Positions 1-36,702 of a stretch of DNA of 36,702 nucleotides are shown here, in pieces (position 1 is the stretch's first letter; each line of letters begins with the position of its first letter). A program made the translations under genes and the position numbers. This DNA is from a virus. Under the pieces are notes generated by a model. The model was not told the origin of the DNA. It saw nothing but the letters and a program-made list of their open reading frames with translations, and ran no database searches. The stretch is taken from positions 1 to 36,702 of the IMG/VR virus record IMGVR_UViG_3300045988_049113. One strand, written 5' to 3'.

Positions 1-52
1 ATGGCTGGGATAGCGGGATTTGAACCCACGAGTGACGGAGTCAAAGTCCGTT
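1..52 (-). repeat. att core repeat (int-distal): orphan 3' half of tRNA-Gln(UUG)
   Basis: Bases 1-52 are identical to 36651-36702. The reverse complement reads as anticodon arm, T arm, acceptor 3' strand and CCA. No D-arm or 5' acceptor strand (TGGGATA) follows at 53-100, so this copy is a fragment. Confidence 0.85.
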
Positions 53-112
53 AAAATCGCTGAAATTGTGCTATTTCACGTTTTTATAGCGCCTGTAAAA
101 TTGTCAAAAATC

Positions 113-129
113 ATACAAATGGCGTAATT
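113..129 (+). promoter_or_regulatory. Candidate integrase arm-type site (ATACAAATGGCGTAATT)
   Basis: The GGCGTAAT(T/C) motif recurs in the same orientation at 36562-36570 and 36573-36581, on the other side of the att core. The flank ATACA(A/CA)ATGGCGTAATT is shared. Confidence 0.4.
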
Positions 130-138
130 ATTGTCCAA

Positions 139-180
139 CAAAAAATCCCCCGACAGAGCCTTTTTGCTCCGCCGGGGGAT
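139..180 (-). terminator. Rho-independent terminator after the endolysin gene
   Basis: On the minus strand, a 14-position stem (12 pairs, 2 mismatches; 146-159 with 166-179, CCCCCG...CGGGGG core) is followed by a U run (complement of 139-145). Confidence 0.75.
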
Positions 181-186
181 AACTGT

Positions 187-1068
187 TTATTCAGCCTTTA
201 AATCCTTAACGTACATCCATCCGGTAACATCAGTACCGATACCTATCAGCGCTTCCTTGCCGTCCTTTGACATCGTGATAACGTCAAAAATCGTCGTATA
301 AACAAACGGATACGGTTCCGTGCCGTCAGAAAAAGTAGCACTGGCATTGACCTTAACTTTACCACCAACCTTTACTGCCTTAGCAGCATCTGCTGACGGT
401 GCCGGCTGATTAGCAAGATAAAGATCTGATATGTATATCCAGCCTGTCCACTGATCACCAATACCGATACGGGCTTCCTTTCCGTTGCGTGACAGCAGCT
501 GTACATCATAGACAGTGTTGTAGACTTCCGCAAAAGGCTTTGCACCGTCCGAAAATGTTGCTCCTGCCTTTACCCTGACCTTGCTTCCTACTGTAACAGT
601 TGTGCTTGTGGGCTTCTTTGCCTTATAAAAAGACTTTTCGCCCATCAAGTACGGCAGAGAATCTACATACTGCGTACCGTCAAACACATCAAAGTGCAGG
701 TGCGTTCCGTAAGAGTAACCTGTATTGCCTTCCGTGCCTAACACCGTGCCGGCTTTAACCTTCTGACCGACTTTAACCTTTACACTGCCCTTGACCAGAT
801 GCAGATAACGACTGTATACTCCGCTCTCGTGCTTGATGCGGACGTAGTTGCCTGCTGTATATGTATCACTAAAGCCGTCAACAAAATCCTGCATAGCGAC
901 AACCTCGCCGTCTGCTACGGCAATTGCATTGCAGGCATGACCTGCGTCATTGATAAAGTCCATACCGTGATGTGTGCTGTAAGATGGCTCTCTTGTGCCG
1001 TAATCGGCTGTGCAATACTCTGACTTGCTTTCCAGCACATGATACTTTAAATTGTACTTTCCACTCAT
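187..1068 (-). CDS. Endolysin: N-terminal M23 (LytM-type) metallopeptidase plus two tandem SH3-like cell-wall-binding repeats
   Basis: HHGMDF and GNTGYSYGTHLHFDV metal-binding motifs are present. Two roughly 60-aa C-terminal repeats are seen (KVGSKVRVKAGATFSDG...WTGWIYISDLY and KVGGKVKVNASATFSDG...VTGWMYVKDL). It sits next to the holin at the genome end. Confidence 0.85.
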   Translation of the reverse strand: MSGKYNLKYHVLESKSEYCTADYGTREPSYSTHHGMDFINDAGHACNAIAVADGEVVAMQDFVDGFSDTYTAGNYVRIKHESGVYSRYLHLVKGSVKVKVGQKVKAGTVLGTEGNTGYSYGTHLHFDVFDGTQYVDSLPYLMGEKSFYKAKKPTSTTVTVGSKVRVKAGATFSDGAKPFAEVYNTVYDVQLLSRNGKEARIGIGDQWTGWIYISDLYLANQPAPSADAAKAVKVGGKVKVNASATFSDGTEPYPFVYTTIFDVITMSKDGKEALIGIGTDVTGWMYVKDLKAE

Positions 1069-1069
1069 A

Positions 1070-1477
1070 TTATTCTTCCTCGCTTTCCTTCTTCAGCTGA
1101 ACCATTATATCTTTCAGCTTCTTCGGCACGGGCAGTCCGAGATTGCCCGCATTTTCGATAATCGACAGTCCTTCATTCGCTATGTAAAAAAGCATAACCG
1201 CTGACATAGCCACAGGCGTACCGCCTAAAACATACATATCCGCTATGTGTCCAAGCGACACAAACACAAGGATCATCAGCTTTTTGGCAAGCCCTCTGAA
1301 GCCCACCTCGCTGGATAACTGTTTGTTAATAGCCGCTACGACAACGCCGGTGATGTAATCGGTCGCCATAAACGCTATCAACGCCCAGAACAGCCCCGTA
1401 ACCTCTCCGTACATAAAGCCTAAAACCGCTCCGACAGCACCTGCTATGCTGTCAATAATTATCTGTATCTTGCTCAT
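1070..1477 (-). CDS. Holin (phage_holin_4_1 / TcdE-like family)
   Basis: 135 aa with 3-4 predicted TM helices and a charged C-terminus (KKESEEE). The N-terminal pattern is typical of this holin family. It lies directly upstream of the endolysin. Confidence 0.8.
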   Translation of the reverse strand: MSKIQIIIDSIAGAVGAVLGFMYGEVTGLFWALIAFMATDYITGVVVAAINKQLSSEVGFRGLAKKLMILVFVSLGHIADMYVLGGTPVAMSAVMLFYIANEGLSIIENAGNLGLPVPKKLKDIMVQLKKESEEE

Positions 1478-1494
1478 TTTTTCGTCCTTTCTGC

Positions 1495-1836
1495 CTATTC
1501 GGCTAAAAAATCTTCTATTGCTATCATCTCGGCGGGTGTCAGAACGACATTCGTCGAGAGAATATCAATCTTTTCGGGTATATCAACATCAATGTTGAGC
1601 AGCTCCTCAAGCTCCTCATTGCAAACATCTACGTTTTCAGGGCGGATAACGTACTTCTCGCCATCCTGCTCGCCGTATTTCTGCAAGAGCTTCTGCCTCT
1701 GCTCATTATACAGCTTCGTTTCCTCATCTATTCTCCGTGCCAGCTTTGCCACAGCATACGACTGTATGACGGGCAGTTCCTTGCTCATCAGCTTGCTTAT
1801 GACGGGGATTGCATTTACTACAGTTGATAACTTCAT
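1495..1836 (-). CDS. Hypothetical protein between tail fibre and holin
   Basis: A 113-aa ORF tightly packed in the operon. No recognisable motif. Confidence 0.5.
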   Translation of the reverse strand: MKLSTVVNAIPVISKLMSKELPVIQSYAVAKLARRIDEETKLYNEQRQKLLQKYGEQDGEKYVIRPENVDVCNEELEELLNIDVDIPEKIDILSTNVVLTPAEMIAIEDFLAE

Positions 1837-1845
1837 AGCTTCTCC

Positions 1846-2076
1846 TTACTCTGCGTCCTGGGCGGCATATACTGCGGTCTGAAACTCCGTATAATCCGCT
1901 CTGACTGTGGTTTTGTTTTCTTCGTACAGTTCGGCGTTCGATACTGTCATGCTCATTGTTACGGTCTTGTCCGTTCTTATGGTAGCGCTGAAATACGCTA
2001 CGGTCTGTTCGTTGCCCTCTCCGTCAGTGATATAGCTTGTACCGTCAAACTGTGTTGTTTTGTTACTTCTAAGCAT
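1846..2076 (-). CDS. Hypothetical small protein downstream of the tail fibre
   Basis: A 76-aa ORF, 3 nt after the tail fibre stop, on the same strand. Confidence 0.5.
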   Translation of the reverse strand: MLRSNKTTQFDGTSYITDGEGNEQTVAYFSATIRTDKTVTMSMTVSNAELYEENKTTVRADYTEFQTAVYAAQDAE

Positions 2077-2078
2077 AA

Positions 2079-5000
2079 TTAACTCCTTTCGCTTAGTGCT
2101 TTTCTTAATCTTTTTATCTCATTCCACATCAGCGGAATAAACTGCTCATACGCAAGTGCGTATTGACTGCCATCGCCGTTTATATCGCAGAATCCTGCGA
2201 AATCGTCTGTCGAAAGCCCACATTTTTGCAAAGCGGATAAAACATCTTGTGCTATAAAACCGTAATTCTTAGCGGTTGATGTGTCACCGTTATAGAAAAA
2301 CGACTTTCCGTCAAGATAATCAAAAAGGTTTTCAGATTTGCTCGGCAAGTCGGCTATGTGGTTTTTCATACGGGCGTCGGATGAAACGGATATGGTACTT
2401 GAAGATGTCAGCGATGAACCTATCAACGATAAAGCTAAGTTAGAGTTGCCAACCACAATTTTTGATGATGAACACGCCAGCAACCTGTTTGCGCCATGAT
2501 AAATTAATGACGGGTTCGAAGAATCGAAAAGGATGCCTCTTTTGAATGCAACATAATCGTTAAATACAGGCAACCATTTGTACACATCGGGAGAAATGCC
2601 ACCTACCCCATAGTAACCCGCAATACCAATTGAGCAAATAGTCTTGTTTTCGTAACTGAAATAAATATCCGAAACGTCTATGCCACTTGAAAAGCGAGTT
2701 CTAACGTGAAATGTTGAATTAAATCCATCATTACTGCTTTTCCTTGAATCACAACACACGCTGTATGTCGGCTGATACGCACTGCTATCAAACTCATCCT
2801 GATATCCTAAATCTATTTGGCCGTATAATCCTGCTTTACCGATTTGATTAGTTGCCACTATGCCTATTCGTGTTTTACCATAGTTACTAAAATCAGTTGA
2901 TGTCGGAGCAATGTATCCAAGCTCTCTGCCTAACGAATAAAACTCTATTTTTCCGTTGTTTATCTCAGTACCAAACTGACTATTATACACAGCCAACCCA
3001 TTCAGCACATCAATATTGACACCGGACGTTTCATTTGTTCCCTCTTTGTGATTAATCGATGTCAATCCGTTATACAGCGAGTCATTACTTATCGTAAATC
3101 CGCCTATTGTCCCGCCTGTAGCTGTAATAGTTCCCGTGCTGCTGATTTTGAAATACTTGCTATCCCACACTCCTGTGGCCAGCGACAACTTCATACCGAT
3201 ATTGTTCGCTACATAGTTAGTGCTTTGAATTGTTCCTGCTTTAACGGTGCCGATATTTGTCGATATGGCAGATAGCGATATAACACTTAGCTTTTCCGCC
3301 GTTATGCTGTTATCAACTACCATAGATCCGTTCACCTTAACATCTGCATTCAGGCTTATGTGATCAGCAACTATCTGTAGTGCCTCACTTGTCAGCTCCA
3401 TACTACTTGCCGATGTCCCCGATTTTACGATCCACGATATTTTGTCGGCTTTCTGCTCTACGACGGATACCTTCTGTATTACGCTGTCGTTTGTCGCATA
3501 GGTACTCTCAACAGTTGCTTTAAATCCGTCTACCGTTTGCTCAAGACTTGACTGCTTGCTTGACAACGATGTTATTTCGGCCGTCGTGTCTTCAGGAGCA
3601 GGCGACCAGTCCGTAGCCTTAGTGCCTTTTTCGAGCTTGATATTGCAAGCCTCAATCATGCCGTTTTTATCAAGCGCAAGTGCCACGCATTCGAGCTTCG
3701 CTATGGCGCTGTCATTTATCGTCCACGTCTTTTCGTAGTAAATCCACTTGTCTTTTTCTGTCTGACTGCTCACCGTCAGCGACAGGGCATACAGCTTTTT
3801 ATCATCTGCCGAGCGAAATCGTGCCATTACATACCCGCTTGCGTCAAGCTCTACATCGCTTCTGACCTTTATCCATGCCGACAGAGTGTAGCTTGTGCCA
3901 ACCTCGAAATCTGTCAGAAAGTGCCTCTTGTTCGTGCCAAAATATCGTGCATTGCCGGAATAGCCGGTTCTGGATATTGCAAGGCTATTTCCTGATATTC
4001 CGCCATCAACCGTTATTATAGTGTTACCGCTCCAGCCGTTTTTGATGTTCCCCGTGCTGTCATACAGCAGATTTCTTCCACCTATCTGTATACTGTCAAC
4101 CGCCGACTTCGTGGCATATGTTTCTGACACTGTTGTCCGAAAGCCCGACAGGTCGCTTTCCAGTGCAGAAGTACGGGTGCCGATACTGCCTATGCTTGCA
4201 GTCAGCTCCGTGAATTTTGCATTTATCGTCTGAGATGTTCCGTCTATGACGACCTTACTTGTATTAAGATAGGTGCTGTTGTCGGCATTGATACCGTCAA
4301 TAACGCTCGAAATATCCAGCTTACTGCCGCTGATATGTGCATCATCAGCTACCATATCATTTTTGATAATGCCGCTCTTTATGCCGTCTTCGTGAAGTCC
4401 GTCATAAGAAGTAAACATTATCTTTCCGTTTGCATCGGTAACGTAAATGCCATAGTCGGATTTACCGTCCTCGCCTATCTGGACACGGACGGTATTATTT
4501 ACATCCTTGATCTGTATTGTGTTTCCGACTATCTGCAATTTTCCGCTGCTTGATTTTATCGTAAAATCATCGGTTTCGATGGTCTTTGACCGGAAGTTTG
4601 CGGCTGTAAGGTCCTTTATCAGCGCAGTCGCTATTTCCGCATTTTCGACAGTCAGCTTTATAGATGTCAGTTCACCCGTGCCGGCTTTGCCCGACAGCAG
4701 AACATCTATGTTTGCAACATTGGATTTCAGTGATTTAAGCGTTGCCGTATCGGCCACAAGCTCATCTATATCCGCTTTCTTTGCATACAGCTGTTCAACA
4801 TCTGCTTTCTTAGCCGTCAGATTGTCAATCGTGGCTATCTGTGCGGAAAGCTCGGTAATATCAGCCTTTGCGGCATAGACGTTTTCGAGGTTTGCAATCT
4901 GTGCATTAAGCTCTGCAATATCCGCTTTTTCGAGTAATGCTTGTTTTACGCTGATTATATCTGCGGTTATTCGTTCCGCCTGCTTCTGCGCAGGCGACTT

Positions 5001-5951
5001 ATAGCTTTCGCCGCTGTCCGCAGACTGTTCTTCAGCCGGTGCTTCTATTGTCATAGACAGACCGCCGTTATACGTCACAGAAATATTTGCGGCAGGAATT
5101 TTCACGGTTTCTCCGCCGTAGGTTATGCTCACCATATCCCACGCATCTATCAGCATATTGCCAAGCCTTAACGGGATTTCACCCGTGCGGTATTTAAATC
5201 CGTTTAATGACTTCTGCACCGTGTTCAGCTGATTTTGAGTCATAAACAGGCAGTCGTATGTTATCGCAGTGCCTGTGCCGGCTGTAAAATCTCCGCACAC
5301 CACACGTCCGACTGTACTATCGTCGGTAGCAACTGTGGGTGTGTCATAGCAGTTTTCGGACAATTGCACCGTAGTATCAAACCACTTGAACGCTATCTTG
5401 CCGGTACGGTCACAAACGGCGAATTTGCCGTACAGCCCTGCGATATATCCGATTATTTCACGGCAGGTATAGCCCTCCGGCTTGTCCTTTATCGTTACCG
5501 CCGTAAGCCCCGAAGTATTAAAGGCAACGCCGCACTTTGTCGCTATCTCAGACAGCATTTTCAGCGTTGTGGACGGATACGACAGGCTTGAAAAATAGCC
5601 TTTTTCCGTCTTTGTCATGTTATCCTCAAGCGTTACCGACAACAGTTCTCCGCTTTTCTCGATTTTCTTTACCGTAAGCACTCCCTGCGGTGCGTATTCG
5701 CCGTTCACGCCAAAATACAACGTGCAAGCGCTTCCCTTTCTGACCGACGCAGGAAGTGCCGACAGCTCGACTTTTGCGTTTGCTATGACAGTTCCGCCCG
5801 GCACTATGCTCTCACTGCACGATCCGCCCGAATAGCTTACGCTGAACAGATCGTTCACCGTTACATTATTACCGAAATCCAGCTTGCAGCAGTAGACAGG
5901 CTCAGCACCATTAACGGCTGACAGAAAATCATCCGAAACATTTGTATACAA
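2079..5951 (-). CDS. Tail fibre / tail-associated host-recognition protein with C-terminal peptidase S74 intramolecular chaperone
   Basis: 1290 aa, immediately after the tape measure and Dit-position gene. It has a coiled-coil block of KADI(A/T/D)EL repeats. The C-terminus carries SDARMKNHI...YGFIAQDVLSAL...YEQFIPLMWNEIKRL, typical of S74 auto-cleaving chaperone domains. Confidence 0.8.
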   Translation of the reverse strand: MYTNVSDDFLSAVNGAEPVYCCKLDFGNNVTVNDLFSVSYSGGSCSESIVPGGTVIANAKVELSALPASVRKGSACTLYFGVNGEYAPQGVLTVKKIEKSGELLSVTLEDNMTKTEKGYFSSLSYPSTTLKMLSEIATKCGVAFNTSGLTAVTIKDKPEGYTCREIIGYIAGLYGKFAVCDRTGKIAFKWFDTTVQLSENCYDTPTVATDDSTVGRVVCGDFTAGTGTAITYDCLFMTQNQLNTVQKSLNGFKYRTGEIPLRLGNMLIDAWDMVSITYGGETVKIPAANISVTYNGGLSMTIEAPAEEQSADSGESYKSPAQKQAERITADIISVKQALLEKADIAELNAQIANLENVYAAKADITELSAQIATIDNLTAKKADVEQLYAKKADIDELVADTATLKSLKSNVANIDVLLSGKAGTGELTSIKLTVENAEIATALIKDLTAANFRSKTIETDDFTIKSSSGKLQIVGNTIQIKDVNNTVRVQIGEDGKSDYGIYVTDANGKIMFTSYDGLHEDGIKSGIIKNDMVADDAHISGSKLDISSVIDGINADNSTYLNTSKVVIDGTSQTINAKFTELTASIGSIGTRTSALESDLSGFRTTVSETYATKSAVDSIQIGGRNLLYDSTGNIKNGWSGNTIITVDGGISGNSLAISRTGYSGNARYFGTNKRHFLTDFEVGTSYTLSAWIKVRSDVELDASGYVMARFRSADDKKLYALSLTVSSQTEKDKWIYYEKTWTINDSAIAKLECVALALDKNGMIEACNIKLEKGTKATDWSPAPEDTTAEITSLSSKQSSLEQTVDGFKATVESTYATNDSVIQKVSVVEQKADKISWIVKSGTSASSMELTSEALQIVADHISLNADVKVNGSMVVDNSITAEKLSVISLSAISTNIGTVKAGTIQSTNYVANNIGMKLSLATGVWDSKYFKISSTGTITATGGTIGGFTISNDSLYNGLTSINHKEGTNETSGVNIDVLNGLAVYNSQFGTEINNGKIEFYSLGRELGYIAPTSTDFSNYGKTRIGIVATNQIGKAGLYGQIDLGYQDEFDSSAYQPTYSVCCDSRKSSNDGFNSTFHVRTRFSSGIDVSDIYFSYENKTICSIGIAGYYGVGGISPDVYKWLPVFNDYVAFKRGILFDSSNPSLIYHGANRLLACSSSKIVVGNSNLALSLIGSSLTSSSTISVSSDARMKNHIADLPSKSENLFDYLDGKSFFYNGDTSTAKNYGFIAQDVLSALQKCGLSTDDFAGFCDINGDGSQYALAYEQFIPLMWNEIKRLRKALSERS

Positions 5952-5959
5952 GCTATCAC

Positions 5960-6334
5960 CTACCTTTCTATCAGATTTATTGACACACTCTTGTAATAAT
6001 AGCCGCTTCCTGCGTACAGCTTACCTGTGGCGGTGAGATCTGTACTGTATGCGGTTATCTCCTTATATTCGCCGTCATAGTCGAATTTTACGGCAAAATA
6101 ATCGGGTTTGCTCTCAAACAGATTACGCAGGCTCTTCACCTGCGCTTCTGTGAGAAAAGACCATTTAAGCTCTATCTTGTATTTCCAGCAAAGTATGCTT
6201 CCGACAGTTGTTCCTGCGGCATTTCTGCCGGTGTTTGGTTCCCACGTCTTGCATCGTGTGGCATTATAGCCGTCAATATCGGGCGGCGGGAGCAGAACAC
6301 CCTTAACCCATATCAGATTTTTAGCCAAGCGCAT
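5960..6334 (-). CDS. Small tail protein in the distal-tail (Dit) position
   Basis: A 124-aa ORF overlapping the tape measure stop by 14 nt. The call is positional only. Confidence 0.4.
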   Translation of the reverse strand: MRLAKNLIWVKGVLLPPPDIDGYNATRCKTWEPNTGRNAAGTTVGSILCWKYKIELKWSFLTEAQVKSLRNLFESKPDYFAVKFDYDGEYKEITAYSTDLTATGKLYAGSGYYYKSVSINLIER

Positions 6335-9300
6335 TTACCCCCGTTCTGTATGTGTTCTCCTTGTTCAGACGTACTATCAACCGGTAAAGCGTTTTACCGT
6401 CAACCTCACCCTTAGCGATAAGATTAAGACCTTTCAGAAACTCCAGTATCTCACGAAGCAGAAGTACGACTTCCGTCATATCTCCGCCTTCGCCGATGAT
6501 GTCCTTGAGCTTTGACAGAGGCGCAATTACCTCCGGGTCTGTTCCTGCATTACGGTTATCACCGACCATTGCAAGCGTAGGCGCATACGCAAGACCGCCC
6601 TTTGCAAGTTTAGGTATCAGCGGAGGATTTTCAGGCATTGAGAAATGCCAGTCCTGACCGAACAAATCGCCTATTGCGCCTGCCACACCGCCGATAGCGT
6701 CAACTATACCCTTAACTGCGTTGTAAATGCCTGTCCAGAGCATATTAATACCGTCGATTATCAGATTGATAACGCCTTTGATCACGCCCCAGATTGTGTT
6801 CCAGATACCGCTGAAAAAGTCGCATATTCCCTGCCAAGCCTTATTCCAGTCGCCTGAAAATACACCTGTTATAAAGTCTATCAGTCCGCCGAAGGTCTTA
6901 ATAATACCGCCGATTATATCGCCGATAGCGGTAAATACAGTGTCAAAAACGCCTTTGACCGCCGCCAGTACATTTTTTATCGTGGGTCCCAACGTTTTTA
7001 CGAACCAATCGACAAACGGCTTTAGAAAATTCCATACTGCTTTTACGCAATCCACGATTTTTGCGACAACGGCAACGACCTTTACATAGACAGGCTTTAT
7101 TGCTTTGTCCCACAGGGATTTTATAAGGTCACATACCCACTGTATAACGGGCTGTATCCACTCTTTATAGACCGTCAGCACTGTATCACCGACTGAAGTT
7201 ATAAGTGACTGAATAGCTTCCATCATCGGTTCGCCATACTGCGACCATAGCTTTGCCGAGGTTATCCACAAATCGCTCCATACGCCCTGCAAGGTTGTCA
7301 GTATCGGCATAACACCGGTTACAAAAACCTCGTCGAATATTGTCTTGACGGTTTCAAAGAGCGTCGTCATAACCTCTGCGGTCGCCGTCCACTGATCTGT
7401 CAGCAACGGTAACACGGTTGTTATCATTGTGTTCAGCGAAGGGAAAATAACGTTATCCCACAGCTGACCGAACACAAGATTAAACGTATCTCCAAGCCCT
7501 GAAGCTATCGTACCTATTGACTTAAACGCTGTCTGAAGCGCCGGAGTCAGATTATTTGTAAAATAGTTTTTGAACGGCTCGGCAAGAGTTGCCATATCAC
7601 TCCAGGCCTTGCTCATATTATCCTTGAAGCCCTCTATAACGGGTGCGAATTTTTTGCCTATCTCCGCAAATATCGGAGCAAAATTTGTGTCGAAATACTT
7701 TTTGACGTTTGCAAACTGCTTTTTCAGCAGAGCAAACCCCTTTTTAATCTGCTCACGGATCTTATTTCCGATACCCTCGGCTGTCTTATCGCCCTCGCTG
7801 TCAAGTGCAGAGAGATCAGAGGAGGAGCTGTCGCTCTCGTGCTTTGAAGCAACATTCATCTCATCAAAACTTGCAAGGAAACGGCTGTTTTCCTTAGCCT
7901 TTTTTCCGACAGCTTCGACCTTTTTTGCCGCTTCAAGCGACTTTTTATACGTTGTGCCGAACAGCCCAGAAATAAAGCTCGCTATAGCTTTTGTCGCTGT
8001 GGCAAGTCCGGATGCCAATGTATTAAGCGCAGGCATGATAGCGTTTACTATAGGCGTAAACGCAACCTGAAGATTGCCCTTTATCTGCTTTACACTGTTG
8101 CCGAACTCCTCGTTTGCACCGATAGCATCCGACATTACCGACTTTATGCCACGAAACGCCGCATAAAGCCCTGCCATAAGAAACGTAGATTTAAGTGCGG
8201 ATTTGACACTTTTACCAAGTCCGCCTATTGTCTTGCCGAATCCACCGGCAGAAGTTTTTGCTTTGCCGAGCGATTTTTCAGCAGAAGCACCTACTTTTTT
8301 GACCGACTTTTCAAGGTTATCAACAGGTTTTTCTGCTCTTTTGAAATGGCTTGCAAAAGAGGAAGCCAGTTTTTTCACAGGAGCAATGACCGAGTTATTT
8401 ACCGCCGTGCCTACCGTTTTCAACGTGTTTTTCACCTTTGAAACAGGCTGTATTATCTTGCTTGCCGCCTTATCGGCCGTTTCCAGCACCTGCTCAATCT
8501 TTTTACACCCCGAATCCAGTACAGCAGTAGTTTTTTCTACCGCACTCTGCACTTTTTCGTTTGATGCAGCAGCCTCTGTTACCGCTGATTTAACCTGCAG
8601 CATTTTGTCTATCAGCATCGCTATGACAGGTAACGATTGCAGATTTATGTTGTTTGTGCTTTCAGGTATCTTGTTTACCGCTTCGGCAGCCTGCCGTGCG
8701 GCTTCAGCCAGCTTTTTGGCTTCTGCATCCGCTTGCATTGCCTTATCTATCTTGGCTTTAGTAGCTTCGGACTGCTGCTGCAGTTTCAGCATACTTGTTT
8801 CAACGGCGTTTATTTTTTCTATTACGGCATTGCCCTTTTCGCCTGCCATGTCTTTATCAGACATTGCCGCCATTTCTCTGTTAAGCTGTTTCCACTTCTC
8901 CTGTGCAAGCTCTATTTTTTCGTTAGTCAGCTCAAGACTTTTGTTCAGACGGTCGATAGGTTCGGAAGGAATTTCAAAACTGCCGACATCAATTTCGGGG
9001 AGCTCCTCTTTTTCTTTGGACTTCTTCTTATCGCTTTTCGGCTGATAGTTGTTCACGAAATCCATAGCTTCTTTGCTATAACCGGGTCCGAACTCGTACT
9101 TGTTATTTATCGTTTTGCCAAGGCTTTCTGCTTCCTTTTCCGCTTCCTTTACAGGCTCAACAAGCGCCTTTTCCAGCGTTTCGGAAGCCTTTTCGGCACT
9201 TTCGGATATAGAGCTTTCAAGCGTCTTTCCTACCTCTTCGGCGGGCTTTTCGACCTTCTGCACAGCCTTTTCAACGCTCTGCGTCACGGTCTTTTCTACA

Positions 9301-9506
9301 GCCTTGCCGACTTCCTCAACAGGCTTTACAGCCTTATCGGCGGCTTTTGACACACTGTCGGTAAGTGCCTTTTCAGCGGTTTCGCCGACCTTATCCCACT
9401 GCGACTGTATGCTTTTCTGTAAAGCTGAAAGCTGTTTGTCAAGCTCTGCGTCTATTATCAGCGACAGACTGATAGTGCCTACTGACGCACCGTTTCCGTC
9501 AGCCAT
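6321..9506 (-). CDS. Tape measure protein
   Basis: 1061 aa. The N-terminal half is long, Ala/Lys/Glu-rich and helical, and a central hydrophobic glycine-rich region follows. It lies between the G/T chaperones and distal tail genes. Confidence 0.85.
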   Translation of the reverse strand: MADGNGASVGTISLSLIIDAELDKQLSALQKSIQSQWDKVGETAEKALTDSVSKAADKAVKPVEEVGKAVEKTVTQSVEKAVQKVEKPAEEVGKTLESSISESAEKASETLEKALVEPVKEAEKEAESLGKTINNKYEFGPGYSKEAMDFVNNYQPKSDKKKSKEKEELPEIDVGSFEIPSEPIDRLNKSLELTNEKIELAQEKWKQLNREMAAMSDKDMAGEKGNAVIEKINAVETSMLKLQQQSEATKAKIDKAMQADAEAKKLAEAARQAAEAVNKIPESTNNINLQSLPVIAMLIDKMLQVKSAVTEAAASNEKVQSAVEKTTAVLDSGCKKIEQVLETADKAASKIIQPVSKVKNTLKTVGTAVNNSVIAPVKKLASSFASHFKRAEKPVDNLEKSVKKVGASAEKSLGKAKTSAGGFGKTIGGLGKSVKSALKSTFLMAGLYAAFRGIKSVMSDAIGANEEFGNSVKQIKGNLQVAFTPIVNAIMPALNTLASGLATATKAIASFISGLFGTTYKKSLEAAKKVEAVGKKAKENSRFLASFDEMNVASKHESDSSSSDLSALDSEGDKTAEGIGNKIREQIKKGFALLKKQFANVKKYFDTNFAPIFAEIGKKFAPVIEGFKDNMSKAWSDMATLAEPFKNYFTNNLTPALQTAFKSIGTIASGLGDTFNLVFGQLWDNVIFPSLNTMITTVLPLLTDQWTATAEVMTTLFETVKTIFDEVFVTGVMPILTTLQGVWSDLWITSAKLWSQYGEPMMEAIQSLITSVGDTVLTVYKEWIQPVIQWVCDLIKSLWDKAIKPVYVKVVAVVAKIVDCVKAVWNFLKPFVDWFVKTLGPTIKNVLAAVKGVFDTVFTAIGDIIGGIIKTFGGLIDFITGVFSGDWNKAWQGICDFFSGIWNTIWGVIKGVINLIIDGINMLWTGIYNAVKGIVDAIGGVAGAIGDLFGQDWHFSMPENPPLIPKLAKGGLAYAPTLAMVGDNRNAGTDPEVIAPLSKLKDIIGEGGDMTEVVLLLREILEFLKGLNLIAKGEVDGKTLYRLIVRLNKENTYRTGVNALG

Positions 9507-10155
9507 TTACTCACCTCCCCCGAATGCCCTTTTTATCATCATTTCAAGAGCCGTTAAATCGCTCTGTATCTGTTTTGGAGTTTTCTCCGCAAGCTGTTTC
9601 TTTGCACGAAATGCCGCCCACTCATGCCGTATGCGATTTTCATACGGCGAAAAGTGTTTGAGCATCTCCTTGTTATCCTCGCTTCGTATCCGCACTGTCT
9701 GACCGAGCGGAGTATCATTCATAATGCCGGATACAAGGCTCAGCCAGTCAGAATAGTGCAGATTGTCCTGCTCGGACGGCAGTATGTGATACTGTTTTGC
9801 TATCGACTGACGTATCAGCTCACGGTCATACTCGATGTCGTACCAGACTTCATTACTCGTGAAATCGCTCGGTATCTTCCTGTCCCGTCATGGCGGATAT
9901 TACTATCTCGGACAGCTTCTGATATGCCGCCCACGGCATATTCATTTCGCTTATCTCCTTAGCGGCGGCAGGCTCGAACGCCAGCTTGAACATCTCGTCA
10001 ATCTTTTCAATGTCCTTCTTTTCGCCGTTATTGTAAAGCGCCATTACCTTCTTGACCGTCTTTTCACGATCGTCTACCTTGTAGACCTTTTCACCGATTC
10101 TGATTTCGGGAACGCCCACGAGTAACTTTTCATCAAGTGTGTACATCTTAGCCAT
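9507..10155 (-). CDS. Putative G-T tail chaperone fusion made by a +1 frameshift near 9861-9864
   Basis: The frame of the 71-aa ORF 9507-9722 stays open upstream to 9887 with no ATG, GTG or TTG. It overlaps the end of the G ORF in the +1 frame. The G-frame UUU (9864-9862) is followed by C, so a UUU-to-UUC slip is possible. The -1 frame closes quickly. Confidence 0.4.
9853..10155 (-). CDS. Tail assembly chaperone (gpG analogue)
   Basis: A 100-aa acidic ORF directly downstream of the major tail gene and upstream of the tape measure. Confidence 0.65.
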   Translation of the reverse strand: MAKMYTLDEKLLVGVPEIRIGEKVYKVDDREKTVKKVMALYNNGEKKDIEKIDEMFKLAFEPAAAKEISEMNMPWAAYQKLSEIVISAMTGQEDTERFHE

Positions 10156-10169
10156 TGTATTTATCTCCT

Positions 10170-10619
10170 TTACTTTGCGTCTGTAAATGTGGGCTTGCCG
10201 TCCGACATGATGTCAAACGCAAGAGGTGCTACCGCTGTGGAATCGCCCGATTCCCACTCCGTCACGTTTATAACGCACGGTATTGTCAGCGTTGCGCCGC
10301 TGGGGAACGTCCACACTACAGTTGTGTGGCTGTCTGCGCCTGTTTTGAGTGCAAGTCCTGCAACATAATCGTTGCCTGCGTCACCGATGTTTCTCTTGCC
10401 GGATACGCTGACGGTCAGTGCCTTACCTGTCACAAGTCTTCTTGTCCAGCCTTCCTGATCGAACGGCTTCCACTCCTCGACATTGCCGTCAATGGAAACC
10501 GAAAAGCTCTCCATATCGGCAATAGTTACAAGATTCTCGGCTGTCGCACCTGTTCCGCCTGTCTTGTCAATCTTGAACTGATTTTCATATACGGGATATA
10601 CTCCTGTTTTGTTAGCCAT
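10170..10619 (-). CDS. Major tail protein
   Basis: A 149-aa beta-rich protein in the canonical position upstream of the G/T chaperones. The composition resembles TP901-1/phi13-type major tail proteins. Confidence 0.7.
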   Translation of the reverse strand: MANKTGVYPVYENQFKIDKTGGTGATAENLVTIADMESFSVSIDGNVEEWKPFDQEGWTRRLVTGKALTVSVSGKRNIGDAGNDYVAGLALKTGADSHTTVVWTFPSGATLTIPCVINVTEWESGDSTAVAPLAFDIMSDGKPTFTDAK

Positions 10620-10621
10620 TG

Positions 10622-11014
10622 TTAATTACTCCTTTCGTAATAAACCGTCACATCAATAACGTACTCGCAGATACCTCTTTCATCTCTGCCTGCGTTATGC
10701 GCCTCACTGCAACTCAAAAAGCCGACCGTGTGCCCCCCGGCAACATAGCCGTGTACATCGGTCAGCTTATCAAGTATTTCGTTTGCCGCACTCTCGGCTG
10801 TTGTCGGATTGTCCGTCCAGTGTATCAGTACGCTGATGTGCTTTTCAAGTGTTTTCGTGCAAGGCTTACCGCCTATGCTGATTTTCTTAGGATAGGTGTT
10901 TTTTGACGCATACACGCCGATACACTTATCCTTATTTGCGTCTATACAGCCTGCGTATACATTCTCTATGCCGAGAACATCAGCAAGCATATCGGCTGTT
11001 TCAAGTAACGTCAT
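10622..11014 (-). CDS. Tail terminator / head-tail joining protein (minor_capsid-type family)
   Basis: 130 aa, immediately upstream of the major tail gene. The call is positional. Confidence 0.45.
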   Translation of the reverse strand: MTLLETADMLADVLGIENVYAGCIDANKDKCIGVYASKNTYPKKISIGGKPCTKTLEKHISVLIHWTDNPTTAESAANEILDKLTDVHGYVAGGHTVGFLSCSEAHNAGRDERGICEYVIDVTVYYERSN

Positions 11015-11436
11015 ACGCCTGTTTTTCCCTTAAATATTTTTGTGAACGAGTTTTTGACAAAATCCTTTTTGTCACCTGTTATGTACGGCTCAAGCCAGTG
11101 ATCAGTCCTGCCGTTGCGGAATTTCAACTTTTTGTCGGTCACTTCTTTCTTTATACCGCTCTTTGCCCAAGCACTTTTGGTATTTGGGTCGATCATCAGC
11201 TTGCCATAGTAGAGATACCGAGAGTATAAAGCACTGTGGTCAATCGTGGCGATGACAGTATTACCGCTTTTTTCCGAACGAACAAATATGCCGTTGATGA
11301 GGTCGCCCTGGTCAAGCGGTGCTGTGTTCTGTACTTCGGTAACCACCTGCTCCATCGCCGCTTGCGCACTGTCAAGCACTGCTTTTTCAATCTTTGCTAT
11401 TGCAGCCTTATCAAGCTTTACGGTTACTTTTATCAC
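11011..11436 (-). CDS. Head-tail adaptor (HK97 gp10-like position)
   Basis: 141 aa, translationally coupled to its neighbours. The call is positional. Confidence 0.45.
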   Translation of the reverse strand: MIKVTVKLDKAAIAKIEKAVLDSAQAAMEQVVTEVQNTAPLDQGDLINGIFVRSEKSGNTVIATIDHSALYSRYLYYGKLMIDPNTKSAWAKSGIKKEVTDKKLKFRNGRTDHWLEPYITGDKKDFVKNSFTKIFKGKTGV

Positions 11437-11786
11437 TATATCAGCTCCAGTCTTGTGTAATTTACCGTCCCGTCGGGGTTTTTAGCCTTTTCCGAGCCGT
11501 ATATCTTGTACTCTCTGCCACCTATCTCCACAGCTCCGTCAACTATCGGGCTGTCCGGGGCAATATCCCCGCAGAAAAGAGCCTCGCCAGACAGCGTTAT
11601 AAGCTGTTTTTCTGCGGATAATTTCTGCCGTGCTTTTTCCGAATGGAAGCATTTACCCTCAAATATGGCCGTCCGTTTCTTTGAACCGTCACGGTTAAGT
11701 CCGTCTGTACGATAAACGGTACAAGATGTTGTACAAACCCTTTCGGGTACAAGTTTCGGATATTTCATTATAACCCCCTGTAGCAA
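11436..11786 (-). CDS. Head closure / head-tail joining protein
   Basis: The longest ORF is 116 aa. A likelier start is the ATG at 11768 (MKYPKL), which is preceded by AGGGGG and shares one base with the upstream TAA. Confidence 0.45.
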   Translation of the reverse strand: MLQGVIMKYPKLVPERVCTTSCTVYRTDGLNRDGSKKRTAIFEGKCFHSEKARQKLSAEKQLITLSGEALFCGDIAPDSPIVDGAVEIGGREYKIYGSEKAKNPDGTVNYTRLELI

Positions 11787-12136
11787 AGGCCTGTCTGCAA
11801 CAGCGTGTTGTAAACCTGCCGTGTTGTAGTGACACCGCAGTAATTTATAACCTTAGAGCTGTCAAATGACATTGACACACCGCTGATACTATAGGAACTG
11901 AGCGGGCTGTCAAGCAGCTCAGCATTGTCAAAAACAAATGCTGTCTGCTGTGACAGTGCCAGCCTTACCTTATCCTGCTGAAACGCTGTCAGATTGTCGA
12001 ATCCTATAGCCGTTATGCGGTTGAAGGTCAGTGTGTCGATGTCGCTCTCCGCCCTGTTTTCAAGAGCGTTGTACTGCTGTTCGGTTATCGTACTGTCGGG
12101 GCATAAGGTCTGAAATTCCGCAAAAGTGAGGTACAT
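11768..12136 (-). CDS. Head-tail connector protein (gp6/gp15-like position)
   Basis: 122 aa, first gene after the capsid block. The call is positional. Confidence 0.45.
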   Translation of the reverse strand: MYLTFAEFQTLCPDSTITEQQYNALENRAESDIDTLTFNRITAIGFDNLTAFQQDKVRLALSQQTAFVFDNAELLDSPLSSYSISGVSMSFDSSKVINYCGVTTTRQVYNTLLQTGLCYRGL

Positions 12137-12360
12137 TAAGCCTCACCCTTTTTTGTCTTTGCCGCCCTTACCTGAGCAAGCTCATCACGGAGCTTTGCTA
12201 TCTCCGCCTGAGCCTTTTCATATTCGGCATACGGCACGGTAGCCTGCGGAGAATGCTCCACAGCCCCGTTATCGCCGATTATGTCATACCCCTGTGCAAG
12301 ATATGACTTCTTCTCGGCTTCCGTGATAGTATACTGCTTGTTTGCCTTTATTGCTACCAT
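12136..12360 (-). CDS. Hypothetical small head-module protein
   Basis: 74 aa with a C-terminal helical, charged tail, between the capsid and connector genes. Confidence 0.45.
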   Translation of the reverse strand: MVAIKANKQYTITEAEKKSYLAQGYDIIGDNGAVEHSPQATVPYAEYEKAQAEIAKLRDELAQVRAAKTKKGEA

Positions 12361-12370
12361 AGTTACCTCC

Positions 12371-13450
12371 TTAGTATGTTACGACTATAGCCTTTGCGTT
12401 GCCGGGAGCGGTATTGAATGTTATCACGCCCGATGACTTGTCATAGCTGTAGTCTGTTGTCGCTGTGCCGTCCACAGTTACGCCGATGAGCTTTTCGGGC
12501 TTGTCGGTCACCGTAAATGTCGTGGCTGAGCCGTTACCTGCGAATGTCTGCGTCAGAGCAGATACATTCATGATACAGCCGTCAACAAACAGGTGATCTA
12601 TCGCAAATGTACCGTTGTACTTGCGGTTCTGGTACAGATAGTTGTCTGCCGTTCTGCTGTCAGAGCCGGGAGCAAACAGATGTATATATGCGTACTTATC
12701 TCTTGACACCTGGCATTCGGGGTCAATGAGAATGTAGTTTATCTGCTTTGCGCCGACACCGGACTTACAGCCGTCCGTGAAATCGTACACGGTCTTGAAA
12801 CGAGCTGAGGGAACTGTAACGATATTGCCTATATCGTCAACGGAATGGATACGTCTGTCGATACCGCCGCCGCTCTTGATGTCGAGCGTTCTCTGAATAC
12901 CCTCTGCGTTCTTGAGTATCGTCTTATAGTCTGCGGTGACATAGAGTATCATTCTGTCGAGGGGTACGCCCTTATCTTCAAGCGTCTTGAGATTCTCGTC
13001 AAAATCCTTGAGGACGTTCTCGATCGTGAGCTTGTCGTGCTTTATTGTTGCACCCACTCTTACAGCCTCTGCATACAGCTTTGAGAATGTATAGCTGTCG
13101 TGTTCGGGGATTGCCTGCGTCCTGTCGAAACGGCTCTGAATGTTCGCCAGTGATACAACGGTATCGGTTTCGTCAAAGTCCATAGGATCTACTACGAACT
13201 CGATAGAACGGTCGTGATCGAGCGTCTTTGTTTCGTAGTTGTTCTCGTATGTACCCTGAGGAAAGCCGAGAGATGCTCTTGTGTGGTCCTTATAGCCGGA
13301 TACCGACAGCGTGGGTATCTTGATTGTTTTTCCGCCTCTGAGCTGAATATCGGAATTTGAGTGATAGAGAGCGTCGGCCTTTGATTCCTGACCGTAAAGC
13401 TCTCTGAGCTGATTGGTATACTGTTCAGCATAGTTGATTGTGTTTGACAT
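12371..13450 (-). CDS. Major capsid protein with C-terminal Ig-like extension
   Basis: 359 aa directly after the scaffold gene. The last roughly 60 aa (GNGSATTFTVTDKPEKLIGVTVDGTATTDYSYDKSSGVITF) look like a beta-sandwich or Ig-like decoration domain. Confidence 0.75.
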   Translation of the reverse strand: MSNTINYAEQYTNQLRELYGQESKADALYHSNSDIQLRGGKTIKIPTLSVSGYKDHTRASLGFPQGTYENNYETKTLDHDRSIEFVVDPMDFDETDTVVSLANIQSRFDRTQAIPEHDSYTFSKLYAEAVRVGATIKHDKLTIENVLKDFDENLKTLEDKGVPLDRMILYVTADYKTILKNAEGIQRTLDIKSGGGIDRRIHSVDDIGNIVTVPSARFKTVYDFTDGCKSGVGAKQINYILIDPECQVSRDKYAYIHLFAPGSDSRTADNYLYQNRKYNGTFAIDHLFVDGCIMNVSALTQTFAGNGSATTFTVTDKPEKLIGVTVDGTATTDYSYDKSSGVITFNTAPGNAKAIVVTY

Positions 13451-13468
13451 TTTTACACCTTACCTTTC

Positions 13469-13993
13469 TTACTTCTTTTTCTTGATACCGAATGCGTTAT
13501 CAAGTCTGCTGTTGTCGGGCTTTTCTTCCTTGTCGGAACTGCCTGCTCCGACCTTGAAGCCGCCCTGCTTCTTGCTGTCGCCCACGTCAGCCTTCATATC
13601 GGGATATTTCTTGACTACCGCCGACAGTGCCGAGTTGATGTCCTCGCTTTTGCCGGACTTGACGTAGCTTTCGGCAATAGCCACAGCATCGTCCATACAA
13701 TCGGGCTTCACACCGAGCGACATTGCGGCTATCTGTGTTTTCAGCCTTAAAATCTCCTCGTCCTTTGCATCAGGAACGGCGGGAGCAGGCTCAGGTTCGG
13801 GCTTATCCGCCTTTTCTTCGGGCTTATCGTCCTTCTTTTCCTCTGCCTTGCTCTCATCGGGCTTGTCTGCCGTGCCGTTATCGTCCGCCTGCTTATTGTC
13901 GGCGGGCTTCTCTTCGGGCTTTGGCTCGTCCTTCTGCTCCGGTGCGGGAGCGGGCTTCTTCTCCTCTTCGGGAGTTTTCTTTTCGGGTTCCAT
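13469..13993 (-). CDS. Scaffolding protein
   Basis: 174 aa with a low-complexity Pro/Glu/Lys N-terminus and a helical C-terminus, immediately upstream of the capsid gene. Confidence 0.6.
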   Translation of the reverse strand: MEPEKKTPEEEKKPAPAPEQKDEPKPEEKPADNKQADDNGTADKPDESKAEEKKDDKPEEKADKPEPEPAPAVPDAKDEEILRLKTQIAAMSLGVKPDCMDDAVAIAESYVKSGKSEDINSALSAVVKKYPDMKADVGDSKKQGGFKVGAGSSDKEEKPDNSRLDNAFGIKKKK

Positions 13994-14022
13994 TGCTTTT
14001 CCTCGCTTTCTTTGATTTTGGG

Positions 14023-14051
14023 TATAAAAATACCGCCCTCGTGGAGCGGTA
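14023..14051 (-). terminator. Rho-independent terminator downstream of the lipoprotein gene
   Basis: On the minus strand, the TACCGC...GCGGTA stem is followed by TTTTTAT, 7 nt after the stop. Its framework is identical to the hairpin at 14486-14522. Confidence 0.65.
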
Positions 14052-14057
14052 AAATTA

Positions 14058-14456
14058 TCAGTCTTTATTTGTAAAAGTAATCGGTATAATCATTTCCGGC
14101 AGAAAATTCATTTCATAATGATATTTATCAACGTAAGCACCGCTTACGTCTTCCACTGTGTACATTGTCCAGTCATTCAAATACACATAATCAACCTTGT
14201 ACACGTTCGGAGCAACTTCTATCGTTACAACCAGCTCGTTTGCTTCGTTGTTTGAAATAGAAAAATTACCAATAAGCTCAAGCACTGGTTTGTCGCTCCT
14301 TGCATTGATAACCGACAACCGCCTTGTCACATTGAAGTTATCGGCTTCTTTCTGCACATTGTACGTCACTCTGTCAGCTTCCGTGCAACCACACAGAAGA
14401 ACCGCCGTCAGTATAAATCCGGCTCCGGAAATAATGATTTTCTTAATTTTGTTCAT
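14058..14456 (-). CDS. Lipoprotein (moron inserted in the head module)
   Basis: The signal peptide has a lipobox: MNKIKKIIISGAGFILTAVLLCGC. It is flanked on both sides by terminator hairpins. It is unrelated to virion assembly genes. Confidence 0.75.
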   Translation of the reverse strand: MNKIKKIIISGAGFILTAVLLCGCTEADRVTYNVQKEADNFNVTRRLSVINARSDKPVLELIGNFSISNNEANELVVTIEVAPNVYKVDYVYLNDWTMYTVEDVSGAYVDKYHYEMNFLPEMIIPITFTNKD

Positions 14457-14485
14457 ACTAAAAATCCTTTCGTTCGTATTTTAGA

Positions 14486-14522
14486 TATAAAAATACCGCT
14501 CCAAAAGGGGCGGTAAAATTAT
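14486..14522 (-). terminator. Rho-independent terminator upstream of the lipoprotein gene (twin of 14023-14051)
   Basis: The sequence is TATAAAAATACCGC-loop-GCGGTAAAATTAT. Both flanks (14 and 13 bp) are identical to the other copy, and only the loop differs. Confidence 0.6.
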
Positions 14523-14611
14523 TAAGTTTGCTTGTATTTGCACCGAACTTCACAAAAAAACGGCTGTTTTTGTGAAGTTGGTGTTCAAATCAAGTGCAAT
14601 CAATTGCACAC

Positions 14612-14648
14612 GGGTATAAGAAAACCGCTCACTGATGTGGGCGGTTTT
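14612..14648 (-). terminator. Hairpin terminator after the small acidic ORF
   Basis: On the minus strand, AAAACCGC-12 nt-GCGGTTTT is followed by CTTAT. It overlaps the stop codon at 14647-14649. Confidence 0.5.
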
Positions 14649-14787
14649 ATGAGTTCATTTTTTCTTCCCAGTCTTTTCGGCTTTCTTCGTCCCAGTCTTC
14701 ATCAACAGTTTCTTGGGCTTTTTCCATATCATCTAAAACTTTTTCGATTAACTCATCAGAAATTATTACTTTAGTCTTGCCTTTCAT
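14647..14787 (-). CDS. Small acidic protein (46 aa), not in the ORF track
   Basis: The ATG at 14787 overlaps the TGA of the upstream gene (ATGA coupling). The translation is MKGKTKVIISDELIEKVLDDMEKAQETVDEDWDEESRKDWEEKMNS. A hairpin follows. Confidence 0.5.
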   Translation of the reverse strand: MKGKTKVIISDELIEKVLDDMEKAQETVDEDWDEESRKDWEEKMNS

Positions 14788-16919
14788 ATTATCACCTCTA
14801 ACACTATTTTATTGTTGCGGATTTTTAAAATTCGATATTTCAAATTCTTATCGAATAAAAACTCTCTCTGATTCGGGTATTTGCTCAATAATTCAATATA
14901 CGCACCCTTGCTTCCTTTTTTAGCTATTATTACGATGTTGTAATCACCTTTAAGCGTTCTCGATGAAACAACCGATGTGCTGATAAATTGCTTAGGCTCA
15001 TATATGTCGCCTATTTTCATTCCTTCCACAGGATTGTGTTTAACAGATCGGTAACAGATAATGTCGTGCTTTAACTCAAACTTCGCTATCGCACCCGATA
15101 TAACATCGGAATAATATTTCAAAGTGTCATCTTCGGAAATATCCCCACGAAGCATTGAATTAAGTCTTGCATAGAACTTATCGTCTTTGGGATCTCCGCT
15201 GTTCTTCGTGTACTTCTTGATTGCTCTGATTTCTTCGGGGGACAGACGGTTAATCCATTCATTTGAATCCTCACGCAGTACAGGAACAACAGTATCTGCC
15301 GACAACGGTTCGAAATCTGTTTCCTCTTCTATTATATCACTTTCATCCGAATTGTCAACAGTATCATCTGTAAAATTCTGTACGCTTTCTTCGCTGTCTG
15401 CCGTTGCTTCGACAGGCTGTTTTACAGTTTCCTGTACGTTTTCTGTTGTTTCGGCAGTTTCAACAGCCTTATCGGCTTCATCAGTCATAGCCGCAGTCGG
15501 CGTATCGTCTGTTTCTTCGTTGCTCTGAACGGTCTTTACAGGCTCAGGCTGTACAAAATTCATTGTGTTTTCGTTATTTTCCGGCTCAGAAACGTTATTA
15601 TCCAACTTGGAAATGTTATTTTCCGGCTTAGAAACATAAGGCTCTTTATTTGTCGGAACAGGATTTTTGCTTTCGGTATCGGTAGCTTTAACAGGCGCTT
15701 CTTCCGTTCTCGGAGCTGCCTGCTTCGGCTCACCCTTACCGCTGTAGATCTTCTCCCTCGAATAATCCCTGCGGAGAACATCGTCATGCTCTTTGATAAA
15801 TTCTCTGAGCTTGCCTTGTTCCTCTCGGAGCTTACGCTTATACTCCTTGACCTTCTTCTCGTCCTGCGTGCCCTCAACCTTGCGTTTGAGCGCTCTTATC
15901 TTGCGCTCCATAGCCCGTTGCTTTTCTTCAAGCTCTCGCTGTTCCCGTATCTTCTCGGCAGGAATCGGCTGAGGTATCTTTGTAAGCCCCTCTATGTACT
16001 GCCCCATAGTATGACGGCAGTTAGGGTGGAACAGCCCGCCTCGGATTGCCACAGACAACAGCATAAACCACTTGTCACAGTAGTTTGACTTGCCGAAGTC
16101 GCCGCTTCTCGCACCGTTCCATATCGTGAATACATCATCAATGTAAACCTTGCCCTGATACGGCTCGCAGGTTTCTGAGCAGCCTCCGTACTGCGATATA
16201 AGCACGGTATCATAGCCAAGCTCCGCAAAGCGTTTAGCCGCACCCTGCAATGTTGCCCTTGTGGACGTTGTGCGCAGTGCCATACGCACATAATCGGCAA
16301 TATTAACTCGCCTGCCGTCAGCGTATACAATGCAGTTTATGCCATTGTCGAGAAAGCCCCTTGTTGCAAGGTCGATTGCTTCATTAAGCGTAATTGAGCC
16401 TGTGCCCATCATAAGCTGTACCTTGTTCAGCGTTGTGCGGTAAACATCGTCCATATTACGCACAGCGGCGGTAAGGGCGGTCTTTTCAAGCGTTGTTACG
16501 TCTTCCATCAGCTTATCCATCTTCGGCTTGTTAACACCGAAAAAGTGATCATCCGGTATAGCTGTCGGCGCTTCGGGCGGCTGAGGCTGTGCCGGAACAT
16601 CGGGAACATTGACGCCGCTTTCCGAAACATCAATGACCGACTGCTCCGCTGTATGCTCTCCCTCGTGAAACTGATCCGTCATAAGCTGTCGGGTTTCATC
16701 GTCAATAACATCTACATATTCGTCCGCTATCTGAGCGTTCTCCTTGCGGAAATTGTCAATGTTATTGAGCTTTTCAGCCTGCCACGCTGACCATTCAAAG
16801 CCTTCTTTTTCTTCTTCGGCTTTGTGCCGTGAAAGATTGCGTTTCAGCGAAGCAATGAGCCTTAGCTCTATCTCTTCAAATATCTTTGCAATATCTCTGA
16901 AACTAAGCAAGCTCATCAC
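14784..16919 (-). CDS. Minor head protein (SPP1 gp7 / Mu F-like) fused to a C-terminal ADP-ribosyltransferase domain
   Basis: The N-terminal and central parts carry the Mu-F signature (GGCSETCEPYQGKVY...FHPNCRH). A low-complexity acidic linker follows. The last roughly 160 aa carry an R-S-E ART triad: CYRSV, FISTSV and NQREFLF (the Q-x-E motif). Confidence 0.8.
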   Translation of the reverse strand: MMSLLSFRDIAKIFEEIELRLIASLKRNLSRHKAEEEKEGFEWSAWQAEKLNNIDNFRKENAQIADEYVDVIDDETRQLMTDQFHEGEHTAEQSVIDVSESGVNVPDVPAQPQPPEAPTAIPDDHFFGVNKPKMDKLMEDVTTLEKTALTAAVRNMDDVYRTTLNKVQLMMGTGSITLNEAIDLATRGFLDNGINCIVYADGRRVNIADYVRMALRTTSTRATLQGAAKRFAELGYDTVLISQYGGCSETCEPYQGKVYIDDVFTIWNGARSGDFGKSNYCDKWFMLLSVAIRGGLFHPNCRHTMGQYIEGLTKIPQPIPAEKIREQRELEEKQRAMERKIRALKRKVEGTQDEKKVKEYKRKLREEQGKLREFIKEHDDVLRRDYSREKIYSGKGEPKQAAPRTEEAPVKATDTESKNPVPTNKEPYVSKPENNISKLDNNVSEPENNENTMNFVQPEPVKTVQSNEETDDTPTAAMTDEADKAVETAETTENVQETVKQPVEATADSEESVQNFTDDTVDNSDESDIIEEETDFEPLSADTVVPVLREDSNEWINRLSPEEIRAIKKYTKNSGDPKDDKFYARLNSMLRGDISEDDTLKYYSDVISGAIAKFELKHDIICYRSVKHNPVEGMKIGDIYEPKQFISTSVVSSRTLKGDYNIVIIAKKGSKGAYIELLSKYPNQREFLFDKNLKYRILKIRNNKIVLEVII

Positions 16920-18378
16920 CTACCGCAGATGTCGCACCATCGGCAAGCCCCTTTTCCTGCATTATACGCTTGACTTCACCGGCTTTCCATTTGTCCTCTT
17001 TAGAACTGCCCCACAGCTCCTCGACCTGCGTTTCGACCGACATAATGCCGTAGGTACTTGCCTTGCCGACCGTTTCAACACGGCTGTCAAAGTCGGGTGC
17101 GCCGTACTCACCGAAATCAACGCTTACCTCATATTCTTCGGGGGCTTTGCCCTGCATATTGTCGTATGTCTTTAATACAGCCGACACAAGCTCAGGCAGA
17201 GCCTTTTCAAGCGCTGTCGTTATTGTGTTCCGGGTGTTGCCCGTAACGTCCTTCTTCTCTCGCTGAGCGTCCGCACTTGACATCTTGCCGACATCAATAC
17301 CGAGTGTCGCAGGCGATACAAGTCCTTGCAGGCACATCAGCAGGCAGTTTGTATACGATGATACAAATGCGTCATACTTGATGTCGGGCTGTACGACCTG
17401 TATCTGAGAAGAGCGCTCGTCACCAAGAGATGAAGCTATCTCTATAAACTCATTGCCGAAACTGTTTACTCGTTGTAAGGCCCCGTTTTCAGGACTTCGA
17501 GGAATTTTATCGGAAGGAATATACTTTGTAACTCTGCCGGCTCTTATGGCGTCCCACCACTGCGAAATAACCTCGTCCAGAGCGTCGAAGCAGTCGGATT
17601 TACCGCCGTCGAATATGCTCTTACCCCTGTTCGGATATTTTTTTGATGCGTAAAATTTCAGCGGTACAGCCATTATGTAATCGCCATCGAATATCGTTCT
17701 TGTTTCAATGCCTGAAAGGCAAGGAACGCTGTCAAGGCGTACCTCATGACCGCTGTTATCATAAAGTCTGCTTTCAATGTACCCCTTTCCATAACATTCC
17801 TCAAGATGGTACAATCTATCGCCTTCCTTATGCTCAGAACGGAAAACAACCTCTTTAAGTACGCCTCTTATATATCGATATTCAACCTTATCTGCACTCC
17901 AAAATTCAACTATAGGAACGTCAGAAACAGAATTTTCGGTCATATCGACTGAAATCTTAAATGCCCCATCGCCGCTTACTAAAGTGTCTACTACAGCTTT
18001 TCCAACAAGTTCGTTAAAATCAACGGCTTTTGATACGCTCTCAAAGATCGAGTTTTCTTTTTCACCGGTTACTTTGATTTTATCCATATCCGAATACACG
18101 ATATACGCCAAAGTATCGGCAATTATCGCAGGCAAGCCGCTGTGTATTTTTCGTATATTATTCTTGTTTGGAACACTCGCCCAAAAACTACCGCTTCCGT
18201 CACCTATCTGGTGGAAAAACTGTCTAAGTTCCGTTGCGTCACCTCTGTACCAGAGCTGAGAACGAAGCACTTCAATCTCTCTCGGCAAAAGCTCCTGCAG
18301 CACAACAGATTGATTTACGGCAGGAACTATATTAAGCCAATTCTGTATCATGCTTTTAAACCTTTCTCCTATCTTCAC
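16903..18378 (-). CDS. Portal protein (SPP1 gp6-like)
   Basis: 491 aa, directly downstream of the large terminase. Size and position are typical. Confidence 0.8.
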   Translation of the reverse strand: MKIGERFKSMIQNWLNIVPAVNQSVVLQELLPREIEVLRSQLWYRGDATELRQFFHQIGDGSGSFWASVPNKNNIRKIHSGLPAIIADTLAYIVYSDMDKIKVTGEKENSIFESVSKAVDFNELVGKAVVDTLVSGDGAFKISVDMTENSVSDVPIVEFWSADKVEYRYIRGVLKEVVFRSEHKEGDRLYHLEECYGKGYIESRLYDNSGHEVRLDSVPCLSGIETRTIFDGDYIMAVPLKFYASKKYPNRGKSIFDGGKSDCFDALDEVISQWWDAIRAGRVTKYIPSDKIPRSPENGALQRVNSFGNEFIEIASSLGDERSSQIQVVQPDIKYDAFVSSYTNCLLMCLQGLVSPATLGIDVGKMSSADAQREKKDVTGNTRNTITTALEKALPELVSAVLKTYDNMQGKAPEEYEVSVDFGEYGAPDFDSRVETVGKASTYGIMSVETQVEELWGSSKEDKWKAGEVKRIMQEKGLADGATSAVGDELA

Positions 18379-18379
18379 G

Positions 18380-19780
18380 TCATCCTCCTAATTTATACAT
18401 AGTTTCGGCAACACCGGTTGTTGCGTCAGGCGCATCGTCGTGTGCGTTTTTGCCTTCACGCTGATATTTAATCATAGCCGCATAATACTCGGGAAACTTA
18501 TCTCTCCAATTTACCGGGAAAATAATATGATTTTGTACCCATGAAGAGTTTGAAATTATACGTGCCTTCTTGTTTTTCGACTGATGAAACCACTGAAAAA
18601 TAGTTGTATAATTACCAAGCTCATCGGCTGATATGCGTCTGACGTTCCGTGCAAATCCCGAACCGCCGTTATTTGATTCTATAAGAGCATTATTTACAGC
18701 AAATTCTTTATGTCGCCTTGCTGTTTCTTTCTCTGTGATCTCCATATTTGCTTTAGAAAAATAAACATCAAGTACATACGCTTCACGCATATACACGCCC
18801 CAGATAATGCTACACAAGAAGTCATCTCCTTCGTCCGCAGTATCTGTATAACTGTAAATACCTTCAAACAAACTGTTCCCATTGCTGTCTTTCGGCAACT
18901 CTGTATAGGTCTTGAACGAATCATACAGTCTGCCTTTTAAATCAATTGGCTCTTGCTGATAGTTAGCACTTGCAATATCAACTCCCATCGCTTTTGTCTT
19001 CGCCAGATATGAACCATAGGATAATATTTCAGGGCAGAGCATAGTGTGCTTTTCTTTATCAATAAGTGCTTTCATTGTAATGTGCCTTACGTTTACACCT
19101 TGTTGAGTATAATGCGCAATGGCTCTGCCTGCGAGATCGTCGGAAGCCCAGCGTGTCATAATGATTATTATTTTGCCGTTTTCTTCCAAACGAGACAGCA
19201 TCGTGTTTGTAAACCACTCCCAGTGCTTCTCTTTTATGCTCTCATTGTTAGCTTCTTCTGCATTTTTGATTAGATCGTCAATAATCATAAGCGAACAGCC
19301 GAAACCTGTCGCTGTACCTGTCGGAGAAGTAGCAAGATAATTATTATATCCGCCCTCTAAACTCCACAGGTTCATTGCGCCGTCTCCTCGTTTAATCTTA
19401 GTATCCGGGAAAACATCAGAATACACCGGAATATTCACATCTGCTTTTTCGGCGGATATGCAGTTTCTGACATTCTTTGAAAACATAGTTGACAGTGTTT
19501 CATTGTACGAGCCCGTCATAATCTTCTGGTTTTTATCCCTGCCGAGAACCCACTCAACAAAGCAACCAGCTGTTCTCGACTTTCCGTGACGAGGCGGCAA
19601 ATTTACTATCATAACCGGTTCATCTGAGTTCATAAACTCCTGAAAGCCATTACAGAGTTCTACTAAAAATGATCTATCAGACTTATAGAAATCCGGTGCT
19701 TTTAATTGGCAATAAAAAAAGAACTCACGCTTAGCAAGTTCTATTTTAGCACCAAGTTTTGCAAGATCTTTACTAATCAT
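18380..19780 (-). CDS. terL: Terminase large subunit
   Basis: 466 aa with a Walker A-like NLPPRHGKSRTAG, the ATPase motif LMIIDDL, and C-terminal nuclease-like acidic residues. Confidence 0.9.
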   Translation of the reverse strand: MISKDLAKLGAKIELAKREFFFYCQLKAPDFYKSDRSFLVELCNGFQEFMNSDEPVMIVNLPPRHGKSRTAGCFVEWVLGRDKNQKIMTGSYNETLSTMFSKNVRNCISAEKADVNIPVYSDVFPDTKIKRGDGAMNLWSLEGGYNNYLATSPTGTATGFGCSLMIIDDLIKNAEEANNESIKEKHWEWFTNTMLSRLEENGKIIIIMTRWASDDLAGRAIAHYTQQGVNVRHITMKALIDKEKHTMLCPEILSYGSYLAKTKAMGVDIASANYQQEPIDLKGRLYDSFKTYTELPKDSNGNSLFEGIYSYTDTADEGDDFLCSIIWGVYMREAYVLDVYFSKANMEITEKETARRHKEFAVNNALIESNNGGSGFARNVRRISADELGNYTTIFQWFHQSKNKKARIISNSSWVQNHIIFPVNWRDKFPEYYAAMIKYQREGKNAHDDAPDATTGVAETMYKLGG

Positions 19781-20207
19781 CAGTTATCAACTTCTTCAGC
19801 TCTTCTGTTGATAATTTTGAAAACGGGTTATTGACATCGGCATTTATATTTCCTTGAACTTTTGTCACATACTCCCCCGTCATCTTATTCAGCGTGTCGA
19901 TCGCTCTGATACGGTCCGACAGCTCGTTCTGCTTATCCTTAGCTATATCGGAAAGTGTCGCCTGACGTTCACGGGCGGTCATTATGCGTGCAGTCTGGGC
20001 GTCTTCGGTGAGCTGTTTTATGTATTCCGTAATTGTAGTATTTTGTAGTAATTTTGAAGCATTAGTATTTGCATACTTTTTGCTGTATCCTGCCTGTATC
20101 GCACTCTGGGCGGCATTACCGCACTGAGCGTAGTATTCGGCGAATTTCTTCTGTCTTTCGGTCACGGTAACACCGTCCTTTCTTTTGGGTATAAGAATAC
20201 CCGACAC
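19773..20207 (-). CDS. terS: Terminase small subunit (Terminase_2-like)
   Basis: ERQKKFAEYYAQCGNAAQSAIQAGYSKKYANTNASKLLQN is the typical N-terminal HTH of this family. The start is uncertain: the GTG at 20207 lacks an SD, and an alternative GTG lies at 20165. Confidence 0.8.
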   Translation of the reverse strand: MSGILIPKRKDGVTVTERQKKFAEYYAQCGNAAQSAIQAGYSKKYANTNASKLLQNTTITEYIKQLTEDAQTARIMTARERQATLSDIAKDKQNELSDRIRAIDTLNKMTGEYVTKVQGNINADVNNPFSKLSTEELKKLITDD

Positions 20208-20259
20208 CGTTGTGCCGGGCTTCAGGAGGAAAACTTATTATTGTAGTTTTCCCATTCTA

Positions 20260-20288
20260 ATTTTAGCACACTTGATTTCGGACATCAA
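20260..20288 (-). promoter_or_regulatory. Candidate late-operon promoter upstream of terS
   Basis: On the minus strand: TTGATG (20288-20283), a 17-nt spacer, then TGcTAAAAT (extended -10, with TAAAAT at 20265-20260). An 8-bp stem hairpin at 20228-20252 would sit at the 5' end of the transcript. Confidence 0.4.
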
Positions 20289-20336
20289 TAGGACAACGGC
20301 GGACATTGGCGGACATTAACGGACATCAGCGGACAA
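20279..20336 (-). repeat. Six helically phased direct repeats (minus strand (A/T)TGTCC(G/T); plus strand (C/A)GGACA(T/A))
   Basis: Repeat starts are at 20279, 20290, 20300, 20310, 20320 and 20330, giving spacings of 11, 10, 10, 10 and 10 bp. They span the last codons of the 135-aa ORF and the region just upstream of the candidate -35. Confidence 0.8.
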
Positions 20337-20723
20337 TTCTTTGAAATATCTGTCTAATGCCTTGCGTAATGATTCTCCGCTCGTTTCATCACACATACCT
20401 GCAACCTCGTCCCATGTAAACGTCTTAGATCCACAGCCTATGCAATACAGCTTCAGCGCCTTGTGAAATCTTCTGACCGGTATTGCGTCTATAAAAGCAC
20501 ATATTTTCTCGTTTTCGGCTTCTATACGGCTTTTCTCATTAAGAAGCGATACAGTACCAAGCCCGTGTATATAACCTTCGTCTTTTTTTGTCACAAGCTG
20601 ATATGCCGGCGGTCCCGCTGAACCCTGAGTACTTATCAGCACTTTTTTCTTGCCGAGTTGCCTGTCTATACATTCAAGCAGCTCACAATTTGCACGGTAT
20701 TTTTCTAAATCTGATAATGTCAT
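20316..20723 (-). CDS. Putative late transcriptional regulator (ArpU/RinA/sigma region-4-like, positional)
   Basis: 135 aa immediately upstream of terS. The C-terminal segment (FHKALKLYCIGCGSKTFTWDEVAGMCDETSGESLRKAL) resembles a region-4-type HTH. The call is weak. Confidence 0.35.
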   Translation of the reverse strand: MTLSDLEKYRANCELLECIDRQLGKKKVLISTQGSAGPPAYQLVTKKDEGYIHGLGTVSLLNEKSRIEAENEKICAFIDAIPVRRFHKALKLYCIGCGSKTFTWDEVAGMCDETSGESLRKALDRYFKELSADVR

Positions 20724-21049
20724 TCCGTTTCCTCCTCTTTCTGCACTGCCTCATCGCAAAAATCTTTTGCAGGACAGTCTTTGCAATCTTCTGCTATCGG
20801 CTCTTCACAGTAAAATCCGCATTCTTTCACCAATGCAATTCTGTCTTTCGGATCTGACCAGTCCATTTCTGTTTTTCCCTCAGCGTAATACTTGTCCATT
20901 TCAGGTGCTCGGCTGACTTCAATATCACAGAAATTTGCGTCCTCACAGCTGCTTGTGCATAATGCGAGCGCTTTTGCTTTACCTCGTGTTTCGGCGAAAA
21001 CAACTGCAGAAGCTGTTTCATATTTTTCGTTTACAATCCAGGCTTTCAT
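20720..21049 (-). CDS. Hypothetical Cys-rich protein
   Basis: 109 aa with several Cys clusters (CEDANFCD, CGFYCEEPIAEDCKDCPAKDFCDE). Confidence 0.5.
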   Translation of the reverse strand: MKAWIVNEKYETASAVVFAETRGKAKALALCTSSCEDANFCDIEVSRAPEMDKYYAEGKTEMDWSDPKDRIALVKECGFYCEEPIAEDCKDCPAKDFCDEAVQKEEETE

Positions 21050-21525
21050 GTTTCCTCCTTAGGCGCTTCTGGAAGCGGCATCCAATGAGTAACCCGTGCA
21101 CGCCCTCTATGGATAAAATGATCGATAGACCAATATCCTTTATCGATGTTTCGTATTCCTTTTTGTGACACAGTGCATACTAACACCTCTTCCTGATCCG
21201 GCGGAAGCTTGTCCTCCCACTTTATCCACTTCGGTATTACTTGCCCACAAAACAAGCAGGTTTCCGTTGCGGGTTTGCGTTTACTACTCGTTACCTGCTT
21301 ACTTATCGGCGGTTCAGGAAACGGCATCCAAGCAATGACGACTTCACGGCCGTTAAATCTTCCATCTTTGCAAAACCCTTTTTTCTGCTTAAATTTTTCG
21401 GCCGTTTCAATAGCATATAAGTCTTGCTCTACACTGATTCTGCCTGTTTTTGTGTCAAGGATGGCGATGTGATTCCACGACTGTTTTTCAGGAAGTCTAT
21501 CTTCCACGCTTATCCATTCACTCAT
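21046..21525 (-). CDS. DUF551-like protein with two tandem repeats
   Basis: WISVEDRLPEK...WMPFPEPP and WIKWEDKLPPDQEEVLV...HWMPLPEAPKE resemble the DUF551 pattern common in phages. Confidence 0.55.
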   Translation of the reverse strand: MSEWISVEDRLPEKQSWNHIAILDTKTGRISVEQDLYAIETAEKFKQKKGFCKDGRFNGREVVIAWMPFPEPPISKQVTSSKRKPATETCLFCGQVIPKWIKWEDKLPPDQEEVLVCTVSQKGIRNIDKGYWSIDHFIHRGRARVTHWMPLPEAPKEET

Positions 21526-21824
21526 ATTTTTCCTCCTTCAATTATTTCTTTCTTGATCATAGCAAGATATGTATCGACAATTCCTTCCCATTCCGCAGAC
21601 GTTTTGTCGATTTCTGCTTCTTTTGCAAATTCTTCAACTATCGGCTTTATGCAGTTCAGAAAAATATAAAACCGTACTACGCTTCCGAGTTTTATATTTT
21701 CTTGTATCTGCGCATCTAAAGATCCTTTCGGAAGCGTTATCAGCATATTTACTTCGTTTTCGGTCAAAAACTGATCAATAATTTTACCAAGCGTTTCGAT
21801 GTTCAGCTTATCAAACTTTTCCAT
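21522..21824 (-). CDS. Hypothetical protein
   Basis: A 100-aa ORF with GGAGG upstream of the ATG, coupled to the downstream gene. Confidence 0.5.
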   Translation of the reverse strand: MEKFDKLNIETLGKIIDQFLTENEVNMLITLPKGSLDAQIQENIKLGSVVRFYIFLNCIKPIVEEFAKEAEIDKTSAEWEGIVDTYLAMIKKEIIEGGKI

Positions 21825-21885
21825 CCTCTATACCTCCATAATCCGTATACCTGCGATCTCTTCGCCGCATATTTCGCAGTAATGT

Positions 21886-22290
21886 TTAATCATTTAAATT
21901 TCTCCTTTCAAATCCTTCCTCGCCGGTCATCAGCTCGATACACCTCAGTGCAAGCATCAGCTTGACATCGTGATTTCTTGTGCTGTTGATCTCACATCTC
22001 AGCTCGTCCGACCTTCGTATATTCTCCTGGTATCCGACCTCTGCCTCGTGATTTTTCCGTGTTTTGTCTGCGTCCTTGCGATAATCACAAAGATATGCGT
22101 CCTTACGCTCTTTGCAAAGTCCCTTCGGAAGCTGACCACTGCGGTAGATACTGCCGAGCTGTGACAGCTTATCGAAGTATTTATACTCGGCAGGCGGAAA
22201 GTCGGTATAATCAAGCGTGTTTTCGTATGCCATATGCTCCAGCTTTTCAAATGTTGCCGGATCATTGAAATTTATCTTCTTCATAATCAT
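21886..22290 (-). CDS. Hypothetical protein
   Basis: A 134-aa ORF. The start abuts the repeat element at 22290-22412, and no obvious SD is seen. Confidence 0.45.
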   Translation of the reverse strand: MIMKKINFNDPATFEKLEHMAYENTLDYTDFPPAEYKYFDKLSQLGSIYRSGQLPKGLCKERKDAYLCDYRKDADKTRKNHEAEVGYQENIRRSDELRCEINSTRNHDVKLMLALRCIELMTGEEGFERRNLND

Positions 22291-22412
22291 TCGGTGTAAG
22301 GTGGTGAAGGGTTTTGCCCGTTTTCCAACACCTTTTATATATATTTATTTTTTTCATTTTCCGTATGAAAGGTTAGAAAAACCCTTAAACCCTTCACCAC
22401 CCTTCACCCTCC
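22290..22412 (-). repeat. Long-stem element, copy X1 (sense on the minus strand)
   Basis: Bases 22290-22388 are the perfect reverse complement of 34674-34772 (99 bp). Arms 22293-22314 and 22387-22408 pair at 20 of 22 positions around a 64-nt AT-rich conserved centre. Confidence 0.85.
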
Positions 22413-22414
22413 TT

Positions 22415-24718
22415 TCAGCTTATAGCTATTCCGATGTAACAATTACCGTTTTTTGCTCGCACCTTAGGATACTTTTTCGACAATTCAACACCAAACTTCG
22501 TATTTGACATCTTATACTCGTTATTGTCATCGCACCACTGCGCATACGCCGCATAAAGCACGTTAGCCTGCGCATAGCAGTCCTTGCCCTCTGTGCACCT
22601 GTCTTCGACAAAAGCGGAGATAACATCCATCTCTCTGCGGTACTCCTTGACCATAGCGACTACCGCCTTCGGCATATGCAGTCCCTCAGCCTGATATAGT
22701 ATGCACCCCTCTACTGCCCAGCGGAAGATAGCGGGCAGCTCACGGCACAGCTTATATTTAAGACGTGGGTCTTTCTTTTCTTCGGGTATCTGTACAGTGA
22801 ACGGTATCATATGCACTCTGCGCCAGATACCTGTGTCTGTACCTCTGATTATCGGCTTATGATTAGTCGCCATCCACAGTTTGAATTCGGGCTTGAACTC
22901 AAACTCATCGCCGTACAGCTTGCGGGCAGTAACTATATCATCGCCTGTAAGCTGCTTCAGCAGACCCTCGTTGATACGCACGCCCTCGTTAGGCTCTACA
23001 GACGTAACAAACCTTGCGCCTTTAAGACGTGCTATATCGCTGTTTATGGCACTGCTCTGATTACTGCGTACCATTATTGTTTCCGGCTGGATATTGCTTG
23101 CGTAGTCGCCCATAATTGCACGGATAATATCAAGAAACGTTGATTTACCGTTTCTGCCCGTGCCGAACAAGAAGAATACGCACTGCTCCGCCGTTGAGCC
23201 TGTCAGCGAATAGCCGACCGCCTTCTGAACATATCGTATAAGGTCCTTGTCGCCGCCGAATATCTCGTCAAGAAATTTCAGCCACTGCGGACAGTCGGCG
23301 TTGCTCGTGTACTCTGCCGACGTGATACGGGTGAAGTATGCTTCCGGCTTATGCTCACTCAGCGTACCGCTTTTCAGGTCAAGAACACCGCTCGGAGTAT
23401 TAAGCACCATCTTGTACTTATCCATCTGTGCCGGCACTATCGGAACGTGATGCTGTGCTTCCTTCAGCATTGCAGATTTCGATTTGTTGCTTCGGCTTGA
23501 TTTCAGGTGTTTTTCAAAGCTCTTTGCCATATCTCCGCCGTCCTCAGCGTCCATCTGCTCATATGCCTTAGCCTCTGCCTTCATCGCAAGTACAGCCTTA
23601 TCGGCTATGCGCTCTATTGTTCCGCTGTTGTCGTAGCACCACTTCCTGCCGTCATAATACAGCCAGCGCTTGTCTGTATAACTGTAGCGGATCTCCCTGC
23701 CGAATAAGTCTATAAGCCGTTCTGCGTTCCCTGTATCGTCAAACGTGTACAGCTTTACAGGCTCGTCCTGTGCTGTATCGAGCTTTGCGTGTACAACAGA
23801 GCTTTCACCTGTGAACCTTGCCGTAAACTGCGGTGATTTCTGTGCCGGTTCGTATACCTTCTCACAGTCGGCTATGGCTTTTTGTATCGTTATTGCACCG
23901 TAGGTACTGCCCGACTGCCGTCTGTCCCATTTCTCACGCATAAGCCCCGACTGTCTGTATATACAGTCCATCATATCCGCATCACACCTGCACCAGAACG
24001 CAAGCATATTACAAAGCGCCATATCAGCCTCAGACTGTGACACATATCCTGAATAATCGCCCTGCATAAGCGCATTGAAGCGTGGTGCGTTCTTTGCTTT
24101 TCCGGCGAGAGTTATAATATCATTTGCGGTTGCCGGAAGTGCCGGCACATAAGCACGGGGTACAGCGGAAGGCTCACGCCCTCCGCCTATGTACTTTTCG
24201 TGCAACGCCTTGATAGCCTCTGTGCATTCGTTTATATCCATATATTCGGCGCACGGATTGCCCGTCATAACGAAAAATCTGCCTGTTTCGTACATTTCGA
24301 CATTGCCTCGTCTGCGACCCTGCTTCGGCAGGTTTCCTTTGCAGATTATGTGAATGCCTTTGCCGGACTGCGACAGCTCGGTATATGACTGGAGTGTTGT
24401 TATAAATTCGGTGATAATGTTGTTTTCGCCGGTTTTGAATGCGGCTATCTCGTCACCCACTCCGTCAATATCCACACCGAAATACTCGCAGTTTCCGAAC
24501 ATGAATCCGACACCTGCAAAACCTGCCGAAGCCGCTACAGCCGTATTGAAATCCGACCATGTGGACGGATCGTTGGAGCGGGCAAGTTCGCCCGTATGAG
24601 GATTGATCGGAAGTTTTTTTATCTTACCGCCTGCCTCATCGGGTACAGCCTGCCAGCACACCCAGTTTGAGAGCTTTTTAAGCTCATTGGGAATATATTC
24701 GTACATTATTTCCCCCAT
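22415..24718 (-). CDS. Bifunctional primase-polymerase / D5-type (SF3) replicative helicase
   Basis: 767 aa with an N-terminal prim-pol-like region and a C-terminal Walker A (FGTGRNGKST). The layout matches P4/D5-family phage primases. Confidence 0.85.
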   Translation of the reverse strand: MGEIMYEYIPNELKKLSNWVCWQAVPDEAGGKIKKLPINPHTGELARSNDPSTWSDFNTAVAASAGFAGVGFMFGNCEYFGVDIDGVGDEIAAFKTGENNIITEFITTLQSYTELSQSGKGIHIICKGNLPKQGRRRGNVEMYETGRFFVMTGNPCAEYMDINECTEAIKALHEKYIGGGREPSAVPRAYVPALPATANDIITLAGKAKNAPRFNALMQGDYSGYVSQSEADMALCNMLAFWCRCDADMMDCIYRQSGLMREKWDRRQSGSTYGAITIQKAIADCEKVYEPAQKSPQFTARFTGESSVVHAKLDTAQDEPVKLYTFDDTGNAERLIDLFGREIRYSYTDKRWLYYDGRKWCYDNSGTIERIADKAVLAMKAEAKAYEQMDAEDGGDMAKSFEKHLKSSRSNKSKSAMLKEAQHHVPIVPAQMDKYKMVLNTPSGVLDLKSGTLSEHKPEAYFTRITSAEYTSNADCPQWLKFLDEIFGGDKDLIRYVQKAVGYSLTGSTAEQCVFFLFGTGRNGKSTFLDIIRAIMGDYASNIQPETIMVRSNQSSAINSDIARLKGARFVTSVEPNEGVRINEGLLKQLTGDDIVTARKLYGDEFEFKPEFKLWMATNHKPIIRGTDTGIWRRVHMIPFTVQIPEEKKDPRLKYKLCRELPAIFRWAVEGCILYQAEGLHMPKAVVAMVKEYRREMDVISAFVEDRCTEGKDCYAQANVLYAAYAQWCDDNNEYKMSNTKFGVELSKKYPKVRAKNGNCYIGIAIS

Positions 24719-25266
24719 CAGAACGGATAGTCACCGTCATCTTCCGTAACTGCTTCCGTTGTTGTGGTTGCCGCAAAGCTCTCGTTTTTCGGCGCTGATA
24801 CGGTATCGGCGGTCACGGCGGTCTTGAACTTATGCTTGCAGTCGGGGTGCTGTGTCGGTTCAAGATAGCTTACCTTTTCTCTTGTGGTGCCCTTATCGTC
24901 CGTTTCGTGCTTTACTACAGCTATCACACACTTGCCGACAAGATCGTCGCAGTATTCCGCAAGATCCTTGTATTCCTTGCCGTCAGTGAGCTTTGCGGCC
25001 TTGCCTACTGCCATAAGTCTGCCGAACGTATAACCGTTTACCGCAAGGTCTTCCTTTGTAGGTTCTTTAGCCTTCCATATCTGATAAAACAGGCAGGCGT
25101 TGCCGTATTTCTGCTCCGGAATATCATTCCTTATCGTCAGTCTGAAGCTCAGCGATGTACTGCCGCTCTTATATGTTTTCTCGTCTACGCTTGTGATTAT
25201 CGTTTCATATCTGCCTTCGGGCTTGAGCGCACTCGTAGCCGCTGAATTGTTCTGTGAAAATGCCAT
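24718..25266 (-). CDS. DUF669-like protein (possible ssDNA-binding partner of AAA_24)
   Basis: 182 aa. Sequence pattern and position within an AAA_24/helicase/VRR-NUC module support the call. Confidence 0.5.
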   Translation of the reverse strand: MAFSQNNSAATSALKPEGRYETIITSVDEKTYKSGSTSLSFRLTIRNDIPEQKYGNACLFYQIWKAKEPTKEDLAVNGYTFGRLMAVGKAAKLTDGKEYKDLAEYCDDLVGKCVIAVVKHETDDKGTTREKVSYLEPTQHPDCKHKFKTAVTADTVSAPKNESFAATTTTEAVTEDDGDYPF

Positions 25267-25267
25267 A

Positions 25268-25588
25268 TTATTTATCCTCCGTTATAAGTCTTATTGCGTC
25301 TTCTGTGCTTCTGCATATACCTGCAACAGCACCCGAACGGCGCATCTTTTCAATAAAATTCTTCTGTTCGGGGCGAACACGTCCCGTTTTTGTCTTTACC
25401 TCTATGAATATTGCCTTTCCGTCCGACTGCCTTACGCCGAACAGGTCTGAAAATCCGACCGGTACGCCCGTGTCGAAATTTCTGCCGTCAAATGTTCTGC
25501 CCTTGCCGACGTTAATGCGGAATATCACACAACCGTTCTCGGACAGCGCACGTCTGACAGCATTCTGGATACTGTGTTCTTCTGTCAA
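25268..25588 (-). CDS. VRR-NUC nuclease
   Basis: GFSDLFGVRQSDGKAIFIEVKTKTGRVRPEQKNFIEKM fits the VRR-NUC D...ExK core. The longest ORF begins at 25684 inside the helicase gene. The TTG at 25588 (TTGA overlap with the helicase stop, GAGAGG upstream) is the likelier start. Confidence 0.7.
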   Translation of the reverse strand: MTEEHSIQNAVRRALSENGCVIFRINVGKGRTFDGRNFDTGVPVGFSDLFGVRQSDGKAIFIEVKTKTGRVRPEQKNFIEKMRRSGAVAGICRSTEDAIRLITEDK

Positions 25589-26922
25589 TAGATAAAACCT
25601 CTCTTTCTTGCTTCGTAAAACGCCCAGCCCCTCTGATACCCTTTCTTCTTTGCGTATGCAAGCAGATCGGAATAGGACGAACAATCATCGGGACTGCTGA
25701 AATCCAGCCTGAAGCCCTCGATATGAATAAGCTCGGTGCTTTCGCTTGTTTCTATCTCACGGCTCTTTACCGGGAAAACATATCCGCAGTGAGGGCAGAT
25801 ACAGGGCTGACCGGGCGACGGCGCTCCGAATGTATAGTAACATTCGGGACACTGTTTCACCTTTTCGGCATTCTCCGCAGCTTCTTTCTTTATGTTGCGC
25901 TTGCGCTTTTCAAGCGACCACAGGCGGTCATCATCGGGCATTCCGAAGCGTGCGTAATTGCCGACATGATCAAGAATTATCGCACGCTTGCCCGGTCGAT
26001 AGCGCATACATCTCATTGACTGCTGAATGTACAGCGTAAGAGATTGAGTGGGACGGAGCAATATCGCACATTCGCAGTCGGGAACGTCAAAGCCCTCCGA
26101 TATTAAATTGACATTGCAAAGTATCGTTATCCGTCCTGCTCTGAAATCCGAAATAATACGATTACGCTCTGCATCGGGAGTTGTACCGTCAATGTGTACG
26201 GCGTTTATGCCTGCTTCTCGGAACGCTTCGGCGGTAGCAAGCGAGTGCTTAACGCTTGAGCAGTAGCAGACGGCTTTCTTACCGTCTGCAAGCTGTCTGT
26301 AGTATCCGATAACATCACCGAATACAGCCTTTTTGATCATCGCCTTTTCAACGTCCGCCGTAACAAACTCGCCCATTTTGATATGAAGCCCTGATAAGTC
26401 GGCTACGGACGGTGCATAGTAGTCATACGGTGCAAGACAGTTGTGATCAATAAGCCATTTGGTAGACGGCCCGATTATCAGCTTGTCGTTGACATCACCC
26501 AGACCATCGCCATTCAGGCGGACAGGCGTTGCCGTTACCCCCACACGAAGCACATCGGGGAAAGCATCATAGATTTTCTTGTACGACAGCGCAAGGCTGT
26601 GGTGATTTTCGTCTGTAATGATAAGCGCAGGCTTTGACAGTTTTTTTATCCGTCGTGCTGCGGTCTGCACCATCATCACGTCACAGTAGTTCATATCAAC
26701 GCCCCAGCGTATGAACGTCCTTATTATCTGCTGAACAAGCTCCTGCCTGTGTACAAGAAACATTACCTTTTTCCCGTTGAATGTAGTCCGCCGTGCTATC
26801 TCTGCTACTATCACCGACTTACCGCCGCCGCACCCGAGAACAATGCAGGGAGCGTGATAACCCTCACGCCACGCCTGCCTTGTCTGCTCGACAAGCTCAC
26901 TCTGATACGGTCTTAGCGGCAT
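25585..26922 (-). CDS. SF2 DEAD/DEAH-box helicase with C-terminal zinc ribbon
   Basis: Walker A is GCGGGKS and the DExH motif is IITDENHH. A helicase C-domain is present, with CPECYYTF...CPHCGY near the C-terminus. The ATG at 26922 (MPLRPYQ, AAGGAGG upstream) is preferred over the GTG at 26949. Confidence 0.85.
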   Translation of the reverse strand: MPLRPYQSELVEQTRQAWREGYHAPCIVLGCGGGKSVIVAEIARRTTFNGKKVMFLVHRQELVQQIIRTFIRWGVDMNYCDVMMVQTAARRIKKLSKPALIITDENHHSLALSYKKIYDAFPDVLRVGVTATPVRLNGDGLGDVNDKLIIGPSTKWLIDHNCLAPYDYYAPSVADLSGLHIKMGEFVTADVEKAMIKKAVFGDVIGYYRQLADGKKAVCYCSSVKHSLATAEAFREAGINAVHIDGTTPDAERNRIISDFRAGRITILCNVNLISEGFDVPDCECAILLRPTQSLTLYIQQSMRCMRYRPGKRAIILDHVGNYARFGMPDDDRLWSLEKRKRNIKKEAAENAEKVKQCPECYYTFGAPSPGQPCICPHCGYVFPVKSREIETSESTELIHIEGFRLDFSSPDDCSSYSDLLAYAKKKGYQRGWAFYEARKRGFIY

Positions 26923-27778
26923 TCTGCTTTTCGACCTCCTTCTTAGCACACGCTATGCACAGCTTTCTGCCGAATTTTGCAACCGAACTTTCAACCATTT
27001 CCGCTACCGTATGCTTAGGTGTCGGCATAATGACAGCGCCGCATTCTTCACATCTGTCGGGCTCTGCACCCTCGCTTAGCCATGCGCCGAGCTGAGCACC
27101 TAAATCTTCGGTGATAACACCCGACCACTTATCGAGGAATGTTGTGTCTTTTGAAAGACTTGCGATATGCTCCCTGTTTATCTGAAATGCTATGTCAAAT
27201 TCATACTCGGTGTTATCACGCTGCACCGGCGCAAGTCCTATCTTGACGGGAACGGTCTTGCCTCTGTCGTTGATTTCCATAGCATAGCCCATCTTGGTAC
27301 GCAGTGTAATGATTGTGTGGCAGTTGACCGACAGTATGGTATTGACAAGATTGTTCTGTATCTTTCCTGCCTCGTCCCATGCGGTATAATCGTTCTTTCC
27401 CTGACGCTGTGCTATCTGTGATTTGATGTCAAGCACTCCGCCCTCGTTATCCCATGCGTGTGAAAAGCTGTCCACTATTATTACGCCGTCCTCCCCGACC
27501 GCCTCAGCCGCCTGTCTGACGTACTCTATGTACTTTTCGGGCGAATACGGCGGTGTAAGCGGGGCATAGAGAAATTCTCCCGTGCCGAGATCGTGACGAT
27601 CGGCATAGAATCTGCCACGCTCGTGTTCTGTATCTATAAGGGCAACCTTGCCCCAGTTGCCCGTTATGCCCTTTGCGAGATAGAGCGACGAAAGCGTTTT
27701 ACCGCTTCCCGACGGTCCCATGACCGCAATTCTCGCCTTTGATTTCTTTCTTGTTACGGGTGTAAATATATTGCTCAT
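26897..27778 (-). CDS. AAA_24 / Sak4-like RecA-fold ATPase with C-terminal zinc ribbon
   Basis: Walker A is VMGPSGSGKT and Walker B-like is IIVDSFSH. A CEECGAV...CIAC ribbon lies at the C-terminus. Confidence 0.7.
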   Translation of the reverse strand: MSNIFTPVTRKKSKARIAVMGPSGSGKTLSSLYLAKGITGNWGKVALIDTEHERGRFYADRHDLGTGEFLYAPLTPPYSPEKYIEYVRQAAEAVGEDGVIIVDSFSHAWDNEGGVLDIKSQIAQRQGKNDYTAWDEAGKIQNNLVNTILSVNCHTIITLRTKMGYAMEINDRGKTVPVKIGLAPVQRDNTEYEFDIAFQINREHIASLSKDTTFLDKWSGVITEDLGAQLGAWLSEGAEPDRCEECGAVIMPTPKHTVAEMVESSVAKFGRKLCIACAKKEVEKQNAAKTVSE

Positions 27779-27785
27779 AGCTACC

Positions 27786-28382
27786 TCACTTTATCGTTAT
27801 ATACGGCTTTTTCTCAAGATGTACGGCAGGGAGCTTTTCTCCGCTGTCGAGCAGCTTCTTGACCTCTGACTTGCATATGGTCGGTTTGCTGTACTTTATC
27901 AGCAATTCGTTGAATGTTTCGGCATAGTCAATAAACTGCCGCTCATCGTCAATAACCACACTGTCACGTCCCTCTGAGAACGTTATTTTTGCTCTCGGCA
28001 TATCGACCTTTTTCAGCCTCATTGCCTGCATATCCTGTAACAGACGCTTTTTCAGAAACTCTGCCTTTTTGCGCTTTGTCTTTGCTCTTGCCGTCTGTTC
28101 CTTAGCTTCAAGCTCGTGGTTGTCTGCCTCACGCTCAAGGGATTTTATGAAGCAGGCGATGTTTTCGGCCTTTTCACTGAACTCACCCTCGATGCCTTCG
28201 AGAGTGTCAAACCACATCGTCAGCATATCGGCCTTGTATGCTTCAAGGTCAGCAATGACCTTGCCGTCATCGTCTATATACTCACCGTCAGCATTGGTGT
28301 CAGGTTCGTAGTCATTTATAGCGTCAAACGCATCGAAAAGTTCGGCAAACCTGCCGGTTATATCATATAATGTACTGCTCAT
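27786..28382 (-). CDS. Siphovirus Gp157-like protein
   Basis: 198 aa, acidic and coiled-coil. The N-terminal pattern (LYDITGRFAELFDAFD...) and the position next to AAA_24 are typical of this family. Confidence 0.55.
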   Translation of the reverse strand: MSSTLYDITGRFAELFDAFDAINDYEPDTNADGEYIDDDGKVIADLEAYKADMLTMWFDTLEGIEGEFSEKAENIACFIKSLEREADNHELEAKEQTARAKTKRKKAEFLKKRLLQDMQAMRLKKVDMPRAKITFSEGRDSVVIDDERQFIDYAETFNELLIKYSKPTICKSEVKKLLDSGEKLPAVHLEKKPYITIK

Positions 28383-29374
28383 ACGATTTCCTCCGTCATT
28401 TTCTCGAAAAACTGCTTTGCCTTTGTCACGAATAATTCGTGATTACTGTCTTCGGAATTATTGTCGATGAAATCGCAGAGCCGTTTTGCCGCATCAATAG
28501 CTGTTGCAAGGTACGCTTTAAATGTTTCCTTGCTGTCGGGTACGCTCACCGTAAGCTCTGACTGCTCACGCTTAGCGGCTTCAAGTTGACTGCGGAGATC
28601 TTCAAGTTTCTTTTCGCTTTCGGCCTTCAGGTTATTCATTTGCTCAGTATGCTCACGGTTTAAGCGGATAGTGTCCTGTAATGCGTCCTCCTGCACCTTG
28701 TCAAGCTGCTGCTCATAAGTCTTGCAGATATTATCAAACGCTGTCTTGTCCATAACGCCGTCCTTAGCCGGCTCGACAGCAACTTCAACAGGACGGTTTT
28801 CAAGCTCCTTTATCTCGGCTTCGAGCGCCGCTATCTGCTGTGACAGTGCGTTCTTGGCTTTTTCAAGTGATTTTGCCTGCTGAGCGGCGGCGGATGCTTC
28901 GGCTTCGGCGGCCGACTTATCGGCTACCGCCTTATCCTTTTCCGCTCTTATCTGCCTTATCTGCTGTTCAAGCTCACGGACGGAGGTGTTTTCAAGGTCG
29001 GTGTTCTCGGTTATTTCTGTACGTTCTTCTTCAGAAAGGGAAGATAAAAGATAGAGTTTTTTCACTCCGATTTGTGTCCCCGGGGACACAAAATCAGACG
29101 GCAATTTCTCTATTACTTCTATATAACGATAAACCTGTCTGCGTTTGATTCCTGTTTCCTGTTCGCAGTAATCCTCAAAAGTGTTATACCCCAGCTCTTT
29201 ATAGAGCTTGCTGTCCCTCATCTCTTTAAAGCCCTTGCACATCTCGTACAAGCTCTGTTGTGCTACCTGTGCCGCCGCTTTAATATGGTAGTTAAGATTT
29301 ACTGCCTTGACATAATCGTCTGTTACCGCCTTTTCTGTATCCGCAGGCGGTGTGCGAAGTCCGGGAATTATCAT
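28379..29374 (-). CDS. ParB/KorB-like HTH DNA-binding protein with long coiled-coil tail
   Basis: GYNTFEDYCEQETGIKRRQVYRYIEV resembles the ParB-type HTH. The C-terminal 200 aa are coiled coil. The gene contains the 22-bp palindrome at 29071-29092. Confidence 0.4.
   Translation of the reverse strand: MIIPGLRTPPADTEKAVTDDYVKAVNLNYHIKAAAQVAQQSLYEMCKGFKEMRDSKLYKELGYNTFEDYCEQETGIKRRQVYRYIEVIEKLPSDFVSPGTQIGVKKLYLLSSLSEEERTEITENTDLENTSVRELEQQIRQIRAEKDKAVADKSAAEAEASAAAQQAKSLEKAKNALSQQIAALEAEIKELENRPVEVAVEPAKDGVMDKTAFDNICKTYEQQLDKVQEDALQDTIRLNREHTEQMNNLKAESEKKLEDLRSQLEAAKREQSELTVSVPDSKETFKAYLATAIDAAKRLCDFIDNNSEDSNHELFVTKAKQFFEKMTEEIV
29071..29093. repeat. Perfect palindrome TTTGTGTCCCCGGGGACACAAA(A) inside the ParB-like CDS
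   Basis: The 23-mer is identical to 34323-34345 in the non-coding island. It encodes FVSPGTQ just after the HTH. Confidence 0.9.
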
Positions 29375-30897
29375 GCTGTTTTCCTCCTTGATTTTGTTTT
29401 TGATTTTTTCGCCGCAATACCGTCAAGGTACTGCTGATATTTCTTCTCTACATTGATTATTTCCTGTGGCTTTTCCTGCCCGCCGTTTGTAACCCAGTTG
29501 TTTTTATAACCTCTGCACTGGACTATTTTATAGTCGTTTGATACCTCCATCGTGTAGTACGGCTCGTCCGGTGCAGATTTTCGGCGGAGAAACATAATTG
29601 TCAGCTTGCCGGTTGCGTGTCTTTCGGCGTAGCCGCCGACACAATGGCTTAGCTTCTGACCTTCGACGACTATTTCGTCCGTGCTGTCAGGCTGACGGAT
29701 AAAGTATTCATCGGTTGCAAACTCAAGCATTTTCCGCTTCAACTTCAGAGCGTTCAGCTGCTTGGCCAGTTTAGCGTTTTTCTTTGCTTTTTCTTCAAGC
29801 TCCCGTGCCTGTCGCATAGCTTCTGCACGGTCGTGAGCCGCTTTCAGATTTTTCGGAAAGCATATCTGTCTGTCGCTGAAATCGGCTTCGAAGCTCTGCA
29901 TTATACGGACATAATCCGAATAATCGTCGATATTTACATTCTGCTTTAAAATGTACTTCGCAATTTCGTATTTGTCGGTCTTGAGTTTTTTCTTGAGGCT
30001 GTCGAGTGTGCCAAATGAATATCCTATATGTTTATTTATTTCTATAAGACGGTCAAGGCTGGTAATCTTAGAAAATTCTTCTTTTATTCTAAGATAGTCT
30101 CTGTACCCGATTTGCCCTTTGCGAATCGCCCGCATAACATCTTTTGTTACGCCGAGCATTTTGTGCGGTTCGGTTTCAGCCCAGTTGATCATGTCTTCAT
30201 TGTACTTAACACTGCTATATAAGCCACACTTAATGAGTGCCTCAACATTTTTGTGTGCCTGCCAGAATTTCAGATATGATATGCTTCCGAAGTTCTCGCT
30301 TATTGCCGAATGAGCACAAGCTGTTCCTTTTAATGCAGGAAAATTAACGAAGCTGTAACTGCTATAATTGGGAAATACAGGCTCGCTAAATTCCGCTCGT
30401 AGCCCCCAGCCTGTCACTACCTTTGCGTAGTAACCGTTTTTACTCTTCCATGCGTATTTAGGACCATAACGGAACGCCTGATTTGCTGTGAACAAATATC
30501 GCTGAACCTCATTGATTGCGATATGTGGCATAATCTCGTGAGCGTAAAAAAACAGCGTAACCGTATAAAACCGTATGTACAGATTATCGGTTTTGCCGTC
30601 TGATAAAAACACTCCGACATTTGATTTACATTCCACTACCGAACCGTGAAAATTGTGATAATTGTATATCGCAGTGACAGTTTCGCCGCAGTGCGAGCAT
30701 ACGGTAGTCTGTCTGTGTTTGATCGAGCTGTCATACTCACCGGGATACAGCTTTTCTTCGCATGCCGTGCAATATGCTGTGCCGCCATTATCTATAATAA
30801 GATACTTCATCGGCAACGTCTTTCTAATTTCACGTTCAAGCTCCGCTGTAAGCGGCGGAAAATTGTCTGTATAGCTTTCGGCTTCTTTTCTTGTCAT
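29371..30897 (-). CDS. PcfJ-like protein
   Basis: 508 aa with N-terminal Cys4 (CTACEEK...CSHCGE). The C-terminal VEGQKLSHCVGGYAERHATGKLTIMFLRR...QCRGYKNN matches my recollection of the PcfJ-like domain. Confidence 0.5.
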   Translation of the reverse strand: MTRKEAESYTDNFPPLTAELEREIRKTLPMKYLIIDNGGTAYCTACEEKLYPGEYDSSIKHRQTTVCSHCGETVTAIYNYHNFHGSVVECKSNVGVFLSDGKTDNLYIRFYTVTLFFYAHEIMPHIAINEVQRYLFTANQAFRYGPKYAWKSKNGYYAKVVTGWGLRAEFSEPVFPNYSSYSFVNFPALKGTACAHSAISENFGSISYLKFWQAHKNVEALIKCGLYSSVKYNEDMINWAETEPHKMLGVTKDVMRAIRKGQIGYRDYLRIKEEFSKITSLDRLIEINKHIGYSFGTLDSLKKKLKTDKYEIAKYILKQNVNIDDYSDYVRIMQSFEADFSDRQICFPKNLKAAHDRAEAMRQARELEEKAKKNAKLAKQLNALKLKRKMLEFATDEYFIRQPDSTDEIVVEGQKLSHCVGGYAERHATGKLTIMFLRRKSAPDEPYYTMEVSNDYKIVQCRGYKNNWVTNGGQEKPQEIINVEKKYQQYLDGIAAKKSKTKSRRKTA

Positions 30898-30908
30898 ACT
30901 GCCGCACC

Positions 30909-31280
30909 TCAGAAGTCAAGCAGGCTGTCAAGGTCAAGCTGTAGCTTGCCGCTGTCTGCTGCTGTGGAAGTTTTGCTGTTGCTGAATCCGCCGTCACCGA
31001 GATCAAGCGTCATAGTGCATTTTATATCCGCACCGGGAAAGTAAAACGCTACAGCACGCTTGTAACAATCGAGATCGGATATGTGTTCCTTAGCTCCTGC
31101 AACGCTTGCCTTTAGGCAGTCGGCAAAAGACTTGTCCGACTGCTCTATAGCCTGTGCAAATTCGCTGTTCTGCTTTGCAAAAATGCAGATTTCGTCAAGC
31201 ACATAGGACTTAACAACGTTTTCATATTTGCCGAGCTTTACGTTTTTCAGCTCGGCTGTAAGTTTTTCTTTTATATCCAT
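30909..31280 (-). CDS. PcfK-like protein (tentative)
   Basis: 123 aa. The pattern (FAKQNSEFA...CLKASV...SDLDCYKRAVAFYF) and adjacency to the PcfJ-like gene suggest this family. Recognition is weak. Confidence 0.35.
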   Translation of the reverse strand: MDIKEKLTAELKNVKLGKYENVVKSYVLDEICIFAKQNSEFAQAIEQSDKSFADCLKASVAGAKEHISDLDCYKRAVAFYFPGADIKCTMTLDLGDGGFSNSKTSTAADSGKLQLDLDSLLDF

Positions 31281-31308
31281 TGACTTTTTCTCCTGCCAGT
31301 GTTATACT
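31280..31308 (+). promoter_or_regulatory. Antisense near-consensus promoter
   Basis: TTGACT (31280-31285), a 17-nt spacer, then TGtTATACT (TATACT at 31303-31308), on the strand opposite to all surrounding genes. Confidence 0.45.
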
Positions 31309-31331
31309 GGTCTTGCGTAAATATTTGTTTT

Positions 31332-31357
31332 GCTCCCTTACGGGAGCTCTTTTTTTT
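31332..31357 (+). terminator. Plus-strand rho-independent terminator
   Basis: GCTCCC-TTAC-GGGAGC is followed by TCTTTTTTTT on the plus strand only. On the minus strand the U tract is absent. Confidence 0.55.
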
Positions 31358-31511
31358 ACTCTTCTTCGATGTTCTCAACATCATATCCGCACTCCGGACA
31401 ACACGGTAATGTTTCCCACGCAGGTGCGCCGTGACACTCGCCACGATACTCGGTGTAATGTCCGAGTTCCGAGGACGAGCCTGTCCAGTCGCAACGCTCA
31501 CATTTATACAT
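31356..31511 (-). CDS. Small zinc-ribbon protein (51 aa), not in the ORF track
   Basis: The translation is MYKCERCDWTGSSSELGHYTEYRGECHGAPAWETLPCCPECGYDVENIEEE, with CxxC...CxxC. Its ATG overlaps the upstream ORF end by 8 nt. Confidence 0.6.
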   Translation of the reverse strand: MYKCERCDWTGSSSELGHYTEYRGECHGAPAWETLPCCPECGYDVENIEEE

Positions 31512-31635
31512 CGTCTTCGTCCTCCTCGCCTTCGCAGTCTGTTACATTGATATTGTTCACAATGCCGGCAAGTGCTTGAACAATTGCCATTACTTCTTCG
31601 TAAGTAGCAACCGTTGTGCTAACTTTAAACTTCAT
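31504..31635 (-). CDS. Small acidic protein (43 aa), not in the ORF track
   Basis: ATGA coupling to the upstream ORF. The translation is MKFKVSTTVATYEEVMAIVQALAGIVNNINVTDCEGEEDEDDV. Confidence 0.45.
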   Translation of the reverse strand: MKFKVSTTVATYEEVMAIVQALAGIVNNINVTDCEGEEDEDDV

Positions 31636-31793
31636 TTCTTCTTCCCCCTCTTTCTTTGTATCTCTGCCACCTGCCTTGCCCGGCGGTAGTTTTGCTGTTG
31701 CTCAATTGTGGCTCTCGCCTTCCAGGCGACATACTCGCCATACGTCATGCCGTGATCGGTGGCTTCTTTTGCGATTTGCTCAAGATCTGTCAT
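31632..31793 (-). CDS. Small basic protein (53 aa), not in the ORF track
   Basis: GGGGGTGG lies upstream of the ATG at 31793. The translation is MTDLEQIAKEATDHGMTYGEYVAWKARATIEQQQNYRRARQVAEIQRKRGKKK. Confidence 0.5.
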   Translation of the reverse strand: MTDLEQIAKEATDHGMTYGEYVAWKARATIEQQQNYRRARQVAEIQRKRGKKK

Positions 31794-32028
31794 TGCGTCC
31801 ACCCCCGATCATATCCCTATACCATACCTTCATCAGCCATCCCAGCCCGTACCAGACCGCAACAGCGACTATTGCAACGGGGAGCATTTCGCCGCCGATA
31901 GCCTTGTATCCTCTCTGGGCATACGCCAGCACCGACATCTGTATGTACATCATTACTGCCGCAGAGGCTGTTATCCAGGCTCTGAGGAGCAGGGACAGTA
32001 TACAGGCAATTATCTTAGATATTTTCAT
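31780..32028 (-). CDS. Small membrane protein
   Basis: 82 aa with three hydrophobic segments and a strong AAGGAGG upstream of the ATG. Confidence 0.6.
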   Translation of the reverse strand: MKISKIIACILSLLLRAWITASAAVMMYIQMSVLAYAQRGYKAIGGEMLPVAIVAVAVWYGLGWLMKVWYRDMIGGGRNDRS

Positions 32029-32041
32029 TTTTACCTCCTTA

Positions 32042-32281
32042 TTAAAGTAACCTTCCTTCGTACCACGCTATAAATCGCAATGGATGAATCTCATACTTGT
32101 ATTTACCGCCTGCACAATGCCGTGCAATACCAAAATGATAATCACCCGAGCGAAGCATATCATCAACCGTCTGTGTTGATACGTCAAGCAAATCGGCTAC
32201 TATCTCCTTTGGCACTTTCTTATGCCGGAGAATAGCAGGCTTGTACTTTTCTTCCCACTCTCTTTCAATGTTGGCTTCCAT
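32042..32281 (-). CDS. Small HTH DNA-binding protein (early regulator or Xis-like)
   Basis: The ATG at 32281 is preceded by AGGAGGTGAGAGC. PKEIVADLLDVSTQTVDDMLRSG looks like an HTH. The longer track ORF (start 32359) is unlikely. Confidence 0.5.
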   Translation of the reverse strand: MEANIEREWEEKYKPAILRHKKVPKEIVADLLDVSTQTVDDMLRSGDYHFGIARHCAGGKYKYEIHPLRFIAWYEGRLL

Positions 32282-32299
32282 GCTCTCACCTCCTGTTTG

Positions 32300-32328
32300 T
32301 TGCAAAACCTTTCCGCTTGTGATACAAT
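32300..32328 (+). promoter_or_regulatory. Promoter for the plus-strand 101-aa gene
   Basis: TTGCAA (32300-32305), a 17-nt spacer, then TGaTACAAT (TACAAT at 32323-32328). Confidence 0.6.
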
Positions 32329-32358
32329 GAAAACAAAAATAGAAAGGTGCGATAATCA

Positions 32359-32664
32359 TTGTACATCTCCCGTGATGAATATAAGCTCTTGAAACAATTT
32401 TACAAAAGCGACGGTTTTGCCATTAAAAATGACATATCCGACATTCTTTTGGAAAAAGGTTTTCTACAGCATAAGCAAATCAAAATTATGCGTGACGGTA
32501 GTCGCCAGTGTTCAGCTGAGCTTGTTATTACCAACAGCGGCACAATTGCTTGTGAAGACTATGCAGATTTCAAGACTTCAAATTTTCGCTCTTGGGCAGC
32601 TATTTTCATTTCAATTTTATCGTTGCTCATATCTTTGGTTTCTTTATACGGTTCTGTATTTTAA
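32359..32664 (+). CDS. C-terminally membrane-anchored protein, opposite in orientation to the early operon (lysogeny-expressed moron candidate)
   Basis: The TTG start is 9 nt after AAAGGTG. The 101-aa product has a C-terminal TM helix (WAAIFISILSLLISLVSLYGSVF) and its own promoter. Confidence 0.55.
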   Translation: MYISRDEYKLLKQFYKSDGFAIKNDISDILLEKGFLQHKQIKIMRDGSRQCSAELVITNSGTIACEDYADFKTSNFRSWAAIFISILSLLISLVSLYGSVF

Positions 32665-32790
32665 TTTTACATACAGAACAAGTACGGCAACGACAAGAGA
32701 CACAATAGAAACTGCCAATGATACTTTACTTGTAAAATCGGGGTCAAGCATTTTGTCCTCGATTTTTTCTTTTATATGCCTCAGATTCAT
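32644..32790 (-). CDS. Small tail-anchored membrane protein (48 aa)
   Basis: The ATG at 32790 is preceded by GGAGGAGGTGAGGAC. The product is MNLRHIKEKIEDKMLDPDFTSKVSLAVSIVSLVVAVLVLYVKLKYRTV. Its 3' end overlaps the convergent plus-strand gene by 21 nt. Confidence 0.55.
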   Translation of the reverse strand: MNLRHIKEKIEDKMLDPDFTSKVSLAVSIVSLVVAVLVLYVKLKYRTV

Positions 32791-32833
32791 GTCCTCACCT
32801 CCTCCGGTTGTTGCTATAGTTTCTTTTAGGAGC

Positions 32834-33025
32834 TCATATTTCACTGAGTAAGGAATCAACTGAACAGTCTAATATTACAGCTAATTTCTTCAGCTTTATG
32901 ATATCGGGTTTTCTTGCTCCTGTTTCCCACATTCCAATAGTAGACTTACTGACATTCAGTAAATTAGCCAAATTTTCTTGAGTAAGCCCCTTTTTTAACC
33001 TGTATTTTTTTATCGTAGTTGACAT
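32834..33025 (-). CDS. Cro-like XRE-family HTH repressor
   Basis: 63 aa with LKKGLTQENLANLLNVSKSTIGMWETGARKP. It is the first gene of the leftward early operon and is divergent from the CI-like gene. Confidence 0.85.
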   Translation of the reverse strand: MSTTIKKYRLKKGLTQENLANLLNVSKSTIGMWETGARKPDIIKLKKLAVILDCSVDSLLSEI

Positions 33026-33058
33026 TGTTTCACCTCCTTCTGTCTTCCTTCTGTGGAT

Positions 33059-33086
33059 ATTATATCACATATTGCAGACTTGTCAA
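33059..33086 (-). promoter_or_regulatory. Early lytic promoter (PR-like)
   Basis: On the minus strand: TTGACA (33086-33081), a 16-nt spacer, then TATAAT (33064-33059), with GGAGGTG and the ATG downstream. Confidence 0.75.
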
Positions 33087-33134
33087 CAGTTTTATGCACA
33101 ATTCGTGGACTTGCACAAAACACAAAGTTTTTTA

Positions 33135-33163
33135 TTGACATTTTTCACAAAACGTGATACTAT
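33135..33163 (+). promoter_or_regulatory. Repressor maintenance promoter (PRM-like) with overlapping operator
   Basis: TTGACA (33135-33140), a 17-nt spacer, then TGaTACTAT (TACTAT at 33158-33163). The candidate operator TCACAAAACGTGA (33144-33156) lies in the spacer. Related CAC-N5-GTG sites are at 33096-33108 and 33113-33125. Confidence 0.7.
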
Positions 33164-33183
33164 GTTCACAAGGAGTGATTTTT

Positions 33184-34149
33184 ATGATTTCTACAAAAAT
33201 TAAAGACCTAAGAATTAAAAATGATATTACTCAAGAGCAATTGTCAAAAGAACTTAGTGTTGCAAAGAGTACAATAGGTATGTGGGAAAATGGTCGCAGA
33301 GAGCCGGACATTGATATGATTAAGAAAATTGCAAAATATTTCAAATGTCCTGTTTCGTCATTACTCGACGATAAAATTACCTTAAACTTCGTTCCTCACG
33401 AAATTGATGAAGATGATGCTTTGATAAAATGTCCTATATGCGATTATGAAATAACGCATTTTGAGGGAACTAAAACCATTTGTTTTGACAACCAAAAAAG
33501 CGATGGTATAGCACTTGAATTTTCTTGTGAAGACGGTCATAGGTTTTATCTTATAATAGAAAGTTTCAAAGGCAATTCTTATGCTGTTTTTGCTGATGAA
33601 ACTTGTTCAACATTTAAACCATTAAGTCATGTTTTTGAAAACACACCAATTTCATTAAGTAATTTATGGAATATTACCAATAATAAAAAATATCAATCTT
33701 TAGACGCTTTCGGCAAAAAAGCAGTTGATGGACTTCTTGACATTGAATACGATAGAGTATCAAAGTCTAAAAAACCCACTTTTATGTTTTCTCATTTTAG
33801 TGTTAATAAAGTATCTGCTGGTTGCGGCTATTCACTTGACGATCCTGATCAATGGAAATCTTTAAGAGTAATTGATAATGAAGTTGCACGAAGAGCAGAT
33901 TTTGCAGTTGAAATAGATGGTCATAGCATGGAACCGACCTATTCAGACGGAGATATTGTTTATATCGTGAAAACCAATGAAATTCCAAAAGGAAAAATAG
34001 GTTTATTTATTCAGAACGGAAAAGGTTACATAAAAGAAGCAGGGGATAACTGTTTAGTATCCCACAACAAAGAATATAAGAACATATATCCGTCAGACGG
34101 TGATATCGAATGCGTTGGCAGAGTTATAGGGGTAGCTGAGCCAGTATAG
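33184..34149 (+). CDS. CI-like repressor: XRE HTH + Cys/His-containing middle domain + S24 (LexA-like) autopeptidase
   Basis: The ATG at 33184 follows AAGGAG. The N-terminal HTH is ITQEQLSKELSVAKSTIGMWENGRREP. An Ala-Gly cleavage-site context (KVSAGCG) is present, with the catalytic Ser in GHSMEP and a downstream Lys (NGKGYIKE). At 321 aa it is long for this class. Confidence 0.85.
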   Translation: MISTKIKDLRIKNDITQEQLSKELSVAKSTIGMWENGRREPDIDMIKKIAKYFKCPVSSLLDDKITLNFVPHEIDEDDALIKCPICDYEITHFEGTKTICFDNQKSDGIALEFSCEDGHRFYLIIESFKGNSYAVFADETCSTFKPLSHVFENTPISLSNLWNITNNKKYQSLDAFGKKAVDGLLDIEYDRVSKSKKPTFMFSHFSVNKVSAGCGYSLDDPDQWKSLRVIDNEVARRADFAVEIDGHSMEPTYSDGDIVYIVKTNEIPKGKIGLFIQNGKGYIKEAGDNCLVSHNKEYKNIYPSDGDIECVGRVIGVAEPV

Positions 34150-34196
34150 TAATCTAAAAATTACCGCTAAGGTCGTGAAACGCTACCTTAGCGATG

Positions 34197-34295
34197 GTCG
34201 TCCTCTACATGAGGGCGTGGATTGAAATAGGAGAGGGGAAAATTCCCCAGTCCGAATATTTCGGTCGCCCTCTTCACGAGGGCGTGGATTGAAAA
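34197..34295 (+). CRISPR. Mini-CRISPR array: two 32-bp type I-C-like repeats flanking one 35-bp spacer, with no cas genes in the window
   Basis: R1 (34197-34228) is GTCGTCCTCTACATGAGGGCGTGGATTGAAAT. R2 (34264-34295) is GTCGCCCTCTTCACGAGGGCGTGGATTGAAAA. They match at 28 of 32 positions. Each has a 7-bp stem (CGYCCTC/GAGGGCG) and the GTGGATTGAAA tail typical of I-C repeats. The spacer (34229-34263) is AGGAGAGGGGAAAATTCCCCAGTCCGAATATTTCG. Confidence 0.8.
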
Positions 34296-34321
34296 AACGA
34301 AAGTAAAATTGCGTTGGTTGA

Positions 34322-34463
34322 TTTTGTGTCCCCGGGGACACAAAAAAACTGTACGGAATTTGTCGCCTCGGGGAGACAAATCGGAGTAAATGTTGAATCG
34401 ATTCAACAAATTGGGTAGACAAATAGCCCAGTCATCTGAAAAATTTGTGCAGACGTCTGCACA
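34322..34463. repeat. Cluster of four TGT...ACA palindromic hairpins (H1-H4)
   Basis: H1 (34322-34345) is TTTTGTGTCCCCGGGGACACAAAA. H2 (34358-34381) is ATTTGTCGCCTCGGGGAGACAAAT and is imperfect. H3 (34391-34408) is TGTTGAATCGATTCAACA. H4 (34446-34463) is TGTGCAGACGTCTGCACA. Confidence 0.85.
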
Positions 34464-34470
34464 TTTATAC

Positions 34471-34598
34471 GAGGGTGTTTCGGGTTGTTGCGGGTTTTCG
34501 GGTTTTTCTAACCTTTCATACGGAAAAAGAAAAAAATAAATATATATAAAAGGTATTGGAAAACGGCTCAAACCCGCAACACCCGCAACACCCACAAC
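34471..34598 (+). repeat. Long-stem element, copy X2 (divergent arms, conserved centre)
   Basis: Arms 34473-34497 and 34570-34593 form 23 bp with one bulge and one mismatch. The 64-nt centre (34503-34566) matches X3 at 62 of 64 positions. The arm sequence differs from X1 and X3 but remains self-complementary. Confidence 0.8.
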
Positions 34599-34625
34599 AA
34601 GATATTATTAAATACCAGAAGATTT

Positions 34626-34643
34626 TGTCCAATCGATTGGACA
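34626..34643. repeat. Palindromic hairpin H5 (TGTCCAATCGATTGGACA)
   Basis: A perfect 18-bp palindrome. Like H4, it is followed by TTT(A/G)TACGAGGGTG and an X element. Confidence 0.85.
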
Positions 34644-34650
34644 TTTGTAC

Positions 34651-34772
34651 GAGGGTGTATAGTGGTGTAGGGCTTAAGGGTTTTTCTAACCTTTCATACG
34701 GAAAATGAAAAAAATAAATATATATAAAAGGTGTTGGAAAACGGGCAAAACCCTTCACCACCTTACACCGAA
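34651..34772 (+). repeat. Long-stem element, copy X3
   Basis: Bases 34674-34772 are the perfect reverse complement of 22290-22388. The left arm is diverged, with 18 of 22 positions pairing. Confidence 0.85.
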
Positions 34773-34793
34773 CGACTATAAAATACCCGAAAG

Positions 34794-34817
34794 TTTTGTT
34801 CAGTCAACTGAACAAAA
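34794..34817. repeat. Palindromic hairpin H6 (TTTTGTTCAGTCAACTGAACAAAA)
   Basis: An 11-bp stem with a 2-nt centre. It shares the TTTGT...ACAAA termini of H1-H5. Confidence 0.8.
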
Positions 34818-34844
34818 AAAACTAAAATATTTTCCCTAAACCTC

Positions 34845-34873
34845 TTGACATACTGCTTGCAGTATGATATAAT
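34845..34873 (+). promoter_or_regulatory. Consensus promoter for the small-peptide/RHH/int operon
   Basis: TTGACA (34845-34850), a 17-nt spacer, then TGaTATAAT (TATAAT at 34868-34873). The spacer contains the palindrome TACTGCTTGCAGTA, a candidate operator. Confidence 0.75.
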
Positions 34874-34895
34874 ATATACAGGAGGTGAGGAAAAG

Positions 34896-35006
34896 ATGCC
34901 AAAGAGAAAAAAGAAAAAGGCTACCGCCATTGAGATAGCCGACATCGTAATCAAAGCAGTTGTTGCAGTCGCCGCTTTGATAACAGCAATCAGTCAATGG
35001 AAATAG
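34896..35006 (+). CDS. 36-aa membrane peptide (basic N-terminus plus one TM helix), not in the ORF track
   Basis: AGGAGGTGAGG lies 6 nt upstream of the ATG. The translation is MPKRKKKKATAIEIADIVIKAVVAVAALITAISQWK. Confidence 0.55.
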   Translation: MPKRKKKKATAIEIADIVIKAVVAVAALITAISQWK

Positions 35007-35081
35007 CCTGAACCTGAGGGGCGAAAGCTCCTCCCCCTTGTGGGGTACTTATATTATACCACAGTGAAAGGAGTTTTACAA

Positions 35082-35255
35082 GTGAAAAAAAGTGATATAT
35101 GGTTTCTCGTTCTCGCAGTATTTTTTATGCTTGATGTTGCTTCTGCGTGGAATATATGGATTAACATTTGCACTATAATCTGCGCAATTGTCGTACTGGC
35201 TGAATGTACCGTAAGATTGATAGGAGTGATAAGAAATGCCCGAAACAAAGCGTAA
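35082..35255 (+). CDS. Small two-TM membrane protein (57 aa)
   Basis: The GTG at 35082 lies 8 nt after AAAGGAG. The product is (M)KKSDIWFLVLAVFFMLDVASAWNIWINICTIICAIVVLAECTVRLIGVIRNARNKA. Confidence 0.5.
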   Translation: MKKSDIWFLVLAVFFMLDVASAWNIWINICTIICAIVVLAECTVRLIGVIRNARNKA

Positions 35256-35433
35256 GACCCACACATCAACGCAGGTGAAACAGAGATATAACGATAAAGT
35301 GTACACCGCCATGACGTTCCGTGTACCCAAAGAGCTTGCCGCAGAGTTCAAGCAGATCTGCACCGATAACAATATTTCACAGGCACAGATCATCAAGGAC
35401 GCTATGGCGGAGCTTGTGGAGAAGTATAAATAA
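35236..35433 (+). CDS. Ribbon-helix-helix (CopG/Arc-like) DNA-binding protein upstream of int (regulator or excision factor candidate)
   Basis: 65 aa. KVYTAMTFRVPKELAAEFKQICTDNNISQAQIIKDAMAELV fits a beta-strand-helix-helix layout. AGGAG lies upstream of the ATG. Confidence 0.55.
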   Translation: MPETKRKTHTSTQVKQRYNDKVYTAMTFRVPKELAAEFKQICTDNNISQAQIIKDAMAELVEKYK

Positions 35434-35482
35434 GCCCTTCCCCGCCGTAACAAGCGGGGAAAAAATTTAGGAGGTGTTTATT

Positions 35483-36568
35483 ATGAGAGCACGCAAAAAG
35501 GGCGACGGAAGTTTCAGAAAGCTTAAAACAGGCCAAATAGAATTGACCATAAGTGATGGCTATGATATTTTCGGAAAAAGATTACGTTACCGATTCTACG
35601 GATCTACGGAATCAGAATGCCGTAAGAAGTACAAAGAGTTTATCAAGAGCGGCGGAGAATCAAAGCGAGCAACCGACGACTATTCGCTGTCGGAATGGAT
35701 TCCTGTGTGGCTGGACACATACAAGAAAAACAACATACAGCGAAGCACGTTTGAAGAATATAAGTATCTCTTACAAAAAGTGAGCGATCATAAGATAGGC
35801 AAAATGAGTTTGAGTGACATCAAGCCCATCCATATTACCGATTTTTTTGCGAACCTTGATTACAGCCAAAGTATTCGGAAGCGGTTACGCTTTTTGTTAA
35901 ATGCCTTATTTGAGGACGCAGTAGACAACGATTATTGCACAAAGAATCCCGTTACAAGAGCGCAGATAGCCAAGAAGAAAGCAGGACAGAAGCAAAGTTA
36001 CACAGAGGAAGATACAATAGAAATCTTAAATTTTGCCAAAAACGACGATACTTTCGGGCTTCCGATAATCATTCTTTTGTCAACAGGAATACGCTCCGGC
36101 GAGCTGAGAGCTCTATCACCGGGAAAGTTTGATTTTAAACGTAGCTGTGTACTTATCGACAGTGCTGTTAAGCGTGATGGAACGATAGGCCCGCCAAAGA
36201 ACGGCAAGGAGCGAATAGTACCTATCAATAAGAATGTAATGGCTTTTATTGAAGAAAAAATCAACAGAGCTCAGAAGTACGTTATCGCTGATTACATTGT
36301 CACAGAATCAAGCCTGCGAAGCAGATATATGTGGTTCTTCGATCGTCTTAATAAGCAACTTGCGACTGACGGAAAGCAGCCTATAGAAGTTTTACCGCCG
36401 CATTCAACACGACACACATATAGCACGCTGATGCAGGCACGAGGAATGCCGACTGCCGTTGTATCGAAAATTCTCGGTCATCAGTCTTTAGAAGTAACCG
36501 GCGGTTACACACACATGGACGATTATAAGATACTTTCTGAAGCAGTTGACAAATACACAATGGCGTAA
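35483..36568 (+). CDS. int: Tyrosine recombinase / phage integrase
   Basis: The ATG at 35483 follows TAGGAGG. An N-terminal SAM-like core-binding region is present. Catalytic residues sit in GIRSGELRAL, HSTRHTYST and LGHQSLEVTGGYTH. The gene is adjacent to the att repeat. Confidence 0.9.
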   Translation: MRARKKGDGSFRKLKTGQIELTISDGYDIFGKRLRYRFYGSTESECRKKYKEFIKSGGESKRATDDYSLSEWIPVWLDTYKKNNIQRSTFEEYKYLLQKVSDHKIGKMSLSDIKPIHITDFFANLDYSQSIRKRLRFLLNALFEDAVDNDYCTKNPVTRAQIAKKKAGQKQSYTEEDTIEILNFAKNDDTFGLPIIILLSTGIRSGELRALSPGKFDFKRSCVLIDSAVKRDGTIGPPKNGKERIVPINKNVMAFIEEKINRAQKYVIADYIVTESSLRSRYMWFFDRLNKQLATDGKQPIEVLPPHSTRHTYSTLMQARGMPTAVVSKILGHQSLEVTGGYTHMDDYKILSEAVDKYTMA

Positions 36569-36581
36569 TTGTGGCGTAATC
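36553..36581 (+). promoter_or_regulatory. Candidate integrase arm-type sites (two GGCGTAAT copies)
   Basis: ATACACAATGGCGTAATT-GT-GGCGTAATC overlaps the int stop. The same motif and orientation occur at 113-129. Confidence 0.4.
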
Positions 36582-36650
36582 GCCAATTCCAACACAAAAT
36601 CCCCAAAAAAGAAAAACCCCCTCAATCGCAATGACAGAGAGGATTTACGC

Positions 36651-36702
36651 ATGGCTGGGATAGCGGGATTTGAACCCACGAGTGACGGAGTCAAAGTCCG
36701 TT
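36651..36702 (-). repeat. att core repeat (int-proximal)
   Basis: Identical to 1-52. The repeat may extend beyond the window edge. Confidence 0.85.
36652..36702 (-). tRNA. 3' portion of tRNA-Gln (anticodon UUG), truncated by the window edge
   Basis: The reverse complement reads: ACGGA-CTTTGAC-TCCGT (anticodon arm, TTG at positions 34-36), CACTC, GTGGG-TTCAAAT-CCCGC (T arm), TATCCCA, G, CCA. The segment AACGGACTTTGACTCCGT matches Firmicutes tRNA-Gln as I recall it. Confidence 0.75.

What the first reader, a model, noticed from the sequence alone, without database searches (positions are those of the whole stretch)
34150..34300. Orphan mini-CRISPR array (type I-C-like, 2 repeats / 1 spacer) carried by the prophage directly downstream of its CI-like repressor
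**Seen in sequence**
- Two 32-bp repeats (34197-34228 and 34264-34295) are identical at 28 of 32 positions and separated by a 35-bp unique spacer.
- Each repeat has a 7-bp stem (CGYCCTC/GAGGGCG) with a 5-nt loop and ends in GTGGATTGAAA(T/A).
- This is the architecture and tail I recall for type I-C repeats (GTCGC-stem-loop-GCGTGGATTGAAAY).
- The one stem substitution in R1 (C to T) keeps pairing as G-U.
- No cas gene is present anywhere in the 36.7-kb element.
- The array is on the same strand as the repressor gene, 48 nt after its stop codon.
- Only a U-tract-less hairpin (34166-34192) lies between them.

**Inference**
- The array is probably co-transcribed with the repressor in lysogens.
- One role would be to borrow a host type I-C Cas complex to target a competing phage or plasmid, a form of CRISPR-based superinfection exclusion.
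- The other would be to act as a repeat decoy, that is, an RNA anti-CRISPR or solitary-repeat mimic against host I-C immunity.
- Both phenomena are described for viral mini-arrays and solitary repeat units in general.
- Placement in the immunity operon of a tRNA-integrating prophage would give a clean test case.
Basis: partly seen in the sequence, partly recalled or inferred. Interest (0 to 1): 0.85.

Follow-up and report, generated by a model that had tools for sequence, protein, structure and literature searches.

The report
Prophage mini-CRISPR array against rival phages
A very common human-gut prophage carries, just after its repressor gene, a one-spacer type I-C CRISPR array with no cas genes; its spacer exactly matches a regulatory gene of rival phages, so it probably borrows the host's Cas proteins to keep those rivals out, which is a known viral trick.

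Summary
R1 (34197-34228), a 35-nt spacer (34229-34263) and R2 (34264-34295) lie 47 nt after the stop codon of an HTH+S24 repressor, in a tRNA-Gln-integrated siphovirus-like prophage in which I found no cas gene.

- **Repeat type.** The repeat is type I-C. The same repeat, apart from its last base, forms a 109-repeat array in a Ruminococcus MAG. Repeats that differ only in the loop sit beside cas5c-cas8c-cas7-cas4-cas1c operons.
- **Host link.** Arrays with this exact repeat hold perfect spacers against this prophage, flanked by TTC PAMs.
- **Target.** The spacer matches 35/35 a Rha-family gene in five other viral contigs. One of them is a sibling phage with the same integrase and att site but a different immunity cassette. 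That sibling has a solitary repeat where this phage has the array.
- **PAM.** The flank is TTT, not TTC. TTT is a documented second-best I-C PAM.
- **Variants.** Relatives carry 1 to about 11 spacers, and this spacer is always first.

Best reading: a leaderless viral mini-array, co-transcribed with the repressor, that gives one host-type crRNA for CRISPR-based exclusion of rivals. Expression, processing and the presence of Cas in lysogens are untested. It is a new member of a known kind, of moderate interest.

The parts
33135..33163 (+). Promoter-like site (TTGACA-17-TACTAT with TG) in front of the repressor. It is the presumed source of the transcript that carries the array.
   Evidence: Consensus scan. 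The divergent partner promoter is at 33086-33059 (-), in front of the Cro-like HTH gene (32834-33025). Function is inferred, not shown.
33184..34149 (+). CI/LexA-like repressor (HTH_3 + Peptidase_S24), 321 aa from the ATG at 33184.
   Evidence: Pfam hits. The exact 321-aa protein is indexed in 1614 blocks of the public assembly collection, and each of the 8 places shown is a prophage of this type.
34165..34193 (+). Hairpin without a U-tract that abuts R1. It is a leader-like junction element and does not resemble host I-C leaders.
   Evidence: Fold. It is conserved with an inverted loop in the sibling L011/L042 and only partly in L026/L027. Host leaders in L021/L022 are unrelated.
34197..34228 (+). 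Repeat R1. It differs from the host consensus at positions 5, 11 and 14, all within its first 21 nt. The stem is kept through a G-U pair.
34229..34263 (+). 35-nt spacer. It matches the Rha gene of other phages 35/35.
34264..34295 (+). Repeat R2. It is identical to the 109-repeat Ruminococcus MAG array repeat except for the last base (A instead of T).
34218..34284 (+). Predicted mature crRNA, 67 nt: an 11-nt 5' handle UGGAUUGAAAU, the 35-nt spacer, and a 21-nt 3' hairpin. Both repeat-derived parts are identical to the host consensus.
   Evidence: Inference from the published Cas5c cleavage rule (Nam 2012 and Garside 2012, as cited in PMC10651486), applied to the sequence and the consensus. Not measured.

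Best explanation
The feature is a leaderless, phage-borne type I-C mini-CRISPR array. I propose the following chain of events.

1. In lysogens the array is transcribed as the 3' tail of the repressor mRNA (inferred).
2. Host Cas5c cuts at the base of each repeat hairpin. This releases one 67-nt crRNA whose handle and hairpin are identical to those of host crRNAs (inferred).
3. Host Cascade loaded with this crRNA recognises the TTT-flanked protospacer in the Rha gene of incoming phages and recruits Cas3 to destroy them (inferred).

The targets include a sibling phage that uses the same tRNA-Gln attachment site but has a different repressor, so the resident repressor cannot exclude it. The array therefore extends the prophage's immunity, in a sequence-programmed way, to heteroimmune competitors. 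This is CRISPR-mediated superinfection exclusion.

**Shown here:** the anatomy; the type I-C identity of the repeat; the exact protospacers and which gene and phages carry them; targeting of this phage by arrays with the same repeat.
For: **The repeat is type I-C**
- R2 is 31/32 identical to the repeat of a 109-copy array on a Ruminococcus MAG contig.
- Repeats that differ only in the loop lie next to Cas1c, Cas4, Cas7c, Cas8c and Cas5c in an Oscillospiraceae MAG, and next to Cas4 and Cas1c in a Ruminococcus MAG. A further Ruminococcus-type I-C locus shows the same arrangement.

**The phage meets I-C hosts**
- Spacers in arrays with the exact repeat match the window perfectly at 8478-8511, 32060-32094, 12570-12602 and 5811-5843, each with a TTC PAM.

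**The spacer has real targets**
- Five IMG/VR contigs carry a 35/35 protospacer with no flanking repeats, inside a Phage_pRha gene.
- Two more contigs carry it with 1 and 3 mismatches.
- No contig holds both the array and the protospacer.

**One target is a sibling phage (L011/L042)**
- It shares the integrase/att region at 98.9% and the early genes at 93%.
- Its immunity cassette is different: an HTH repressor only 34% identical in the HTH domain, an M78 ImmA-like protease, a Cro-like protein and Rha.

**TTT is a working I-C PAM**
- TTT is the second-best functional I-C PAM in Legionella and Xanthomonas (PMC5602111; 10.1101/2021.10.18.464778).
- It also flanks another perfect natural protospacer of this repeat family.

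**The crRNA-forming parts are intact**
- All four deviations of R1 and R2 from the consensus lie in the halves that would not end up in the mature crRNA.

**The spacer is retained**
- All 8 host-integrated copies from different samples carry the identical array.
- Variants with 2, 4 and about 11 spacers keep this spacer first.

**Transcription**
- No terminator-like or promoter-like site lies between the repressor promoter and R1.

**Precedent**
- The pattern matches published leaderless (pro)phage mini-arrays that target neighbouring genes of close relatives (PMC6858448; PMC11656645).
Against: - There are no expression or processing data.
- No lysogen genome was shown to hold an I-C cas operon. 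The exact repeat was found only on contigs without cas genes, and five Cas1c-based look-ups found I-C loci with other repeat variants.
- The PAM is TTT, not the preferred TTC that flanks 6 of 7 perfect host-array protospacers.
- R1 is degenerate at three positions, and no host-type leader is present.
- Invariance of the array says little, because the whole prophage is 98-99% conserved and the copies were found by exact repressor or exact spacer.
- The other phage-borne spacers I tested have no exact IMG/VR target.
Confidence: 0.68

Rival explanations
1. RNA anti-CRISPR (Racr-like decoy). In this reading the main job of the repeat transcripts is to soak up Cas5c and Cas7 and blunt host I-C immunity. 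That would protect the phage, which host arrays do target. The spacer would be incidental.
For: - Host-type arrays carry perfect spacers against this phage, so there is pressure to evade I-C.
- A prophage-encoded I-C Racr has been validated experimentally (PMC10651486).
- The sibling L011/L042 carries only a solitary repeat at the same position, with its stem kept through two G-U pairs.
- Any extra crRNA competes for Cas proteins.
Against: - The window unit is not a solitary repeat. It has two repeats at canonical spacing, and its full-length 35-nt spacer matches rival phages 35/35.
- The parts that would form a normal crRNA are exactly consensus.
- This spacer is kept first in every array variant.
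- No acr-like neighbour was recognised.
Confidence: 0.1
2. Non-functional passenger. In this reading the array is a fragment of a host or phage array, captured by recombination at a module boundary, that merely hitch-hikes with a successful prophage.
For: - There is no leader, and R1 is degenerate.
- The array sits exactly at the border of the exchangeable immunity cassette.
- Deletion variants and a truncated repeat exist (L121, L027).
- Conservation is uninformative.
- Cas in lysogens was not shown.
Against: - A chance relic would not be expected to carry a perfect match to the alternative immunity cassette of its own sibling phage while lacking that target itself.
- All four repeat mutations avoid the crRNA-forming halves. 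This is about 1 in 16 by chance, so only weak support.
- The spacer is retained across all length variants.
Confidence: 0.17
3. Regulatory crRNA-like RNA (Cracr/crlRNA mimic). In this reading the RNA guides Cascade to a host cas or toxin promoter through partial pairing and silences it without cleavage.
For: Viral Cracr arrays aimed at I-C loci have been reported (10.1101/2024.10.29.618823). Degenerate first repeats are common in such units.
Against: - The spacer pairs over its full 35 nt with a phage gene, whereas crlRNAs pair only partially.
- Seven I-C cas loci and 60 kb of host flank held no site with at least 22/35 matches, and no PAM-flanked seed match of at least 11/12.
Confidence: 0.03

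Closest known systems
Virus-borne mini-CRISPR arrays used in interviral conflict (Faure et al. 2019 survey; Medvedeva et al. 2019 on SPV1/SPV2, PMC6858448; review PMC11656645)
   Same: - It has 1-2 spacers and no cas genes.
- Its repeats match those of host arrays.
- The spacer hits a neighbouring gene of a closely related virus and not the carrier itself.
- As described for bacterial (pro)phage mini-arrays, it has no leader.
   Different: - It is bacterial, type I-C, and sits in a human-gut Oscillospiraceae/Ruminococcus prophage.
- It is placed as the 3' tail of the repressor operon, at the edge of the exchangeable immunity cassette.
- The protospacer PAM is the alternative TTT.
- Four of the five exact targets are unrelated phages that share the Rha allele.
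- Reciprocal targeting by the sibling was not seen.
- There is no experimental support here.
RacrIC1 and other solitary-repeat RNA anti-CRISPRs (Camara-Wilpert et al. 2023, PMC10651486)
   Same: It is a prophage-encoded I-C repeat mimic with no cas genes, expressed as part of an operon. The sibling phage L011/L042 has exactly such a solitary repeat at the homologous site.
   Different: The window element has two repeats and a bona fide targeting spacer. No acr gene was recognised beside it.
Viral Cracr / crlRNA arrays (10.1101/2024.10.29.618823)
   Same: It is a small cas-less repeat-spacer unit on a phage with a degenerate first repeat.
   Different: The spacer is fully complementary to a phage gene rather than partially complementary to a host cas or toxin promoter. 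No such host match was found.
Prophage-borne full-size CRISPR arrays
   Same: Relatives of this phage carry about 11 spacers at the same site (L010). Other phage contigs carry 10-50 repeats of the same type next to phage genes (L024, L030, L032).
   Different: The window copy is reduced to a single spacer.

Membership tests
Type I-C CRISPR repeat/array | A 32-nt repeat of the form GTCGC, a 7-bp G+C stem, a 5-nt loop, then GTGGATTGAAAY | tested here: met
   R1 keeps the stem through a G-U pair.
Type I-C CRISPR repeat/array | The same repeat family is found in arrays adjacent to cas3-cas5c-cas8c-cas7c-cas4-cas1c-cas2 | tested here: met
   L022 and L021 repeats are 28/32 and 29/32 identical to R2, with the internal differences confined to the loop, and lie beside NCBIfam-confirmed I-C Cas proteins. 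L153 shows the same. Caveat: the exact repeat (L020, L030) was seen only on contigs without cas genes.
Type I-C CRISPR repeat/array | Spacer length in the I-C range (33-37 nt) | tested here: met
   The spacer is 35 nt. Spacers in arrays of the same repeat are 33-36 nt. The Legionella range is 33-37 nt (PMC5602111).
Type I-C CRISPR repeat/array | A 5'-TTC PAM next to the protospacer | tested here: not met
   All seven exact or near-exact protospacers are flanked by TTT. TTT is a documented alternative functional I-C PAM. Six of seven perfect protospacers of full-size arrays with this repeat have TTC and one has TTT.
Type I-C CRISPR repeat/array | Cas5c processing that gives an 11-nt 5' handle and a 21-nt 3' hairpin | not testable with these tools
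   This needs small-RNA data. The sequence allows it.
Viral mini-CRISPR array (interviral conflict) | 1-2 spacers between repeats, on a virus, with no cas genes | tested here: met
   The prophage is bounded by a 52-bp att repeat in tRNA-Gln.
Viral mini-CRISPR array (interviral conflict) | Repeats match those of the host's CRISPR arrays | tested here: met
   R2 is 31/32 identical to the L020 Ruminococcus MAG array repeat. That array holds spacers against this phage. The lysogen's own genome was not examined.
Viral mini-CRISPR array (interviral conflict) | The spacer targets a related virus and not the carrier | tested here: met
   There is a 35/35 match in the sibling L011/L042 and in four other phage contigs. 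The window holds no second copy of the spacer and no Rha gene.
Viral mini-CRISPR array (interviral conflict) | The array confers exclusion of the targeted virus | not testable with these tools
   An experiment is needed.
Racr (solitary-repeat RNA anti-CRISPR) | A solitary repeat unit without a usable spacer | tested here: not met
   The window has two repeats and a matching 35-nt spacer. The sibling's locus does meet this feature.
Racr (solitary-repeat RNA anti-CRISPR) | Co-location with acr genes | tested here: inconclusive
   The neighbours are the repressor and small ORFs with no informative family. No acr-specific library was available.
Cracr / viral crlRNA | A spacer-like segment partially complementary to a host cas or toxin promoter | tested here: not met
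   No partial match was found in seven I-C loci or in the host flanks. Complementarity to a phage gene is complete. The true host's cas promoter was not available.

The most novel reading that the evidence does not exclude
The repressor cassette and the mini-array may form one linked 'immunity supergene'. The crRNA would specifically kill the alternative immunity allele (ImmR/ImmA/Rha) carried by sibling phages that compete for the same tRNA-Gln site. The solitary repeat that the targeted sibling keeps at the same spot would be its RNA anti-CRISPR counter-measure. Together this would be an attack and counter-attack pair built from one CRISPR repeat locus. The swapped-out variable segment of Rha that lies exactly over the protospacer would be a second escape route.
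Probability: 0.2. Interest if true: 0.65.

Novelty: new member of a known kind. Interest (0 to 1): 0.4.

Why it matters
Virus-borne mini-arrays have been tested experimentally only in archaeal viruses. For bacterial prophages they are known mainly from surveys.

This example is unusually complete on paper:
- The prophage is extremely common in the human gut.
- The spacer has identified, perfectly matching targets.
- One target is a heteroimmune sibling that uses the same attachment site.
- Host-type arrays with the same repeat target the carrier phage.
- Natural variants range from a solitary repeat to about 11 spacers.

It would be a good system for three tests: whether prophages use host I-C Cas to extend their immunity beyond repressor specificity, whether the alternative TTT PAM suffices, and whether solitary repeats counter such attacks. 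It does not reveal a new kind of mechanism.

Tried and rejected
- **Rfam.** No CRISPR-DR family reached threshold. The only hit was an 18-bit CRISPR-DR9 match against a gathering score of 45.
- **INPHARED phages.** BLAST of the region gave only short, uninformative hits. BLAST of the longer L010 array found other faecal phage records with repeat-like matches, and a 31/33 match of one spacer in MT835532.1 with an unclear PAM.
- **Other phage-borne spacers.** Exact IMG/VR searches for the L026 spacer, spacer X of L121/L122 and L010 spacer 6 found no targets. Mismatched targets cannot be excluded.
- **cas operon beside the exact repeat.** Cas1c homologues and five contig look-ups gave I-C loci with other stem or loop variants only.
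- **Host species.** It could not be named. The flanking CdaA belongs to an unnamed cluster, and the nearest named hits are Ruminococcaceae/Oscillospiraceae MAGs.
- **Conservation test.** Comparing the array with its flanks is uninformative. The copies were ascertained by exact repressor or exact spacer, and all variation came from one recombinant copy that diverges just after R2.
- **Protein-binding duplication.** I rejected the idea that the two repeats are a local duplication bound by a protein, because they are identical to I-C CRISPR repeats found in long arrays.
- **Self-targeting.** Rejected: the window has no second copy of the spacer.
- **Regulatory crlRNA.** Rejected for lack of any partial host match.

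Full report
**1. The observation**

The sequence shows R1 at 34197-34228 (GTCGTCCTCTACATGAGGGCGTGGATTGAAAT). A 35-nt spacer follows at 34229-34263 (AGGAGAGGGGAAAATTCCCCAGTCCGAATATTTCG), then R2 at 34264-34295 (GTCGCCCTCTTCACGAGGGCGTGGATTGAAAA). The two repeats agree at 28 of 32 positions. A degenerate repeat pattern finds only these two copies in the window and none in 100 shuffles.

Folded as RNA, both repeats form the expected G+C hairpin, and a further hairpin (about 34165-34193) abuts R1 (z = -8.5). The upstream ORF is an HTH_3 + Peptidase_S24 repressor that ends at 34149, 47 nt before R1. It sits in a classic divergent arrangement with a Cro-like HTH gene and two strong promoter-like sites. 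No + strand terminator-like or promoter-like site lies between the repressor promoter and R1.

The window is a complete siphovirus-like prophage. It encodes terminase, portal, minor capsid, tape measure, holin, an M23 lysin, a replication module and an integrase. It is bounded by a 52-bp direct repeat that is the 3' end of a tRNA-Gln gene. No Cas family was hit.

**2. The repeat is type I-C, and cells with such systems meet this phage**

A scan of one genome per species found the pattern in 12 loci.
- A 7.8-kb contig binned to a human (Hadza) Ruminococcus MAG is almost entirely an array of about 109 repeats. Its repeat, GTCGCCCTCTTCACGAGGGCGTGGATTGAAAT, is identical to R2 except for the last base.
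- Arrays whose repeats differ only in the loop lie next to Cas1c, Cas4, Cas7c, Cas8c and Cas5c in an Oscillospiraceae MAG, and next to Cas4 and Cas1c in another Ruminococcus MAG. All of these reach NCBIfam cut-offs.
- A further Ruminococcus-type I-C locus has the same stem and handle.

Spacers from the arrays with the exact repeat match the window perfectly at 8478-8511, 32060-32094, 12570-12602 and 5811-5843. Each protospacer is preceded by TTC in the orientation set by the repeat. So the repeat orientation, the PAM side and the exposure of this phage to I-C immunity are all supported by data. I could not find a cas operon beside the exact repeat, and I could not inspect a lysogen's whole genome.

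**3. What the spacer targets**

An exact search of IMG/VR found 11 contigs.
- Six contigs carry the same repeat-flanked array.
- Five contigs carry the 35-mer with no repeats, inside a 179-181-aa gene of the Phage_pRha family (E about 1e-23), in the sense orientation.
- A family-wide scan added one contig with 1 mismatch and one with 3 PAM-distal mismatches.
- All seven protospacers are flanked by TTT.

TTT is the second most efficient interference PAM and the second most used acquisition PAM in Legionella I-C. It is also accepted by Xanthomonas I-C. In addition, it flanks another perfect natural protospacer of this repeat family. The window itself has no Rha gene and no second copy of the spacer, and no contig holds both the array and the protospacer.

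**4. One target is a sibling phage**

Contig IMGVR_UViG_3300045988_132711 (L011/L042) shares the integrase/att region with the window at 98.9% and the early genes at about 93%. Its immunity cassette has been replaced: it has a 107-aa HTH repressor (34% identical to the window's HTH domain), an M78 ImmA-like protease, a Cro-like protein and the Rha gene with the 35/35 protospacer. The resident CI would therefore not be expected to repress it (inference), yet both phages compete for the same attB.

At the exact place of the mini-array, with the same downstream sequence, the sibling has a single repeat, GTCGCCCTTTGTATGAGGGTGTGGATTGAAAA. Its stem is kept through two G-U pairs. The other four exact-target contigs show no similarity to the window in the 6-13 kb sampled. 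They share only the Rha allele.

**5. Variation among carriers**

The exact repressor protein is indexed in 1614 blocks of the assembly collection. All 8 long host-integrated copies I examined, from different human-gut samples, carry the identical R1-spacer-R2. Other carriers vary in length:
- L010 has the same repressor, R1 and spacer, followed by about 10 further spacers and a degenerate terminal repeat.
- Two metagenome contigs have 2 and 4 spacers, again with this spacer first.
- L026, with the same integrase, has a different one-spacer array placed directly before the integrase gene.
- L027 keeps 32/35 of the spacer without R1.

The locus is therefore dynamic, but this spacer is retained.

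All four deviations of R1 and R2 from the consensus fall in the halves that would be discarded. By the Cas5c cleavage rule, the single mature crRNA (34218-34284) would have a consensus 11-nt handle and a consensus 21-nt hairpin. The chance probability of that pattern is about 1 in 16, so it is only suggestive. A direct conservation test was uninformative because of how the copies were ascertained.

**6. Mechanism and rivals**

The best reading (confidence about 0.68) has three steps:
- The array is read through from the repressor promoter in lysogens.
- Host Cas5c processes the transcript.
- Host Cascade-Cas3 uses the crRNA to destroy incoming phages that carry this Rha allele, including heteroimmune siblings.

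All functional steps are inferred.

The rivals are:
- **Racr-type decoy (about 0.1).** It is plausible as a side effect and is the likelier reading for the sibling's solitary repeat. It does not explain a perfect full-length spacer.
- **Inert relic at a recombination boundary (about 0.17).** It is not excluded without expression data.
- **Cracr-type regulator (about 0.03).** I found no partial match in seven I-C loci or in the host flanks.

**7. Comparison with what is known, and novelty**

The pattern has these elements: a leaderless mini-array, host-type repeats, and a spacer against a neighbouring gene of a close relative but not of the carrier. This is what the 2019 survey of (pro)phage mini-arrays reported, and what was shown experimentally for archaeal SPV1/SPV2.

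This is therefore a new member of a known kind. Its useful particulars are the type I-C system, a highly prevalent gut prophage, the position in the immunity operon at the cassette boundary, the TTT PAM, and a sibling with a solitary repeat. Interest is moderate (0.4).

Noticed in passing
window 34320-34830 (+); also L027 upstream of its array: There are six palindromes of the form TTGT-N12-ACAA. The N12 differs between copies but is itself palindromic, so these look like hairpins with covarying stems. Examples are 34325-34344, 34391-34408, 34445-34462 and 34626-34643. Some are joined by a conserved linker, AAATCGGAGTAAA. In L027 the same kind of hairpin series lies upstream of the array rather than downstream. 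Function unknown.
   Followed up: partly
window 34473-34595 (+), 34651-34772 (+), 22280-22411 (inverted): A ~120-nt element occurs three times. It has a conserved AT-rich core (…TTTTTCTAACCTTTCATACGGAAAA…TAAATATATATAAAAGG…) flanked by inverted arms built from short iterated G-rich and C-rich motifs. Two arm types are mutually compensatory, but chimeric copies with non-matching arms also exist (L011, L112). The third copy lies just downstream of the primase/D5-like gene. IMG/VR has it only in this phage group: 33 loci and 22 distinct versions. It may be origin-like. Rfam gives only sub-threshold miRNA-like hits.
   Followed up: partly
L011 1521-1552 (= L042), homologous to window 34264-34295: The targeted sibling phage carries a solitary I-C repeat in place of the mini-array. 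Both stem substitutions are C-to-T changes that keep pairing as G-U. It is a candidate RNA anti-CRISPR, or a relic of spacer loss that avoided self-targeting.
   Followed up: partly
Rha genes in L033-L050, residues ~40-66: Rha proteins that are otherwise 83-86% identical carry one of several unrelated alleles of a ~27-residue segment that exactly covers the protospacer. This could be an escape route from CRISPR targeting by cassette replacement, or simply a naturally variable region.
   Followed up: partly
L030 (IMGVR_UViG_3300045988_181263), L028, L024, L032: Viral contigs carry 10-50 repeats of the same I-C type directly next to phage morphogenesis genes. The L030 array holds three perfect, TTC-flanked spacers against the window phage. 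These are either phage-borne full-size arrays used against this prophage, or a host array next to an integrated phage. The contig ends prevent a decision.
   Followed up: partly
L027 617-651 (- strand): One relative keeps 32/35 of the spacer without R1. The three changes, all on the 5' arm, turn it into a perfect 12-bp-stem palindrome (CGGACTGGGGAA/TTCCCCAGTCCG). This is the signature of a quasi-palindrome templated correction. On the opposite strand it is followed by TTTTGT, which is terminator-like.
   Followed up: no
window 34174-34186 versus L011 1554-1566: The loop of the hairpin that abuts R1 (TCGTGAAACGCTA) is present as its reverse complement (TAGCATTTCACGA, one mismatch) in the sibling. 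This is an inversion between the stem arms.
   Followed up: no
window 14784-16919 (-): The Phage_min_cap2 head protein carries a C-terminal ADP-ribosyltransferase exoenzyme domain (E = 1.3e-15), so it may be a virion-delivered toxin or effector domain.
   Followed up: no
window 34845-35433 (+): A perfect sigma-70-type promoter (TTGACA-17-TATAAT with TG) lies just upstream of three small ORFs: a 36-aa ORF, a 71-aa membrane-like ORF, and a 65-aa ORF with a weak RepB-RCR_reg/RHH hit. These precede the integrase and may form a lysogeny-expressed moron cassette.
   Followed up: no
L114 downstream of R2 (window-equivalent 34301-34456): In one integrated copy, sequence divergence begins 6 nt after R2 (9 substitutions in 177 nt), while the repressor, leader and array are identical. 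This marks a recombination breakpoint at the end of the array.
   Followed up: no
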